From positions 2,337 to 66,336 of IMG/VR virus record IMGVR_UViG_3300031908_000002: a stretch of DNA of 64,000 nucleotides; one strand, written 5' to 3'. Position 1 is the stretch's first letter, and every line of letters starts with the position of its first letter. This DNA comes from a virus (Duplodnaviria > Caudoviricetes). The notes beneath the pieces are model-generated. The model ran no database searches. It saw nothing but the letters and a program-made list of their open reading frames with translations, and was not told the DNA's origin. Shown piece by piece: positions 1-64,000 of this stretch. The position numbers and the translations under genes are program-made.

Positions 1-2
1 AG

Positions 3-200
3 GAACTGTGGGAGGTGTACCGCACCACCGCGATTCCTGCCGGTGCGCCACTGATTCAGACGGTTGAAACCCAGCGGGCGATCTTCTGGACCATCGCCGC
101 GATGGCACAAGTTCTCAGTATTCGACCGGATGCTCTGTACACAATGGTGGAAGAAGTGAGAGAATACGGCCTCGCACAACTACAGAAGGGACTGAGGTAA
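3..200 (+). CDS. C-terminal part of hypothetical protein (gene begins left of window)
   Basis: Frame open from position 3 (ELWEVYRTT...); stop TAA overlaps ATG of next gene at 200. Confidence 0.6.
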   Translation, partial: ELWEVYRTTAIPAGAPLIQTVETQRAIFWTIAAMAQVLSIRPDALYTMVEEVREYGLAQLQKGLR

Positions 201-778
201 TGGGAGACCGCATGGCTAAGGGAGTTTGGTTTGGAAACGGATTCATCGCGGGGGCGTTGATGATGTTGGCGGGGGCTTCGTTCTGTTGGTACTCGCCACT
301 GGCCCACTCCAGCGACAAGGTGGTTTTGTCGGCGGAGAAGGTCGAGGCGTTGGCGGATTCGACAGCCCCTGTGGTCTACACCACCCCGCCTGAAAAGGGT
401 AACTACCTGATCAACCCGAGGGACGTCCTGTCGGTGTACGACGGCGACACGTTTTTCATCCGCCTGCCGGAGTGCGCGGACAAGCTGCCGTTCCTCTGCG
501 CGAAGATGGGGGTGCGGATCATGGGGATGGACACCCCGGAACGCAAAGGACTTTGCGAATCGGAGAAGAAACAGGCGGCGCTGGCGCAGATTCAGCTTGA
601 GGTCATGCTGCGCTCTGCAAGGCGCATCGAGCTGGTGAACGTGAAAACGGAGAAGTACGGGCGTCTGCTGGGCGGTCTGATGATCGACGGGCAGGACGTG
701 GTGGAAGACATGGTGCTGTCAGGGATGGCCCGACCGTATAACGGCGGGGCTCGAAAGGGTTGGTGTACCGTGCTGTAA
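200..778 (+). CDS. Thermonuclease / SNase-like nuclease with N-terminal hydrophobic segment
   Basis: Motifs VYDGDTF, RIMGMDTPE, KYGRLL, GMARPYNGG typical of staphylococcal-nuclease fold. Confidence 0.88.
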   Translation: MGDRMAKGVWFGNGFIAGALMMLAGASFCWYSPLAHSSDKVVLSAEKVEALADSTAPVVYTTPPEKGNYLINPRDVLSVYDGDTFFIRLPECADKLPFLCAKMGVRIMGMDTPERKGLCESEKKQAALAQIQLEVMLRSARRIELVNVKTEKYGRLLGGLMIDGQDVVEDMVLSGMARPYNGGARKGWCTVL

Positions 779-810
779 AAGAAAGGCCACCCGAGGGTGG
801 CCTTTTTGTT
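777..810. terminator. Bidirectional intrinsic terminator between convergent genes
   Basis: AAAGGCCACC-CGAG-GGTGGCCTTT (782-805) flanked by A and T runs, between the stops of 200..778 and 809..3742. Confidence 0.85.
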
Positions 811-3742
811 AGGCGTTCAAATATGGCGCGGTCGGTGGGAGGAAAGCGCCGCCGTAGCGCGCCACACTCTTGGTGACCCGCACCTCGTCGATGTAGCCGA
901 TGATCCCCGCAGGCCCAGCGCTGTTGCCTCCGCCGATCTGCAACTTGCCTGTGGAGTTCTTGAACGTGACGCTGGAAGGGGTGGCGGTCGCATGCACCAC
1001 GCCGTTGATGTAGACCCGGAACACGGTGCCAGAATCCCGTTCTACACACACGTGGTACTGGGTGTTAATGGTCGGCGTCCACGCAGCCGACACGTTCGCG
1101 CTGTTGGTACCGTCCGTGGAGTACCACAGCCCGAAGTTGCCGTTCACGAACCCCATGAACCACGACTGTTGGCCACTCGATTCCCACTGCGCGACGATGG
1201 CCTGGGTGTCGGAGCCGCCGGGGAGTGTGGTGAAGTAGACATAGGCCTCAACCGTGAAAAACCCGCTGGCGAAGTCCCAATCCGCATGGTCTGCCAGAGT
1301 CCAGCCGTTGGCGGTGCTGAACTCGGACACCGCAGAGGCCGTGCCGTACTTCTTCACCGCCGTAGAGATTTGACCTGTGCCCTGCGCCGTAATCGTCTTC
1401 GGCGTGCCGGAGTTGTCGGTCGCGGTGGTCTGCCCGTTGGTGCCGTCGAAATGCACCAACAGCTTCACGCTGGAGTAGTAAGGGTCGTTGAGCGTCCAGC
1501 CCTTGGCGGTTGCGATGTCCGTGGTGCTGGATGCGAAGCCCCAGTTGGCGTTGATCGTCAACGTCTTGGCCGAGACGCTTGGCAGGTTGGTGTAAATCTC
1601 GTTCAACTCCGTAGGCCCCAGCATCTGCTGGGTGAAGTTGATGTTGACCTTGATGTTGGTCATAAGCACGCGGGAGATGCTGTAGCCCGGTGTCAGGAAC
1701 GAAGCGAAGTCGGTCACCAGCGTGCAGTTCCAGGCTGGAATTGTGTTCAGCGACAGGCAGCCGTTGAGCATGCTGTTCATGGTGGTGACTTTGGCGGTGT
1801 CAAAGGCCGGCAGGGTTCGCAGGCTACGGCAACCGGTGAACATGCTGGCCATGTTGGTGACGTTGGTCGTGACGAACAGCGGCACCGTTTCGAGCGAGTA
1901 GCACGAGTCGAACATGCTGTCCGTGCGCGTACAGTTCTGGATGTTGAACAGCGGAACGGTTGTTAGGGCCGAGCACCCTGAGAACATGTTTAGGGTGATC
2001 GTCACCGCCGTACCCGTGACGATCTCGACGTACTGCAAGGACTTGCACGCGATGAAGGTGTTCTGAAGGGATGTAGCCGCCGTGAGCGTACCCATCTTGG
2101 CCGACTTCAACGCATAGCAGTTACTGAACATGGCGAAGAAGTTCGTGACGAGCGGCGAGCTGGTCATCTCGAAGGTTTGCAGGTTAAAGCAGTTGAAGAA
2201 CATCGAATCCATGGACAGGCACACGGGCGCAGAAATTACCTGCACCGACGCCAAGGACCAGCAAGAGTTAAACATGCTGCCCATCTGCGTGACCAAGTGA
2301 GTGTCCAAGGTCGGAACGCTGATCAGACTCGTACAGCCGTTGAACATGAAGTCCATGCGCGTGCATTTGGACGTGTCATACGCAGGAATCCCCATCAGGG
2401 CAGGGCAACTGTCGAACATGCTGATCATCTGGGTGACGTTGCCAGTGTTCAACGTTGGCCCCCATTGCAGGGAGGAGCAAGTGACGAACATGCTGTTCAT
2501 GTTCGTCACGCCGGAGGTGGTCGTGATGGTCACGTCCGTCAGCGACCGGCACGTGTCAAACGTCCGGTTCATGTTGAGCAGCGCCGACGTGGTGCCCAGC
2601 AGCTCGACCCTTTGCAGGGCGTAGCAGGTGTAGAACATCTGGGTCATGTCCGTCACTGCCGTGCAGGGCGTCAACGTCGCAGTGATCAGGTTGTGACAGA
2701 GGTAGAACATCTGGGTCATGTTCGTCACTTTCACAACGTTGAACGCCGGGATCGAGATCAGCCCACGGCAGCCGTTGAACATGCTGGACATGTTCGTGAC
2801 GTTGGCGGTGTTGAACAGCGGTACCGTTTGCAGCGCCGGGCAGTTGTTGAACATTTGGGACATGTTCGTGACGCTTTGCGTGTCAAACAGGTCCACCGTG
2901 CGCAGGGATGTGCAGTCCGAGAACATGGTGTTGCAGTCGGTGAGGGATGCCAACGTACCCGTAATGCTGGCGCTGATCAGCGAGGTACAGCCGTTGAACA
3001 TGCTGGCCATGCTGGTGGTCCCGGTGGCCGCTGTGATCTCCGCCACCCTCAGCCCATACACGTTAATGAACATGAAACTGAGGTTGGTCACCGCCGTACA
3101 GTTCAGCTTGACCTTGCGCAGCGCCCACATACGAGCGCTGGAGCCAGAGTTGCCCGGATAGACGTTGGAGCCCAGCATGAGCGACGTCAGGGTGGTCGAG
3201 GCGATGTGCAAGTCCAGCCACTGCATGCTGTGCTGGGTCAGCCCTTGGTGCTCGTTCGGCTGCACGTTCAGGTTGATGTTGGTCAGGGTCTGCCCCGACT
3301 GCGGATAGACCTGAATGATGACCTGCCGGAAGCCCTCGCTGGTCAGCGTGCCGGAGCTGATCGTCGACCAGACGTAGTTGTGCTGCGCCGTCACGTTGGT
3401 GGCGTAGTCCGTTACGGTGCCATCACCCCAGTCCACGGTGTAGGCGCCGGTACACTTGATCGCCACAACGTTGGTTTGCTGGTCGTACACGCCGAACAGG
3501 CCCACCAAGCGGGTGTCGCCCGCCGTGATGGATGGCAGCGACAGCCAGTCGCCGGGGCGGGTCCACGACGGTTCCGTGTAGTTGGCCGGCTGCGACGGGC
3601 GCGGGTAGTACGCGATGGACGCGATCTTGGCGGCGTAGGTGTTGTAGGCCGCACTGCCCACGGTTACGCCCTTGCCTTCGATAGCGGCCTTGATCGCCAG
3701 TTTGATGTCGTTCAAGGCCGTCAGTTGCGTTGCGATGGTCAT
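809..3742 (-). CDS. Tail fibre/receptor-binding protein with about 20 BspA/DUF285-like 24-aa repeats and C-terminal ConA-like (LamG) lectin domain
   Basis: Repeats of type T.VTNM..MF..C.SL..VP.F; C-terminus VKLLVHFDGTNG...FTVEAYVY...YIDEVRVTKSVARY. Confidence 0.75.
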   Translation of the reverse strand: MTIATQLTALNDIKLAIKAAIEGKGVTVGSAAYNTYAAKIASIAYYPRPSQPANYTEPSWTRPGDWLSLPSITAGDTRLVGLFGVYDQQTNVVAIKCTGAYTVDWGDGTVTDYATNVTAQHNYVWSTISSGTLTSEGFRQVIIQVYPQSGQTLTNINLNVQPNEHQGLTQHSMQWLDLHIASTTLTSLMLGSNVYPGNSGSSARMWALRKVKLNCTAVTNLSFMFINVYGLRVAEITAATGTTSMASMFNGCTSLISASITGTLASLTDCNTMFSDCTSLRTVDLFDTQSVTNMSQMFNNCPALQTVPLFNTANVTNMSSMFNGCRGLISIPAFNVVKVTNMTQMFYLCHNLITATLTPCTAVTDMTQMFYTCYALQRVELLGTTSALLNMNRTFDTCRSLTDVTITTTSGVTNMNSMFVTCSSLQWGPTLNTGNVTQMISMFDSCPALMGIPAYDTSKCTRMDFMFNGCTSLISVPTLDTHLVTQMGSMFNSCWSLASVQVISAPVCLSMDSMFFNCFNLQTFEMTSSPLVTNFFAMFSNCYALKSAKMGTLTAATSLQNTFIACKSLQYVEIVTGTAVTITLNMFSGCSALTTVPLFNIQNCTRTDSMFDSCYSLETVPLFVTTNVTNMASMFTGCRSLRTLPAFDTAKVTTMNSMLNGCLSLNTIPAWNCTLVTDFASFLTPGYSISRVLMTNIKVNINFTQQMLGPTELNEIYTNLPSVSAKTLTINANWGFASSTTDIATAKGWTLNDPYYSSVKLLVHFDGTNGQTTATDNSGTPKTITAQGTGQISTAVKKYGTASAVSEFSTANGWTLADHADWDFASGFFTVEAYVYFTTLPGGSDTQAIVAQWESSGQQSWFMGFVNGNFGLWYSTDGTNSANVSAAWTPTINTQYHVCVERDSGTVFRVYINGVVHATATPSSVTFKNSTGKLQIGGGNSAGPAGIIGYIDEVRVTKSVARYGGAFLPPTAPYLNA

Positions 3743-3748
3743 GCTCGA

Positions 3749-5545
3749 TTACCCCAAGATGGCTGTGAGAGCGGAGGCGATGTAGCCCAAGGCGCTGTCC
3801 AAGTCGGCCTGGACCAATGTCGAGGCGTTCAACGTGCCGCCCACCCAGATGCTGCCCCAGTGGTTGGTCGCATCGGACGGCACGTAAGACGGAGTGCCCG
3901 GAGTGCTTGGCGCCGCGCCAGAGGCTTGGGTGAAATAGACCATGGACGAGGGGCTGTGCGCCGCGCTGAAGTTCGCTACGCCCAGCACGAAGCCCGCCCA
4001 AATCACCGTGCCGGCGGTCAGGGTCAGGGCGGTGGACAGCATCACGGTGTTGAGGCCCTTGGTAATGCCCGTGACCTGTGGACCCAGCGCCAAGCGGGTG
4101 GAGATCTCGCCTTGGTTGTCGGAATAGATCGCCGGGTTGACCACGGAAGACCCGGAGGCTGCCGTGGCCCAGAAATGAATCCGGTCAACCACACAATCCT
4201 GCTGGATCAGGATCGAGCGCCCGCCGAAATACCCGTTGGCGAAGGTGGCTGAGGAAGCCGGGGCGAAGTCCGGCACGCCGAACTGCTTGCCCGCGATGAC
4301 GGTGGTGGCGGTGGCCCAGGCCTCGGCGCCGGACACCATCGTCAGAATCTGCCCATCGGTGCCTTTGGCCAACCGGGTCGCCGCGCCGCCCGAACCACCA
4401 ACGATCAAGTCGCCTGCGGTGGTCATTGGGTTGGTGAAGCCGCCCGAAGGTGCTGCCCACGCCTCTGCACCGGACACCATGGTCAGCACTTGGCCGTCAG
4501 TACCCTTGGCGAGACGGGTAGCCGCGCCCGACGCGCCGCCGACGATCAAGTCACCAGCGGTGGTCATCGGGTTGGTGACCTTGGCGTTCAACGCGGTTTG
4601 CAAATCCGTTTGATCGGAAAGGTCACCGGAAACGTGCCCCCAAAGGGCTTTTTCGTTTGCGTCTTGAAACCATAGATACAAGACGGCGTTGTCGGAAGGG
4701 TTACCCATAAGGGACGAGAATTGTACGTCGGTGCTCGGGGTTACCCAGCTCGGCAGGCCTTCTGTGAGTACGAGGGACTGGCCATCGGTGCCCTTCGGCA
4801 GGCGAGTAGCTGCGCCAGCGGTGCCGCCATAGATCAGGTCGCCCGAGGCGGTCATCACGTTGGTGAAGCTGGTCCCGTCAGCACCATCAGCACCATCAGC
4901 ACCGGCAGGGCCGTCCGCACCGGCAGGGCCTGCGAGCAGGCTCAAGGCGATCAGGTTCGTCCAGCTCCCAGCGCCGACATAGCGCCACTGGATGTGTGTG
5001 CTGTTCACCTGCAACTCGACGGCCACGCCGTTGGTCCCGTTCGTACCGTTGGACCCAGCAGGGCCTACCAGCTCGCTCAGCAGCTTGAGGTTGATCCACG
5101 TGGAGTCGCCCACGTAGCGCCACTGAATCCACGTGCTGGTGACTTGGAACTCAACCTGCTTGCCATTGGTGCCGTTGGTCCCGGCAGGGCCGGTGAGGGT
5201 GGCCAAGGAGACGAGTGCCGTCCACGCGGTATCACCCACGAAGCGCCAATTCAGGTAACCCCCGCTGACGCCGAACTCGACTTCACGCCCGTCCACGCCA
5301 TCGGTGCCGTCCGTACCGTCTGCACCGTCTGCACCGGCAGGGCCGGTGATCTCGTCGAGGTCGACAACATCAGTCCACGTGGTATCGCCTTCCAGTTGGT
5401 GCTGGATTTTGTGGCCGTTCTTGCGCAGCTTGATCGGACGGCCATCGGCGCCGCGAATACCACCCGCCGCAATCGGAACGGTGGACGCATGCTTACCCGG
5501 CAGCACCAGCACCTTGCCCTTCGGGTTGAAGACGATTAAGGCCAT
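3749..5545 (-). CDS. Collagen-like tail fibre protein with internal repeats
   Basis: GxxGxx stretches; four E(F/L).V....(I/L).WR(Y/F)VG..W..L...L.GPAG units; three (N)(P/V)MT.(A/S)GDLI.GG..GAATRL.KGTDGQ units. Confidence 0.7.
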   Translation of the reverse strand: MALIVFNPKGKVLVLPGKHASTVPIAAGGIRGADGRPIKLRKNGHKIQHQLEGDTTWTDVVDLDEITGPAGADGADGTDGTDGVDGREVEFGVSGGYLNWRFVGDTAWTALVSLATLTGPAGTNGTNGKQVEFQVTSTWIQWRYVGDSTWINLKLLSELVGPAGSNGTNGTNGVAVELQVNSTHIQWRYVGAGSWTNLIALSLLAGPAGADGPAGADGADGADGTSFTNVMTASGDLIYGGTAGAATRLPKGTDGQSLVLTEGLPSWVTPSTDVQFSSLMGNPSDNAVLYLWFQDANEKALWGHVSGDLSDQTDLQTALNAKVTNPMTTAGDLIVGGASGAATRLAKGTDGQVLTMVSGAEAWAAPSGGFTNPMTTAGDLIVGGSGGAATRLAKGTDGQILTMVSGAEAWATATTVIAGKQFGVPDFAPASSATFANGYFGGRSILIQQDCVVDRIHFWATAASGSSVVNPAIYSDNQGEISTRLALGPQVTGITKGLNTVMLSTALTLTAGTVIWAGFVLGVANFSAAHSPSSMVYFTQASGAAPSTPGTPSYVPSDATNHWGSIWVGGTLNASTLVQADLDSALGYIASALTAILG

Positions 5546-6162
5546 ACGGTGTACTCCTTCTCGGCAGTGATTTTGCTCGGGCCGATGATGCTGACGACGG
5601 CGCCGTTGGGCAGAATCGCCTCGATGTCATAACCGGCCTTGGTCCAGGCCACGGCGGCGGTGGTGGCTGCGGAGAAGGTGACGTCAAACGCGCTGTTCGG
5701 CACGTCGAGGGTGATCACACCCACGGCACCATCGGTCACGTCGCTCGACGCACTGAGCAGCAGGGCGTTGCTGGTGAGGTCCCTGATCTGCATGCGCAGT
5801 TTCCAGCCGGTCATGTCGGACGGCTTCTGGTAAACCAGCACGGCGGGACCCACAAACGGCTTGGCGGCGGTCAGGTTGAGGTCGTTGAGCTCGATGGTGT
5901 GGGTGTCTACCCGCGTGCCGAGGCGCCAGTTCGGCGCCACCATGTTCAATTCGGTGGGCGCGACGGCGCTCTCGGTGCGAACCGGCCAGCGGGTCGGCAA
6001 ACCGTGGTCGGTCACGGTCAAACGGCAGGGAGCGAGGGTCGGAATGGCCGAAATCGGCTTGTAGATCAGCTCGTCCTCGGCATAGCTGAGCTGCAAGGAG
6101 AAGGTCTTGCCCTTGGCCATGGTCACGTCATGGGTCTGAGAAGTCACGTATATCACTCCCAT
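5536..6162 (-). CDS. Putative virion/fibre-attachment structural protein
   Basis: Beta-rich, DMTGWKLRMQIR...YDIEAI pattern seen in proteins preceding fibres; overlaps start of the downstream fibre gene. Confidence 0.5.
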   Translation of the reverse strand: MGVIYVTSQTHDVTMAKGKTFSLQLSYAEDELIYKPISAIPTLAPCRLTVTDHGLPTRWPVRTESAVAPTELNMVAPNWRLGTRVDTHTIELNDLNLTAAKPFVGPAVLVYQKPSDMTGWKLRMQIRDLTSNALLLSASSDVTDGAVGVITLDVPNSAFDVTFSAATTAAVAWTKAGYDIEAILPNGAVVSIIGPSKITAEKEYTVWP

Positions 6163-6287
6163 CTGGTCGATTTTCTGTGGAATTTACGGCGGTTTCGCCG
6201 CTGTTTCTCGCGGAAAACGACCTAAATGCCCCCGGTTTTGCCTCATTCTAGCCCGATTCTGGGTCGTTTTCGGGTCATTTCACCCGG

Positions 6288-6671
6288 TTATGGGTAGACC
6301 TTCCTGTCCAACTCAAAATGCGGGCCGTCTTTCAGCGATTTCCAGTCCCCGCCCCAGACAATCGGGGTGTTGAGCTCCTTGGCGGCGCGCTTCATCGCAT
6401 CGGCCAGTTTGGAGTAGAGGGGCCAGTCCCAGCGCACTTCGGTGCCGATATAGGCCACCAGATCGACCGCATGCCCGGTCAAATGCCGGGACTTCAGCGT
6501 CTGGCTGGCGCCCTTGGCCACCAGTTCGCGCTGGCGCTCGATGGTGCGCAGGCCCTCGGTGACGGCGAAGTCCACGGTGGTCAGGGTGATGGCCAACTTC
6601 ACCACTTGGATGAGGTCCGGGTGGACCCCGCGCATTTTCTCCAGACTGCGTGGACTCAGGTTGAACGTCAT
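6288..6671 (-). CDS. Endolysin, L-Ala-D-Glu peptidase (peptidase M15 family)
   Basis: GVHPDL, EGLRTIERQ, SRHLTGHAVD, WGGDW, DGPHFEL motifs. Confidence 0.9.
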   Translation of the reverse strand: MTFNLSPRSLEKMRGVHPDLIQVVKLAITLTTVDFAVTEGLRTIERQRELVAKGASQTLKSRHLTGHAVDLVAYIGTEVRWDWPLYSKLADAMKRAAKELNTPIVWGGDWKSLKDGPHFELDRKVYP

Positions 6672-6696
6672 TCGTCGATCCTCCGGTGGTTGAGGT

Positions 6697-6712
6697 TCCC
6701 TTACTTCTTGTT
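6697..6712. repeat. Isolated copy of the 16-mer TCCCTTACTTCTTGTT, in the endolysin upstream region
   Basis: Identical to array unit at 12657-12672. Confidence 0.85.
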
Positions 6713-6763
6713 AATTGGGTACACTGCCAACCCTTCACGGCGTGGATTTATCGGGGGTTGGAC

Positions 6764-7258
6764 ATGGCTTTGCCAATGAATATAGCAGGCGAGTGGTTCG
6801 GGCAGTTGGAGGCGATCAGCCGCGCCGACTCGCGGGGGCGACGGACTTTCTGGCTGTTCCGTTGCGCCTGTGGCGTGGAAAAGGAGATCGACCTGAGCAA
6901 CGTCAAAAGTGGGAGGGTGATCAGTTGTGGCTGCTACAAGCGCGGGATGGCTGCTGCGCTCCTGACCGGTAAGAGGCTCAAGCGCTGGGGCAAGGAACCG
7001 CCGGCTCCTGCCCCGGTCGCGGTTCCGGCTGTGCGGCTGGTGGCAGTTCCGGCGGCGGTGGCTTTCGTGGAGCCAGAACCGGCGGACTATGTACGCCCGC
7101 TGGAACTGGACTATGAGGACGATATGGTCTCGTTCGATGAGTTCGCGGAACGCTGGGGCGTTGACCCGCAGAGGCTGTTCGAGGTCATGCGCGACTACAA
7201 ACAGTACCGGCAAAAGCCCGACGCGGCGGCGCTGGTGATCATCAAAAAGCGGGTTTAG
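6764..7258 (+). CDS. Homing-endonuclease-like N-terminal Zn-ribbon protein, no visible HNH catalytic domain
   Basis: GEWFGQLEAI...WLFRCACG...VKSGRVISCGC; oriented opposite to neighbours; start ATG 6764 chosen. Confidence 0.55.
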   Translation: MALPMNIAGEWFGQLEAISRADSRGRRTFWLFRCACGVEKEIDLSNVKSGRVISCGCYKRGMAAALLTGKRLKRWGKEPPAPAPVAVPAVRLVAVPAAVAFVEPEPADYVRPLELDYEDDMVSFDEFAERWGVDPQRLFEVMRDYKQYRQKPDAAALVIIKKRV

Positions 7259-7647
7259 GCCCGCGCCCTGCGATTAAGGATCGGGTACCACGCGCCGTCC
7301 GGGCGCAGGGCGGCGATCCAGTGGTAGGGCAGGGACTCCCGGCGACACACCCACGCACAGCGACTGTCCATGGCCCAGCCCTGCCGCACGCACAACAGGT
7401 GCAACTGGTCATCCTCATGGCGGCAGAACACCAAGTCGCTGTCGAGACCGGCCAGGGTCTTGAGCAAGGCGCGGCAGGTGAGGGCGAATTGCTCGGCCTC
7501 CTTGTTGATCTCTCCCGGCGACCAGAACTCTTCATAGCCCTTGGGGTGGCGGGTCATCGCGGCGATTTGCCCGGTCTGGGCAAGGTCGAGGACTTCTTGC
7601 AGGCGGTCGATCAATTCAATCTGGGAGGTCGGGGCACGAACGGACAT
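7255..7647 (-). CDS. Hypothetical protein (130 aa)
   Basis: ATG at 7647 preceded by AAGGAG SD; palindrome copy immediately upstream. Confidence 0.7.
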   Translation of the reverse strand: MSVRAPTSQIELIDRLQEVLDLAQTGQIAAMTRHPKGYEEFWSPGEINKEAEQFALTCRALLKTLAGLDSDLVFCRHEDDQLHLLCVRQGWAMDSRCAWVCRRESLPYHWIAALRPDGAWYPILNRRARA

Positions 7648-7725
7648 GGCGGGGCTCCTTCGCAAAGGACTTTGCAAATTGAGTCTAGGCGCAGTTCGTG
7701 GGTAGTGGCAGGGGGCCAGATAACA

Positions 7726-7761
7726 AAAACCCCACGCCCGGATGGACGGGGGTGGGGTTTT
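7726..7761. terminator. Intrinsic terminator-like hairpin
   Basis: AAAACCCCAC-G-CCCG-GATGGA-CGGG-G-GTGGGGTTTT. Confidence 0.65.
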
Positions 7762-7934
7762 CGGGAGACCAGTCCGGCGAAAAACTGATCTCCAACGGAG
7801 CGCACACAGGCTTGGGGAGGGCCGGAATGCTAGGGGTCGCACAACTTTCACAACTAGGGGGTGAAGGGAGGGGCTCAATTCACGGTGTGCGTCGCACACC
7901 ACGAAACAGGGGAGCCCCACCCTTCAGGAGTCGA

Positions 7935-8114
7935 CTATAGGTCAGCCGGCGCAGGAAGGGAAGGGCTGTCGAGGGGGAAGTGATGTTCCTCATAGGCCAC
8001 CAGACGGTCGGCCAACGCCTGCACCTCCACGATGGCCTCCGGGTCGTTGCGTTGCAGCATACGCAGGATGTCGCGCATCCCGACGACGTACTCCGCTTCG
8101 GTCAGCAAGTTCAT
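7935..8114 (-). CDS. 59-aa protein resembling the N-terminal domain of HigA-type antitoxins (not in ORF track)
   Basis: MNLLTEAEYVVGMRDILRMLQRNDPEAIVEVQALADRLVAYEEHHFPLDSPSLPAPADL; ATGA overlap with stop of 8111..8503. Confidence 0.6.
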   Translation of the reverse strand: MNLLTEAEYVVGMRDILRMLQRNDPEAIVEVQALADRLVAYEEHHFPLDSPSLPAPADL

Positions 8115-8503
8115 CGCAGCACGTCCTCTTCGATGAACACTTCGTCCGGGTCAATCTGGTTGCCGATGTACTTCTCCGGGTCCTCGATGACCTTGGCCTT
8201 CAGCGCCTCGGCGTCCTCGCGGCTGCGGCAAATGCCGATGCTGATCGCCCCCTCATAGCACTCCTGATACATGACCACCCACAGGCGGGCCACGCACTTG
8301 ATCGGCGCGACGTAGTACCAGTGGCGGCAGTGCGGGTGGCCGGCATCGCTGGCCTGCTGCAAGGAGGTGCCATGGGCCTTGGCTTCGGCCTCGGTGTCGA
8401 ATACGCGGTGCAGGTCGGCTTGGGTGTAGCCACGGGTGTGCCACGACTGGTACAGGCCGTAGACGGTGATCGTAGGGAGGGGGGTGACGACGTAGGTGGT
8501 CAT
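8111..8503 (-). CDS. Hypothetical protein (130 aa)
   Basis: ORF with SD; translationally coupled to 7935..8114. Confidence 0.65.
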   Translation of the reverse strand: MTTYVVTPLPTITVYGLYQSWHTRGYTQADLHRVFDTEAEAKAHGTSLQQASDAGHPHCRHWYYVAPIKCVARLWVVMYQECYEGAISIGICRSREDAEALKAKVIEDPEKYIGNQIDPDEVFIEEDVLR

Positions 8504-8591
8504 TGCCGGAGTCCTAGTTGGGTACAGGGGAGTAGGCTACCGCCTATTCCCCTGCCAACTCCAGGCATTTCTTGTGACGGGTGTTGCGGGA

Positions 8592-9230
8592 CTATTCGTG
8601 GACGACGCTCAGGGACTCGTAGACGATCCAGCCGCCTTCGGTGTCCGGGCCTACGTTGTCGATGACGTAAGCGCCGGCCTTGAAGTAGAACGGCGTCGGC
8701 AGCCAGCTCGGATGCACCGGGCACTCGAATTTCTGGCCGTTGAGCCAGATGACCAGTGTGCCGCCTTGGGTGACTTGGATGCGGAAGGTCGCCCTCGGGG
8801 TCAGGGTGGTGATCGGCTGGCGGATCACGGCAGGGGAGCCGCTGTCCTCAGCATGGACCCGTACCTCGGCGCGCAGCTCGTTGCCCATTTGCAGCAACTT
8901 GACGAAGGGCGCGCTGGCGCCGAAAGCGTGGACTTGGGCGAAGATCACCTTCATCGAGCTCGGCACCCGGCGGATCACGGCCACCCCGGTCAGGCTACTG
9001 CTCTTGAAATCGGCAGGGCGCCAGTTGAACAGCTCGGCGGTGTCACGCTTGGTCTCGCGCAGCTCGGTGCGCGGGGAGGAGCTACTGCCGGAGGTGCCGC
9101 TGGTGACCGGGCACCAGAAGTTCCAGTAGCCGTCCGGGTCCTGCCAGTGCAGGTTGCAGGGCGGGGCGATGATCTCGCCCTGCTCGTAGTCGTCGCCAGC
9201 GGCGGTGATGCGGTTGAAGTAGGGCTGCAT
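8592..9230 (-). CDS. Polysaccharide lyase family 7 (alginate lyase-like)
   Basis: PRTELRE, AQVH (QIH-like) and YFKAGAY, the three conserved PL7 blocks. Confidence 0.85.
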   Translation of the reverse strand: MQPYFNRITAAGDDYEQGEIIAPPCNLHWQDPDGYWNFWCPVTSGTSGSSSSPRTELRETKRDTAELFNWRPADFKSSSLTGVAVIRRVPSSMKVIFAQVHAFGASAPFVKLLQMGNELRAEVRVHAEDSGSPAVIRQPITTLTPRATFRIQVTQGGTLVIWLNGQKFECPVHPSWLPTPFYFKAGAYVIDNVGPDTEGGWIVYESLSVVHE

Positions 9231-9236
9231 GGTCCT

Positions 9237-9431
9237 TTACTCCGAGTGCTCGGTTTCACGCTCCCGCAGGATGCGCTGGTAGATTTCTTCGCGGTGGATC
9301 GGCACGTTGGCCTTGGCGTGGCAGCCGAGGCGGACCTGCTGGCCGGACACGCCAATGATGGTGACGGTGACCTGATTGTCGCCTTCGCCAAGGATGAGGG
9401 TTTCGTTGATTTTGCGGGTGAGTACGAGCAT
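9237..9431 (-). CDS. csrA: Carbon storage regulator CsrA/RsmA homolog
   Basis: MLVLTRK.NE.L.LG...[17 protein letters not shown]...[12 protein letters not shown]. Confidence 0.95.
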
Positions 9432-9440
9432 CGCTGGGTG

Positions 9441-9456
9441 ACTCCTTTCCGTGAGT
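9441..9456 (-). promoter_or_regulatory. Putative CsrA-binding hairpin overlapping csrA SD
   Basis: Minus strand ACUC-ACGGAAAG-GAGU: 4-bp stem, ACGGA in loop, AAGGAG SD partly paired. Confidence 0.45.
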
Positions 9457-9981
9457 GGTGGCCGGGGGCCAATGGCCCAGCCCCGCCGGGGTGATCTGCC
9501 CCATGGTTGGAATGGGCACCCCGGACGGGCCGGTACCCTAAAGTGAAGGGGGTCTCTTTAGGGGTGCGTGGAGGTTACTAGGGGCGGGTCGAGGTGTACA
9601 CATGGGATTTGCGGTATCGGACGAATGGTTAGGGGGTCTGTCCGCCTGGGTCCGGTGCCGTCCGTCGGTAAAAAGTGTGGTGGGGGTGTACTTGGCACAC
9701 TTTAAGCAAGGCATTTATCCTATGTGGACACCTTGTAGCACGTCACTGCCCCATGCCTGCCGCACTTCTATATGCCTGCCGTCCGCCGTCCGCTAGACCA
9801 TGCCCCGCCGTGTTACAATGGGCTTGTGTACAATGCGACCAACGGTCACGCCTTGCCTTGCACACTTTGCGAACTCGCATAGACTCTCAGTAGGCCAATG
9901 GATGGCTAGATGAGAATGAGAATCATTCTTGTTTACTCGCAAAGGGCTTTGCGAACCTTCTTACCTATCGGAGTCTTCATC

Positions 9982-11067
9982 ATGACCGCACAAGCTAGCA
10001 CCAACGCCAAGACCAACGGCACTACCCTTGCCACTGGCGCCAAGATCAGCAAGTCCGCCAAGCTCACTAAAGCCGAAGCCGAGCACAAGGCGCTGATCGA
10101 AAAAGGTTCAACCCTCATTGCAGACGCGGCATGGTCTGCCGGTTCCGGTGAATACAATTTGACCGGGCGCATTCGTGAAGCCTTGTCGCTGGTAGCTGCC
10201 GATAGTGTGGCGGTTATGTCTGGCGCCTTCGCAATCCTTGGCGACAAGGCTAAGCCTGATCCGATCCCCGCCGGGGCTGGCGCAGACGTCCGCACTGCAA
10301 TGGAAAAGGAGGCCAACGCCAAGCGGGAACAATGGTGGAAGGCTGGCAACCGTGTTGCCACTATCTGCCGCCAAGCTCGTGACTCTATGCCGTTGGATCA
10401 GCGGCCTGTCGTATCCATCAAGCTGGATAAGTCCGAGGGTTCCGCCGTTGTAACCGTTATTCCTGCCGGTACAAGCCGGGAGGATGTCGCCAAGGCGCTG
10501 GATCACGACAAAAAAGCGCTGGCACAAGTGGTCAAAAAACTCGACAAGGAGGACGCCGAACGGGCGGAAATTGTCGCCAAGGCTGCCGGCCTGCCATCCC
10601 CTAAAGCCGAAGCCGAAGCGCGCGCCAAGGCCGAAGCCGAAGCCAAGGAGGCCGCTGATTTGGCTAAGGGCATGATCACCGTAAACGGCAAGGCCTTTGC
10701 TGATCTGCCGGTCATCGTCATCGCTGCCGCGTTGTCTACCCTGTCGAGTAAGTCCCTTACCGACCTTTGCGGCATGTTGACCCGTCAGGCCGAAAGGAAC
10801 GCCAAGGCCGAAGCCAAGCAAGCCGAGCGGGAAGCCGCGAAGGCCGCTAAGGTTCCATCCGCCAAGGCTAAGACCGGCAAGGGGGCTGCCAAGGCGCCAA
10901 ACGCCAAGCCAACGCCTGCCAGCGCTGGCAATGCCCAACGCGCCAGCAAGTCCGCTGCCGCTGCCGTCAAGGATGTGACTAAACCGAGCGCTGCCGACAT
11001 GCTGGACCCTGCCAAGGCTGGCGTCACCGTGACCCCATCAGACGCCAGCATGTCCGCCAGCGCCTAA
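9982..11067 (+). CDS. Ala/Lys-rich protein, first gene of rightward block
   Basis: ATG 9982 after GGAG; KAEAE repeats and basic low-complexity C-terminus. Confidence 0.75.
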   Translation: MTAQASTNAKTNGTTLATGAKISKSAKLTKAEAEHKALIEKGSTLIADAAWSAGSGEYNLTGRIREALSLVAADSVAVMSGAFAILGDKAKPDPIPAGAGADVRTAMEKEANAKREQWWKAGNRVATICRQARDSMPLDQRPVVSIKLDKSEGSAVVTVIPAGTSREDVAKALDHDKKALAQVVKKLDKEDAERAEIVAKAAGLPSPKAEAEARAKAEAEAKEAADLAKGMITVNGKAFADLPVIVIAAALSTLSSKSLTDLCGMLTRQAERNAKAEAKQAEREAAKAAKVPSAKAKTGKGAAKAPNAKPTPASAGNAQRASKSAAAAVKDVTKPSAADMLDPAKAGVTVTPSDASMSASA

Positions 11068-11075
11068 ACCGACCC

Positions 11076-11098
11076 GGCCCCATGGACGGGGCCATTTT
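11076..11098 (+). terminator. Weak terminator-like hairpin
   Basis: GGCCCC-ATGGAC-GGGGCC followed by ATTTTC. Confidence 0.4.
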
Positions 11099-11113
11099 CA
11101 AGGAGTGACTATC

Positions 11114-11242
11114 ATGCGTGCCGCCTTTGCTTTGTTGTTCCCCCTGATCCTTTGCGCTCTCGTTGGCTGGACTATCGTTCTGCCCGCCACTGAGGCTATC
11201 GGTCACATATCCAAGGCCTTGGCAGTCGCATTGCCAAGGTAA
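11114..11242 (+). CDS. 42-aa small membrane protein (not in ORF track)
   Basis: AAGGAG SD; MRAAFALLFPLILCALVGWTIVLPATEAIGHISKALAVALPR. Confidence 0.6.
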   Translation: MRAAFALLFPLILCALVGWTIVLPATEAIGHISKALAVALPR

Positions 11243-11247
11243 GGCGC

Positions 11248-11290
11248 CAAACGACAAAGCCCCGGCCCCCTGCCGGGGCTTTGTCGTTTG
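11248..11290. terminator. Perfect 19-bp inverted repeat (terminator-like)
   Basis: CAAACGACAAAGCCCCGGC-CCCCT-GCCGGGGCTTTGTCGTTTG just after the 11242 stop. Confidence 0.7.
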
Positions 11291-12189
11291 TGGCTTTCCA
11301 GTTCCCCGGCCCCGTCAGGGGGCCACCCACCCCGGCCTTCGCAAAGGGCTTTGCGAAGGCGGCGTCATGTAGCAGGTGCGCGCACCTCACGCCAGTGCCT
11401 GGGATTTTCGCAAAGGGCTTTGCGAAGGGCTGCCATATGGCAGGAGGAAGCCGACAAAGGGAAAGGGCTCTCAGTGGGCCATAGCGCGAGGAAAGCGCCC
11501 CCCGGCGACGTTAAACGCGAAGGCGCCCCCGGTGAACTCATTAGGGAAGTTTCAGGGGCGCCCCGGCCCAGACCCACAGGAGCCAGCGCAGCACAGCCAG
11601 CAGGTGCCGCAGAGGCTCTCACACTCGCAAAGGGCTTTGCGAAGGCCTTCAGGGAGGCAAAAGGACTATCGCCTTCTCTTCTACTACTTACTTTCTTATA
11701 TTATTTGTATTTAAGTATCTAGTAGTAGTGTTTCAAGTACACGGTTTTTTGCAAAAGTGCTCGAAAGAACTTCCAAACTTGTGGAGGAAGCAGGCAGCGT
11801 GCGTGTCTGACGCTCTCGCAACCCATGCTTTTCCCCTGCTCCTTCCACCCAAGCCGACCCCCCGGAACAGGCCCCAAGCCACAAGGAATAAGGCTCTCAG
11901 CCCGATCAACCATGACACCGTGTACAGAGCACCGACTATCTATAATCGAACGAATATGTACATAGCACCACGACATGGAAAAAGTCTGTCAACCCCCCAA
12001 ACAGGAGAATTTTGTAACAGTAAAGAGACTTGTGTACTAGGCCCACACTGTGCCTCGAAAAATCCGTGTACCTATACGGTCAAAACTGTACAAAGCACGG
12101 TTACTTGTACCATGCGGCGATAAAATTTTTCCAAAATGATACCCAATTTTTACTTGACAGCCCTAATAACCCAGTCCCACAGCCACACC

Positions 12190-12238
12190 GTGTACAATGC
12201 CAGTGCCTATTCCGACGAGTGGTACTGGCATTGTACAC
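12190..12238. repeat. 15-bp perfect inverted repeat containing TGTACA
   Basis: GTGTACAATGCCAGT-N19-ACTGGCATTGTACAC. Confidence 0.85.
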
Positions 12239-12447
12239 AAAGACCCGTTACGATGCCGCTCGACCCCAAAAAGGGCCGAGGTCGGTGGTCGTCGTCGCTC
12301 CTGAAAGGGGGTTTTGCGGCAGAAAGTGACCCGTCTTTGTGTGCAATATCGGTCAATCCGCCCCTGTCGGACCTTGCCCACCGTCTATTCCCCGGCCAAC
12401 GCCAAGCAGCGGGAGCCATGGCGAGGGGTAAAGCAGGGGCGAATTGA

Positions 12448-13138
12448 TCCCTTACTTCCTGTTAAACGCATCACTTACATCTTGATCCAGCGCGTCCCTT
12501 ACTTCTTGTCAAAGCCCCTAGATACGTGGCTTTGCGGGAAACCAGCTAAGAACGCGACGAATGCCCCCTGCCGTAGCTAGGCGAAGTAGGGGGAGGGGGT
12601 CAGGGGCATCCCTTACTTCCTGTTAGGGTCCGCCCCTTACATCCTGTTAGGGTCCGTCCCTTACTTCTTGTTACGAGCTATCCCTTACATCTTGATCCAC
12701 CGCATCACTTACATCTTGTCAAAGCCGCTTCGCAAAGGGCTTTGCGAAGAAACAGGCAATCCCTTACATCCTGATCCAACCCTGATCCTTCAACGAGGAA
12801 CCGAACCATGAACAACGCCATCGCCATGATGTGGGCCTACTACGGTCACATCGCTGAACTGCTGTACCAATGGATTGAACGCCAGTTTCCCGGCTATCCG
12901 GCGCTGGTGTTGCTCGCCCCGATGTGGCCGATGATCCTCACCGTGGTCATCGTCCTGATCGCCAACGAAGTGAGCCACCGCCTGATGCTGCGGCGCCTGC
13001 GTAGGGACATCGCAGCCCGCCGTGCCCGTGCCATACAGGAACGGGAAGCGGCCAGCCGAGTCCCTGCGGATCGTCATTGACTACCCCCGGTAGCCATCCC
13101 TTACATCTTGTTCCACCCGCTATCCCGTACATCTTGTT
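12448..13138. repeat. Direct-repeat array, 11 copies of TC(C/A)CTTAC(A/T)TC(C/T)TG(T/A)(T/C)
   Basis: Units at 12448, 12471, 12495, 12609, 12633, 12657, 12681, 12705 (five at exact 24-bp period), 12760, 13097, 13123. Confidence 0.9.
12808..13080 (+). CDS. Hypothetical membrane protein (90 aa)
   Basis: GAGGA SD, hydrophobic central helix. Confidence 0.7.
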   Translation: MNNAIAMMWAYYGHIAELLYQWIERQFPGYPALVLLAPMWPMILTVVIVLIANEVSHRLMLRRLRRDIAARRARAIQEREAASRVPADRH

Positions 13139-13216
13139 CCACCCCCGGCTCGCAAAGCCCTTTGCGAAGTGAAGCGACAAGCGAGCCCACCTTCATCAAA
13201 GTAGGAGCAACACACC

Positions 13217-13471
13217 ATGGCAACCTCGAACAAATCCACCCCTGCCAAACCAGCCCGCTACTGGATGGGCTCTGACCCGAAAGCCTGCGACATCTGCCGC
13301 AAGGACTTTGAAGACACCTTTATCGACGGCGCCACCCTGCGTGGCCCGTGGGCGAACATGTGCCCTGCCTGCTGGGACCGTGGCCTTGGCCTTGGCGGCG
13401 CCTGCACTGAGGGTCGCGGTCAGCGCTACCAGCGCCAAGCCGATGGTCGCTGGTTGAAGGTGGAGGGCTGA
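13217..13471 (+). CDS. Small Zn-finger-like protein
   Basis: CDIC...MCPAC pairs; AGGAG SD. Confidence 0.75.
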   Translation: MATSNKSTPAKPARYWMGSDPKACDICRKDFEDTFIDGATLRGPWANMCPACWDRGLGLGGACTEGRGQRYQRQADGRWLKVEG

Positions 13472-13474
13472 GTC

Positions 13475-13831
13475 ATGAGCTGGACGACCCACTACGAACA
13501 GGCCACCAAGCAGGAACGCCTCGCTGCGGCCTTGGAAGACGTGAAGTTCTACCTCGGTGACGCCTACCCTCGCACCCTGCAAAGCCTGCGCGACTACTGG
13601 CAGGAGAACAGCCGCTGCTCCGTGGTCAGCCGCTACCGTGAGGGGCGGATGGTCATGGCGAACATCGTGGGCATACAGGGGAAGACCCCGTATGGAGCGT
13701 TGCTGCGTGCGGCATTGAAGCCGGCAACCCTCGCCCCTGAGCGCAAGCCGCATCTCACCCTGATCCTCACCGGCTCCATGCGTGTGATCGACATGGACAA
13801 TGCCCACGACGATCTTGAAGACGCCAACTGA
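13475..13831 (+). CDS. Hypothetical protein (118 aa)
   Basis: Tightly packed ORF after 13471. Confidence 0.65.
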   Translation: MSWTTHYEQATKQERLAAALEDVKFYLGDAYPRTLQSLRDYWQENSRCSVVSRYREGRMVMANIVGIQGKTPYGALLRAALKPATLAPERKPHLTLILTGSMRVIDMDNAHDDLEDAN

Positions 13832-13840
13832 TCCACCCCC

Positions 13841-13890
13841 AGCCCTTCGCAGCGTGCTCGCAAAGCACTTTGCGAGGGGCTTTTGTGTTT
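13841..13890 (+). terminator. Long terminator hairpin mutually exclusive with a palindrome copy
   Basis: 13841-13858 pairs with 13864-13881, followed by TTTGTGTTT; palindrome 13857-13876 overlaps it. Confidence 0.55.
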
Positions 13891-13929
13891 GTCGCACCAC
13901 CACCTGTCCCTTCATCTTGGAGACACAAA

Positions 13930-14565
13930 ATGGCTACGAAGAAACGCCCTCCTGCCCCGCCTGAACCCAACGAGGCAGACCACGACCCTGACCTGATCCC
14001 CCGTGCCTTGGCCCAGCTCAAGTCCACCCTGCGGGACCGGACCGGCCTTGTGCAGTTCAAGTCGGACGAGAACGTGCATGACTACCTGCGATTGAAGATT
14101 GGTCACATCGACGACCGCGAGGTGTTCGGTGTGATCTGGCTGGACGGGCAGGGCAGCATCATTGAAGACGTCAGGCTGGCCGAAGGCGGGTTGACCGAGA
14201 CGCACATCAGCCTCAAGCAGGTCCTGCGCAGTGCGTTGGACTACAAGGCTCACGCCGGGATCGTGTACCACAATCATCCCAGCGGGTATTCCGACCCCAG
14301 CGACAACGACATCAAGCTGACCGAGCGCCTGGGCTATCTGCTGGGGATGCTGGAGATCGAGCTGGTTGATCACTACATTGTCGGCTGTGACTCGGACTTG
14401 CAGGTGGGCAGCGTCAAGGATTACGTCACTGCCAAGGAGAAAGAGCAGGAAGAGCAGCAGGGCAAGCACGTGCGGATGCTGCGGGAGATGGGCATCGACG
14501 TCCCTAAAGGCGCGAGAGTGCCGGAAGGTCTGGTCCGCATCCTGCGAATGCTGCACGGCCTGTAG
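13930..14565 (+). CDS. radC: RadC-like JAB/MPN domain protein
   Basis: REVFGVIWLD, HNHPSGYSDPSDNDIKLT, IELVDHYIVG; start ATG 13930 after GGAG. Confidence 0.88.
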   Translation: MATKKRPPAPPEPNEADHDPDLIPRALAQLKSTLRDRTGLVQFKSDENVHDYLRLKIGHIDDREVFGVIWLDGQGSIIEDVRLAEGGLTETHISLKQVLRSALDYKAHAGIVYHNHPSGYSDPSDNDIKLTERLGYLLGMLEIELVDHYIVGCDSDLQVGSVKDYVTAKEKEQEEQQGKHVRMLREMGIDVPKGARVPEGLVRILRMLHGL

Positions 14566-14645
14566 CCACTAAAAGACGAAGGGTTCGCAAAGGGCTTTGC
14601 GAACCTGTTCCCCGAAGTTAGCAACACGATTGAAGGAGATCGACT

Positions 14646-15029
14646 ATGAACGCGCTGACCGAACACGGCCCCGCCCATGCCATCGCCAACCCGGAGGCCA
14701 ACCCAGCCACGGCCCTGATTATCGACGTGCCTACGGTGAAGACCGCCCATGCCACCCTGCGGGGCTTGCAGAAGGCGATCAACGCCAACGTGGGTGAGCG
14801 TACCCATACGGAAGAGGACATCTTGGCCGTGGCCGAAGCCCTCGGCCTGACGCTGCTCAGCCATGAAGTCACCAAACGGGCCACCAACAACGAGTACGGC
14901 CTGCCGGCCACACCCACCAGCCCGGAGGAAGTGTTCTTCCATGTGTGCTTCCTGCCGCCACCGCGCTACGCCGAGGACGGCCCACGCAAGGCGGGCTATC
15001 TGACGATTTACATGCCAGTCAACCAGTGA
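14646..15029 (+). CDS. Hypothetical protein (127 aa)
   Basis: AAGGAG SD, palindrome upstream. Confidence 0.7.
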   Translation: MNALTEHGPAHAIANPEANPATALIIDVPTVKTAHATLRGLQKAINANVGERTHTEEDILAVAEALGLTLLSHEVTKRATNNEYGLPATPTSPEEVFFHVCFLPPPRYAEDGPRKAGYLTIYMPVNQ

Positions 15030-15063
15030 CAGGCACCACCAACCAACAAGAGAGGTCTTCAAC

Positions 15064-15408
15064 ATGACCGCTGAACACTTGGGCATCCAAGCCCTACCCT
15101 GCTCGCCGCAGGAGCTGAAGCAGCACGTTCTGCCTACCCTCGGCCCACGTGCCTGCCAGTTCCTGCTGGAGCAGGTGACGAAGGCGCCGCACGACATGAT
15201 GACGCTGTGCTTCGTGGCCAAGGCCGGCTTCGGCGTCGGCCCCAAAGGCGTGGGACGCTCCGTGGAGTGGGAGTTCCAGAGCGTGCTGAGCATGTCGGAG
15301 GACGAACTGGAGCTGGTGGCCAGCCGCCTGCCGACGATCAAGCGCCTGTACGCCAGCCGCAAGGCGTGGCAGGTGGCGATCCACACCAGCCTGCCCGCCA
15401 GCCACTGA
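15064..15408 (+). CDS. Hypothetical protein (114 aa)
   Basis: GAGG SD, packed ORF. Confidence 0.65.
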   Translation: MTAEHLGIQALPCSPQELKQHVLPTLGPRACQFLLEQVTKAPHDMMTLCFVAKAGFGVGPKGVGRSVEWEFQSVLSMSEDELELVASRLPTIKRLYASRKAWQVAIHTSLPASH

Positions 15409-15469
15409 CCTAACCCCTAACCCCAGCCCTTCGCAAAGTCACTTTGCGAACTATGAAGGAATCAATCCG

Positions 15470-15805
15470 ATGGAAACGAAGTACACCGTGATCCTGCCCA
15501 ACGGCGAAGAGACGGAGCACTGCGAGGACCTGCCGGAGTTCCCCGGCTACGAACGGCTCGCGCTGATCGTCGAACCACTGTTAGGCCCAGGAGTTTTCAT
15601 GGAGCACGTGACCGTGCTCCACAACGGCATCTACACCGACATGTTCGTCGACGAACACGGCGGGCAGAAGCGCCTGCTGCGCAACCCCAAGGCGACGGTC
15701 ATCTACCGGCACAATTGGATGAGTAGCCACGAAGGGTGTGACCCGGAAGTGCTGAACTACATCGTTGGACCGGCTGTGCTGTTTCACCGCCGGGTGTGGG
15801 ACTGA
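15470..15805 (+). CDS. DUF3846-like protein
   Basis: IVEPLLG...EHVTV...MFVDEHG..KRL.RNPKAT...IVGPAVLF. Confidence 0.55.
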   Translation: METKYTVILPNGEETEHCEDLPEFPGYERLALIVEPLLGPGVFMEHVTVLHNGIYTDMFVDEHGGQKRLLRNPKATVIYRHNWMSSHEGCDPEVLNYIVGPAVLFHRRVWD

Positions 15806-15883
15806 CGCAAAACGTCACACACCCTCCACCCAACCGAAACCCCTGTGACATGCAACACCCATCCTTCACTTAGGAAAACGACC

Positions 15884-16486
15884 ATGAAACACGAACTCGC
15901 TTACGTGCTGACGGCTGCCCATATGGCCGAGCTCGAAGACTGCATCCGCCTGCTGAACTATGCGGATAACAACTTCACCAAAGTGACCACCCGTGAGGGG
16001 ATCATTGAACGTCTCAACGCACTCACCCCTCACCTGAAGGCTTGCCCTGAACTGCGCAAGCTCCCGCTCGTCCCCCGCATCCCCAACGTCGATCCCCTGA
16101 CGGCGGCAGAGATCAACGAACTGAACCAGTTCAATGGCATCCTGCACGTCTATCTCACGGCCCCTCTGCGCGCTGCGTGCCCAGAGTCCGAGGACGGTTA
16201 CGACCTCGTGGACTGGGCCAAGGCCCATTGGCTGATCCAGCAAGCCACCCCCAACGACCTCGCCCTGTACGTGGCCTGCCTGCGCCGCATCCTGCTGTTC
16301 ACCGAAGGCAAGACCGACTATGAAGCGATCAACGTCTACCTCGGCGTGCGAGTGAACAAGGACGCCACCAGCGACCCGGTTGGCTGGCTGGAGAACGGGA
16401 TGCTGTTCAAGCGACAGGACAGCAGCAAGTTCTTCCTCGGTGGCATCCAGCGCTCCCTCCACGGCATCCCTGAGTTCCACTCGTAA
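15884..16486 (+). CDS. Hypothetical protein (200 aa)
   Basis: AGGA SD with CCTTCA leader. Confidence 0.7.
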   Translation: MKHELAYVLTAAHMAELEDCIRLLNYADNNFTKVTTREGIIERLNALTPHLKACPELRKLPLVPRIPNVDPLTAAEINELNQFNGILHVYLTAPLRAACPESEDGYDLVDWAKAHWLIQQATPNDLALYVACLRRILLFTEGKTDYEAINVYLGVRVNKDATSDPVGWLENGMLFKRQDSSKFFLGGIQRSLHGIPEFHS

Positions 16487-16496
16487 GGAGTCGGTC

Positions 16497-16853
16497 ATGA
16501 GCAAATTAGTTTGCGCCCATGCCGACACTTGCCTGTCGGACTTCTGGGGCGGTCATCACCTGCCGCACATACAGGTGGCGGTACACCGGGGTATGCACCT
16601 CTCCGAGCTCAAGCGTGAGCTGCACAGCGCGCTGAACGAAGGCGCAGTGGCGGGCAATGATCCCGTGACCCGCGACGACTCCGGCGAGGAAGGCGACCGT
16701 TGGTTCAAGAAGGCCCACGCCGCCGTGAACCGGATCACGCCAGCGCAGAAGAAAAAGCGCCGGCTGTTCGAGGACTTGGAAGAGGTTGACCCCGAGGACG
16801 ACAGCGCCCCGATGGTCTACGCCTTCTTCGTGTTCCAACCGGACGAGGACTGA
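16497..16853 (+). CDS. Hypothetical protein
   Basis: AAGGAG SD, ATG 16497. Confidence 0.7.
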   Translation: MSKLVCAHADTCLSDFWGGHHLPHIQVAVHRGMHLSELKRELHSALNEGAVAGNDPVTRDDSGEEGDRWFKKAHAAVNRITPAQKKKRRLFEDLEEVDPEDDSAPMVYAFFVFQPDED

Positions 16854-16856
16854 GCC

Positions 16857-17300
16857 ATGTCGATCATGAACGACATCACCAAGTCCGTCGAAGGGGCGGA
16901 CAACCTGTCGATCGTGGTACTGGTCGCTGGCATCGAGGACACCCCCGATCCGGTCACGATGACGTGGCGTCAGGCCCGTGCGCGGCTCGCAAAGCCACTT
17001 TGCGAACTGTACGACGCTTGCCTGCGCTGGGCGATGGACTTGGAAAACTACGGCTTCAAGGTCACCAAGCTGGAGTTCACCACCAACCTCGAAGTCAAGG
17101 ACCGGATACGGATGAGGGTCTGTGCGCTGGACTACAACGGCACCTCGCACTCCTGCTCCGGCAACTGCATGTTGGAAGAGGACACCCTGCCCAAGCACGG
17201 CGGAGCGACCTTCCTGTACCTGAGCAGCAACCTGCAAGAGTTGGAAGACCTCTACGAAGACGCGGTGTACCGCCAGCGGGAAAAGGAGAAGCAGTCATGA
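16857..17300 (+). CDS. Hypothetical protein (147 aa), contains intragenic palindrome
   Basis: Packed ORF; palindrome encodes AKPLCE. Confidence 0.65.
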   Translation: MSIMNDITKSVEGADNLSIVVLVAGIEDTPDPVTMTWRQARARLAKPLCELYDACLRWAMDLENYGFKVTKLEFTTNLEVKDRIRMRVCALDYNGTSHSCSGNCMLEEDTLPKHGGATFLYLSSNLQELEDLYEDAVYRQREKEKQS

Positions 17301-17764
17301 ACGAGACAATCAACCGGGCCTACATCGCCGCGCAACTGCGCCAGCTCGCCACGGCGGAGCACCACTACACCCTGCAATTGGGCAGTGATGCCGGGGGGAA
17401 GACCAACCACCTGAACATCACGCCCAGCCAGTTCGCCATGCTGGTGCCGCTGCTGCTGATCGAACCGGACCGCAACCTGTACCACCAGTTGAACCGGTTG
17501 CTGGCCCAGGCTCGCGGCTGCATCGACGAACCGATTGCACTGGAGTACGCCCCGGACGTGTTCATCGAGGTACGACCCATCACGGACGACAACCGGGTCA
17601 GCGTGATGAAGCGCGGGCATGGCTTCACCTGCGTGAACTACACCCCCGAGGGGGTGATCGTCGACGTGATCGACGAGAACACTGACGAGGTTCACACAGT
17701 TTCAATTACGAACGACGGCCTGACCCTCCCCGAGGGCAGCGACCAACAACAACAGCCCGACTGA
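17297..17764 (+). CDS. Hypothetical protein
   Basis: AAGGAG SD, ATGA overlap. Confidence 0.7.
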   Translation: MNETINRAYIAAQLRQLATAEHHYTLQLGSDAGGKTNHLNITPSQFAMLVPLLLIEPDRNLYHQLNRLLAQARGCIDEPIALEYAPDVFIEVRPITDDNRVSVMKRGHGFTCVNYTPEGVIVDVIDENTDEVHTVSITNDGLTLPEGSDQQQQPD

Positions 17765-17766
17765 TC

Positions 17767-18099
17767 GTGACCGTCATGAAGAAAGACGAACTAGCCAAGC
17801 TACTTGCCGAGAAAGCCGCAGAGTTCCAGCAATACGGCGGCGAGATAGTGCGGTACGCCAGCCCGGAGAAGCCCAACAAGATCAAGTTGGGCGCGGCTCC
17901 GATTTTGCCGGACAACCTGCGTGATGCGGAATGGGAGCGGTACCTGCAAGAACTGTACTCCGGCACCTACGCCCCGGACACGGACTTCCGGGCACCGGAG
18001 CCGAAGCCGAAGAAGCCACCGAAGCTGCCGAAAGGCGAGGACGGCAGGGGGTGGAAGCCCATCAAGAACCATGGACCTAAATGGAAGGAGGACAAGTGA
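17767..18099 (+). CDS. Hypothetical protein (110 aa), Lys/Pro-rich C-terminus
   Basis: Packed ORF. Confidence 0.6.
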   Translation: MTVMKKDELAKLLAEKAAEFQQYGGEIVRYASPEKPNKIKLGAAPILPDNLRDAEWERYLQELYSGTYAPDTDFRAPEPKPKKPPKLPKGEDGRGWKPIKNHGPKWKEDK

Positions 18100-18263
18100 T
18101 CTGGAAAATACTCGACGAGGTGCCGTGGCAGGCAAAGCTGATCCTCTGGCTGTGGCTGCTGTGGACCTTCAAGTACATCGCCCTGTGGGTAGCGGCGGTG
18201 TACGTGCTGTGGTGCGTCCTGAAGTGCTTCTGGCTGTGCGTCAACAACCCGGAGGACGAGTGA
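18096..18263 (+). CDS. Small Trp-rich membrane protein
   Basis: GGAGG SD, GTGA overlap; hydrophobic. Confidence 0.65.
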   Translation: MIWKILDEVPWQAKLILWLWLLWTFKYIALWVAAVYVLWCVLKCFWLCVNNPEDE

Positions 18264-18400
18264 TGTGGAAGCTGTTCGACTCCATGCCGTGGTGGGGAAA
18301 GCTGATCGTCGTTGGCTACCTCATGGTCGCCTTCAGGATCGCCATGGTCGTGTTCGGGCTCTGGCTGTTCCTGAGCTGGGCCTTCAACAACAACAAGTAA
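18263..18400 (+). CDS. Small membrane protein, paralog of 18096..18263
   Basis: MWKLFDSMPWWGKLIVV vs MIWKILDEVPWQAKLIL. Confidence 0.65.
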   Translation: MWKLFDSMPWWGKLIVVGYLMVAFRIAMVVFGLWLFLSWAFNNNK

Positions 18401-18412
18401 GAAGAGGCTGAA

Positions 18413-18769
18413 ATGATTAGTTCAAAGACACAGGTCCTGACGCTGGACCGGGAGCAGGTGGACCGACTGGTCACCTTCTGCCAGTGCAACGGGCTGGAGA
18501 AGTTCTTCGTGGCAAAAGACCAAGGCGCCTATATCGGCGCCACTGTCGGTTCTGAGCCCGACCAAAAGGTCATCTTCTACTTCCCGCACTGCGACCCGGA
18601 GAAGGACGAGGACTGGTACGAAAACGCCCGCGAGCGCTTCGGCGGTGACGACTTCGGGCAGTTCCTGCCGGTCAGGGACTTGACCACCATGCTGGGCCGG
18701 GAAGGGGCGAGGGGCGTGAAGGTCATCGTGACCGAAGAGTTCATCAACATCGAACCCGTGCGGGACTGA
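18413..18769 (+). CDS. DUF3085-like protein
   Basis: KDQGAYI...CDPEKDEDWY..AR..FGGDDFGQFL. Confidence 0.65.
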   Translation: MISSKTQVLTLDREQVDRLVTFCQCNGLEKFFVAKDQGAYIGATVGSEPDQKVIFYFPHCDPEKDEDWYENARERFGGDDFGQFLPVRDLTTMLGREGARGVKVIVTEEFINIEPVRD

Positions 18770-18809
18770 CCTTCGCAAAGCCACTTTGCGAACTAAGAAG
18801 GAGACAACC

Positions 18810-19208
18810 ATGTTCTATGTCATCGGACACGACGAGGCCGGCAAGTTGGTCGCCATGACCAGCAAGGCCTTCCCCACGGAGGCGGCGGCGGATGAGTACG
18901 CCGCTACCTGCAACCAAGGCTGGACGCCGTTTGTGGTGCAGCACTGCAAGCCGCTGGACAACCGCCTGGAAGTGGCCGAACGCCGGGTAGCGGAGCTGGA
19001 GAAACACCAGCAGGCCATCCAAGCCTTGGCCCGTCGAACGCTGTGGATAGCGTACTGCTGGAACGACCACAACTTCGGCCCTGCGCACGTCGAAGCGCGC
19101 AAAGAGGCCGAGCGCTTCGGGATCGACGGCTTCCACGCCGCCAACGCCTTCATCGAAGAGATGCCGGACATCAAGGCGATGCGGGAAGGGGAGGCCGAGC
19201 AACCGTGA
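18810..19208 (+). CDS. Hypothetical protein
   Basis: AAGGAG SD after palindrome. Confidence 0.7.
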   Translation: MFYVIGHDEAGKLVAMTSKAFPTEAAADEYAATCNQGWTPFVVQHCKPLDNRLEVAERRVAELEKHQQAIQALARRTLWIAYCWNDHNFGPAHVEARKEAERFGIDGFHAANAFIEEMPDIKAMREGEAEQP

Positions 19209-19681
19209 ACACGGAAGAGTTCATCCGGCAGGCTGCGGCCAATGGCTGGTCGAAGGCGCAGACCATGCAAGCGCTGGGCATGTGCCGGGAGTATTTCTGG
19301 GAGATTTTGAAGAGCTGGCCGGACATCGTTTGGGCCAAGCGGGGGATGACCCTCGGCAACAAGATCGGCAACGCGAACCGGCCCAAGGGCGCCAGCGAGA
19401 AGATGCTGGCGGCGCTGGACCGGGCACGGGCCGCTCGCCGGGACAACCATTTGTACACGTGGCAGGGCCGTACCGGCACGGTCAAGGAGCTGGCGGTGTT
19501 TGCCAAGGCCAGCGAACGGACCATCCACCGCCGGCTAAAGGAAGGGAAGTCGGTGGACGATGCCTTCGGCCTGCCACCCAACAAAACCCCGCCAAAGACG
19601 GGACTCCGCACCCTTGTCAGGGTGCCCAACAGCTACATCACCCGAGAGGGGCTGCATCATGAAGAAGAAAGTGGACCATAA
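19205..19681 (+). CDS. Putative HTH DNA-binding protein
   Basis: C-terminal YTWQGRTGTVKELA...SERTIHRRLKEGKSVDDAF resembles the HTH tail of phage HNH endonucleases. Confidence 0.5.
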   Translation: MNTEEFIRQAAANGWSKAQTMQALGMCREYFWEILKSWPDIVWAKRGMTLGNKIGNANRPKGASEKMLAALDRARAARRDNHLYTWQGRTGTVKELAVFAKASERTIHRRLKEGKSVDDAFGLPPNKTPPKTGLRTLVRVPNSYITREGLHHEEESGP

Positions 19682-20831
19682 CCCGGACCTTGATCGTCTG
19701 GTGGACTGGCCAACCAAGTACAAGTTGGGATCGAAAGGCCCAACCGTGAAGCAATTGCTCGACTCCGGCTTCTGCCGGATCAGGGCCAGCGCTGACGTGC
19801 GGGACTGCATCGCCCGGTTGGACAAGAAGGACTGGATGGACTACGTGCAGGTCGAGTTCCCAGGCTCTGGCAGTTGGAGTCGGGAGAAGTGTGCGGACCG
19901 GTTCCGCTGCCTGTTGGCCAAGGGTTTCCGCAACGTGCCAACCCCCTTGCTGGAGCAGTTGCCGTTCTCGGACGAGGCTGACGCACCGACCGAGTTCCGC
20001 TACCACTGGAGCTTCGCCGGCAAGCGGGTTGAGGTCGAGCCCAAGATCAAGCCCGAGGCCCAGCCTGACCCAATGAAAAAGGTTAGGGGAATCTCGAAGG
20101 CGGCAGCCAAGGCAGCGGCAGCGGAGAAGGCCAAGGCCTTGGAAGGGGAGCATCACCCGGCGCCTGACCCAGTGCCGCCGATGCCCAAGGAATACGAGAT
20201 GGTCACGCTGACGGACGGGACGCAGGTGAGCATGAGCAAACAGGACAGCGACAACCCGTTCGCGGCACTGGCAGCCATGGCTCACGACCACGACGACGAC
20301 TCGCGCACGGAGTCACCGGCCCCGGTTCCGCCGCAGCAACGGGCACCGGCAGCGGTCGATGACATTGAAGACGGTGAGTGGTCACACGTCCACGACACGC
20401 CAGCGCCAACGGCGCACGTCGACACGCTATCGCTGGAGCCGCTGCCTACGAAGGTGGTGGTCGTGAAGTTCGAGGTCACCGGGGATCGGGAGTATTTCTA
20501 CTTCGCCCCGGATGACGCCAAGCCCGGTGATTGGGCGGTGGTCTACGCCAAGCTGGAGAACGACACGGGGGCGAGGTTCGCCATTGGCCAGATCGAACGG
20601 GATGACCCGGACCTTGAGGGCATGGCGCGCTACGCGGTTCTCGGCGTGTTCAACGAGGCGTTTGCCCAGTCGATTCAGGCACGGATGGACCGTGTGTCGC
20701 AGATCAAGGCCCGCCTGCAACGCAAGAAACAGCAGTTCGACGAGCGCCATATTTACGAGCTGATGGCCAAGGTTGACCCCGAGGCCCGCGAGTTGCTGGA
20801 CCTGCTCAAGAAGCTGGAAGGCGAACTGTAA
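19659..20831 (+). CDS. Hypothetical multidomain protein (390 aa) with Pro/Ala-rich linker
   Basis: Long ORF, coiled-coil C-terminus. Confidence 0.65.
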   Translation: MKKKVDHNPDLDRLVDWPTKYKLGSKGPTVKQLLDSGFCRIRASADVRDCIARLDKKDWMDYVQVEFPGSGSWSREKCADRFRCLLAKGFRNVPTPLLEQLPFSDEADAPTEFRYHWSFAGKRVEVEPKIKPEAQPDPMKKVRGISKAAAKAAAAEKAKALEGEHHPAPDPVPPMPKEYEMVTLTDGTQVSMSKQDSDNPFAALAAMAHDHDDDSRTESPAPVPPQQRAPAAVDDIEDGEWSHVHDTPAPTAHVDTLSLEPLPTKVVVVKFEVTGDREYFYFAPDDAKPGDWAVVYAKLENDTGARFAIGQIERDDPDLEGMARYAVLGVFNEAFAQSIQARMDRVSQIKARLQRKKQQFDERHIYELMAKVDPEARELLDLLKKLEGEL

Positions 20832-20888
20832 CCAACACCTTCGCAAAGCCACTTTGCGAAGGATTCCTTCATTCAGGAGAGCAACAAG

Positions 20889-21254
20889 ATGGCAACTCTT
20901 ACCTTTGAAGTCGAAGTCCACTTCGACGATGACTGTTCGCTGGTCACCAGACCGGACAAAGCCAAGGTCACGATCAGCACCCTCGACGTGCTGACGTGGC
21001 TGCACTGGACCAAGGTGATCAAGGCCGAGAACCTGTACAAGGTCGAGGCCTGGGACCACCGCTGCGTTTTCTACAACGAGGTCGAGCCGTTTGTCCTCGA
21101 AGAGAACACCGAGTTCCGGCAGGAGGCAGCCCGCGTCGTGGTTGACGACGGCGGCGTGTGCTTCGAGGGCTTCGAGAAGGGCGGCAACACGCGCACCGGT
21201 TGGTCAACCGAAGAACTGACCTTAGAAGACCTCGCAAAGCAACTTTGCGAATAA
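20889..21254 (+). CDS. Hypothetical protein (121 aa), ends in a palindrome copy
   Basis: AGGAG SD; last codons AKQLCE. Confidence 0.7.
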   Translation: MATLTFEVEVHFDDDCSLVTRPDKAKVTISTLDVLTWLHWTKVIKAENLYKVEAWDHRCVFYNEVEPFVLEENTEFRQEAARVVVDDGGVCFEGFEKGGNTRTGWSTEELTLEDLAKQLCE

Positions 21255-21281
21255 CAAGACCTTCATCAAGGAGAGCACTAC

Positions 21282-21512
21282 ATGGCAACGAAGAACGTGA
21301 AAGTCACCCCGCCCAACGGCGAGACCGGGATCGTGCCGATTCAGGCTACCGTCCTGACGCAGTACCTGCTGCACGCGGCAGGCGGTGGCTTCACCAGCGA
21401 GGAAACGGCCAAGGCCATCGAAGCGCGCCACACCCTCAATGACGGGGGTGAGGTGGTGCTTGGCAATTGGCGGTTCGAGCCCATCGACGAAGGGGATGAC
21501 GATGAGAGTTAG
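21282..21512 (+). CDS. Hypothetical protein (76 aa)
   Basis: AAGGAG SD with CCTTCA leader. Confidence 0.7.
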   Translation: MATKNVKVTPPNGETGIVPIQATVLTQYLLHAAGGGFTSEETAKAIEARHTLNDGGEVVLGNWRFEPIDEGDDDES

Positions 21513-21921
21513 CCCTTGGCGAAAACGCGCCCGAGTGCCGCAAGACACGGCCACTTACAACGCATGGCGTACCAACGTCCCGCCGCTGGACCAGCCGGTA
21601 GGCCTGTCGTTCACCAACAAAGAAACGGGCGAGATCATGGAGATCAGCCTGACCGATATGGAGGCGCAGGAAGTTGGTCGCGCCCTGCTGCAAATCACAG
21701 GAGGACTGATCATGGGCACCCCTGACATGGAACAACGCGCCGCCGTGCGCCGCTTTGCAAGGAAACAAGGTGGCCGCTGGAAGGCCGAGCTGCATATCTG
21801 CTGGATGAACGCGGCCTACCCGGATGCCCCGGAAGCCGACAAGCCGCTGCTCCAGCAGGTGCGCAACCAGTTCGGCCCGCTGTGGCTGGAGAAGGTCACG
21901 CTCAAGGACTTGGAGCCATGA
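21502..21921 (+). CDS. Hypothetical protein
   Basis: Overlapping packed ORF, start ATG 21502. Confidence 0.55.
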   Translation: MRVSPWRKRARVPQDTATYNAWRTNVPPLDQPVGLSFTNKETGEIMEISLTDMEAQEVGRALLQITGGLIMGTPDMEQRAAVRRFARKQGGRWKAELHICWMNAAYPDAPEADKPLLQQVRNQFGPLWLEKVTLKDLEP

Positions 21922-22223
21922 GCTATGCCGTCATCTGTGACGCCCGCACCGGGAAAGGGGCGGGCATTTCAGTGCTGGCGCTGGTGGACCGGGGTAAGAG
22001 CCGGTCCATGTGGTGGACGAGTGACGATCCCCGGATCGTCCTGAACTTCCACAGCTTGGAAGCGGCCAGAGCCACCTCCCGGCGCCTGTACTACAACCGC
22101 ACCCGAGTGGTGCCCTACGAGGACGCGATCAATGCCATCGAAGAGCAAGCCAACGAGATCGCCCACCACGAAGCCTGCGCGGATGCCGAGGCTGGTTGGG
22201 ACGGCCACAAGAACAGCTTCTGA
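21918..22223 (+). CDS. Hypothetical protein
   Basis: GGAG SD, ATGA overlap. Confidence 0.65.
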   Translation: MSYAVICDARTGKGAGISVLALVDRGKSRSMWWTSDDPRIVLNFHSLEAARATSRRLYYNRTRVVPYEDAINAIEEQANEIAHHEACADAEAGWDGHKNSF

Positions 22224-22230
22224 AGCCGAG

Positions 22231-22461
22231 GTGGAGAGCGGCGAGCTGAAACCGGAGGTCACGCAACTGACCTTCCTCAACCTTCAGGTCTGCGTGCCTG
22301 GAGATTACACCGACCAAATGGTGGAAGCCTTCGCCAACGCGGCTGAGCCGTGCGGCACCACCAACGGCTGGCGCGTCCGCAAGGGTGACACCAAGGACTG
22401 GCCGGAGCGCAACCCCTGCGCCAGCCGCACGGGCTGCGTCCATATCGTGCTGGACTGCTGA
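22231..22461 (+). CDS. Small Cys-containing hypothetical protein
   Basis: Fills gap; start uncertain. Confidence 0.5.
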   Translation: MESGELKPEVTQLTFLNLQVCVPGDYTDQMVEAFANAAEPCGTTNGWRVRKGDTKDWPERNPCASRTGCVHIVLDC

Positions 22462-22462
22462 C

Positions 22463-22717
22463 ATGGATGAACTGGAGCAATGCCCGGTGTGTGGCGAGGG
22501 GGTTCTGCACGACGCCAGTTGTGACCATGAGGTGGAACACAACGGCCAGACCGGCGTGGTGCGGATGGAGATGTCCGTGTGCAGCGTGTGTGAAGCCCAT
22601 CAAGCTTCGGCGGATCAGGTGAAAGCCAACTGCCGAGCTATGAAGGCGTTCGTCCAGTCCGTCCAACAGAAGAGGAAACGAACATGCCTGACCTTAAAGA
22701 ACAGGCCCGTGGAATGA
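22463..22717 (+). CDS. MqsA/YgiT-type zinc-finger protein lacking HTH
   Basis: CPVCGEG...EVEHNG..GVV....SVCSVC....S.DQVKAN.RAMKAF. Confidence 0.6.
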   Translation: MDELEQCPVCGEGVLHDASCDHEVEHNGQTGVVRMEMSVCSVCEAHQASADQVKANCRAMKAFVQSVQQKRKRTCLTLKNRPVE

Positions 22718-22872
22718 GCGAAGCCGAGCTGCGCGATGCCTTGAATTGGAACAAGGCATTGCGTGAGCACGCCGACGAAAACATGCAGTTCAGCGAATAC
22801 CGGATGGCCGACGAGAAGGTGAAGGTCATCGAAGCGGAACTGCGCAACCGTGGAAAATTGGGGAGGGGTTGA
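22684..22872 (+). CDS. Hypothetical protein (62 aa)
   Basis: GAGGA SD. Confidence 0.6.
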   Translation: MPDLKEQARGMSEAELRDALNWNKALREHADENMQFSEYRMADEKVKVIEAELRNRGKLGRG

Positions 22873-22873
22873 G

Positions 22874-23095
22874 ATGGAAACCGATGTAATGAGTTCGAGG
22901 GACTACCGGGCCAGTGGCGGCTGCCTCTGCCCGCTGTGCCGGAGCACCGACATAGAGTCCAGAGGCAACGTGCAGAGCGATGGGCAGGATTGCTGGCGCA
23001 GGGTGTATTGCAACGCCTGCGGGGCGAGCTGGGCTGACGACATCGTGGTGATCGGTTACTTCGATCTGATGCCCGCCCGCGACTCGGAGGTCTGA
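22874..23095 (+). CDS. Small Zn-ribbon protein
   Basis: CPLC...CNAC. Confidence 0.65.
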   Translation: METDVMSSRDYRASGGCLCPLCRSTDIESRGNVQSDGQDCWRRVYCNACGASWADDIVVIGYFDLMPARDSEV

Positions 23096-23097
23096 CC

Positions 23098-23604
23098 ATG
23101 CTCGAACAGTTCAACCTGAAAGGGAACGAGCCGCTGTATCTGGGGATGATCATCGGTCGCGCCATGAAGTTGGGTCAGGAAGGGAGTCTGGTGGCCAGCT
23201 CCATGCAACTGACCATGGACATCGGCATGTGCCACGCCTTCGCCTGCCCTCTGAAGTTGCAGGAGCTGGCGGAAGCGACCGACAAGGACTTCCTACATGA
23301 CGTGCGGGGCATCCACCGCCTGCTCAATCGGCGGTTGAAGCGGCTGGACGAGGGGTTCTGGCCGATCCATGCCGCCGTCGAACGGTTCACCGAGGCCGAG
23401 AAGTTGTTGCAGGACGTGGTGGAGTACATCGACAGCGAAACCTGCCAGCACGAGGAAACTCACCGGGGTGGGGCGATATGGGAAATCTGCGACGGCTGTG
23501 GGAAGAAGTGGGCGGATGACGAAGGCGGCAAGCCGGAGTTCAAGCACGCACCGCCTGTAGCCGCCGCGATGGCCTACTTGGAAAAAAGAAGGGGAAGACC
23601 GTGA
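23098..23604 (+). CDS. Hypothetical protein (DUF6874-like N-terminal domain plus Cys/His C-terminal domain)
   Basis: MDIGMCHAFACPLKLQEL...DFLHDV.GI.R.LNR. Confidence 0.55.
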   Translation: MLEQFNLKGNEPLYLGMIIGRAMKLGQEGSLVASSMQLTMDIGMCHAFACPLKLQELAEATDKDFLHDVRGIHRLLNRRLKRLDEGFWPIHAAVERFTEAEKLLQDVVEYIDSETCQHEETHRGGAIWEICDGCGKKWADDEGGKPEFKHAPPVAAAMAYLEKRRGRP

Positions 23605-23927
23605 CAAAGAAACTACGCACCGGAACTCGCAAAGAACTTTGCGAGGTACACCGGATACCGGTGCTGAGCACTAAGCACCTCGATAAGGCGACGTGTGCTC
23701 GATTGGACAAGGACCGCAACGATAGCCCGTGGTGCGTCTGTGTGGAGTGGGAGTACGGCTACTTCCTGCACTTCTTCCACCCGGACATGCCCGTGGAGAA
23801 AGAGCCATTGCCGAAGTGTCTGCAAGACCTACGCAAGTGGCTCGAAGACAACGGATTCACCGACCGCTGGGTGCGTCTGGATACCCACGCCCTCGTGCAG
23901 CCGGAACTACCGATCTACCACCCGTGA
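23601..23927 (+). CDS. Hypothetical protein, intragenic palindrome
   Basis: GTGA overlap; palindrome encodes RKELCE. Confidence 0.6.
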   Translation: MTKKLRTGTRKELCEVHRIPVLSTKHLDKATCARLDKDRNDSPWCVCVEWEYGYFLHFFHPDMPVEKEPLPKCLQDLRKWLEDNGFTDRWVRLDTHALVQPELPIYHP

Positions 23928-23937
23928 GGGGTCAACG

Positions 23938-24210
23938 ATGGACACACGAAAAATCGCGTGGCAGGGCTGGGTGAAACTGCAACGCTCGATCAACACCAAC
24001 GCCCCGAAGCCGCAGATGCTGATCTACAACTACGACCGCAGCCTCGAAGCCGAGGACGACCTGCCCGACGATCTGGCCCGCCAGATGGGCGAGCACCTGC
24101 GCATCTACGTGAAGGCCGTTTTGTACAAGGGCGGTGGCCTGGAGTTGGACTTGGCCACCACGCAATACGACTCACCGTGGGCCAGCGACCCATCATCAAC
24201 CCGTAACTGA
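23938..24210 (+). CDS. Hypothetical protein
   Basis: GAGG SD, ATG 23938. Confidence 0.6.
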   Translation: MDTRKIAWQGWVKLQRSINTNAPKPQMLIYNYDRSLEAEDDLPDDLARQMGEHLRIYVKAVLYKGGGLELDLATTQYDSPWASDPSSTRN

Positions 24211-24220
24211 GGCACCGATC

Positions 24221-24616
24221 ATGAAGACTTCATTGAGTCTGGAATACCGCCTGACCCACGGCTATGTGGAGGGTTGGGCACACCTCGACAAGCACGCCTA
24301 CGTCTGCATCGCGCAGAGCACCAAGGCTAAGCGGGTGTCCGGCGACAAATACGGCGACTCGGAAACCATGCAGGCGGTGGTGACCCTTAGCCCATTGGCC
24401 TTGGAAGCGGCCAAGGCCAACTACCGGCAGGTGCGGCGCCACTTCAAGCAGATACCGACCTTCAGCCGGTTCCTGCGCTACGCCATCGGCAACGCCTTAT
24501 CCAGCGGCTGCCAGTGTGAGTTCGACTGCTGCGGGCACTGGCAATACAGCGGCAGCGCCGAACGGACCAAACGCCGCGAGTTCGTGGTGACCATCCACGG
24601 CTACCGCAACGTGTAA
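24221..24616 (+). CDS. Hypothetical protein with C-terminal CxCxxDCCG motif
   Basis: GAGG SD; CQCEFDCCGHW. Confidence 0.65.
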   Translation: MKTSLSLEYRLTHGYVEGWAHLDKHAYVCIAQSTKAKRVSGDKYGDSETMQAVVTLSPLALEAAKANYRQVRRHFKQIPTFSRFLRYAIGNALSSGCQCEFDCCGHWQYSGSAERTKRREFVVTIHGYRNV

Positions 24617-24669
24617 CCCACCGGCTCGCAAAGTGACTTTGCGAGCCCCCTTCATCAAGGAGTACAGAA

Positions 24670-25083
24670 ATGAGCGAGAAATCCTTTGTCAGCATGGAGA
24701 CGGCCATCTGCCCCGTCTGCGCCCAGCAGCACCAGACCGGCGCCCTGCTGATCGACAAGCGCGTGCGCAACAGCATGGAACGGGAGACGCTGACCGGCTT
24801 CGCCATGTGCGCAGAGCACCAGAAGCTGAAAGACGACGGCTTCATTGCCTTGGTCGGCATTGACCCGAAACTCAGCACCCTCGAACCGAACGGCAGCGTC
24901 ACCGTCAGGGGTGCCTACCGCACCGGCAATCTGGCCCACATGCGGGCCTCGGTCTGGCCGACCTTCTTCCACATGCCCGTGCCGCCCCATGGCATGTGCT
25001 TCGTCGAGGACGAGATGATCGAGCAGTTGAAACAGTTCATGGAAGAGCTTCACCCCAACGGGGAGGAAAAGAATGAAGATTGA
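24670..25083 (+). CDS. Hypothetical protein with CPVC motif
   Basis: AAGGAG SD with CCTTCA leader. Confidence 0.7.
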   Translation: MSEKSFVSMETAICPVCAQQHQTGALLIDKRVRNSMERETLTGFAMCAEHQKLKDDGFIALVGIDPKLSTLEPNGSVTVRGAYRTGNLAHMRASVWPTFFHMPVPPHGMCFVEDEMIEQLKQFMEELHPNGEEKNED

Positions 25084-25588
25084 AATCCCAGAAATCAGCA
25101 AAGGCAACGAGGGCAATCTGCGCACGCTCAGGCGTGCTTCCGACAACGACGATCTGGCGCTGGTGGTCTGTTACGACAGGCTGACCCACACCTACGTCGA
25201 TGCGGTGTGCGCGCTGAATCACGAGCCGGCGGACGATGGCAAAGACTACAGCTTTGTCCCGCTCGCCATCATGAACAAAGGCTATTCGTTCTTCGACCGG
25301 CTGGTGCCCTGCACTAACCCGGAGGCCATCGAAGCGGTCATCGAGGAATCGCAGAACGTCGACTTCGCCGCCGTGACCCAGCGCAAGTGGATGGAGGCAC
25401 TGGCGCGCATCAGCTACTTGGAGGCGCACCTGATCAATCTGGCCGATGGCGTGTTGAGCAAGCGCAAGCTGCTGCTCAGCGAGACCCCGACGTCGAAGTA
25501 CATCAACGTGCCTGACCTGCTTCAGGCCATCGCTGACGAGGCCAAGAGCGCCATCAACATCGACATCAACACCGTGGTGAAACACTGA
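25073..25588 (+). CDS. Hypothetical protein (171 aa)
   Basis: GGAGG SD, overlap. Confidence 0.65.
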   Translation: MKIEIPEISKGNEGNLRTLRRASDNDDLALVVCYDRLTHTYVDAVCALNHEPADDGKDYSFVPLAIMNKGYSFFDRLVPCTNPEAIEAVIEESQNVDFAAVTQRKWMEALARISYLEAHLINLADGVLSKRKLLLSETPTSKYINVPDLLQAIADEAKSAINIDINTVVKH

Positions 25589-25601
25589 CAGGAGGTGTGA
25601 C

Positions 25602-25889
25602 ATGACCCCTGAAGAAGCCCTGCTGGAGCGGATCAAGAAGCTGGGCTACTACGAACAAGTCCGTAAGCTGGAAGACGGCACGATCATTGGCTTGGGAAAG
25701 CTGATGTTCACCACAGCGCTGTTCGTGAACATGGACCTGACGGGCTACGAAACGCGCTACTGCTTCAAAGACCCGGCCTTGGCTGTTAAAGCCTTCGAGG
25801 CCATGAAGACAGGCGACGACAAGCCGGAAGGCTGGATCGCCCGCCGCCCCGAACCGGAAGGTTTCTACGACCTCCCGCCGAAAGAGTAA
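25602..25889 (+). CDS. Hypothetical protein (95 aa)
   Basis: AGGAGG SD. Confidence 0.7.
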   Translation: MTPEEALLERIKKLGYYEQVRKLEDGTIIGLGKLMFTTALFVNMDLTGYETRYCFKDPALAVKAFEAMKTGDDKPEGWIARRPEPEGFYDLPPKE

Positions 25890-25942
25890 CCAACCCGGCT
25901 CGCAAAGTCCCTTTGCGAGCCCCCTTCACCGAGGACTGCAAC

Positions 25943-26386
25943 ATGAAGCGATTCACCAACAGCGACTCTGACCAGATGGTCAAAGTCGTCTCCAAGGTTT
26001 TCGGCGGTGCCGAAGCCATCGTGCTGGAGAACCTTGTCTGCGAGGCCGCCCGCGAGTTCAGCACGAATTACGGCGGCGGCTCCTGGGATTTCATCACGGA
26101 CGACGAAGAGGCCAATGGCTTCTGGGTCCCGACCGACAAGGAAGCCTACAAGGTCATCGTGCCGAGCAACTACTACCACAACGAAGCCATGCAGGCGGTG
26201 GCGTTCGGCGCTGGCCTGACCTTGCTGATGGTCAACATGCTGGCTTGGCGGTTCCACGAAGCCGGCCACGTGAAGGCCGACCTGTACAGCAACAAGTACC
26301 ACGCTTTGTTCAACATGGTGTTCAACCTGTCCGAGAGCGAAGGCGACTTCTTGGACGGGGTGGCCGTCGCCGGGTTCATCGACTGA
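25943..26386 (+). CDS. klcA: ArdB/KlcA-family antirestriction protein
   Basis: E..V...AREF..NYGGGSWDF...NGFWVP...V...NYY....M.A.AFG..L.L...KY..L. Confidence 0.7.
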   Translation: MKRFTNSDSDQMVKVVSKVFGGAEAIVLENLVCEAAREFSTNYGGGSWDFITDDEEANGFWVPTDKEAYKVIVPSNYYHNEAMQAVAFGAGLTLLMVNMLAWRFHEAGHVKADLYSNKYHALFNMVFNLSESEGDFLDGVAVAGFID

Positions 26387-26396
26387 GGAACATGCA

Positions 26397-26789
26397 ATGG
26401 ACGAGTTAGACGAAGTGCTCCACGTGGTCTGGGGTTTGGTCTCCGTGATGGTGCGGGGGCATTCCATGCCTGTGGAGGATACGGGCTGCCGGGACAAGGA
26501 TGGCACCCTGATCAAGACCGGCGACGTGCTGGAGACGTGGATAGTCCCCGATGGCACCTTCCACAGCGAAGAGCCTAGCGAAGAGCTGAAGCCGGTTCGG
26601 GAGGTGCTGGTGGTTCACGCAAGGGAAGGCGTGGTCTCGGCGGTTGACTACGACATCCTGCGGGGCATCGACCTGCACGAAATTTCCACCAACTGCACGG
26701 TCAGGGGCAGCGCCATGGACGACGAAGGGCTTGAGTACCTGCGCATGGGGTTGGCCCGCTTCAACGGTCAGGGGGTGGATGATGAGTGA
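26397..26789 (+). CDS. YopX-like protein
   Basis: DTG.RDKDGTLIKTGDVL...V.GS. Confidence 0.45.
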   Translation: MDELDEVLHVVWGLVSVMVRGHSMPVEDTGCRDKDGTLIKTGDVLETWIVPDGTFHSEEPSEELKPVREVLVVHAREGVVSAVDYDILRGIDLHEISTNCTVRGSAMDDEGLEYLRMGLARFNGQGVDDE

Positions 26790-27039
26790 CAAGAAGGAAG
26801 TAACCCTCATCGACCTGCTGCAAGCAGTCGGCGTGGACAACCTGACGTATCAGACGCTGGGCAGTTGCCTGACCGGCAACCAGAAGACCAACAAGGACGG
26901 GTCAGTCAACCTGACCTTCATTACCCACGAGACGCTGTACGACGTGGTAGTCGCCCGGAAACGGGAAGCCCTGATCATCTGGGCGGACCGCGACGTGCTG
27001 GTGGCCGCTCACAAGAAACTGCGGGAGGAACAATCATGA
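26782..27039 (+). CDS. Hypothetical protein
   Basis: Packed ORF, ATG 26782. Confidence 0.6.
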   Translation: MSDKKEVTLIDLLQAVGVDNLTYQTLGSCLTGNQKTNKDGSVNLTFITHETLYDVVVARKREALIIWADRDVLVAAHKKLREEQS

Positions 27040-27722
27040 AACTGATCAGGCTGGATAGCGTGACCATCGCCCGTGGCGATGACATTGATATTGGCGTCCT
27101 GTACGGCACGCTGGCCACGCTGCTGTACGGCGAGCTGGACAGTGCGGTGCATGGCAAACATCTGGCAGGCCGGATCGACACTGGCCACGACCGCCTGATG
27201 GGTGGCGCGCTGATGTATGCCACCTACGCCTACCAGACCTTGAAGGGCATGGTGGATTGGCGGGCGTTGGAGGACAAGGAAGGCGTCGGCGTGTTCGCCT
27301 ATGACTTCCTCGAAGCGCAGTTCCATGAGGCGTGGGAAGTACGCAAAGACTTTGCGAGCTTCCTGCTGCGGGAAACCCCAGAGAAGGTCTGGTACGAGAT
27401 CGCTGATAACTGGATGGTGCCGGCGGTTGAGGACATGAAGGCGATGATCAATCGCTGGGCGGCAGAGGTAGACCTGCCGCTGATACCCGGAGACCAGTCG
27501 GAGCTGGCGGTCTACACCCGCAAGTTGGAGGCCCACCTGAAGCGCTTCTATGGCCTGGAGTTGAACGACACCTACTACGAAAAGCCGGAGGTGGTCGCCG
27601 GGCTGATGGCGGACAAGGTGCCGGCCTATGAAGCGATCAACCTTCTGGCCGCAGAGTCAGGGCTTGACCGGCTGGACTTCAAACAGGGCGGGCTGACCGC
27701 CGCTGACGACGAGGCAGTCTGA
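27036..27722 (+). CDS. Hypothetical protein, intragenic palindrome
   Basis: GGAGG SD; palindrome encodes RKDFA. Confidence 0.65.
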   Translation: MKLIRLDSVTIARGDDIDIGVLYGTLATLLYGELDSAVHGKHLAGRIDTGHDRLMGGALMYATYAYQTLKGMVDWRALEDKEGVGVFAYDFLEAQFHEAWEVRKDFASFLLRETPEKVWYEIADNWMVPAVEDMKAMINRWAAEVDLPLIPGDQSELAVYTRKLEAHLKRFYGLELNDTYYEKPEVVAGLMADKVPAYEAINLLAAESGLDRLDFKQGGLTAADDEAV

Positions 27723-27727
27723 CAGCC

Positions 27728-27757
27728 CCCCGGTGGCGGTGTACACTGCCACCGGGG
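27728..27757. repeat. 30-bp near-perfect palindrome centred on GTGTACAC
   Basis: CCCCGGTGGCGGTGTACACTGCCACCGGGG, one G:T mismatch. Confidence 0.8.
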
Positions 27758-27781
27758 ACTACCCCCTACGGAGGAACTAAG

Positions 27782-28153
27782 ATGGCCAAGTTCAAGATCG
27801 AATTACTACCCGGCGCGTCCGAAGGCGACAGGGAAAGGGCGTTCCAGCTCTGCTGTTCGCTGGACGCCCTGCTGCCCGTGCTGGTCCTACGGATGGAGGA
27901 AGAGCTGGGCGTTCTGCTGGGCGTGGACCGGCGCAATCTGCTGGCGCAGGTGCAGACGCTGGGTGCCGAGGAAGTGGCGCTGCGGGCGCTGGCTGCCGTG
28001 CTGACGAACGCCGCCGAACGGATCGGTCCACGGAATGCACGGATCACCTTTGCCCTGCACCGGGAGGACAGTACCGTCGACTCGCGTGGCTGCAAGGCGT
28101 CGGTGGATCGGATGCGCCGACTGCTACACGAAGAGGTAGTCACGGCGGTTTGA
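27782..28153 (+). CDS. Hypothetical protein (123 aa)
   Basis: GGAGG SD. Confidence 0.65.
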   Translation: MAKFKIELLPGASEGDRERAFQLCCSLDALLPVLVLRMEEELGVLLGVDRRNLLAQVQTLGAEEVALRALAAVLTNAAERIGPRNARITFALHREDSTVDSRGCKASVDRMRRLLHEEVVTAV

Positions 28154-28507
28154 TATGCAGAAACAAACTATGTACTGAGACTCCACTTCGTCTACTGTTC
28201 TGATCAGGAAGCAGAATAAGAAACGATGGGGGTGGCAGCCATGGTGTGCAAGGTTGTAAGCAAGCAGCGGAGGTCCGTCGTCGTTGACGAGCACCCGCGT
28301 GAGTACGTGTTCTTCTGCCATCAAGAGGCCGAGTTGCTCAGGTGTTTGTCGGGTTATCGCCGGGTCTACCACCCGGCAGAAAGGGTCCTCGCCACCGACC
28401 TGTTGGAAGCCTTCGATCCGTGCCGCCCACAGCGCACGGTGACAGTGGTTAACGGCAACGGTGACACCGACACCTTGTCCCTTCACACCTTGCACTGAGG
28501 TCTCAGG

Positions 28508-29113
28508 ATGATCGTTGAACAACTGCGTCTGAATGGATTCCACTACCTGCTCGATCTTGAGTGCGTGACCTTCCCGCCAGCCCAGCCACGCCCACACGAA
28601 CAGTGGACGGAGTTGGGCCTGTACCGGGGGCCGGTCAAGGTGCATGGCTGGCTGCTGCATATTCCAGGCATCTGCGAGCCGGAGTTTTTCACCAGACAGG
28701 AACGGGCCATTGCCCGTCACGCCTACCTGACCAGCCTGCTCAAGGCGCGCAGCTATCTGGGCGTGGTGGACGGCAACCTGTACGACTTCCGGTCGGTCCC
28801 GGTCCCTCGGGTAGTGCGGCTGGGCTACGAACACCTGTGTTCCGACATCCGTACCGGGCGTCAGCTCGCCGCGACTCTGCGGGCGATGAACAAGTTGGCG
28901 CTCAAGGAACACGCCTACTTCACCACGGCGACGGACCGGGCGCTGTGCCAATCCTGCGTGCGGCAGGAGATGGTCACGGTGGTCTATGCCATGCGCAACG
29001 AGGCCGACTTTGACTATCTGGTCAACGGCTGGTCGGTGAACTACGAAGAGCCGGGGAACCAGCTCACCTGTGACCACTGCCACCGCGAGATACCGGCGGT
29101 GACGGACAACTAA
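28508..29113 (+). CDS. Hypothetical protein with C-terminal CxxC pairs
   Basis: GAGG SD; CQSC and CDHC. Confidence 0.65.
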   Translation: MIVEQLRLNGFHYLLDLECVTFPPAQPRPHEQWTELGLYRGPVKVHGWLLHIPGICEPEFFTRQERAIARHAYLTSLLKARSYLGVVDGNLYDFRSVPVPRVVRLGYEHLCSDIRTGRQLAATLRAMNKLALKEHAYFTTATDRALCQSCVRQEMVTVVYAMRNEADFDYLVNGWSVNYEEPGNQLTCDHCHREIPAVTDN

Positions 29114-29168
29114 ACGTTTCATCGTTCGCAAAGCTGCTTTGCGAGCCACCTTCAGAGAGGGCAACACC

Positions 29169-30611
29169 ATGAACGATCGTTTCTTTACCTACGGCCCGAA
29201 CTACGGCGCGCTGACCCACTTCCACCAGCTCCCTGCATTGCTGAACAAGCACGGCGTTTCGGCGCTGGCCTTCCAGCAACTGCGCATGGCGGACAAGCCG
29301 GAGCTGACCTACATCCTGCTGCGGGCCATGCTTGAGCAGGACCTGCTGGGCGTACCCAAGGCTATGAAGGGGATGGTGGTCAAGAGGCTGCACCGCTGCC
29401 ACGTCGCGGCGCGGCGTTGGGCCAGCCTCCCCGTGAACCACACCCACGCGCTGCTCAGCGCGGTGGCGGACTTCGACAACCGCAAGGAGAACTCGCAGCG
29501 GGACGCTATGCGCAGGCTGGTCGTTGCGCTGATCGACGAGAACGGCCTGTACGACGAGGACGGGGTAGTGAAGGCGAAGCTGCAAGGCACCTTCTCCTAT
29601 GACACCTATGACCTCTGGCAGGACCGGCTCGACAACTTCTTCACGCTGGACTGCGCCAGTTGCGGGCACAGCGAAATCATCAAGAAGCCGTGGGAGTGGG
29701 CCACCTCCGGCGGAGCGGCGCTGGCGCCGGAAGACGTGCCGGAAATGCTGGAACAGGCGTGTGAATGCGCCGGCTTCGATCCCCTGAGCGGCCCCTATGT
29801 GCGCTGCATCCGCTGTGACTGGACGCAGCGCGCCAAGATAGGCGAGGCCGTCTCCCTGCCTGATGACGAAGGCGACGACATTGACGACCTCGAAGAACAG
29901 TGGACCGATTACGTCGAGCACCTGGGAACGCTGGTCGAAGCGCTGGTCGAGCACGCCAAGCAGCACGGCCTGCCTGCACCCTACCGGCTGAAGGTCATCG
30001 CCAACCGCATCCGCTGGGACGGAGCCACCGGCTACACCGACTGCGAAGTGGACGGCAAGGCGCTGGCGGACAAGCTGAAGGTCGACAGCGACTTCTCTAT
30101 CAGCAGCGGCAAGCTGTGGCTGGAGCCGGACGGGACAGGGATGCTCACCTGCTCGCTCGCGCACCACGACGCCACCGGCTTCATGGAAGTCGTCCCGCAG
30201 TGGCTGTGTGAACTGGCCGACCGCGACACTGACGACGACGCGCTGATCGAGGCCGATCAGGTGCCAGCGTGCAGCACGTGGCTGCCGATGATTGCCAACA
30301 CCCTGCTGTGCGGCAAGGGTATGCCATTCGCGTTCACGTCCAAGTTCGCCTTCAAGATGGTCAGCCGCACCCACTTGATTACCGCTTTGGAGTGGATGCA
30401 GAAGCAACTCGATTGGGATGACGAAGTGCTGGAACTGGAAGGCGTGTGGGCGGTGCAGATCGCCGGCAACTTGCTGATGAAACAGATGTGCTACTTGATC
30501 CGCACCACGGTTAGCGACGTTGAAGGGTATGCACTGGCACAAACAGCGCAGCAACTAAGGGCAGTGATCGACACGTTCTTGGTCGAGAAACAAAACTTCC
30601 CCGAACAATAA
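29169..30611 (+). CDS. Large hypothetical protein (480 aa) with Cys pairs and acidic patch
   Basis: CCTTCA leader and palindrome upstream; CASC, CEC, CIRC; DDEGDDIDDLEE. Confidence 0.7.
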   Translation: MNDRFFTYGPNYGALTHFHQLPALLNKHGVSALAFQQLRMADKPELTYILLRAMLEQDLLGVPKAMKGMVVKRLHRCHVAARRWASLPVNHTHALLSAVADFDNRKENSQRDAMRRLVVALIDENGLYDEDGVVKAKLQGTFSYDTYDLWQDRLDNFFTLDCASCGHSEIIKKPWEWATSGGAALAPEDVPEMLEQACECAGFDPLSGPYVRCIRCDWTQRAKIGEAVSLPDDEGDDIDDLEEQWTDYVEHLGTLVEALVEHAKQHGLPAPYRLKVIANRIRWDGATGYTDCEVDGKALADKLKVDSDFSISSGKLWLEPDGTGMLTCSLAHHDATGFMEVVPQWLCELADRDTDDDALIEADQVPACSTWLPMIANTLLCGKGMPFAFTSKFAFKMVSRTHLITALEWMQKQLDWDDEVLELEGVWAVQIAGNLLMKQMCYLIRTTVSDVEGYALAQTAQQLRAVIDTFLVEKQNFPEQ

Positions 30612-30642
30612 TCACAAAGAACTTTGCGAAAGGAATACCCCG

Positions 30643-31161
30643 GTGGCTATCAAGTTGAAGTACGCACATGAAGACCGGCAGAACGAATGGGCTGACACGA
30701 TCAAGGAAGTGATCCGTGACCCCAAACTTATCGACAAGATGGGTAGCGCCGACCTGAAGCGAATCAGCAAGGCGCTGACCCTGACCATCGTGCGGGTAGG
30801 GGAGCGGGCTGCCCGTGCCGAGACTGCCTTGGAGCAGGGCGGCATGGTCAGCGACGAAGGGCTCAGGGAGGCCTTCAACTCGGTAACGGCTCGCAACATT
30901 GAGCTGACAGGTGGCCGTCCGCCGGAGTGGTCCTACCTGTACCGTGACAACGTTGACGTCCTGCACCACTTCATCGAGTTCGAGATGAAGACGACGCAGA
31001 AGGGCGTGTCGGTGTTCGGCGTGTTGGAGGACTGGGAGGCCAAACCGCTGTACGACTTCGACTTCGCAGACCTGGGGGTATCAGGGGCGAACCGGTCGGC
31101 GCACCTGATGACGACCCATCTGCGCCAGTGCTTTGCGCCACGGGAAGGGCAAAATGAGTAG
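30643..31161 (+). CDS. Hypothetical protein (172 aa)
   Basis: AAGGA SD, variant palindrome upstream. Confidence 0.65.
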   Translation: MAIKLKYAHEDRQNEWADTIKEVIRDPKLIDKMGSADLKRISKALTLTIVRVGERAARAETALEQGGMVSDEGLREAFNSVTARNIELTGGRPPEWSYLYRDNVDVLHHFIEFEMKTTQKGVSVFGVLEDWEAKPLYDFDFADLGVSGANRSAHLMTTHLRQCFAPREGQNE

Positions 31162-31171
31162 ATTATAGGGG

Positions 31172-31200
31172 TTGACAACAGTATCCATTTAGTGTACAAT
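31172..31200 (+). promoter_or_regulatory. Sigma70-type promoter
   Basis: TTGACA-N17-TACAAT. Confidence 0.8.
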
Positions 31201-31255
31201 GGACCCACTAGCAAAAGTACGGTTCCCATACAGTTGGGGACCAGAGGAAACAGCC

Positions 31256-31480
31256 ATGCTGAAGACAGAATTGGTGGACCGCATCGCGGCCAAGTCGGGC
31301 GTAGACCGACGATCCGCCGAGCGCATGCTGGAGGCAATGATCAGCTCCATCGCAGACGCTCTCTGGGAAGACGACCGCCTGCGAATCCCCGGCTTGGGCA
31401 CTTTTTACGCTCGCCTCAACTTTGAAGGCAAGCGCCGTATCAATTTCAATTCTGACAAACGACTGAGGGAAAGGGATTAA
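31256..31480 (+). CDS. HU/IHF-like histone-like protein with shortened beta-arm
   Basis: MLKTELVDRIA...AERMLEA....I..AL....RLRIPGLGTF...INF...KRLRE. Confidence 0.75.
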   Translation: MLKTELVDRIAAKSGVDRRSAERMLEAMISSIADALWEDDRLRIPGLGTFYARLNFEGKRRINFNSDKRLRERD

Positions 31481-31482
31481 AA

Positions 31483-31893
31483 ATGGGGGCACTAGAAGAG
31501 CAAGTTGGTGGTAAGCATTACAAGGGTATGTTGCTTCAACCGATGGAGTTCTCTGTGAAAAATGGCTGGGATGCGGCTGCGCATACCGCCTTGAAATATC
31601 TGTCACGCTTTAAGAAAAAGAACGGCTACCAAGATTTGGAGAAGGCTCAGCACTGCCTGAAACTTCGAGCCGAACTACTGCCGTTCGATAACTGGCAACG
31701 TCGTCGGAGCACGCTGCCAATCAGCATGGCGCACTACGTCGAGAAGAATAAATTCGACGGGTTACATGCGGCAGCGTTGTTCAAGTTGGAGCTGTATGTA
31801 CTGAACAATCACGAGTTGACGTACCGCGACGTTATGCAGGCCGTCGAGGATTTGATTGAGCTCGAATATCCATTGGGGGGAGGTTGGCCATGA
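31483..31893 (+). CDS. DUF3310 (SaV-like) protein
   Basis: QVGGKHY...QPMEF...LKYLSR..KKNG.QDLEKA. Confidence 0.75.
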   Translation: MGALEEQVGGKHYKGMLLQPMEFSVKNGWDAAAHTALKYLSRFKKKNGYQDLEKAQHCLKLRAELLPFDNWQRRRSTLPISMAHYVEKNKFDGLHAAALFKLELYVLNNHELTYRDVMQAVEDLIELEYPLGGGWP

Positions 31894-32096
31894 GTGATGG
31901 AGACATTTACACCTACGTCGGCGTGCCCGACAGCCGTTACGAACTGCTGGGCGCCTGCATCAGTGCGGGCACCTACCGTGGCCTGACCACGCTCGTGTAC
32001 CGCGACCTGAAAACCGGCCAGTTGTACAACCGACTGCCTGCGGACTTTGTTGACCGCATGGTGAAAGTGGAGTCCGAGCAATGCGCCGATTCCTAA
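31890..32096 (+). CDS. DUF1653-like small protein
   Basis: Y.Y...RYELLG...LVYRDL..GQLYNR...DF. Confidence 0.45.
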   Translation: MSDGDIYTYVGVPDSRYELLGACISAGTYRGLTTLVYRDLKTGQLYNRLPADFVDRMVKVESEQCADS

Positions 32097-32377
32097 ACGT
32101 GCTCAGGGACAGCCTCTTCGGCTGGCGCTTCTGGATGGGCACGCTGGCGACCTTCTGCCTGCACCTGATGCTGCTGGAAGTGGCCGGCTTCAACATCTGG
32201 GTGGTGCTGTTCATCAACATGATCGTTGGCTTCTGGCTGGGTGCATTGGCAGGGACTGCCGACCACGAAGAGCGCTACGAGCGGTTCCAGGCAGCACGGG
32301 CCGTTTGGGCAAAACGCTTTGAAGAGGCCTATCGCAAGATGGGCTACCGGATCATGGAGAAGAAAGATGTCATTTAA
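32081..32377 (+). CDS. Hypothetical membrane protein (98 aa)
   Basis: Two hydrophobic helices. Confidence 0.6.
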   Translation: MRRFLNVLRDSLFGWRFWMGTLATFCLHLMLLEVAGFNIWVVLFINMIVGFWLGALAGTADHEERYERFQAARAVWAKRFEEAYRKMGYRIMEKKDVI

Positions 32378-32738
32378 GGTTCCTGAAAGGTGCCGGGTCC
32401 GTGAAGGGCTGTTCGGCTCCGATGAAAGCTACGGCAACAACGGCATGTTCCTCGTCGTCTACCTCGGCGTGGAATGGAAAATCATGGCCGGTGACGGCGA
32501 CGGCTGGGAACACGTCAGCGTGAGCAACCCTGACGTGATGCCGAGCTGGCAGGTGATGAACCGGATCAAAGACCTGTGCTGGGGGCCGGAGGATTGCGTG
32601 ATGCAGCTCCATCCTCCGCACTCCGACTACGTGTCGTTCCACCCGAACTGCCTGCACCTGTGGCGCCCGATTGGCGGGGGCCTACCACGCCCACCGACCT
32701 ACATGGTCGGGCCTGTCACGGGCAAGGGCGAGGCATGA
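32367..32738 (+). CDS. Conserved-looking phage hypothetical protein
   Basis: GWEHVSVS...PSW..M..IKDL.W..ED.VMQ.HPP..YV..HP.CLHLWRP. Confidence 0.65.
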   Translation: MSFKVPERCRVREGLFGSDESYGNNGMFLVVYLGVEWKIMAGDGDGWEHVSVSNPDVMPSWQVMNRIKDLCWGPEDCVMQLHPPHSDYVSFHPNCLHLWRPIGGGLPRPPTYMVGPVTGKGEA

Positions 32739-32956
32739 ACTACGCTATCGAACGGCGCATGCACCTGATCGACTTCCTGCTGGCGTACTACGGCTACGTC
32801 CAACGGGACGCGCTGATGAACTACAGCGGGATCAGTCAGGCGCAGGCCAGCCTCGACCTGACCATGTACCGGGAAATGGCTGACGGCAACATGACCTACA
32901 ACGCCAGCGCCAAGCGCTGGGAACGTAGCGATACGTTTGCGCGGTTGTACGAATAA
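32735..32956 (+). CDS. Stand-alone BrxR/CapW-like winged HTH protein, copy 1
   Basis: YAIERRMHLIDFLLAYYGYVQRDALMNYSGISQAQASLDLTMYREMADGNMTYNASAKRW. Confidence 0.65.
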   Translation: MNYAIERRMHLIDFLLAYYGYVQRDALMNYSGISQAQASLDLTMYREMADGNMTYNASAKRWERSDTFARLYE

Positions 32957-32972
32957 CTGGAAGGAGTCAGGT

Positions 32973-33230
32973 ATGTCCTGCATCAAAAACGGCGCCCGCG
33001 TGTATCTGGAGAACTATGGTTCCAGTGCCCCGGCTGACCTGTTCGCCGTAGGCAATTGCATCGTGGTGCGTTTCCCGCGAGCCTTCGACGAGTGCTGTGA
33101 ATTTGAGAGCCCGTCTACACCGATTACGCACGTCGTCGAAGTGTTCGACGGCAGCGATTACTACTGGCGTAAAGACCTCGGGGTGCTGGTTATTCCCCGC
33201 CAACTGATCAAGGAGGCCGACCGTGGCTGA
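32973..33230 (+). CDS. Hypothetical protein
   Basis: AAGGAG SD. Confidence 0.65.
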   Translation: MSCIKNGARVYLENYGSSAPADLFAVGNCIVVRFPRAFDECCEFESPSTPITHVVEVFDGSDYYWRKDLGVLVIPRQLIKEADRG

Positions 33231-33675
33231 TTGCATTTCTTTCTACGACGAACTGCGCTTCGACACGCGCAACCCTGAGTTCACCAGCGTCTCCGTGTTC
33301 ATCCGCTGTGAAGGCGACTGTCCGTTCTTCATGCACGGTTGGCATCGCAAAGACTTTGCGAAGAGCATCCCCACTCAGGAGATTTTCAACCTGATCTGGA
33401 CCGGGCAGGAATCCCCGATGGAATGGGACCGGGTGGCGCCAGCCCCTGTTCTGGCCCCGGTGATCTTCAACCCGTGGGACCGCATCCCGGTGCCCGTGGA
33501 ACAACTGGTGTCGTGGCGCGTGGCCCTGAATAAAGGTTGCGATCAGGCCATGGGCGACGAACTGGCCGAGCAGATCAACGGCCACCTGACCAGCGTGCCG
33601 CAGTGGGACAAGTGCTGCCCGACCTGTCAGGCCCACGACATGATGATGCAAGTGCAGAGGAACCCGCCGCAATGA
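33223..33675 (+). CDS. Hypothetical protein, intragenic palindrome
   Basis: AAGGAGG SD; palindrome encodes RKDFAK. Confidence 0.65.
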   Translation: MADCISFYDELRFDTRNPEFTSVSVFIRCEGDCPFFMHGWHRKDFAKSIPTQEIFNLIWTGQESPMEWDRVAPAPVLAPVIFNPWDRIPVPVEQLVSWRVALNKGCDQAMGDELAEQINGHLTSVPQWDKCCPTCQAHDMMMQVQRNPPQ

Positions 33676-33902
33676 AAGCGTGGACCGACTTCTCGTTTGT
33701 CGAACTCGGGGACAAGGCAGGGGCGCTGGCGCCTGTGCGCGATTGCGTGGTGCTCAGCTATGACCGCAAAAAGTTCTGCCGGATTTTGATCGAAGACGTC
33801 TTCACTGCGGTCAAGGCCAGCTACCTGTACAGCCAGCCGGGGCGCAGCCGGGAAGTTCCGCACCTGACCCATGAGCAACTGCTGGAGCTGCCGGAGAGAT
33901 GA
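33672..33902 (+). CDS. Hypothetical protein
   Basis: ATGA overlap. Confidence 0.6.
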   Translation: MKAWTDFSFVELGDKAGALAPVRDCVVLSYDRKKFCRILIEDVFTAVKASYLYSQPGRSREVPHLTHEQLLELPER

Positions 33903-34120
33903 GGTACGCCGTTGAGCAACGCCTGCGCCTGATCGACTTCCTGCTGCTGCACTACGGCAGCGTGGGGCCTGACCAGTTATTGGACTACTACGGCATTGCC
34001 CCTGCCACGGCCACTCGCGATTTCTCGCTTTACCGTCAGCAGTTTCCTGGGAATGCTGTGTTCGATACCCACTCCAAACTCTGGATAAAGGGGGTGAACT
34101 TCAAACGCGGTTACAGCTAA
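33899..34120 (+). CDS. Stand-alone BrxR/CapW-like winged HTH protein, copy 2
   Basis: YAVEQRLRLIDFLLLHYGSV....LLDYYGIAPATATRDFSLYRQQFPGNAVFDTHSKLW. Confidence 0.7.
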   Translation: MRYAVEQRLRLIDFLLLHYGSVGPDQLLDYYGIAPATATRDFSLYRQQFPGNAVFDTHSKLWIKGVNFKRGYS

Positions 34121-34132
34121 GAAGGGGGCGCC

Positions 34133-34345
34133 ATGGCAGAACACCACTGCGCAAATTGCGGGAACCCGGATGTAGTACGACTTGCAACCTGCCATATGCA
34201 GGAGATGAATGAGGTGCAACCGGGCGATCCGGTGGGCTATGTCCACTGTCCCGATTGCCATCATGAAACGCCTTGGCACTTGAGCCACAGGCAAAACCAC
34301 CTGATCTGTAGCAACCGCGCAGACAGGAAAACAAAACCGGAATAA
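34133..34345 (+). CDS. Small Zn-finger protein
   Basis: CANC...CPDC. Confidence 0.55.
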   Translation: MAEHHCANCGNPDVVRLATCHMQEMNEVQPGDPVGYVHCPDCHHETPWHLSHRQNHLICSNRADRKTKPE

Positions 34346-34374
34346 CTCCGGCCATTAGCACTAGGGGAATACAT

Positions 34375-34821
34375 ATGTTGGGTATGGGGAAATTGTTCGG
34401 TCGTAAAGCACGTCAAGCCACTCAAGCTGTCGTGAAGTTCGAGAACCGCGACCTTGCACAGGCCGCGATCTACGGCTGCTACTGGGTGGCAAGTGCTGAC
34501 GGGGAGATCGGAACGAAGGAAATGGACAAGACCGACCGCCTGCTGCGCAACGCGCCGCAACTGTCGGGCTTTGGGGCTGAGCTGGGCCTGATCATTGATC
34601 GCGCCAAGGCTGACTATCTGGAAGGTGGTGCTCGCATCATCCGTATGAACGCGAAGAAAGAGCTGGGGGACTTGGCGCACGACCCGGAAAACGCCGGCAT
34701 CGTCCTGAACTTCATGCTGACCGTCGCTGAGGCGGACGGCGAGATTCAGGTTCCGGCTGAGATGGAAGTTCTGGAACAGGCGGCTGGCTGCCTGAACCTG
34801 CGTCTGAAGGACTTCCTGTGA
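34375..34821 (+). CDS. terB: TerB-family (tellurite-resistance-like) protein
   Basis: VASADGEI...E...VAEADGEI...EMEVLEQ.A..L.L. Confidence 0.8.
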   Translation: MLGMGKLFGRKARQATQAVVKFENRDLAQAAIYGCYWVASADGEIGTKEMDKTDRLLRNAPQLSGFGAELGLIIDRAKADYLEGGARIIRMNAKKELGDLAHDPENAGIVLNFMLTVAEADGEIQVPAEMEVLEQAAGCLNLRLKDFL

Positions 34822-35540
34822 TGGCCTCCGCAACACGCATGGACGCCATGCTTCGCGGACAATCAGCGCTGGCACAGAAAGTTTTCAGTGCCATGTCGGA
34901 GGACAAGTTGCAGGACCTCCCGATGATCAAGCGCTATCTGGAAAAGAACGAGTTGGTCGGCACCATCGAGCAACCCAAGCTGCTTGCATGCCTGGGAGCT
35001 TTGAAGGACGCACGCCTGATCACTGAGCCGAAAGCCGGTCAGTACAAGCGTCGTAGCCGTCCGGGTCCGAAGCGTACCCTTCGCCCTGCCGAACCGCAGG
35101 ATCAGGGGATGCTCGTGCCGCAGCCGGTCTTGGTTGCAGCGGTGGTGATTCACCCTGTCGAGGAACCGGAACCGGTTGAACCTGTGATCGAGGCTCCGGC
35201 CCCGGCTCAGGTCGAGGCAGAGGCCACGGCGGTGGTCACGGCGGTAGTCACCCCTGTGGCTGACGCCCCGGTCGTGGAAGTGGTCGAAGCTCCGGCTCCG
35301 GTCGTGGTCAAGGCTGTGATCGAGGCTCCGGCCCCGGTGGCGGCAGAGGCTCCGGCTCACAACAAGTCGTTGGACGTGTTGAGTGAACTGGCCGCTGAGG
35401 TCGTGACGCTGGGCGAAGAGATGAACGCTCGCCTGAAGTCCATCGCTGCCCGCATAGAGGAAGCCGCGCTGTTGCGTGAAGACCACGCTGAGCAGGCCGA
35501 GAAGCTGAAGAAGTTGCAAGACTTCGTGAGGTCTCTGTAA
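34818..35540 (+). CDS. Hypothetical protein with wHTH-like N-terminus, Pro/Ala/Val/Glu linker and coiled coil
   Basis: Exact 24-bp internal repeat at 35182 and 35314 (VIEAPAP). Confidence 0.6.
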   Translation: MMASATRMDAMLRGQSALAQKVFSAMSEDKLQDLPMIKRYLEKNELVGTIEQPKLLACLGALKDARLITEPKAGQYKRRSRPGPKRTLRPAEPQDQGMLVPQPVLVAAVVIHPVEEPEPVEPVIEAPAPAQVEAEATAVVTAVVTPVADAPVVEVVEAPAPVVVKAVIEAPAPVAAEAPAHNKSLDVLSELAAEVVTLGEEMNARLKSIAARIEEAALLREDHAEQAEKLKKLQDFVRSL

Positions 35541-35701
35541 TGAAAGGCTGGCTCGATAAGTTTCGCCTTTGGGCGGCTTTCGGGCTGGCCGGTGCAGTCG
35601 TGCTGGTCGATTCGACCAGCCGTCTGCTTTCCATGTGCGCCGACCTTGTGCTGGTCGCCGCGCTCATGGCGGTCATGCTCATGTTCAAATCGAAAGACTG
35701 A
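35540..35701 (+). CDS. 53-aa membrane protein (not in ORF track)
   Basis: TAATG overlap; MKGWLDKFRLWAAFGLAGAVVLVDSTSRLLSMCADLVLVAALMAVMLMFKSKD. Confidence 0.6.
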   Translation: MKGWLDKFRLWAAFGLAGAVVLVDSTSRLLSMCADLVLVAALMAVMLMFKSKD

Positions 35702-35711
35702 GGGGAACACA

Positions 35712-36086
35712 GTGATCAATCTGCGACAGCAACAGGTGACCGTTAAGCGTGAGAAGTTGCTTGAGGCACTGAGGAATGGCAAGGAAGCGCACGACGCCGA
35801 ATACGCTCAGGCGCTGGACGACTACAAGGCAGCGGTGACTCGCTTCCTGACCGACGCGCTGGCACGCTCCCTCAAGGGTGACTTCTCCAACGTCATCCTG
35901 CGCCTGCCAAAGCCTGAATACTTCGGCAAGGAATACACCAACGTGATCGACATGGTGGAGATGTCCATCGACGAAACATTCACCATCGACGGGGATTCCT
36001 TCAGGGCGTACTTCAGGGGTGAATGGTCGTGGCGTAGTACCTTTGAAGCAGCCTCCGGTACGCTCAAGAGCTACTTGGAGTCCTGA
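35712..36086 (+). CDS. Hypothetical protein
   Basis: GAGG SD, GTG start. Confidence 0.65.
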   Translation: MINLRQQQVTVKREKLLEALRNGKEAHDAEYAQALDDYKAAVTRFLTDALARSLKGDFSNVILRLPKPEYFGKEYTNVIDMVEMSIDETFTIDGDSFRAYFRGEWSWRSTFEAASGTLKSYLES

Positions 36087-36237
36087 TGTGCCTGTATGAC
36101 ACGTCACCAGATAATTGGGACCATCTGCTCGACATTGGCTTTTTGGCTATTGTCGTTGCAATGGCGCTGCTGCTTGAGAAGCGCCATAAACGCCCCTGAT
36201 CTCGCAAAGTCCTTTGCGAACAACCGAGGAAACATAG

Positions 36238-36501
36238 ATGACAAACAAGTCCAACCGTCCCGCTTTCAACCAAGCCGCCGTGGTGGCGGTCCCTGAGACC
36301 GTCGAAACGGTTGCTGCTGAAGCCGCCGCTGAAGCAAACGCCGAGGCAGTAGCAGAAGCCACCGCGCCGGCTGCTCCGCTCAACATGGGTGCGCCGCTGG
36401 CTGCCATCCTCAAGTCTGCCGTGAATGACATGCACCACTACGGGGTCATCACGGACGCCGAGGCCGTCTCCCTCAAGGAACGGATCGAGGCCAAGAGCTA
36501 A
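36238..36501 (+). CDS. Ala/Glu-rich hypothetical protein
   Basis: GAGGA SD, palindrome upstream. Confidence 0.7.
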   Translation: MTNKSNRPAFNQAAVVAVPETVETVAAEAAAEANAEAVAEATAPAAPLNMGAPLAAILKSAVNDMHHYGVITDAEAVSLKERIEAKS

Positions 36502-36505
36502 CACC

Positions 36506-36529
36506 CAACCCCGGCCTCCGCCGGGGTTG
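36506..36529 (+). terminator. Hairpin after 36501 stop
   Basis: CAACCCCGGC-CTCC-GCCGGGGTTG; weak U-tract. Confidence 0.5.
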
Positions 36530-36560
36530 TTGCATCTGAACCTTCATCGAGGAAATCAAC

Positions 36561-37412
36561 ATGCTGTTCAACGTAGCGCACCGCTTCTACGCGGACCTGA
36601 ATCTCGTCCTGCTCTACCTGCCGGACGAATGCAATCTCGACAACTTCGAGGACGAGGACCTGCCGCTGGACATCGTGCCAGACGTCACCACGTCCACGGA
36701 GCATGTCACGGAAGGCGGTGGACGGTACGCCCACGCCTCGTCCACCGCCTACCTGCGCCTGGAACCTTACGACAGTGAGGCGGCGTACCAACACCTGCCT
36801 GAGCCGGTAAAGAAGGCCTATCAGGCGTTCTCGAACAAGCTGGGTGAGGTGCTGAAGAACCAAGAGTGGGGCGTACAGCTCCGCCAAGCCGTGGCGCTGG
36901 CCTATCAGGTCGAGGCAGGTTTGCAGCGGACCCCGCCTCGCGTGCATCTGGAGCTGACGGTCGACATCCCCTACTCGGTCAAGGGGCTGCGCACCGTGGA
37001 AGCCCAGCGCCAGCGCGCCGAGGATGCGGCGGCATTGGCAGGGCACAAGCTGCGCACCACCCTGCTGCTGGAGGCCAAGCGCGCTGTGGCGAGGATGCAG
37101 GAGGTGTTGGTTGTCGCCCTCGAAGCCTTCAACGCCCAGCAGGTGAAACCCCTGCTGACCCAGATCGACCTCGGCCTGTGGCCTCAGAAGGCCTATGCCG
37201 CCGACGTGGAGGCTTCGCACGAGCGATACCGGAACATCCAGAACGAGCTGGCCAAGATGCAAATCGAGGCTGACATGCTCTGGAAGGCATACAGCGAGAT
37301 GTACAAGTCGTCGGTCGCAAAGGACTTTGCGAACGACTTCCCTACCGACTCGCTGCTGGAAAACGTGTTAACCCGCAACATCAACCGCTTCAATCCCCTG
37401 CGCTACCTGTGA
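36561..37412 (+). CDS. Hypothetical protein (283 aa), intragenic palindrome
   Basis: CCTTCA leader; palindrome encodes AKDFAN. Confidence 0.7.
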   Translation: MLFNVAHRFYADLNLVLLYLPDECNLDNFEDEDLPLDIVPDVTTSTEHVTEGGGRYAHASSTAYLRLEPYDSEAAYQHLPEPVKKAYQAFSNKLGEVLKNQEWGVQLRQAVALAYQVEAGLQRTPPRVHLELTVDIPYSVKGLRTVEAQRQRAEDAAALAGHKLRTTLLLEAKRAVARMQEVLVVALEAFNAQQVKPLLTQIDLGLWPQKAYAADVEASHERYRNIQNELAKMQIEADMLWKAYSEMYKSSVAKDFANDFPTDSLLENVLTRNINRFNPLRYL

Positions 37413-37420
37413 GGTGAATC

Positions 37421-37690
37421 ATGGAAAAAGCACAAGTTATGGCACTGCTGGAAAAGGGTCTGGTTCGCGTCGTGTTCCAGAAAAAGGCAACCGGCGAGCG
37501 CCGCGAAATGCGCGCCACGCTGCACCCCTCGATCCTGCCACCGCCGCCACCAAAGGACCCGAACAAAGCACCTCGCAAGTACCCAGAGAACCTGATCATC
37601 TGCTGGGATGTGGAGGCGGCGAGTTTCCGAACATTCGATCCAGACGACCTGCTGGAAGAGCCGGTCACGCTGGAGAGCTACACAGCATGA
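37421..37690 (+). CDS. WYL_2/DUF2693-like SH3-barrel protein
   Basis: L..GLVRVVFQKK.TGERREMRATL...ENLIICWDVE..SFRTF. Confidence 0.65.
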   Translation: MEKAQVMALLEKGLVRVVFQKKATGERREMRATLHPSILPPPPPKDPNKAPRKYPENLIICWDVEAASFRTFDPDDLLEEPVTLESYTA

Positions 37691-38460
37691 ACAGACAGGA
37701 CTTGATCGCCATTGAAAAACTCATCTGGCGTCGAGTCCTTGCAGTGTCCCACGTCGTGGAGGGCTTCCAAGCCGTCCGTGGCGAGGGCCTGCCGGAGGAC
37801 TGCGAGGATGTCGAGGTGAACAGGGACGGAGAAGGCTCGCTCGCATGGGTGTTGGAGGACGACGACTTGCTGGGGAACTTGGCCAGCATTGGCGTGGAGC
37901 CGACAGAGGGTGACTCCCTGCCGTTGGTTCTGACCTTCAACGACCGTCGCACTGAGCCAGTTACCTTGCGAATGATGGGTCGCAGTAACTGGAGCAAGGC
38001 GTGGTACCCGATCAGTCAGATGGCTGTATGGCCTGGAGAAGTTTTGCTGGAGAAGGACGAAGAGGCAACGGTGCTGAAGTGCGAGGTCGACTTCTACTCG
38101 ATCCTCGCCTTCGACGAGGCCCACCGGCAGTACCGCGTGTTGAGGTTTAGGGAGGATGAGCACCCTCTGCACGCGGTAATGGAGCTGGCGCGGAACTTGG
38201 TTGACCCCGAGTTCCAGCGCCGTTTTTTCAACCCGAAGACGTTAAAGGAGCGCATGAAGAACCCAAGGTTGGACAGTGATGAGCCACTGGACCACCGCCC
38301 GCAGGGGGAGATTCTGCTGGTGCCCTACATTTGGACCGCAGCCAGAAAGCTACCGCGTTCTGGTAAACGACTATATGAGGGGTATTGGGTCCACAGACTT
38401 GTCAATACAGAAGACCCAATCGTGTACACTAGGAACACTAATAAAAATCTAGGGGATTAG
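37687..38460 (+). CDS. Hypothetical protein
   Basis: ATGA overlap. Confidence 0.6.
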   Translation: MNRQDLIAIEKLIWRRVLAVSHVVEGFQAVRGEGLPEDCEDVEVNRDGEGSLAWVLEDDDLLGNLASIGVEPTEGDSLPLVLTFNDRRTEPVTLRMMGRSNWSKAWYPISQMAVWPGEVLLEKDEEATVLKCEVDFYSILAFDEAHRQYRVLRFREDEHPLHAVMELARNLVDPEFQRRFFNPKTLKERMKNPRLDSDEPLDHRPQGEILLVPYIWTAARKLPRSGKRLYEGYWVHRLVNTEDPIVYTRNTNKNLGD

Positions 38461-38463
38461 GGA

Positions 38464-38928
38464 ATGGGGTCGGTTCACTGTTTCACAACGCACCTGAAGC
38501 TAAAGGCTGGGCATCTTCCTGAAGAGGTTCCGGTGGTGGCGGAAACGCTGTCTCTGAAGGAAGGGGTGTTACGGGACTTCCGGCGGATCATGCCGGAAGG
38601 GTGTGATGATGAAGAAGTCATCCACGCGGTCGCTGGGGCGGCTGTGCGCTACCTGATGGAGGTTCTGTCGAAGCAAAATCACGACGTTCCTCTGAAGACG
38701 CGGTTCAAGTTCTTCGGGGTGTATTACGGAGGCGGGTACCAACTCTTGATGAAGGTGGGCAAGGTTGTCGACCTCAGAACGGGCAAGGGGAAACCTCGCT
38801 GCTTCATTGTAGCGGCGCACAACCTGTACCCACGACCGGCCTGCATGGATAGTGAGACGGTGAAAAATACTTCTGGCAAACCGTTGATAACGATTCCGAT
38901 GTCAACACTCTACCGGTACACTGTATAA
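38464..38928 (+). CDS. Hypothetical protein (154 aa)
   Basis: Packed ORF. Confidence 0.55.
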   Translation: MGSVHCFTTHLKLKAGHLPEEVPVVAETLSLKEGVLRDFRRIMPEGCDDEEVIHAVAGAAVRYLMEVLSKQNHDVPLKTRFKFFGVYYGGGYQLLMKVGKVVDLRTGKGKPRCFIVAAHNLYPRPACMDSETVKNTSGKPLITIPMSTLYRYTV

Positions 38929-38954
38929 AATCCCGAAGTCAATAAGGGGGGAAA

Positions 38955-39809
38955 ATGACCACCGTAGTCAGAATTGGCGGGAATGTCGCCAAGCACAAGC
39001 CCGTGAAGCCGGGTCAGCGTCCGGTCCCGCAAGTACGTCGGGACAATCCAGCCGTCCACTGTCTGGTACAGGCGGCAGACATCCTGCGCCTGCGCACGAC
39101 TTGGACGGACGAGAGGAAGCTGGCAGAGGCGCAAGCCATGCTTCACGAAGCGGAGCAGACGGTATTCCACCAACTGCCTACGGGGTGGTGGTACGGGGCG
39201 TTTCGCCTGCAATACAAGGACCGAATGCCGGATGGCTCGCTCCGATACATGGTCACCTGCGTCTGCGGAAAGGATCACTACCTGACCACCGAGCAGTTGA
39301 CCCGGTATCTGGTCGAGCACACCGGCTGCCGGGACAACTGTTGTCAGCAGAAGCTGCTGATGCGCCTGTTCTGGGGCACCCTGCCGGATGCCTTGCGGGT
39401 GCAATGGAAGCTGATGCAGGCCTGCTACCCCGAGGGGATTCCCAGCTACTGGGGCGGCACGCTGGACGACATGTTCAAACGCGACATCAAAACCGGTTTC
39501 GTCCGGGCGTATCAGGAAGTGCTCTGTCACCTCGTTGACCTGAGCCGGCCTGACCTACGCTGGCTGACTCCCCTGAACCCGGAGCTGCCATACACGCTCG
39601 ACAACCTGACATTGGCCAAAGAGCCGTGGAACCGGATGGACCGCCTCAACTTCCTCAAGCCCGTGATTGCTGGGCATCCGGTGAGGATGAGTGAGTTGTG
39701 CAGCAGCCTTAATGTAACGCCTGAGCAGGTGTTGGCAACCATCGTGGACGACGACGTTGACCCCGATGAGTTGGCTGTCGCCCTGCTGGGCTTTGGAGAA
39801 GCAAAATGA
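38955..39809 (+). CDS. Possibly degenerate HNH-endonuclease-like protein
   Basis: Y..TCVCG, W..M...C, then P...Y.LDN pattern, but no intact HNH. Confidence 0.4.
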   Translation: MTTVVRIGGNVAKHKPVKPGQRPVPQVRRDNPAVHCLVQAADILRLRTTWTDERKLAEAQAMLHEAEQTVFHQLPTGWWYGAFRLQYKDRMPDGSLRYMVTCVCGKDHYLTTEQLTRYLVEHTGCRDNCCQQKLLMRLFWGTLPDALRVQWKLMQACYPEGIPSYWGGTLDDMFKRDIKTGFVRAYQEVLCHLVDLSRPDLRWLTPLNPELPYTLDNLTLAKEPWNRMDRLNFLKPVIAGHPVRMSELCSSLNVTPEQVLATIVDDDVDPDELAVALLGFGEAK

Positions 39810-40465
39810 ACGATCAAACTGAAACTGTGCAGCCGCCTCTGGCGGTCGCCATCGTCGAAGGAGCAACCGCAGCCGCCAGCTACATTCGCGAAGGACGGCC
39901 AAAGGCAGTCGTTGTTGTAAAACCGCATGTTCTGACTTCCAGCGCAATCTACGACGGCCTCGCGGCTCTCTACAACGACGCCAACAAAGGGGCGTTGTTG
40001 GTGGTAGACCTGCCGAACAAGCCGACCACCGGCAACCTGCACAAAGTTCTTCTCGGACGTGGGTTGGTGAAGGGTGTGGACTACGCGCTGTTCCGGGCGA
40101 AGGCTGACGTACATGGAAACAACTTTGGCCCACGGCAACGTCCGCTGGTGCTGGAGAAGCTGACGGACGCGCCGATCACTGTTCCGCAGAGTCGCAAGTT
40201 CCAGGCGCAGATGTTGGCCAACGAAGCCGTCGTCCGTGGCGTCAAGGACCTGCGCCTGCTGCACGCGACCCCAAAGACCGGGGTGGACAGGACGCTGCCG
40301 ATGGTTGACCTGCCGCTGGTCCGGCCAGAGCGCACGTACAGCCACAATGAACTGCTCGAAGAGCGGTTCATGCAAGTTCGCAAGAAGGAGTTCAACCCTG
40401 TGGATGCTGAGGCAGACAGGGAGCTAAGAGCGATCCGTCTCCCTGACCTTGAAATGGGGCAGTAG
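39806..40465 (+). CDS. Hypothetical protein (219 aa)
   Basis: GGAG SD, ATGA overlap. Confidence 0.65.
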   Translation: MNDQTETVQPPLAVAIVEGATAAASYIREGRPKAVVVVKPHVLTSSAIYDGLAALYNDANKGALLVVDLPNKPTTGNLHKVLLGRGLVKGVDYALFRAKADVHGNNFGPRQRPLVLEKLTDAPITVPQSRKFQAQMLANEAVVRGVKDLRLLHATPKTGVDRTLPMVDLPLVRPERTYSHNELLEERFMQVRKKEFNPVDAEADRELRAIRLPDLEMGQ

Positions 40466-40476
40466 TCAGGCGCGAT

Positions 40477-40503
40477 AAAACCCGTCAGAGTCTGGGTTTT
40501 TTC
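40477..40503 (+). terminator. Intrinsic terminator
   Basis: AAAACCC...GGGTTTTTT after 40465 stop. Confidence 0.55.
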
Positions 40504-40566
40504 CGCTTGCAAACCTGTACTAGGTACACTAAGTTACAAGACGGTCGCACACAAAAGGGAGCCACC

Positions 40567-40833
40567 ATGAAGATCACCACCGAGTCCGGTAAGGTGTTTT
40601 ATACCGAAAGCATCACCGACTCTGAACGCACCGCATACCTGCGGCAACTGGCGTCTCACTACCGCCTGACCCGCAACGACGTTTCCCGTTACACCGGCTA
40701 CAGTGCAAATTACGTGGCCGCTTGGTTCGCCACCGAAGGCACCCCCCGCCATCGACCGGTACCCGTTCGGGCCGTTGACCGCCTGATCCTTGAGATTCAG
40801 GCCGGCAACGTTCAAAGCAGCAAGGGTCGCTAA
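40567..40833 (+). CDS. Putative HTH transcriptional regulator
   Basis: LRQL...YRLTRNDVSRYTGYSANYVAAW (XRE-like); GGGAG SD. Confidence 0.55.
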   Translation: MKITTESGKVFYTESITDSERTAYLRQLASHYRLTRNDVSRYTGYSANYVAAWFATEGTPRHRPVPVRAVDRLILEIQAGNVQSSKGR

Positions 40834-40865
40834 GAAGAAAAAGAACGGGCCGTGGGGGATTTTGA

Positions 40866-43760
40866 ATGTACAGGTACTATCAGCGGCACGAGAAGGACTC
40901 GTGGTTCGTCATTTCTGATAAAGGCGGTGAAGAGGTTGTTGCCACTGCCCTGTCGAATGGCGCGAAGAAACTCACCATCCTCACCATCAACCAGATGGTT
41001 CAGGATGGTGACGATCCCGACCACCCAAGGAACCGGGACAGCCTCGCATACCGAGGCCCCCTGTACTTCGACATCGACTGCAAGGGCGACTTGGCCCAGG
41101 CCATTGCCAGCGGCAACGAGCTGGTGCAGCGCCTGCTGACCCTTGGCACGCCCGAGGCCGGGATCAAGATTTACCTGTCTGGCTCGAAGGGGTTGCACAT
41201 CCTTGTGGATGAGCGCCTGTTCTCGTCGGGGCGGTTCTTCAAGCGCCTGCCCGAGATTTACAAGGAAATGGCCCGCGACCTGTACGTGGCAGGCGTGGAC
41301 TACTCCGTCTATTCCGGTGGCCGTGGCAACAGCTTCCGCATCCCCAACGTGGAACGGTTCGACGGACGCTACCGGGTGCCGGTGACTGTCACTGAGCTGA
41401 TGGCGCTGGACCCTGATTTGTACCTGACACTGGTCAGCGGGCCTCGCAAAGTCCTTTGCGAAGAGGTGCCCAAGGTTCCGGTGCCGGAGCTGTCGGCCCT
41501 GTTCGACGCAGCCAAGAAGCGCATCGGTACGGCTCAGAAGGTGGTGATCATTGCCACCTCCAGCGAGCTGGAAAAGATTCGCTTCGAGCCGCCGACCTGC
41601 GTCCAGATGCTCTGCGATGGCAAGAACCTGAAGAGCGAGGCCAACTTCAACCAAGTGGCGACCCAGCTTGCGGCGTACATCGTCCGGGCAGGGGTTGAGC
41701 CGATGGTGGCCGATGCTCTGGCGTCCCGTGCCGCCGAGGCCAACCACTCCAGCAAGTACCACAACGCCCGGACGCGCCGTGAGCATATCGAAGCGCAAAT
41801 CCGCTACGTGGAGCACACGCCGGGATTCTCGTTCGGCTGCAACGCCATCCGCGCCTTGCTGGGCAAACGCCCGTGCGAAGGCTGTGCGATTGAGGCCGGC
41901 AGCAACGCGGACGGGGAAGGCAACGACTCCGACATCAGCGCAGAAACCCGCGTGGACGGATACTACGTGCGCTATGGTGATAACTGGAGACGTGTAACCA
42001 ATTTCGTCCTGCAACCGCAGGACGTGGTGATCGAGGTTCCGCAAGACGGAAGGTCACCCCGCCGCACGGCCACCAACATGGGGGTCTTTAAGGGCGGTGT
42101 GCAGGATGGGAAGATCACTTTCAAAGAGAGTTCGTTCAGTGGTCGCTCCACCTTCCTGAAAGAGATCGAAGGGATTTCCGACCTGACCTTCCAAGGGTCA
42201 GACGGGGACGTGCAGCGGATCAAGATTGCTATCTTCAAGGAGGCTCAGGACGTGGGTGAGGTTTTTAAAGTCTATACATCCGGCATTCATCTGGACTTCG
42301 TAGGCGACGAACCTGTCTTCACCTACGTTGAGCCGGACATGTCGATCAACAACATGAAGGTCAAGGGCACCCACCAATTCTCCGGGGAGCTCCAGGCTCG
42401 TCCGCACTTCGGCAAGGCTTCGGTCCCCGAGGTGGGCGACAAGGCCACGGACATGGCGCTGTCGGCCATGTTGCGGATCAACAAGCCCATCGAGATCGGC
42501 GTCATTGTCGGGTGGTCCTCGGCCTGCCACTACAAGACCCACCTGATGTACCTGCACAACCAGTTCCCGGTTCTGAGCCTGTGGGGTTCGGCTGGCTCCG
42601 GTAAGTCGATCACCGCAGGCATCGTGACGTGGATCAACGGCACCGACTACATGTCGCTGGACTCCGGCATCAACGCCCCGAGCGCCACGTCCTACGGGAT
42701 GCTCGACTACCTGTCGTCCACCACGACGATTCCCCGCATCATCGAGGAATACAACAAGTCGAAAATGGAGCCGAGGCAGTTCAAGGAAACCGGCGAGCGC
42801 ATCAAGCAGACTTGGGGCGGTGAGTCCGCGATCAAGGGCAAGATCGGCGGCAACGGCATGGGCCGGGTCAACGCCGAGACGGTGGTCATCCCCCTGTCGT
42901 CCCCAATCATCGTCTGCTCCGAGCAGGAGATCGAGATGCCGGCGATTCAGGAGCGCTCCCTGCGCATTCACCTGACCAAGCAGAAGCGCGCCGGGAGAAA
43001 GGAACACTTCGAGTACGCCCGGAAAAACCGGAAGTACCTGCGCAGCTTCGGCAAGGCGCTGATGATTCAGGCGATGAACACCACGCTGGTTGAGATGGAA
43101 GCCCTGATGGACGAGGCCAGCGCCCTGCTGCCCGATTCCATGGACGACCGCCCGCGCTATTCGTTGCAGGTCGCCATTGTCGGACTGTGGCAGGCACGCA
43201 AGGCTGCCGCTTCCCTGAAACTGACCGAGGCTGAGAGCCTGCTGGACGATTACGCCAATCAGTTGATCGCCAAGTACAGCCGTGCTGCGGCGAAGGCCCG
43301 CGAAGACGAAGACGAACTGCTGAACATGGCTTCCGGCGACGGCTTGGTTGGCACCGTGGTCCAGTCGGAAACCGATATTGTCGTGGCCAAGATGGCGATG
43401 GTCATTGCGCTGTCGAAGGGCGCGGAAGCAGCAGGGGCGTCGGTCGTTGCCCTGCGCGAAGGCCTGCAATACTTCGTTCCGCCGAAGGGCGAGTTCCTGA
43501 TCATCGACCCGATTTTCTGCTTCGTGGCCTACGTCCAGTTCGTCACCAGCCATGAACGTCAGCAGCCGGTCATCAGCAACGTCAGCCAGTTCCTGAAACT
43601 CGTCATGGAAGAGCCTTACTTTGCCGGCCTGAAAAAGTTCGAGCGCATGGGCGACAGCCGCCCGATGCTGTTCCTCAACATCGAGAAACTGCGCGAGAAG
43701 AACATCGACACCAGCCTGATTACAGGAGGGGTCAATGATGGATGGTCCCACACTGGCTGA
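40866..43760 (+). CDS. DNA primase (AEP-like)-helicase fusion
   Basis: LYFDID, SGSKGLHI, FRIPN primase motifs; Cys cluster; Walker A GSAGSGKS in C-terminal domain. Confidence 0.8.
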   Translation: MYRYYQRHEKDSWFVISDKGGEEVVATALSNGAKKLTILTINQMVQDGDDPDHPRNRDSLAYRGPLYFDIDCKGDLAQAIASGNELVQRLLTLGTPEAGIKIYLSGSKGLHILVDERLFSSGRFFKRLPEIYKEMARDLYVAGVDYSVYSGGRGNSFRIPNVERFDGRYRVPVTVTELMALDPDLYLTLVSGPRKVLCEEVPKVPVPELSALFDAAKKRIGTAQKVVIIATSSELEKIRFEPPTCVQMLCDGKNLKSEANFNQVATQLAAYIVRAGVEPMVADALASRAAEANHSSKYHNARTRREHIEAQIRYVEHTPGFSFGCNAIRALLGKRPCEGCAIEAGSNADGEGNDSDISAETRVDGYYVRYGDNWRRVTNFVLQPQDVVIEVPQDGRSPRRTATNMGVFKGGVQDGKITFKESSFSGRSTFLKEIEGISDLTFQGSDGDVQRIKIAIFKEAQDVGEVFKVYTSGIHLDFVGDEPVFTYVEPDMSINNMKVKGTHQFSGELQARPHFGKASVPEVGDKATDMALSAMLRINKPIEIGVIVGWSSACHYKTHLMYLHNQFPVLSLWGSAGSGKSITAGIVTWINGTDYMSLDSGINAPSATSYGMLDYLSSTTTIPRIIEEYNKSKMEPRQFKETGERIKQTWGGESAIKGKIGGNGMGRVNAETVVIPLSSPIIVCSEQEIEMPAIQERSLRIHLTKQKRAGRKEHFEYARKNRKYLRSFGKALMIQAMNTTLVEMEALMDEASALLPDSMDDRPRYSLQVAIVGLWQARKAAASLKLTEAESLLDDYANQLIAKYSRAAAKAREDEDELLNMASGDGLVGTVVQSETDIVVAKMAMVIALSKGAEAAGASVVALREGLQYFVPPKGEFLIIDPIFCFVAYVQFVTSHERQQPVISNVSQFLKLVMEEPYFAGLKKFERMGDSRPMLFLNIEKLREKNIDTSLITGGVNDGWSHTG

Positions 43761-45273
43761 ATACTTCCAGGCGGCGGGTATCCAACGATACCCGGCCTTC
43801 GCACCCTTCGTGCGCTTGGACAAGAAGCCATTCGGTTCGCAGGTGACTGGGCTGTCGCTCTGCGCGCATTACCAGTGGTACGGGTTGCTGGATCAGACCG
43901 GGGCGGGCAAGTCCCTCCCTGCCGTCGCCACCGCCCTGCATTACATCGGCCTCGGCAACAAGGTGCTGGTCGTGACCTTGGCCTCGCTGACCGTCCAGTT
44001 CGCAGAGTCGGTCTACTCCGAGTTCGTCGGCATCGACAAGTACGTCCGGGTCCACATCCTCGACGAGGGGCCGGCAGAGCGGAACGCGCTGATTGCTGAG
44101 TGGAAGAAGAACAACTCGTGGCCGGAAATCATGGTGATGTCCTACGAGATGTTCGCCGTGCGCAAGCTGGATTTGGTGATGAAGGCGGCAGGCTACGACG
44201 TCCTGATCACCGACGAATCGCAGAAGTGGAAGACCCCCGGCAAGGTGTTCGCCATGCACGTGGAAAACTACGTGGGCAACCCGGAAGACCCGGACACGGC
44301 TTTCATCCCGATGACAGGGACGCCCATGCACACCTGCATGACCGACTGCTACATGCTGGTCAAGCTGCTGTCGCCGGGGCACTACGGCTCCTACGACGAG
44401 TTCATGGCAACCCATTGCGTCTACAAACGGTACAAGCTGAAGGAGCCCCGGATCACCAAGGGCGGCAAGATTCAGCGCTGGTTCACCGTGCTGGACGGCT
44501 ACACCGGGCACGACAAACTCTCGACCATCCTGTACGAGCGGGCGCGGCGCGTGCTCAAGCGGGAGATTCCCGAGCTGGTGGAACTGAAGACGCCGATCAT
44601 CACCGAGGTTCCGGTCAAGCTCTCGCCGCCGCACCTGACGCTGTACAGGAAGCTGCTGGCCGAACGTTTCCTCGAACTGGAAGGCAACGAGGTGATCACT
44701 GCCTTGCAGGAGCAGGACCTTCGCATGAAGAGCTTGCAGATCGTCACCTGCCCGGAAGCCTTCATCCCCGCCAGCCAGACCATCGACAACCACGTGGTCG
44801 CCACCATCCACGACCTGATCGACACCGCAGCCAGCGAGACCAAGGTCATCCTGTTCCTGCATTTCCGCGATACCGTCGAGCGTTATGCAAAGTTCTTTGC
44901 GAAATGGAACCCTGCATTGATCTACGGCGGCGTGGATGCGAACGGCAGGGAGAAGGCTCGCCAGAGCTTCCTGTTCGACGACAACTGTCGCCTGCTGATT
45001 GCCAACCCCAAGTCGGCAGGGGCGGGATTTAACTTCCAGAGCGTGTCCCACACCACGATCTTTGGCGAGCCCATGGCAAGTCCAGGCGACTTCACGCAGG
45101 CGATGGATCGGATCGACCGACCGGGCCAGCGGTACCAGTGCAACATCTACGTCATCAAGGCTCTGTCGACCATCGCGCCGCACGCTATCAAGGAGATGCT
45201 GCGCCGCGATACCGACATCAGCCAAGTCACCCGCGACCCAACAACGCTCCGCCATCTTTACAACTTTGCCTAA
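43735..45273 (+). CDS. SNF2-like superfamily 2 helicase
   Basis: DQTGAGKS, ITDESQK, MTGTP, AGAGFNFQ, QAMDRIDRPGQ. Confidence 0.88.
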   Translation: MMDGPTLAEYFQAAGIQRYPAFAPFVRLDKKPFGSQVTGLSLCAHYQWYGLLDQTGAGKSLPAVATALHYIGLGNKVLVVTLASLTVQFAESVYSEFVGIDKYVRVHILDEGPAERNALIAEWKKNNSWPEIMVMSYEMFAVRKLDLVMKAAGYDVLITDESQKWKTPGKVFAMHVENYVGNPEDPDTAFIPMTGTPMHTCMTDCYMLVKLLSPGHYGSYDEFMATHCVYKRYKLKEPRITKGGKIQRWFTVLDGYTGHDKLSTILYERARRVLKREIPELVELKTPIITEVPVKLSPPHLTLYRKLLAERFLELEGNEVITALQEQDLRMKSLQIVTCPEAFIPASQTIDNHVVATIHDLIDTAASETKVILFLHFRDTVERYAKFFAKWNPALIYGGVDANGREKARQSFLFDDNCRLLIANPKSAGAGFNFQSVSHTTIFGEPMASPGDFTQAMDRIDRPGQRYQCNIYVIKALSTIAPHAIKEMLRRDTDISQVTRDPTTLRHLYNFA

Positions 45274-45279
45274 GTAATG

Positions 45280-45316
45280 GTGTGTGCTGTACATAAAAAA
45301 TTTGTACAGCACACAC
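45280..45316. repeat. 14-bp perfect inverted repeat with TGTACA in both arms
   Basis: GTGTGTGCTGTACA-TAAAAAATT-TGTACAGCACACAC. Confidence 0.85.
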
Positions 45317-45325
45317 ATTTTCCTC

Positions 45326-45353
45326 TTGACTCCTATGCAGGAATTGGCAAAAT
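45326..45353 (+). promoter_or_regulatory. Possible sigma70-type promoter
   Basis: TTGACT-N16-CAAAAT in AT-rich gap upstream of 45419. Confidence 0.4.
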
Positions 45354-45418
45354 CAGTCTCACCCGAGAGGGAGTAAATGAACTGAAGTCCGAACTGCAAT
45401 CGAAAAGGAAAATGGAAA

Positions 45419-46213
45419 ATGGCATTGATTAAAGATACCCAAGCTGTCGACAACAAAGCTCTGGAAGCAGCCCAAGCTGAAGCCGCAGCAGCAGTTGAAA
45501 GTGAAACCCCTCTCGTTGTTGAAGCGTCTGATGACGTTCTCGAAGTCGCCCCCGAACCTACCCCTGCACTGGAAAGCACCGAAACCGCCGTCGCGGTTGT
45601 GGAAGCTGCTGCTCCGACTGTCTCCGCTCAGCGCACTGCCTCTCAGGCTGCGATGCTTGGCGACATGGCAAACCGTGGTTTCGAGGGTCTGAAAATTGAC
45701 TTCTCGTCCTTCCCAAGCATCGTCCTGAAAGACGGCGAGTTCCAAGTCTCCGGCTCCACCAAAGCGTTTGACGGCAAAAAGGGCTTCGACGGTATCATCA
45801 CTGGTACCCGTAAGAAGGTCGCCATGCGCGTGGGTGGTGACGACGACGGCGATGTCGTGTTCGCAGACGAAGCGAAGCAGTTCCAAGACCCGAACACCGA
45901 AGCTGGTGCCAAGGTTCAGGAATGGAAAGCGAAAGGCCTCAAGCCTGAGCTGAAGGAATACATCGAAGCGTTCACCATGATTACCGTGATCCACGACCCT
46001 GACGCAGACGTCGAGGACCTGATCGGTAGTCTGGTTGTTGTGCAGGTGAGCCCAACGTCCTGCGGGCGTTTCTCCGGCTACACCGCTATCCAGCAGATGA
46101 AGCATGGCCTGGACCCTAACGGCTACCAGACCAACTTCTCTCGCGGCGAGAAAGTGACCAACACCAAGTTCCCGTTCTACCCGTGGAACTTCAAGCTGGT
46201 CAGCCTGAACTGA
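45419..46213 (+). CDS. Putative ssDNA-binding/recombination protein
   Basis: Position between helicase and polymerase; strongly biased codons; acidic Ala-rich N-terminus, OB-like beta core. Confidence 0.5.
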   Translation: MALIKDTQAVDNKALEAAQAEAAAAVESETPLVVEASDDVLEVAPEPTPALESTETAVAVVEAAAPTVSAQRTASQAAMLGDMANRGFEGLKIDFSSFPSIVLKDGEFQVSGSTKAFDGKKGFDGIITGTRKKVAMRVGGDDDGDVVFADEAKQFQDPNTEAGAKVQEWKAKGLKPELKEYIEAFTMITVIHDPDADVEDLIGSLVVVQVSPTSCGRFSGYTAIQQMKHGLDPNGYQTNFSRGEKVTNTKFPFYPWNFKLVSLN

Positions 46214-46231
46214 TCTGATCAAGACAGGTAA

Positions 46232-46262
46232 GCCCGGTGGGAAACCACCGGGCCTTTCTTTC
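46232..46262 (+). terminator. Intrinsic terminator
   Basis: GCCCGGTGG-GAAA-CCACCGGGC-CTTTCTTT. Confidence 0.8.
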
Positions 46263-46287
46263 CGCACGCCTGCACAAAGGTAGAGCC

Positions 46288-49200
46288 ATGCTTAAAATTC
46301 CTGGGATCGTCCTGCTCGACATCAAGGGACTGTTGATCCACTCGTACTTTCGCGGCAAAGACCCTGACGCCGTTCTCGACGCCAGCGGCACCCCAGTCAA
46401 CACCTCCGGTTTCGGCCTCCGTACCTTCATTGATGGGTACCTGCGGGGCATCCTCCAAGAGTTCGCCCCCCTGAACATCATTGCAGTTTGGGATGGTGGT
46501 ACGGACTATCGAACGTCGATCTTCCCCAACTACAAGGTCAAGCGGAAAGCCCGCGAGAAGAACGAAGCGCAGGAAGTCCAACTCGCTGACCTGTACAAGA
46601 AGGCGAAGGTGCTGCTGGCCTACATCGGCGCGCACAACGTCATCGTGGCAGGCACCGAAGCGGACGACGTGATCGGCGCGCTGGTCAAGCGGGTCAAGGG
46701 TGTACCGAAGCTGGTCTACACCGTTGACGGCGACCTCGTGCAACTGACCGCCGACGACTGCGTGGTTTTGGTCGGCGGCGAAGTGACCACCGAGTTCGAG
46801 GGCCATCCGCACCACCTGATTCGTCTGTACAAGTCGCTGGTGGGTGACACCTCCGACGAGTACGGCGGCGTGCCGCAGATCGGGCCAAAGGCGTTCCAGT
46901 TCCTGCTGGACACCTACGAGCTGGACGGGATGCAGGAGCTGGAAGCCTGTGTACGGGCCAACGACTTCAGCTATCTCAAGATGGCGGTTGAAGCCACCAA
47001 CTGCAAAGTGTTGAACAAGCTGTACGAAAACCGGGGCATCTGGCGGACCATGTACCTGCTGGCTGACCTCCACCCTGAGTTGTGTCACCGCGCTACGGCC
47101 AAAGAGATCATCCGGCCTGAGTGGTATGTCCGCATGGCGGACGCTGAGCGCGTGAAGCAAGTGCTGCATTCAGCAGGCGCGGACTACATGTTCGACCTGT
47201 TCGAGCCGTTCCTGCCCCGCTTCGCCCTGATCGAAGAAGAGGATGTCCCTGCTACTCTCGATCACTTTCGCAAAGCACTTTGCGAAACCCCCTACGTTCC
47301 TTTCGACTATGAAACCTATGACGCCCTCGGCAAGGACTGGAAGCCAGCCCTACCGGACGCCGCCAAAGGTGACTACGTTGACGTGCTCTCGCAGCGCCTG
47401 ACAGGCGGCTCGTTCTGCTATGGAGCAAACCTCCAGCACACCGTTTACGTCCCTGTTCAACACAAGGACACCGCGAATGCCCCAAGGGATACCCTCGCCC
47501 AGTTTCTGACGTTCATCGAAGAAGCTGAGCTGGACTACGTGGCGCACAACGCCCGCTTCGAGGAACAACTGTCGAAGCAGGACCTGAACTTCCAACTGGA
47601 AGGGCCTATCTGTACCCAGGTCCTTGCCAGCTACGTCGATGAAAACCAGTTCGCCGGCCTGAAGGACCAGACCGCCCTGTACTTCAGCTACGAGCAAACC
47701 CGCTTCAAAGACCTGTTGGAGCAGCACGGCGCCAAGGACATGCGCGACCTGACCGGTGAGCAGGTGCTGGCCTACGGCTGTGACGACTCCTATGTCTCCG
47801 GTCGCCTGTTCATGCTCCAGTACCTGACCCTCTGCCTTGAAGAGCAGTGGGACTTCGCCTACTACCGTGACCGTTTCACCTGTCACCCATTCAACCGGTC
47901 GTTTGAAACCGGCGTGATGATTGACTACGAAGAGATGGAGCGCCTGAAAGCGGCGGACCAGATCACCATCGACACCAACATGCTGCGCATCCGCGAGCTG
48001 CTGTCCGAGAACTGCCGTCAGCAGAATCCGGCAGGGGCGATGGAGCTCAAGCGTGCCGAGGGCGAGGCGCAGATTCGCCTGCACATGTCCAAGGAACTGA
48101 ACCGGGCGCAGGCTTCGGCCAAGCTGGCTGAGTCGGTGATTCGCTGGACCGAGGCCTCGGTGTACGTGCCGTTCACGTCCACGCACCGCCCTGAAGAGTT
48201 CATGCCGACCGCCAAGGGCTTCAGCCGCTGCGCCGAACTGGTGGGGATCAAGACCCCACTGGAGAAGCTGAGCGCTGCCGGCCTGACCGAGTGGCTGATC
48301 AGCATCAAGGCTGACCTGACCGCCGAGGGCGTAGACCCGCGTGCTGACAAGCTGGTCACCCTGTTTGCCGAGTGCGGCATGCAGGAGTTCAAGGAGCGGG
48401 CTGGTTCTGCCTTCAACGCGCTGAAGCAGTACGTCGAGGCCAACATCCTGCACGAGAGCGGCAAGGTGATCGAGTCAGGCTGCGAGCTGAACTTCGGTTC
48501 GGCCAAGCAAATGACCGAGATGCTTTACTGCATGCTGGCCTTGCCGGTACGCATCCGCACCTTCCCTGACCGTGGTTCGCAGCGCGACAAGCTGGGCCTG
48601 GAAGGTGCGCCAAGCACCAACGAAGAGGCGGTGATGGCTGCGCTGGCAGAGGACTGCCCTGAAGGTGACTGGCGCCGTGAGCTTTTGCAGAAGTTCCTTG
48701 AGGTCAAGGAATGCCAGACCCGCTTCTCCCTGTACTACAAGAAGTACCCGTTCTGGAAACACCCACGGGACGGCGCGGTTCACCCCGGCACTCGCAACTG
48801 CGGCACGATCACCCGTCGCCCTGCCGGTGCCAACCCGAACATGCTGGCCGTGTCCAAGGGTCCGCTGCGTGGTATCTACATCCCGCGCTTCCCGAGCCAC
48901 GTGTCGGTATCGCTCGACTTCTCCGGTGAAGAGCTGCGCATCACTGGCTCCGAAGCGAACGACCCGGTTCTGATTGAGGCCTACACAGGCCTGCCGAACT
49001 ACATCGACGAAGACGGCATGACTCGCGCCAACTTCCGCGACATCCACGCCATGACCGGCTGCACCTTCGCCAGTCACGTGCTGGAGCAGGAGCTGGGCAA
49101 GCGCATCCTCGACGAGCTGATCTGGAGCGAAACCGGCACGCTGGACTACGAGCTGTTCTGCAACCTGCTGGACCGCAAGAACCCGGTGTACGAACGCTTC

Positions 49201-49857
49201 GAGGTGGTTGGCGACAAGTTGCAGAAGACCGTCGTCAAGGTCAGGAAAATGGCCAAGACGGTAAACTTCCTGATCATCTATGGCGGTCAGGCGTTCTCCA
49301 TGGGCATGAAGCTGGGCATCCCTGAGCGGGCCGCGCAGAAGATCATCGACGGTGTGTTCGCCGGTTACCCGCGCCTTGGTGCGTGGCAGCAGGAGACCAT
49401 CGCAGAAGGTCGGACGCAGGGGTACATCACCACGTCCTACGGCACTCGCAAGCACTGCGACGTGAACATTCTCAGCCGGGAAGGCAGCCTGCGGGCACGC
49501 GCTGAGCGGCAGACGGTGAACCACAAGATTCAAGGGACGGCGGCGGACATCCTGAAGGTCGTGATGACCAACGCGCACCACACCCGCCTGTACGAAGAAA
49601 CCCGGTCGGTGCTGTACGCCCCGGTTTATGACGAGCTGACCAACTCGGTGCCAATCGACAATGTGTTCGAGTTCGTCGAGCGTGCGCAGGACCTGATGAA
49701 CATCACGCCTCCAGGCCACAAGATTCCGATGCTGGCAGAGGTGTCCATCGGCAGGAACTGGCACGAGGTTGCGGCCAACGAACTGCACGACCGGCCTTCT
49801 GAGAAGAAGATCGAGGCGCTGTTCGACACTTGGTACGCAGAGGGGTGGCGGCGATGA
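46288..49857 (+). CDS. polA: Family A DNA polymerase with 5'-3' and 3'-5' exonuclease domains
   Basis: EADDVIG, GDTSDEYGGVPQIGPK (FEN); FDYET, HNARFE, YGCDD (exo); DFSGEELR, AKTVNFLIIYG, VYDE (pol motifs A/B/C). Confidence 0.92.
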   Translation: MLKIPGIVLLDIKGLLIHSYFRGKDPDAVLDASGTPVNTSGFGLRTFIDGYLRGILQEFAPLNIIAVWDGGTDYRTSIFPNYKVKRKAREKNEAQEVQLADLYKKAKVLLAYIGAHNVIVAGTEADDVIGALVKRVKGVPKLVYTVDGDLVQLTADDCVVLVGGEVTTEFEGHPHHLIRLYKSLVGDTSDEYGGVPQIGPKAFQFLLDTYELDGMQELEACVRANDFSYLKMAVEATNCKVLNKLYENRGIWRTMYLLADLHPELCHRATAKEIIRPEWYVRMADAERVKQVLHSAGADYMFDLFEPFLPRFALIEEEDVPATLDHFRKALCETPYVPFDYETYDALGKDWKPALPDAAKGDYVDVLSQRLTGGSFCYGANLQHTVYVPVQHKDTANAPRDTLAQFLTFIEEAELDYVAHNARFEEQLSKQDLNFQLEGPICTQVLASYVDENQFAGLKDQTALYFSYEQTRFKDLLEQHGAKDMRDLTGEQVLAYGCDDSYVSGRLFMLQYLTLCLEEQWDFAYYRDRFTCHPFNRSFETGVMIDYEEMERLKAADQITIDTNMLRIRELLSENCRQQNPAGAMELKRAEGEAQIRLHMSKELNRAQASAKLAESVIRWTEASVYVPFTSTHRPEEFMPTAKGFSRCAELVGIKTPLEKLSAAGLTEWLISIKADLTAEGVDPRADKLVTLFAECGMQEFKERAGSAFNALKQYVEANILHESGKVIESGCELNFGSAKQMTEMLYCMLALPVRIRTFPDRGSQRDKLGLEGAPSTNEEAVMAALAEDCPEGDWRRELLQKFLEVKECQTRFSLYYKKYPFWKHPRDGAVHPGTRNCGTITRRPAGANPNMLAVSKGPLRGIYIPRFPSHVSVSLDFSGEELRITGSEANDPVLIEAYTGLPNYIDEDGMTRANFRDIHAMTGCTFASHVLEQELGKRILDELIWSETGTLDYELFCNLLDRKNPVYERFEVVGDKLQKTVVKVRKMAKTVNFLIIYGGQAFSMGMKLGIPERAAQKIIDGVFAGYPRLGAWQQETIAEGRTQGYITTSYGTRKHCDVNILSREGSLRARAERQTVNHKIQGTAADILKVVMTNAHHTRLYEETRSVLYAPVYDELTNSVPIDNVFEFVERAQDLMNITPPGHKIPMLAEVSIGRNWHEVAANELHDRPSEKKIEALFDTWYAEGWRR

Positions 49858-50174
49858 ACGAGCCGGTGGAGTCGATCAAGCAGCGGTATGAGCGGTTAGG
49901 TATCCGTGATGTCCATGAGCAGGTCCACAAGTTCACCGGCAAACATGGGCGGCTGCTTACGATAACCACCACGTTGTGGGATTACCGCGACTTTGGTGGT
50001 CAGGTGGTCGACCAACAGATTCTTCACCGCGACTACACCTTCAGTGGGATGTCGGTGCAGATGGCCGACACCATGATGGCTTACATCTTGGCCAAGGATT
50101 TCCAGCATGTTGTCGTTTTAATGGATAGCGAAAAAGAAGAAATGGGGGTGGTAGATGATCAAGTTAAACAGTGA
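49854..50174 (+). CDS. Hypothetical protein
   Basis: ATGA overlap. Confidence 0.55.
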   Translation: MNEPVESIKQRYERLGIRDVHEQVHKFTGKHGRLLTITTTLWDYRDFGGQVVDQQILHRDYTFSGMSVQMADTMMAYILAKDFQHVVVLMDSEKEEMGVVDDQVKQ

Positions 50175-51423
50175 CCAGCGCGAAGCCGTAGACGAGATGC
50201 ACGTCTTCGCCAAGGGGGTGGAGCCGTTCTTCCTGCTGCTGGGTAGTGCCGGTACCGGTAAGACCACCTGCGTGCAGACGTTCATCAGGGAGACCCGCCT
50301 GCGGGTAGCCCTCACAGCCCCAACCAACAAGGCTTCCAAGGTGCTGCGCGAGACTGCGCGGCAGGAGCTGGAAGGCACCATCGACGCCAGCACCATCTAC
50401 TCCCTGCTGGGTCTGCGCTTGGACAGCAACGGCGAGTGCCGCGAGATCACCGTCAACGAGGAAGGCAACAAGGCCAACCAGTACGACGTCATCGTGGTGG
50501 ACGAAGGCTCGATGGTGAACGACTCCCTGTTCGGCCACATCTGCCGTGCAGCGCGGGAGTTCGGCGTGAAGTTCCTGTTCATGGGCGACGGCTGCCAGTT
50601 GCCACCTGTTGGGCAGGAGCGCTCGCAGGTGCTGGACATCCGCTACTACCGCAAGCTGACCAAGGTGGAGCGTCACGACAACCAGATTCTGACCCTCGCC
50701 AACCACATCCGGTTGGTCCAGGCAGGGCAGGCGCACCTGTCGCTCGACTCGGACAACGACGAAAACGGCGGCGTCTACAAACTCAACTGGAAGGCGCTGC
50801 GCCGTCGTGCCTGCGAGGCGTTCACCTCGGACAGCTACAAGGCCAACCCTAACTCGTTCAAGGTCATCGCGTGGCGCAACGACACGGTGAAGTTCTACAA
50901 CGAACTGATCCGCGATGCGATGTATGGGCCGAAAATGGCTGCCGAGATGCCGTTCCACGAGGGTGAGCGGGTCGTCACCTGCCAGCCGATCATGGTGGGC
51001 GATGAGCTGGGCATGGCGACCGACGAGGAAGGCACCGTCGAGCACGTCGTCATCATGCAGCACCCGATCTACGGCAACCTGAAAGTCTACGCCATGACCA
51101 TCCAGCCGGACTTCTGGGATCAGTGGGTGGTTGGCTTCGTGGTCCACGAGGACAGCCGCCGCGACTACAACGCCATGCTCACCGAAATGTCGAACAGCGC
51201 CCGGATCGGCAACGGCTCTTGGGCAGCGTTCTGGGACTTGAAGGACTCGATCCACGACATTCGTCCGTGTCACGCGATCACTTCGCACCGGGCGCAGGGG
51301 TCGACCTACGACACCGTGTTCGTCGACACCGCCGACATCCTGTGCAACCAGAACACTCTGGAAGCACTGCAAAGCCTCTACGTTGCATGTTCTCGCCCAC
51401 GTCGCATTGCTGTTCTCTGCTAA
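50155..51423 (+). CDS. Dda/RecD-like SF1B helicase
   Basis: GSAGTGKTT, VVDEGSM, GDGCQLPPV, HAITSHRAQGSTY, LYVACSRP. Confidence 0.9.
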   Translation: MIKLNSDQREAVDEMHVFAKGVEPFFLLLGSAGTGKTTCVQTFIRETRLRVALTAPTNKASKVLRETARQELEGTIDASTIYSLLGLRLDSNGECREITVNEEGNKANQYDVIVVDEGSMVNDSLFGHICRAAREFGVKFLFMGDGCQLPPVGQERSQVLDIRYYRKLTKVERHDNQILTLANHIRLVQAGQAHLSLDSDNDENGGVYKLNWKALRRRACEAFTSDSYKANPNSFKVIAWRNDTVKFYNELIRDAMYGPKMAAEMPFHEGERVVTCQPIMVGDELGMATDEEGTVEHVVIMQHPIYGNLKVYAMTIQPDFWDQWVVGFVVHEDSRRDYNAMLTEMSNSARIGNGSWAAFWDLKDSIHDIRPCHAITSHRAQGSTYDTVFVDTADILCNQNTLEALQSLYVACSRPRRIAVLC

Positions 51424-51434
51424 GGAGTTACACC

Positions 51435-51944
51435 ATGTTCGAGTTCCTGCTGTCGTTGTTCCGCAAGAAGAAGAGTAAGCGCGATCTCGCAAAGGACTTT
51501 GCGAATGAAACGTCGGAACCGGTCTGGCCAAGGGAGGTTAGGCGGCCACAAATGCCACCTGTGAGGAATCCGAGGGCGGCGACACCACCGCCACCGCCGA
51601 AGTTTTCGTCAGCACCGCCACCACCGAGGTCAGCGTCGTCAAGTCCCAGGCCTGCGGATCGCAGCGGGCGCGACGACTACCTGATGAACCCGGCTCACCC
51701 GTTGAGCCCGTTGAACCCGATGAATCAGCCGGACACCCGCAGGGACGAACCGGACTGCGCGCCAGTTCGCTCCCACAGCACGCACCACAGTACGTCGAGG
51801 TCTGACGACGATTACACGCCTTCTCGCTCCCACAGCTCTTGCAGTTCCAGCAGCTACAGCAGCTACGGCGGCGACAGCAGTTCCAGCAGCAGTTCGAGTT
51901 GCGACAGCAGCTCCAGCAGCAGCTCCAGCAGTTCGTGTGATTGA
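51435..51944 (+). CDS. Pro-rich protein with Ser-rich tail, intragenic palindrome
   Basis: AAGGAG SD; ends ...GGDSSSSSSSSCDSSSSSSSSSSCD. Confidence 0.7.
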   Translation: MFEFLLSLFRKKKSKRDLAKDFANETSEPVWPREVRRPQMPPVRNPRAATPPPPPKFSSAPPPPRSASSSPRPADRSGRDDYLMNPAHPLSPLNPMNQPDTRRDEPDCAPVRSHSTHHSTSRSDDDYTPSRSHSSCSSSSYSSYGGDSSSSSSSSCDSSSSSSSSSSCD

Positions 51945-51953
51945 GGGAAGACC

Positions 51954-52448
51954 ATGGCCAAGACGCCGCAAGAGGTAGGGAAGGAGTTCGAGGAAGATTT
52001 CCGCCTGCTGTGCAAGGGGATCACCACCCGGCACCGGGCGGCGGTTCACCGTCTGTACGACGCACACTCGGCAGGCGGGTACATGCCGGAGCAGCCGGGG
52101 GATTTCTTCTTCTTGATGGAACAACACCTGCACCTGTTCGAGCTGAAGTCGAGCCACACGCACCAGACGCTGGTGAGTGGCTTGTCCTCGCTGATGAACA
52201 CCAGTCAGGCAGCACAACTCCGCTTTTGGGCGCGGGCCGGGGCAGTAACCCACGTCCTGTTCCTGTCGCAGCAGGACGGGGCAATTGAATTATGGTCAGG
52301 CGAGCACGTGGCTACGGTCCGTGCAAGTTACAGGGGGCGACTCAAGCCCGATGGGATCGTTATGCACTTCAAGAGTTTCAAGGAATTTAAGGCGGTCTTC
52401 GAGGCCGCTCTGATCGACAACCCGCGTTTCAGCGCAGCAGGGGCCTGA
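51954..52448 (+). CDS. RecU-like Holliday junction resolvase (PD-(D/E)xK)
   Basis: GKEFEEDF, QPGDFF, FELKS. Confidence 0.7.
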   Translation: MAKTPQEVGKEFEEDFRLLCKGITTRHRAAVHRLYDAHSAGGYMPEQPGDFFFLMEQHLHLFELKSSHTHQTLVSGLSSLMNTSQAAQLRFWARAGAVTHVLFLSQQDGAIELWSGEHVATVRASYRGRLKPDGIVMHFKSFKEFKAVFEAALIDNPRFSAAGA

Positions 52449-52449
52449 G

Positions 52450-53559
52450 ATGACCACAGTGATTACCGTCTACACCGATCCACACTTGGGCCGCACGATG
52501 CAGGCCCACACCACCGTCGCCAGCCGTGCGCGGTTGCGCGACACCATTTTCAAGACCGTGGACGACACCCTTCTGCGGACCGAGGCGGGCTGCTACAAGG
52601 TCTGCTTGGGCGACCTGTTCGACCAGTTCACCAACCCCGAGGTGGTGATTCAGCAGGGGCTGAGGATTGCCGAGAACAGCGACTACATCATGGCCGGCAA
52701 CCACGACGTCACCGCCGACAAGAACAAGGTCGGGAGCCTGGAGTTCCTGAGCCACCTGATGGAAGAGTACGAGTCCGACTGCAAAATCCTGCTGTCGGGC
52801 TTTGGTGAGTCGCGCTGCTACCTGAACTCGATTGCCGGCTTCGACTTCATTTTCGTGCCGCACCACACCACCGACGAGTTGTTCCAGCGCTCGCTGGATG
52901 ACGTGGCGGAGTGGGCGCACCAGCGCCGGATCACCCGCAGCGTGAAGCCCAAGGCGTACCTCTGCCTGCACTGCAACTACGACTCCGGGTTCGCCGTGGA
53001 CGAGACAGCCCTGTCGTTTACCCGCAAGCAGGCCAAGGATTTGCTGGACGCAGGGATCGACTACATCCTGATCGGGCACGACCACCACCCCCGTGAGGAC
53101 TTCGAGGGCAGGGTGATCATCCTCGGCAACATGCACCCGACTGGTTTTGGGGACATCACCCCCAAGCGCGTGCTGGAGATCAAGGCGGACGGCGGGCATG
53201 AGTTCCGTACCATCTGGTCGCCGGAGGGCAAGTACGTCCAGCTCGACGCCGAGGCCTTGATCGGGGGCATGCCTGAGACAGTCCCGCAGGGGGTCCAGTT
53301 CATTGAGGTGGTGGGTAAGCTCCCACCAGAACACGTGATGCACATGGCCAAGGCGATCCGTGGCCTGTGGACCTGCTACGAGCCGCTGGCGATCCGCAAC
53401 AAGGCGGAGATCGTCAAGGCCACGGGTGGTGACGCGGTGTCCTACGACTTCCAATCCATCGACAAGGTGGTGATGGATGACCTCAAGGGCATGCCTGACC
53501 TGCTCGATCTGTTCCTGTCGTTCTGGGGCCGCACGCTGGCCGGGTTGGGAGAAGACTGA
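52450..53559 (+). CDS. sbcD: SbcD/Mre11-like metallophosphoesterase nuclease
   Basis: TDPHLG, LGDLFD, AGNHD, IGHDH. Confidence 0.88.
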   Translation: MTTVITVYTDPHLGRTMQAHTTVASRARLRDTIFKTVDDTLLRTEAGCYKVCLGDLFDQFTNPEVVIQQGLRIAENSDYIMAGNHDVTADKNKVGSLEFLSHLMEEYESDCKILLSGFGESRCYLNSIAGFDFIFVPHHTTDELFQRSLDDVAEWAHQRRITRSVKPKAYLCLHCNYDSGFAVDETALSFTRKQAKDLLDAGIDYILIGHDHHPREDFEGRVIILGNMHPTGFGDITPKRVLEIKADGGHEFRTIWSPEGKYVQLDAEALIGGMPETVPQGVQFIEVVGKLPPEHVMHMAKAIRGLWTCYEPLAIRNKAEIVKATGGDAVSYDFQSIDKVVMDDLKGMPDLLDLFLSFWGRTLAGLGED

Positions 53560-53789
53560 TGCTGGTAGAGGTGTGGTGCGAACTGACCTGCGCCTTCTGC
53601 CAGACGGCGCTGGAAGGCCAATACGTGCAAGGCGAGTTCATTCCGAGGGAGCAGATGCTGCGCGCTGCCCTTGAGCGTGGACGGGCAGTGAACCTCGAAG
53701 GCGAGGTTTTCTGTGACGCACGCTGCCGCGTGCAACTGACGAAACGCCGAGTGGAACAAAGGGGAAGGGACAATGTTAAAGAAGCTTGA
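53559..53789 (+). CDS. Small Cys-motif protein
   Basis: CAFC...CDARC. Confidence 0.55.
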   Translation: MLVEVWCELTCAFCQTALEGQYVQGEFIPREQMLRAALERGRAVNLEGEVFCDARCRVQLTKRRVEQRGRDNVKEA

Positions 53790-56010
53790 GCTGAACTATT
53801 TCAAGAAACACGAGTACCTGACGGTGGACTTTGCCGAGGGTCTGAACGGCATCACCGGCCCGAACTACAAGGGCAAGAGCACCATCCTGCTGGGCATCCT
53901 GTTCTGCCTTGGCGGTTCGCGCATGGTTCCAGGCAGCCGCATCGCCACCCGTGGCACCAACGCAGGCTTCCGCCAGACCCTGTGGTTCGCCATCCCCGGC
54001 AAGGGGGATTACATCGTCCAGCGCACCAAGACCGCCGCCAACCTGAAACGGCTGGATGCAGCAGGGCTGGAAGAGCTGGTCGCCAGCGGCACCACCCCGG
54101 TGAACAACGCCATCGCTGAGTTGCTGGGCATGCCGCTGCGCCGATTCGCGCAGATCAAGTACGCCAAGCAGAAGGCTGCCGACGCGATCCTCAAGGCCGG
54201 CTCCGGCGAGCTGTTCAAGATCGTGACCGAGCTGACCGGGCTGGAACGGATCATGTCCGTGCTGTCCCTGCTGGACAACGACCTGAAGGTGCATCGCCAC
54301 ATCGTTGAGCTGACGCCAGAGATCGACGTTGCGCCGAAGCAGGCCACGCAGGAGGCCTGCCGCACTGAGCTGGAGAAGGCCACCGTTCTGCTGGAGAAGG
54401 ACAACGCCGCCCTGAAGAAGTTGAGCGGGGAGCTGGAGGAAGCAGAGATGGAGGAACGCCGCCTGAACAAGGTCCGTTCCGAGCTGCACGACGCCAAGCG
54501 TGAGATGAACTACGCCAACCTGACCATGGACACCGCCTGCCATCGCTACACCGCCGTGAAGGACAAGCTGACCGAACTTCAGATCGAGTCGATCAAGCTG
54601 TGCGGCGGCGAGGACAAGGTGCTGGCTGACAGCATCGTCAGGCTGGCCAACGGTCGTGCCAATCTCGTTGAGCAGGAACGCCAGAGCCGTGCGCTGAGCA
54701 TCGAGGTAGCGACCCTGACTCGTGAGTGTAAAGGCCTGACCGATGGGGAGGACAAGCTGGAGATGGAATTGCAGCTCGCCACCAACCTGCTGAACTCGCG
54801 GCCACAGCCTGACCTCGCTGCGCAGGCGCTCGTTGAGCACGAGTTGAACGCGCTGAAGGGCGCTCGCCCTGAGTTCGTCCACCGGCTCCGGCACGCCCGC
54901 GCCACCGTGGATCAAGGGGTGTGTGACGGTTGCCAGCGCCCAATGGAGGACTTCAACCCAGAGGAAGCGCAGCGGGCTGTCGTCAAAGCCACCAGCGACC
55001 TGTCAGTGCTGGACGAGCGGGTCAAAGAGTTGCACGAGCGCTGGAACCAGATTGAGCAAGAGCAGCACGCCGTGAACCGCGCTCAGGATGACGTGCGCCG
55101 CAAGAACCTCGCGCTGGAGGACTTCCGTTCGCACGCGGGCAAACTGCGCCACTCGCTGGCGTTGAAGTCGCTGGAGTTGGCACCCCTGCCAAACGCCGAG
55201 AACCTCAAGGAAGAACTGGCCGCGCTGGACGAATTGCTGGAGCACTCGCGCCAACTGTCGCGCAACCTGAGCAACACGATGGGCGAGCTGAAGGACACCG
55301 AAAGGGTTGCCGAGGACGCCAGCGCTCTGCACGCCAAGGCCCAGGCCACCCACGACGCGCTGCTGAAAACGCACAACGTGTTCCACGTGGAACATGCAGG
55401 CGAATTGCTGGAGCAGATGCAGAAGCACCGGGCGGACATCCGCAAGCTGTACGACGAAATCATGGTTGACCGGGATAAGAACCGGGAGCGCACCGGCCAC
55501 CTGATGACGCAGGTGCAACTGCTGGAGCAGGAGATCGCCAACGGCTTGGCCAACAACGCCAAGTACGAAGAGGCGCTGGTGAAGGTGTCGGCCATGGAAC
55601 AGTTGCGCGACCTGATCCGAGGCAACCGCGACCGCTACTCCAAGCAGGTGTGGAACGTGTTCATGGCTTCGGCCAGCCTGTTCGCCAGCACCCTGACCGC
55701 TGGCTACATGGAGCAGTTGAGCCGTGACAGCGAAGGCGCGTTTACCTTCTTCGAGGAAGGCTTCGAGATGAGCCTTGAGGAAGGGTCAGGTGCCCAGCTC
55801 GCCATCATCGGCTGCGCTGTGCAGATGGCACTGGCAGAGGCGGCGCAATGTCCGCTGGACGTGATCCTGATGGACGAACCGACTGCCGACATGGACCCGG
55901 AACACGCCTTGGCGTTCTCCACCCTGCTGGCGGCGAGCGGCAAACAGGTGATCATGGTCAGCCACCGGGAACTGGATTCCTCGGTATTCAACCACTCGAT
56001 CACGCTCTGA
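53773..56010 (+). CDS. sbcC: SbcC/Rad50-like SMC ATPase
   Basis: Walker A GPNYKGKST, coiled coil with CDGC hook, GSGAQ signature, LMDEPTADMD. Confidence 0.9.
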   Translation: MLKKLELNYFKKHEYLTVDFAEGLNGITGPNYKGKSTILLGILFCLGGSRMVPGSRIATRGTNAGFRQTLWFAIPGKGDYIVQRTKTAANLKRLDAAGLEELVASGTTPVNNAIAELLGMPLRRFAQIKYAKQKAADAILKAGSGELFKIVTELTGLERIMSVLSLLDNDLKVHRHIVELTPEIDVAPKQATQEACRTELEKATVLLEKDNAALKKLSGELEEAEMEERRLNKVRSELHDAKREMNYANLTMDTACHRYTAVKDKLTELQIESIKLCGGEDKVLADSIVRLANGRANLVEQERQSRALSIEVATLTRECKGLTDGEDKLEMELQLATNLLNSRPQPDLAAQALVEHELNALKGARPEFVHRLRHARATVDQGVCDGCQRPMEDFNPEEAQRAVVKATSDLSVLDERVKELHERWNQIEQEQHAVNRAQDDVRRKNLALEDFRSHAGKLRHSLALKSLELAPLPNAENLKEELAALDELLEHSRQLSRNLSNTMGELKDTERVAEDASALHAKAQATHDALLKTHNVFHVEHAGELLEQMQKHRADIRKLYDEIMVDRDKNRERTGHLMTQVQLLEQEIANGLANNAKYEEALVKVSAMEQLRDLIRGNRDRYSKQVWNVFMASASLFASTLTAGYMEQLSRDSEGAFTFFEEGFEMSLEEGSGAQLAIIGCAVQMALAEAAQCPLDVILMDEPTADMDPEHALAFSTLLAASGKQVIMVSHRELDSSVFNHSITL

Positions 56011-56018
56011 GGTGGGTC

Positions 56019-56309
56019 ATGGCCTGCTATGTTCTAAGTGCATGGGAGTTTGGAGAGCTGCTGACGGCGTACAAGCAGGATCAGGAGGAAGAGGCCCGGA
56101 GTCGTGAAGACTACCTCGGCCCCTTCCGGGCCATCCAGACGCCGCAGCTCATGATCTCGCTGAAGTTCTGGTGCAAGGCCCGCGAGCTGTTGCGGGACAG
56201 GGGTGAACCCATCCCTGCTGAGTTCAAGCCACTGATTTGGCTTACCCCCGGCTCACCTGACCGCCTCCCGCGCTACCATCTGACGACCGCGCAAGGAGAA
56301 ACACCATGA
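56019..56309 (+). CDS. Hypothetical protein
   Basis: GAGG SD. Confidence 0.6.
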   Translation: MACYVLSAWEFGELLTAYKQDQEEEARSREDYLGPFRAIQTPQLMISLKFWCKARELLRDRGEPIPAEFKPLIWLTPGSPDRLPRYHLTTAQGETP

Positions 56310-56521
56310 GTGACTGGACCGACAACGCCTCAGAGCTGGAGATGTTGCAGACTCAAGTGGCCATTGAAAGGCAGCGCAAGGCAGGACAGGAGCTGGAAGA
56401 GGTACTGAGTACCGCCGCCGGCCACTGCCTGAATTGCGAAGAACCTTTGGAGCAGGGCCGCTTCTGCGATGCGGATTGTCGAGAGGATTTTCAGAAGCGA
56501 CTCAAGTTCAAGGGACGTTGA
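56306..56521 (+). CDS. TraR/DksA-like C4 zinc-finger protein
   Basis: MSDWTDNASELE...CLNCEEPL...RFCDADCREDF. Confidence 0.75.
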   Translation: MSDWTDNASELEMLQTQVAIERQRKAGQELEEVLSTAAGHCLNCEEPLEQGRFCDADCREDFQKRLKFKGR

Positions 56522-56957
56522 AGTAGTTAGGGCCAACGAAGTCTTTCCCGTTTGCGGGACGCTCGTTGGCTCTTTTGTTCCAGTAAGCCCAACCGCCTAC
56601 CCGCACCGCCGCGTACATCGCGTTGCGTTTCCAGGCCTGCACCCCGATAGCTTCCATTGCCTCAAGCAGCAGGTCATCCGCCTGCTTGCGGGTCAGATGC
56701 TGCGCGCAATACAGGAAGTCATGCAGCACCGCTGCCCTGCGGTGTGAGTCGTTCACATCGAGCAGGCCGCGCATGAACTTCGGGATCGACGCCAAGTCCG
56801 TGATGAAGCCACGCGGCACGGTGAGCTGCCCCAGCGAGCCTTCGTAGATCAGGGGTTGGAACACGACCCACTCACCCGGCACAGACCGAGCACCACGCAT
56901 GTACTCTTCGAGGATCAGCGGTGTCAGGAACTTGGGTACGAACTCAGGCATGCTCAT
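56508..56957 (-). CDS. DUF1353-family protein
   Basis: VPRGFITDLASIP, AAVLHDFLY, RKQAD..LLEAM, AVRVGG. Confidence 0.8.
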   Translation of the reverse strand: MSMPEFVPKFLTPLILEEYMRGARSVPGEWVVFQPLIYEGSLGQLTVPRGFITDLASIPKFMRGLLDVNDSHRRAAVLHDFLYCAQHLTRKQADDLLLEAMEAIGVQAWKRNAMYAAVRVGGWAYWNKRANERPANGKDFVGPNYFNVP

Positions 56958-57193
56958 GGCTTGTCCACCTTGTCTTCCAGCACTTTGCCGAGGGCGTCCT
57001 TCACTACGTCCTTGGTCGGGCGCTCATCCTTCACGATCAGGATCACGGCCAGCAGCAGCACGCCAGCCGAGGTCACCATCTCCACCGGAACCCCCAGCCA
57101 CGTAGCCAGAGAGCCGGCCAGCAGGGTGATGCCCTGCCAAGTCGACGGTTGCTTGAGGTACTGGATCAACACTGTCAGCAGTTCGCTGTTCAT
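56954..57193 (-). CDS. Putative holin
   Basis: 79 aa, two TM segments, KQPSTWQG motif, charged C-terminus. Confidence 0.6.
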   Translation of the reverse strand: MNSELLTVLIQYLKQPSTWQGITLLAGSLATWLGVPVEMVTSAGVLLLAVILIVKDERPTKDVVKDALGKVLEDKVDKP

Positions 57194-57525
57194 CGTCTCC
57201 CCCTCGGCTCCAGAGCCTTGTTCACCACTGCCTGCTGAAGCTGGAGGTCACGAATCTTGCTGTCCAGCTTCTCGATTTCCTGACGCAGACTGTCACGCGA
57301 GGCGTAGTCCTTCGCCAATGCTGCCAGCACCAGCGATTGCTCCACCTGCTTGTCTTTGATCGTCACCAGCTCAGCGCTGGTGGTTTTCATGTGCGCCTCG
57401 ATCAGCGGGGCTTGGGTGGCGATGTCCTTTACCGTTCCCAAGAAGCCCAGCAGGAGGGTGGCGGCGACGGTCGTGGAAACAGCCGTGATCGAGCTGATTA
57501 CGGTTCCCTTCGATTCCGTTGCCAT
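57190..57525 (-). CDS. Membrane-anchored coiled-coil protein (lysis-cassette-like)
   Basis: One N-terminal TM helix then coiled coil; directly upstream of putative holin. Confidence 0.55.
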   Translation of the reverse strand: MATESKGTVISSITAVSTTVAATLLLGFLGTVKDIATQAPLIEAHMKTTSAELVTIKDKQVEQSLVLAALAKDYASRDSLRQEIEKLDSKIRDLQLQQAVVNKALEPRGRR

Positions 57526-57567
57526 ATGTCCCCCTTGAGGTGTCGTCCACCTTCGTTATTCCGGGCT

Positions 57568-57576
57568 ATTATAGCA
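57568..57576 (-). promoter_or_regulatory. Extended -10 promoter TGcTATAAT
   Basis: Perfect TGnTATAAT on minus strand about 43 nt upstream of ATG 57525. Confidence 0.6.
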
Positions 57577-57619
57577 CTGGCGTACCGCCACCACCTTCGC
57601 AAAGTCCTTTGCGAAAACC

Positions 57620-58237
57620 TTACTTGTTGATCACCAGCGTGATGCCCAACTCGGCCAGCGTGGCGTCCTGCGTGGTCGTTGTGTAGACCTTCACGAAGTC
57701 GCCAGCCACCAAAGTGACAGCCGCACCGGACGGCGTAGCGCTCCAAGTGCCGACTTGAGAGCCTGCGTAGAAGGTCACGTTGCCGATGTTGGTCCCATTT
57801 TTGTTGATGTAGATGACGGTGTTCACCGTCGCTGCAACCTCTGCGAACGCCCGCGACCCGGCGAAGTTGGCAGGGATGGTCATCGACATTGGCGCGACAA
57901 AGCGACGAAGGGTGGTGCTCACGCCCGGACTCCCAGGCTTGCCCGCAATCGTCAGCTCGCAGAGGTGGGTGGCCGTGCCGCCTGCACCCTCGGAGAATGT
58001 CACAGTCGCTTCGCCCACGGCGGTCTCTGTGACAGTCACCACGGAACCCACGAACTTGATCGTGTGAAACAAGCCGAGGTCGGTGGTCTCATCCAGCAGG
58101 GTGATCTCCGGCGAGCCTCGGACCTGCGCCACTGTCGCGCTTCGGGATTGTGGTGTCTCATCACCGACCGAAACCAGTACGAGGTCGGTGTCTGCCAGCG
58201 TGCCAGCGGGCGTGAGCTGGCTCAGTTTCTTGGCCAT
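57620..58237 (-). CDS. Tail/fibre-associated protein
   Basis: KKLSQL...DTDLV N-terminus; shares domains with 61187..62776. Confidence 0.65.
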   Translation of the reverse strand: MAKKLSQLTPAGTLADTDLVLVSVGDETPQSRSATVAQVRGSPEITLLDETTDLGLFHTIKFVGSVVTVTETAVGEATVTFSEGAGGTATHLCELTIAGKPGSPGVSTTLRRFVAPMSMTIPANFAGSRAFAEVAATVNTVIYINKNGTNIGNVTFYAGSQVGTWSATPSGAAVTLVAGDFVKVYTTTTQDATLAELGITLVINK

Positions 58238-58245
58238 GGGTTACC

Positions 58246-59016
58246 TCAGAAAGTCGGGTCGATGATCAGGTTGGTGATCCAAGTATGGCTCTCAAGCGGA
58301 CTCCATGTCGTGCCCGGTGGCCGTGACCACTGCCACTTCAGTTCGTAGGTGCCAGCGGGCACGACGAAAGAGTAGCTGCCCGTGGCAAGGGCCATGTCAC
58401 TGCCACCCACCTCCAGTGGATACCACACCATCTGCTCCACGTCGTCGATGAGGAATCGCAGGAGGTCGCTGCTATCTGGGTCATTGGTGCCGAACCAGCG
58501 CCCGTGAATGCCCCAGTCAAAGGTGACTTGAGTGTTCCCGGTAGCCACGAGGGTCAGGGTGGCGTCCTCCAGCGCGCCTGCCAGCGACGGCAACGGACTG
58601 CGCAGCACACCATCCGTTTTGCGGTTGGTCAGGTAATAGCGCCCAAGCACCCACGTCCCTGCGGTCGGGGTGCTGGTCTGGAACAGCTCGATGGTTGGGG
58701 TGCCGCTGTCCAGCGAGCCGGTTTCCTCGATCAGGGTGAAGCCCTCTTCCATCAGCAGGACGTCACCCGTCTCCCGCGCAATCGTGGTCGAGGTCACAGG
58801 CGGCACGGACTGATCCAACCACACGTAGACCGGGACGAGTGCCGGTGGGTCAGGGTCAGGGTCGCCGCCACCGCCACCGAAAGGGGTGGGGAAAAACGGC
58901 AGGCCACCATAGGTGGCGTCCGTGCTCACTCCAGCCTTCGCCGTGACGGTGAAGAACGGCTCACCGCCGTAGGTCCAGTCCAGCGTCAGCAGTTGATCTC
59001 TGGTTGGCAGTGTCAT
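58246..59016 (-). CDS. Virion structural protein (tail)
   Basis: Duplicated TYGG.PFF motif, Gly/Pro linker; in tail operon. Confidence 0.6.
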   Translation of the reverse strand: MTLPTRDQLLTLDWTYGGEPFFTVTAKAGVSTDATYGGLPFFPTPFGGGGGDPDPDPPALVPVYVWLDQSVPPVTSTTIARETGDVLLMEEGFTLIEETGSLDSGTPTIELFQTSTPTAGTWVLGRYYLTNRKTDGVLRSPLPSLAGALEDATLTLVATGNTQVTFDWGIHGRWFGTNDPDSSDLLRFLIDDVEQMVWYPLEVGGSDMALATGSYSFVVPAGTYELKWQWSRPPGTTWSPLESHTWITNLIIDPTF

Positions 59017-59017
59017 A

Positions 59018-61183
59018 TCAGGTCGCCTGTGTCACTTCGAGGTCATCGTAGTAGACCGAGTAGATTTCCGGCGGGGTCAGTTCGGCTGGGCCGTAGCTGC
59101 CGTACTGGGCGTAGACGTAGGCGTACACCGGCACCACACCAGTCTCCCCCGGCGTGAAGTTCAGCGTCACCTGCTGCCACGAGCCCACGGTCGCCATGTT
59201 GGCAGCCACCTGAATCAGCGGAATCTCCATGGTGGCGTCCGGCAGCACCATGATGCCCCACACCGCCGCCGGGTCGTCCATCGGGTCATCGTACTGTTTG
59301 AAGACGTCGTACTCGACGTACATCCAGCAGGTGACGGTCACCTCCTTGTCGGCCTCACATGCCACGTGGCCCAGCAGGTGGCCCGGAGCCCCGGCGGGGC
59401 GGTCGTTGTGGAAGTATTCCCACTTGGCCGTTTGCAGGCGCCACGACAGCCCGCTGGCCGTGTGGCGGATCGCCGTGCTGCTCTCGAAAATCTCGTTGCC
59501 GTTCACAATGGTCCGGTTCTTCGTTGGGTCACCGCCGATCCGGGTCTGCCGTACCAAGGAAGGGTAGTTATCAATCGCGTAGAACAGGGACGAGCCGTCG
59601 TAGTCAGCATCCAGCATCAGTTCGGCCATGTTGTCGAAGTGCAGACAGAAGGGCCGAGCGTCGGCTTGGAGCGATACCGCGAAGTCGGTGTCGTTGTTCT
59701 GAATGACCGTGCCCACCAACTTGAGGTCGTTGAAGGTCCCATCCAGCAGGATGGCAGCCTTGTTGCCGTCGATCTTGCCGATAGCGTAGGTGGTCGGGTT
59801 GGCCTGGAAAGAGACGCCCGGAGTCCATGCCGCCAAGCTGTTGTCGGAACGCGGGTAACCGTGGATACGCCCGATGGTGAACTTGCCGGGGCGGTTCGGT
59901 GTGGTCAGCGGGTTCAGGCTGGCCCACACCTGCTTGCAGCGGAAGTCGAAGTACCCTGCATACCGCTTCGAGTTGCTGCCACCTGTCGGCAGGTAGGAGA
60001 CGGGCGTGAGACACGCGATGATGCCAAGGAAGTCGTAGACCGAGGTGGTCGCCAGCTTGCCCTGCCCGACAGATAGCGACACACCCGCCGTGGTGAAGTT
60101 GGTGAAGCCGATGTTCAGGATGTTGACGTCCGAACGGTTGGTCGTGTCCGGCCCAATCCCCGCGAGCATCGTCATACCGCAAAGCCACGTCTCACCGGTC
60201 TTGGTGCTCATGTCGGTGCGGTTGTAGCCGCCCTCGATGGTGATCTTGTTCCGCACGTACTGGTACTCCGTGCTGGACCACGCGGCCACGATCTTCAGGG
60301 GGTTGCGGATGTAGGTCGTCACCGACTCGGTAGTCCCGCGATAGTCGCGGTCGGTCAAGGTGAAACCGGACACCACCCTGTACATGTTGCCCGTAACCTT
60401 CACGCCGGTCTCAGACAGGTCGGTGATCGGGTACCACTCCGTCTCGCCGCCTGCGTTCTTCCCGATCAGGGAATACAGGTCGATCAGGTCGGAAGCGCCG
60501 GGGGCCTTGCAGAGGGTGAACCCGTCGAAGCCGAGGGTGACCGTGCCGGGGTCCGCCGTCATGTAGATGGCGATGGAGTTGATCGAGGTTCCCGGCAGGG
60601 CCGAACCGTAGTCCAGATGCACAGGGGTCCACGTTTGCGTAGTGGTGGAGTCCGACTGGTTGAAGTCGGTCAGCCACGTCAGTGTCTTCGTGATCTCGGC
60701 CACGATGGTGTTGCCGGTGGTGTCCGAGCACAGGCAAATCTTGAAACTGACGTTCGACGAGTTGTACGACTGGAAGTAGAAGGCAATCTGCTGGAACGCC
60801 GAGACGGTCAGGGCCGATGGCAGCGTCTTGTACGCCGCCTTGCCGGTGGTGAACCCGCTGGCGATGGCCAACTGCAAATAGCTGGAGCCGGTCTTGCCCT
60901 TGCTCCCGGTCGGGTGGGTAACCGTGACGTTGGTTGCCGCTGTCCAGCCGGATTCGCAACCGTCAATTTTCAGGTTGGAGGTGTTGGTCCACGTGATGTC
61001 TTTCGTCCAGTCAGTCCACGACGCGCTGCCGACGCTGAACGGGTCAGGGCTGGCGATCATCCTGATGGTGTCGAGTTCGGCGGCGGCGGTCGTCACCGAG
61101 GTGATGGTGCGCTTACGGTTGGCGAACGACAGACCGTCGTTCGCATCGTTCCCTGCAACCGGGTCCACGTAAAGGATCGTCAT
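59018..61183 (-). CDS. Large tail/receptor-binding protein (721 aa)
   Basis: YVDPVAGNDANDG N-terminus typical of beta-helix/tailspike-like proteins; beta-sandwich regions. Confidence 0.6.
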   Translation of the reverse strand: MTILYVDPVAGNDANDGLSFANRKRTITSVTTAAAELDTIRMIASPDPFSVGSASWTDWTKDITWTNTSNLKIDGCESGWTAATNVTVTHPTGSKGKTGSSYLQLAIASGFTTGKAAYKTLPSALTVSAFQQIAFYFQSYNSSNVSFKICLCSDTTGNTIVAEITKTLTWLTDFNQSDSTTTQTWTPVHLDYGSALPGTSINSIAIYMTADPGTVTLGFDGFTLCKAPGASDLIDLYSLIGKNAGGETEWYPITDLSETGVKVTGNMYRVVSGFTLTDRDYRGTTESVTTYIRNPLKIVAAWSSTEYQYVRNKITIEGGYNRTDMSTKTGETWLCGMTMLAGIGPDTTNRSDVNILNIGFTNFTTAGVSLSVGQGKLATTSVYDFLGIIACLTPVSYLPTGGSNSKRYAGYFDFRCKQVWASLNPLTTPNRPGKFTIGRIHGYPRSDNSLAAWTPGVSFQANPTTYAIGKIDGNKAAILLDGTFNDLKLVGTVIQNNDTDFAVSLQADARPFCLHFDNMAELMLDADYDGSSLFYAIDNYPSLVRQTRIGGDPTKNRTIVNGNEIFESSTAIRHTASGLSWRLQTAKWEYFHNDRPAGAPGHLLGHVACEADKEVTVTCWMYVEYDVFKQYDDPMDDPAAVWGIMVLPDATMEIPLIQVAANMATVGSWQQVTLNFTPGETGVVPVYAYVYAQYGSYGPAELTPPEIYSVYYDDLEVTQAT

Positions 61184-61186
61184 GGG

Positions 61187-62776
61187 TTAGGCCCTCACAC
61201 CGGCCATCGTGATGGAGACACCCAACAGGGTAGCGTCCTGCGGGCTTGGTGCGGTGATCTCAAGGATGTCACCGGCAACGAAACTCACGGTCGCGCCGCC
61301 CGAGGTGGCAAAGGTACCGGTGGTGCCCGAGGCCGCGAAGGTCAGGGTGCCGACTTGGGTGCCGTTTTTCTTGATCAGGAACACGGCAGAGGCCGTAGCC
61401 GCCGCCACCGCATCGGCGTCCGACAGGGAGAAGTTCGCCGCGAAGTCCACAGCCTTGGTGAAGGTGTGGCGGTACGCAACCGCGCCGCTTGGGCGCTTGT
61501 CGGCAATGTAGGTCGAGAGGTCGTAGTCCACCGCGCCGCCTGTAGCACCTGGGATCGTCACGAGGATGTGACCGGCAGAAGGCTGGGTCACGGTGACGCC
61601 ATCGCCTGCGAAGTCGATCACGACGACCGCCGAGTCCACCGCCGTGCCTTCGTCCTTCACTTGCAGCGGGGAGCCACCAGTGATCGCCACCTTCACCTGA
61701 CCGGCAGAGGTCTGGGTCACGGTGACGCTGGAGCCCTCGAAGTTGATCCCTGCCACCGCGCTGTCAACCGCCGAGCCTTCCTCCTTGACCACGAGGGTGG
61801 AGGTCAGCACCGAGGCAGGGGTCACCAACTCGGTGCCGGTTTCGTCCTCCCGCACGCGCAGCAGTTTGAGGCCTTGGCCAGTGTAGGAGTCCGGGGTGTC
61901 ATTCAGCTTGAGCAGGCTGTTGATCGGGACGTTCCCGCCTTGGCGGAAAATGTGAACCACGTTGGTGCTGTCGCAGTACAGGACGGCGCTCTCGCCGGCC
62001 ACCAACGCGATGCCAGTCCCTGCCGCCGTTTTCACCGTGACCGTGAACGAACCGGTGAACTCGTTGACGATCAGGTACACCTTGTCCTTGTTCGGCACGG
62101 TGATGGTCCGGTTGGCGGTCGGCACACCGGTAATCCGCAGGCCGATGGCTTCCATCGCTTGTGCGGCGGTTGGGGTGAAGTTGCCCGAGGTCATGTCTGC
62201 CGACAGCAAGTCGCTGAAGGCTTTCTCCGTGGCGATCAGGCGCAGAGCCGGGGTCGCGTAGGTGATCCCCGAGTAGGTGCTGGCGTTCATCGCGCTGATG
62301 TCTGGCGCGGTCGGGGTGATGGTCGCGAGCTGAGTGATGGTGCTGAAGGTCGACCCAGCCCACACCACGCTATAGATCGCGCCGGAGGTGATGGTGTCGG
62401 CATACGGGGTGTCGGTCCCGTCGAACCGGATGTAGTAGGTCCCCGCCGCCTTGCCCACAAACGGGATCACCGTGCTGGTGTTCTTGGCGTGCATCAGGCC
62501 CATGGTCCCGTCCCAGCAGAAGCCGCCGGTCAGGGTGAGGTCCGTGCCGCTGGTGCTGTCAGAGAACGCATCGGAACCCACGAACACCATGCCGGTGGAA
62601 CCGTAGGTGGCCGAGCCAATGTTGGCCGCGTTCGCCGCGCCGCTGCTTGCGCCAGACACAGTGGACAGCGTGGACTCAACGCTCCCCAGAAAGGACAGCA
62701 GGGCGGCGACGTTGGCGTTGTGCTTGCTGATGTAGTTCGTGTCGCCAATGGCGAACTCTTGCAGTGTAATTGGCAT
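61187..62776 (-). CDS. Tail fibre-like protein (529 aa)
   Basis: Thr/Ala/Gly-rich; tandem VK.EG.AVDSAV..I.F.G..VTVTQ.SAG units. Confidence 0.65.
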   Translation of the reverse strand: MPITLQEFAIGDTNYISKHNANVAALLSFLGSVESTLSTVSGASSGAANAANIGSATYGSTGMVFVGSDAFSDSTSGTDLTLTGGFCWDGTMGLMHAKNTSTVIPFVGKAAGTYYIRFDGTDTPYADTITSGAIYSVVWAGSTFSTITQLATITPTAPDISAMNASTYSGITYATPALRLIATEKAFSDLLSADMTSGNFTPTAAQAMEAIGLRITGVPTANRTITVPNKDKVYLIVNEFTGSFTVTVKTAAGTGIALVAGESAVLYCDSTNVVHIFRQGGNVPINSLLKLNDTPDSYTGQGLKLLRVREDETGTELVTPASVLTSTLVVKEEGSAVDSAVAGINFEGSSVTVTQTSAGQVKVAITGGSPLQVKDEGTAVDSAVVVIDFAGDGVTVTQPSAGHILVTIPGATGGAVDYDLSTYIADKRPSGAVAYRHTFTKAVDFAANFSLSDADAVAAATASAVFLIKKNGTQVGTLTFAASGTTGTFATSGGATVSFVAGDILEITAPSPQDATLLGVSITMAGVRA

Positions 62777-62779
62777 GTG

Positions 62780-63292
62780 TTACCTCAACTCAAGAAGGGT
62801 GTCGCCACTGAAGATGGCCGTGGTTCCGTAGGGCACGGTGCCGTAGCCCCCGTAAGTCGCCAGCTCCCCGTAACTGATGGCTCTGGCGGACAGCCCGATG
62901 TTGACCGGGGTGGCAATAGTATAGGGAACCGGGTCGAAACCGGGTTCAGGGATACCGACGCCCACCCGTGTATATGTCCCTACCCGCCGCTTCGAGAAGC
63001 CTACCACCTCCCACCTGCCAGAGTCCGAGCGCCGCAGGCGAACCGCCGAGCCGATGTCGGTGTAGATCAGGTCCTTGTTCGCCGCCGCGATGGGCACGTT
63101 GCGCAGGGGAGTGACCACTTCGTCGCCCGTGTTGTTGTCGATGGCCTTCACGCCAACGTCCACGTCCACGCCGTAGGTCAGACCCATGCCGTCCGTGATC
63201 AGCAGAGTAGGACGGGTCAGGGTCGTGCCGTCGATCTCGCGGGTGGCTTGGTCGATCTCCGCCCGCATCAGGTAAGTCAGGTAGCCACTCAT
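62780..63292 (-). CDS. Tail/baseplate structural protein (170 aa)
   Basis: In tail operon, OB-like beta pattern. Confidence 0.55.
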   Translation of the reverse strand: MSGYLTYLMRAEIDQATREIDGTTLTRPTLLITDGMGLTYGVDVDVGVKAIDNNTGDEVVTPLRNVPIAAANKDLIYTDIGSAVRLRRSDSGRWEVVGFSKRRVGTYTRVGVGIPEPGFDPVPYTIATPVNIGLSARAISYGELATYGGYGTVPYGTTAIFSGDTLLELR

Positions 63293-63999
63293 ACACGGAA
63301 CCCCTTCACAGAAAGCACGGCAGGCGCACCGTGCGACAGGTCGCGGGAGTAATCGACCACGTAGAGCCTGGAACCGTCCGGCAGGCGCAGGATGTCACCC
63401 TTCTCGATCAACGGGTTGTCGACAATATCCACGTTCCAACTGTGCGCCGACATGCTGCGATATAGCAGCTCACGGACGGCCATCGCCTGCGCATGGGCTT
63501 CGTTCATGATGAAGTCGGACGAGATGGTTTCCTCCAGCCGCACCCACGCCGGGGCGTTCAGGTCGTAGGCCTCGGTGGTGTTGGTCTCATGCACGTAGTC
63601 GTAAGGGTCGCCCCAGATTTCATAGTTGCCGGTGCCCAGCGACATGATGATCAGGAAGTAGGCCACCTGACCCGCCGCCTCGATCCGCCGGCCAATCGGG
63701 ATGGTCACACCACCGCCGAGGGAGGCCACGCCGTCCGGCAGGGCTGCCGACAGGAGCATGATGGACATGCTGACGGTGGCCAAGGTAGGCACCCACATCA
63801 GGGTGGTGACGGTGATCTTGCCGGAGAACTCGTCCGTCTGGCTGTAGTCCTCATCGCCTACCGGCAGCAAGCCGTCGTTCACGGAGGCCAGCACCTTCAT
63901 GAAGGTGTTCTCGGCACGCTGGCGCCGGTCCTCCGACCAGTAGACGCGCCGCGTCTGCTTGAGCTTGAAGAAGCCCGCAGTGATCGACTCCTTCGCCAC
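63289..63999 (-). CDS. C-terminal part of tail tip/baseplate-hub-like protein (gene probably begins right of window)
   Basis: Open to window edge; NPLIEKGDI...YVVDYSR pattern of hub proteins. Confidence 0.55.
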   Translation of the reverse strand: MAKESITAGFFKLKQTRRVYWSEDRRQRAENTFMKVLASVNDGLLPVGDEDYSQTDEFSGKITVTTLMWVPTLATVSMSIMLLSAALPDGVASLGGGVTIPIGRRIEAAGQVAYFLIIMSLGTGNYEIWGDPYDYVHETNTTEAYDLNAPAWVRLEETISSDFIMNEAHAQAMAVRELLYRSMSAHSWNVDIVDNPLIEKGDILRLPDGSRLYVVDYSRDLSHGAPAVLSVKGFRV

Positions 64000-64000
64000 C

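Follow-up and report, generated by a model that had tools for sequence, protein, structure and literature searches.

The DNA analysed, hereafter the window, is a stretch of 64,000 nucleotides that corresponds to bases 2337–66336 of a virus record made up of one contig of 66,336 bp. The entire stretch is present in one soil metagenome, possibly its source; the small parts of it present in other sequencing runs give no firm indication of habitat. It carries two small genes, P0001 and P0002, whose products align without gaps over 73 residues (42% identity, BLASTP E value 1e-22). A previous reading of the sequence alone (the sequence-only reading) had described them as paralogous 73-aa open reading frames sharing a residue pattern; both are found where it had placed them, and the pattern proves to be the consensus of a whole family. 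The interval that it had delimited, 32735–34120, also includes three unrelated small genes, flanked by P0001 and P0002. The genes and signals of the region are the following:

31172–31200, plus strand: sigma-70-like promoter TTGACA-17-TACAAT (11 of 12 positions match), likely operon start for both genes
32364–32738, plus strand: DUF7694 gene located directly 5' of P0001 and translationally coupled to it, a neighbour conserved in related phages
32735–32956, plus strand: P0001, 73 aa, stand-alone WHD_BrxR winged helix-turn-helix (wHTH) of S type (CapW-like), recognition helix AQASLD
32973–33230, 33223–33675 and 33672–33902, plus strand: three small genes between P0001 and P0002, without family match
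33899–34120, plus strand: P0002, 73 aa, stand-alone WHD_BrxR wHTH of T type (BrxR-like), recognition helix ATATRDF
34133–34821, plus strand: downstream genes encoding a 70-aa Cys-rich zinc-ribbon-like protein and a TerB-like protein, in the same order in the related contig L067
35602–35620, plus strand: terminator-like hairpin found by a consensus scan only, possible end of the transcription unit

The promoter, also conserved in L067, is the sole site of this type in the window. Behind it come an HU-like gene, whose start is probably at 31256, and then an array of genes that includes P0001 and P0002. The start codons of these two genes overlap the stop codon of the preceding gene (ATGA), and a Shine-Dalgarno-like motif (GAGG/GGAG) lies 5' of both starts. 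An Antirestrict gene (PF03230) is located 6 kb upstream in the same early gene array. Other genes of this genome code for an alginate lyase, for RadC and for an SbcCD-like pair, and a Pfam scan of 30 window proteins detected no integrase. Metatranscriptome contigs from three libraries, 100% identical to the window, span 32586–32882 and 33990–34139; as such libraries may contain DNA and contigs cannot show transcripts, they are not taken as evidence of expression.

Scans of P0001 and P0002 against Pfam (a set without PF26109), PHROGs, PADLOC and NCBIfam yielded nothing useful. BrxR and CapW chains are the sole matches of both proteins in a phmmer search of all PDB chains. The best match of P0001 is CapW from Pseudomonas aeruginosa (residues 4–71 with residues 23–90 of 7TB5, E value 3.7e-10) and that of P0002 is BrxR from Escherichia fergusonii (residues 4–69 with residues 13–78 of 7QFZ, E value 4.4e-8). 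The family PF26109 (WHD_BrxR) is assigned in precomputed annotations to P0002 and to 64 of 64 short homologues. The AF2 models (pLDDT 97 for P0001 and 96 for P0002) display a long helix 1, a helix-turn-helix and a beta-hairpin wing (helices 2–19, 24–31 and 35–48, strands 53–56 and 61–64). In a Foldseek search carried out with the model of P0002, ranks 1 to 13 are all occupied by BrxR/CapW structures (TM 0.84–0.96, rmsd 0.6–1.2 Å), and the matches that follow are generic winged helices with E values above 0.01. Thus, the PDB search, PF26109 and Foldseek bear out the assignment to the N-terminal wHTH of the WYL regulators BrxR and CapW put forward in the sequence-only reading, the fold of the P0002 model being the same as that of the BrxR wHTH (TM 0.93–0.96 with 7QFZ, 7TB6 and 7TB5). 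On the basis of sequence, Pfam and fold, P0001 and P0002 are the DNA-binding head of BrxR/CapW alone, i.e., exactly the wHTH domain.

P0001 shares its fold and the QASLD recognition helix with the CapW proteins of known structure (7TB5, 7TB6, 9C5G), but it is encoded by a phage, does not adjoin a defence operon and harbours L15, Y19 and Y30 in place of the R/E-type residues of CapW. P0002 is related to the BrxR proteins (7QFZ, 7T8K/7T8L), with 33% identity to that of E. fergusonii and an rmsd of 0.6 Å, but it consists of the domain alone, without WYL sensor or C-terminal dimerisation domain, and has a proline in place of the conserved Arg24. The alginate lyase gene and the best PDB match to P. 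aeruginosa CapW give no more than a hint that the host may be a Pseudomonas.

Both proteins stop at residue 73, at a stop codon located at the boundary between wHTH and linker. In CapW from Rhizobium leguminosarum, the wHTH comprises residues 1–70 and is followed by a linker (residues 71–136); in CapW, binding of single-stranded DNA (ssDNA) moves the two heads about 13 Å apart and the DNA is released (PMC11662680). In BrxR, the dimer core is made of the helices 71–119 plus swapped WYL domains (PMC9122589). The WYL domain, the linker helices and WCX are absent from P0001 and P0002, and the downstream open reading frames are unrelated to them. Since both proteins terminate at the wHTH/linker boundary, they have no WYL sensor, as had been claimed from their sequence, and since linker, WYL and WCX are all missing, any dimer that they form would be head-only and devoid of the ssDNA switch of CapW. 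Moreover, the two genes are not located beside a repressed defence operon; their neighbours are early accessory genes of a phage whose genome measures 66 kb.

An exhaustive profile search identified 1726 relatives at E values of 1e-3 or below. The best 70 or so are nearly all short, and full-length proteins of about 290 aa with a wHTH-WYL-WCX organisation appear from E values of about 5e-16. A word-based search for longer relatives detected one 141-aa protein only, the full-length relatives being reached by the profile search. Among the 215 proteins collected, 148 finish at most 12 residues past the wHTH, and the residues Y3, A4, E6, R8, I12, D13, F14, L15, Y19, G20, D41 and Y45 are invariant among 66 short homologues. 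The family occurs on 21 IMG/VR viral contigs and on phage-like metagenome contigs, and at least 14 clusters of 68–77 aa, most of them from Uroviricota, are found in ESM-Atlas. Only four family loci were found in a species-representative genome set, in a search limited by its patterns. In Gammaproteobacteria, the domain is encoded by 46 of 400 genomes, almost always within frames of about 300 aa. Judging from these comparisons, P0001 and P0002 are not fragments but belong to a large, mainly viral and adapted stand-alone subfamily. Its members from phages, for example CPT_Sonora_088 from the Stenotrophomonas phage Sonora, annotated as "hypothetical protein", have the same architecture of about 73 aa (52–58% identity) and are likewise encoded among the small early genes of a siphovirus. 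Sonora differs by having one S-type copy only, whereas the phage studied here carries a copy of each type. In the literature searched, no paper on stand-alone BrxR/CapW wHTH proteins of phages was found.

At its deepest division (support 0.86–0.89), the domain tree separates an S clade, characterised by a QAS-x-D recognition helix, from a T clade, characterised by an x-TRD helix. The S clade includes P0001, 44 stand-alone and 11 full-length proteins, and the T clade includes P0002, 102 stand-alone and 15 full-length proteins. This tree is built from 70 residues and is not robust, and the signature shared by the stand-alone proteins of both clades (see below) could mean another root. P0001 and P0002 are correctly called paralogues, but their separation is old, as they stand on opposite sides of this split. 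Pairs of S and T genes are present in at least three phage lineages: this phage and L067, where the orthologues of P0001 and P0002 are 86% and 79% identical and the gene order is the same, the locus L009 and the L010–L019 group. The S and T copies are adjacent in the latter two, and another locus, L002, carries two T copies. Very different phages have almost the same ATATRD helix in their stand-alone T-type proteins, whereas the helices of full-length T-type proteins vary.

Column statistics reveal a set of residues that distinguishes the stand-alone proteins from 26 sampled full-length proteins, a contrast that holds in both clades:

Position 10: R in stand-alone proteins, E in full-length S-type proteins, A/E in full-length T-type proteins
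Position 15: L in stand-alone proteins, R in full-length S-type proteins, C/S/K in full-length T-type proteins
Position 18: H/Q in stand-alone proteins, W in full-length S-type proteins, F/Y in full-length T-type proteins
Position 19: Y in stand-alone proteins, E in full-length S-type proteins, L/F in full-length T-type proteins
Position 30: Y/F in stand-alone proteins, mostly F/Y in full-length S-type proteins, mixed in full-length T-type proteins

Position 18 is aromatic (F/W/Y) in all of the 26 full-length proteins and is H/Q in the stand-alone family. Structure prediction of a P0001:P0002 complex gave an ipSAE of 0.80, compared with 0.01 for the best of three controls, a mark that is reached by 58 of 80 solved complexes and by 2 of 110 mismatched pairs. 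Contact agreement between runs is at least 86% and the pLDDT of the partners at least 91. The interface, predicted with confidence, is symmetric, with a two-fold axis, involves residues 10/11, 14–15, 17–19 and 23–30 and coincides with the positions of the stand-alone signature. The prediction was run on the heterodimer and does not separate hetero- from homodimers; it may also be a memory of the solved BrxR/CapW dimers. The hydrophobic substitutions on the predicted surface and the loss of the aromatic residue 18 argue that the stand-alone proteins would pair head-to-head by themselves and would have given up contact with a WYL domain or a linker.

Since each wHTH packs against the WYL domain of its partner in full-length dimers, a free head could also compete for the WYL/linker surface or for the head-to-head contact, and P0001 and P0002 would then act on protein, by docking onto BrxR or CapW subunits of the host and thereby disturbing the regulator. 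Such a mode of action seems extremely improbable. The aromatic residue 18 is lost, and at positions 15 and 19 the stand-alone proteins have hydrophobic residues where full-length ones have charged or polar residues; because of the differences at positions 15, 18 and 19, the surfaces of the stand-alone proteins look diverged rather than complementary. In addition, breaking the repressor would raise the expression of defence genes, which would be bad for the phage.

The residues that would contact DNA differ between the two proteins. P0001 harbours the whole family set of DNA-contact residues (R8, R24, S/G34, Q/T37, S/T39 and K60). Its R24, S34, Q37 and S39 correspond to R32, S42, Q45 and S47 of CapW from Stenotrophomonas maltophilia, whose mutation abolished DNA binding (PMC9122588). 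P0002 keeps R8 and K60 but has P24, A34, T37 and T39, and therefore differs from CapW at all four of these mutated positions. Several full-length relatives are linked to defence genes: P0160 and a type III CBASS operon are divergently oriented, and P0200, P0171 and P0185 adjoin ThiF/JAB genes, an MmeI-type RM gene and a TIR gene, respectively. One Frateuria MAG encodes the PQASLDL helix twice, in a stand-alone family member and in a full-length CapW-like protein. The palindrome CGTATA-N5-TATACG is located upstream of three independent full-length regulators with a PQAS-x-D helix (perfect in L032 and L071, with one mismatch in L031), and the published probe of CapW from Escherichia coli upec-117, CGTATA-ATAAT-GCTACG, is of the same type. 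The link between helix and operator is based on four loci. Regulators of the AAATRD type have ATCATCA-N3/4-TGATGAT upstream of their gene. Overall, full-length relatives have a diverse set of operators and, since other helices accompany other sites, no general code between helix and operator is claimed. The full-length BrxR/CapW repressors bind a palindromic operator of about 20–27 bp that overlaps a promoter; a candidate for such a site was not detected in the phage.

CGTATA-N5-TATACG was not found in the window or in Sonora, and none of the operator types described above exceeds chance in the window, in the Sonora genome or in 525 kb of phage loci (8 sites, 10.8 expected). In the window, this operator type, ATCATCA-N-TGATGAT and CCAGATAGT are all at or below chance. 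By contrast, another palindrome, TCGCAAAG-N1-3-CTTTGCGA (CGCAAAG), is present in 24 exact copies in the window (0 expected), and the sequence-only reading had proposed, as an alternative, that P0001 and P0002 are the cognate binders of a phage palindrome. Inverted repeats are bound by dimeric wHTH proteins, and the close relative L067 possesses the palindrome as well as both genes. However, this repeat is confined to this phage lineage: 25 other loci that bear the family and the whole Sonora genome contain no recurrent palindrome, this one included. Furthermore, its arms of 8 bp and its variable spacer of 1–3 nt do not fit BrxR/CapW sites, which have half-sites of 10–11 bp and a fixed spacer of 5 bp (PMC9122589). 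The palindrome was therefore rejected as their candidate site, and that alternative is disfavoured and considered very unlikely.

Another possibility is that P0001 and P0002 are transcription factors of the phage itself, involved for instance in an early-to-middle switch or in Aca-like autoregulation of an accessory or anti-defence operon, and recognise sites of the phage genome that are not simple perfect palindromes. Small HTH proteins from the early region of a phage mostly control genes of that phage. The two genes belong to one operon, which has a near-consensus promoter and includes accessory genes, among them the Antirestrict homologue, and conservation of the T-type helix extends across phages. 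On the other hand, comparison of the window with L067 revealed no conserved inverted repeat at the operon promoter (imperfect sites are possible), the window lacks an operator resembling those of full-length relatives, and no 6+6 palindrome located within 10 kb of the gene is common to unrelated phage loci. A palindrome of L064 resembles the -10 region of the window, but its motif, AGTGTAC, is not enriched and this lead was abandoned. In addition, self-regulators of phages usually diversify their recognition helices, which this stand-alone family does not. Aca proteins are also small phage HTH proteins encoded within arrays of accessory or anti-defence genes, but they share no detected sequence relation with P0001 and P0002 and regulate the promoter of the phage rather than those of the host, and an inverted-repeat operator was not seen at the promoter of the P0001/P0002 operon. 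Altogether, such a role in the regulation of phage genes is rather unlikely.

The reading that is tentatively preferred is that P0001 and P0002 are constitutive, self-dimerising and sensor-less mimics of the CapW/BrxR defence repressors of the host. WYL repressors, i.e., BrxR, CapW and their relatives, control many defence islands, and recent work shows that derepression of these islands upon sensing of ssDNA primes immunity and keeps prophages from being induced. The mode of action of the mimics could be as follows. A host-type promoter would drive the transcription of P0001 and P0002 along with that of the other early accessory genes. In the bacterial repressors, the linker, WYL and WCX hold the dimer and separate the wHTH heads upon sensing of ssDNA; as these parts are missing here, hydrophobic residues of helices 1 and 2 (L15, Y19 and Y/F30) would form a patch that substitutes for them and leads to direct pairing of the heads, as homodimers or as a P0001:P0002 heterodimer. 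The paired heads would bind DNA constitutively, and no ligand could switch them off. P0001 would then occupy operators of the CGTATA-N5-TATACG type at defence promoters controlled by CapW, its putative targets, and P0002 would do likewise at the operators of TRD-type BrxR-like regulators. The defence operons would thus be kept repressed when the host repressor releases them during infection or DNA damage.

That these proteins are sensor-blind repressors of host defence islands had already been suggested in the sequence-only reading. The suggestion remains plausible, with circumstantial support from the conserved DNA-contact residues of P0001, the absence of the CapW operator from the phage, the defence-linked relatives and the self-dimerising signature. 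Other data do not fit it well. The deviations of P0002 at the contact positions (no Arg24, all four CapW positions different) count against mimicry, and so does the diversity of the operators of full-length relatives. The stand-alone ATATRD helix is near-uniform and therefore fits poorly with a mimic that would track diverse host operators. Furthermore, CapW derepression was reported to be dispensable for robust CBASS defence in a single assay (PMC9122588), so that the gain for a lytic phage is uncertain. The more general proposition, that phages carry minimal, self-dimerising, ligand-blind heads of defence repressors belonging to two specificity classes (CapW-like QAS-x-D and BrxR-like TRD) and often paired, and that these occupy the defence operators of the host during infection or prophage induction and so prevent CBASS, BREX and other islands from being induced by ssDNA, is possible but doubtful at present.

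The two helix-operator pairs (PQAS-x-D with CGTATA-N5-TATACG and AAATRD with ATCATCA-N3/4-TGATGAT) make the idea of mimicry directly testable. If P0001, P0002 and their relatives regulate phage genes instead, they would still constitute a large and uncharacterised family of phage regulators with an unusual origin. If they are mimics of host repressors, they would represent a new class of counter-defence, which would act by transcriptional lock-down of the regulation of defence rather than by inhibition of its effectors, and would provide a ready-made constitutive repressor tool for CapW/BrxR-controlled promoters.

Three full-length wHTH-WYL-WCX regulators bearing the CapW-like PQAS-x-D recognition helix are mutually unrelated, and their upstream regions have in common the core CGTATA-N5-TATACG, a candidate operator of CapW type:

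L032, 3911-3933: core 5' of the regulator gene
L071, about 66 nt ahead of the gene: core 5' of the regulator
L031, 3941-3959: core 5' of the regulator

The published probe for CapW of E. coli upec-117 is consistent with this core, and its pairing with the PQAS-x-D helix may represent a general helix-to-operator rule for the class. Upstream of full-length regulator genes with the AAATRD helix (L038, L042, L044 and L065), the palindromes or half-sites found are of the form ATCATCA-N3/4-TGATGAT.

In a group of phages carrying stand-alone S-type (CapW-like) and T-type (BrxR-like) genes in tandem, a conserved site that differs from the CapW-type core by one mismatch lies about 3.2 kb 5' of the pair:

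L011, 6525; L012, 6791; L014, 6788; L015, 6791; L019, 6755: GTCTA-AAAAG-TATAC

This site could be a phage operator, or else have arisen by chance. Palindromes in the window itself include:

542-57615: TCGCAAAG-N1-3-CTTTGCGA, 24 exact copies against 0 expected
27728-27757, intergenic, between two genes: near-perfect 30-bp palindrome, centre GTGTACAC

The repeated one is present in the close relative L067 (3 copies within 9.3 kb) and absent from Stenotrophomonas phage Sonora and 25 other phage loci examined; it is therefore specific to the lineage of the window and L067.

Other features of the window are as follows:

25913-26386, + strand: antirestriction protein homologue (PF03230, E 5.6e-9)
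31172-31200, + strand: promoter-like TTGACA-17-TACAAT, 11/12 positions matched
8592-9230, - strand: protein with an alginate lyase domain (PF08787, E 2e-23)

The antirestriction homologue belongs to the early gene array that also holds the two stand-alone wHTH genes, P0001 and P0002; L067 likewise encodes one, together with a product matching the CbtA_toxin family. P0001 is translationally coupled to a DUF7694 gene, and a module running from DUF7694 through stand-alone WHD gene(s) to DUF7352 recurs in related phages (L014, 8675-11510; L004, 4419-6754). The promoter-like site is kept in L067 (5312-5340). The true start of the HU-like gene listed from 31199 is probably the internal ATG at 31256: in the frame as listed, the Pfam match does not begin until residue 20, and in L067 the orthologous protein has 74 aa. 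The alginate lyase domain protein could be a depolymerase, and its presence is a hint that the host makes alginate, as Pseudomonas, for instance, does.
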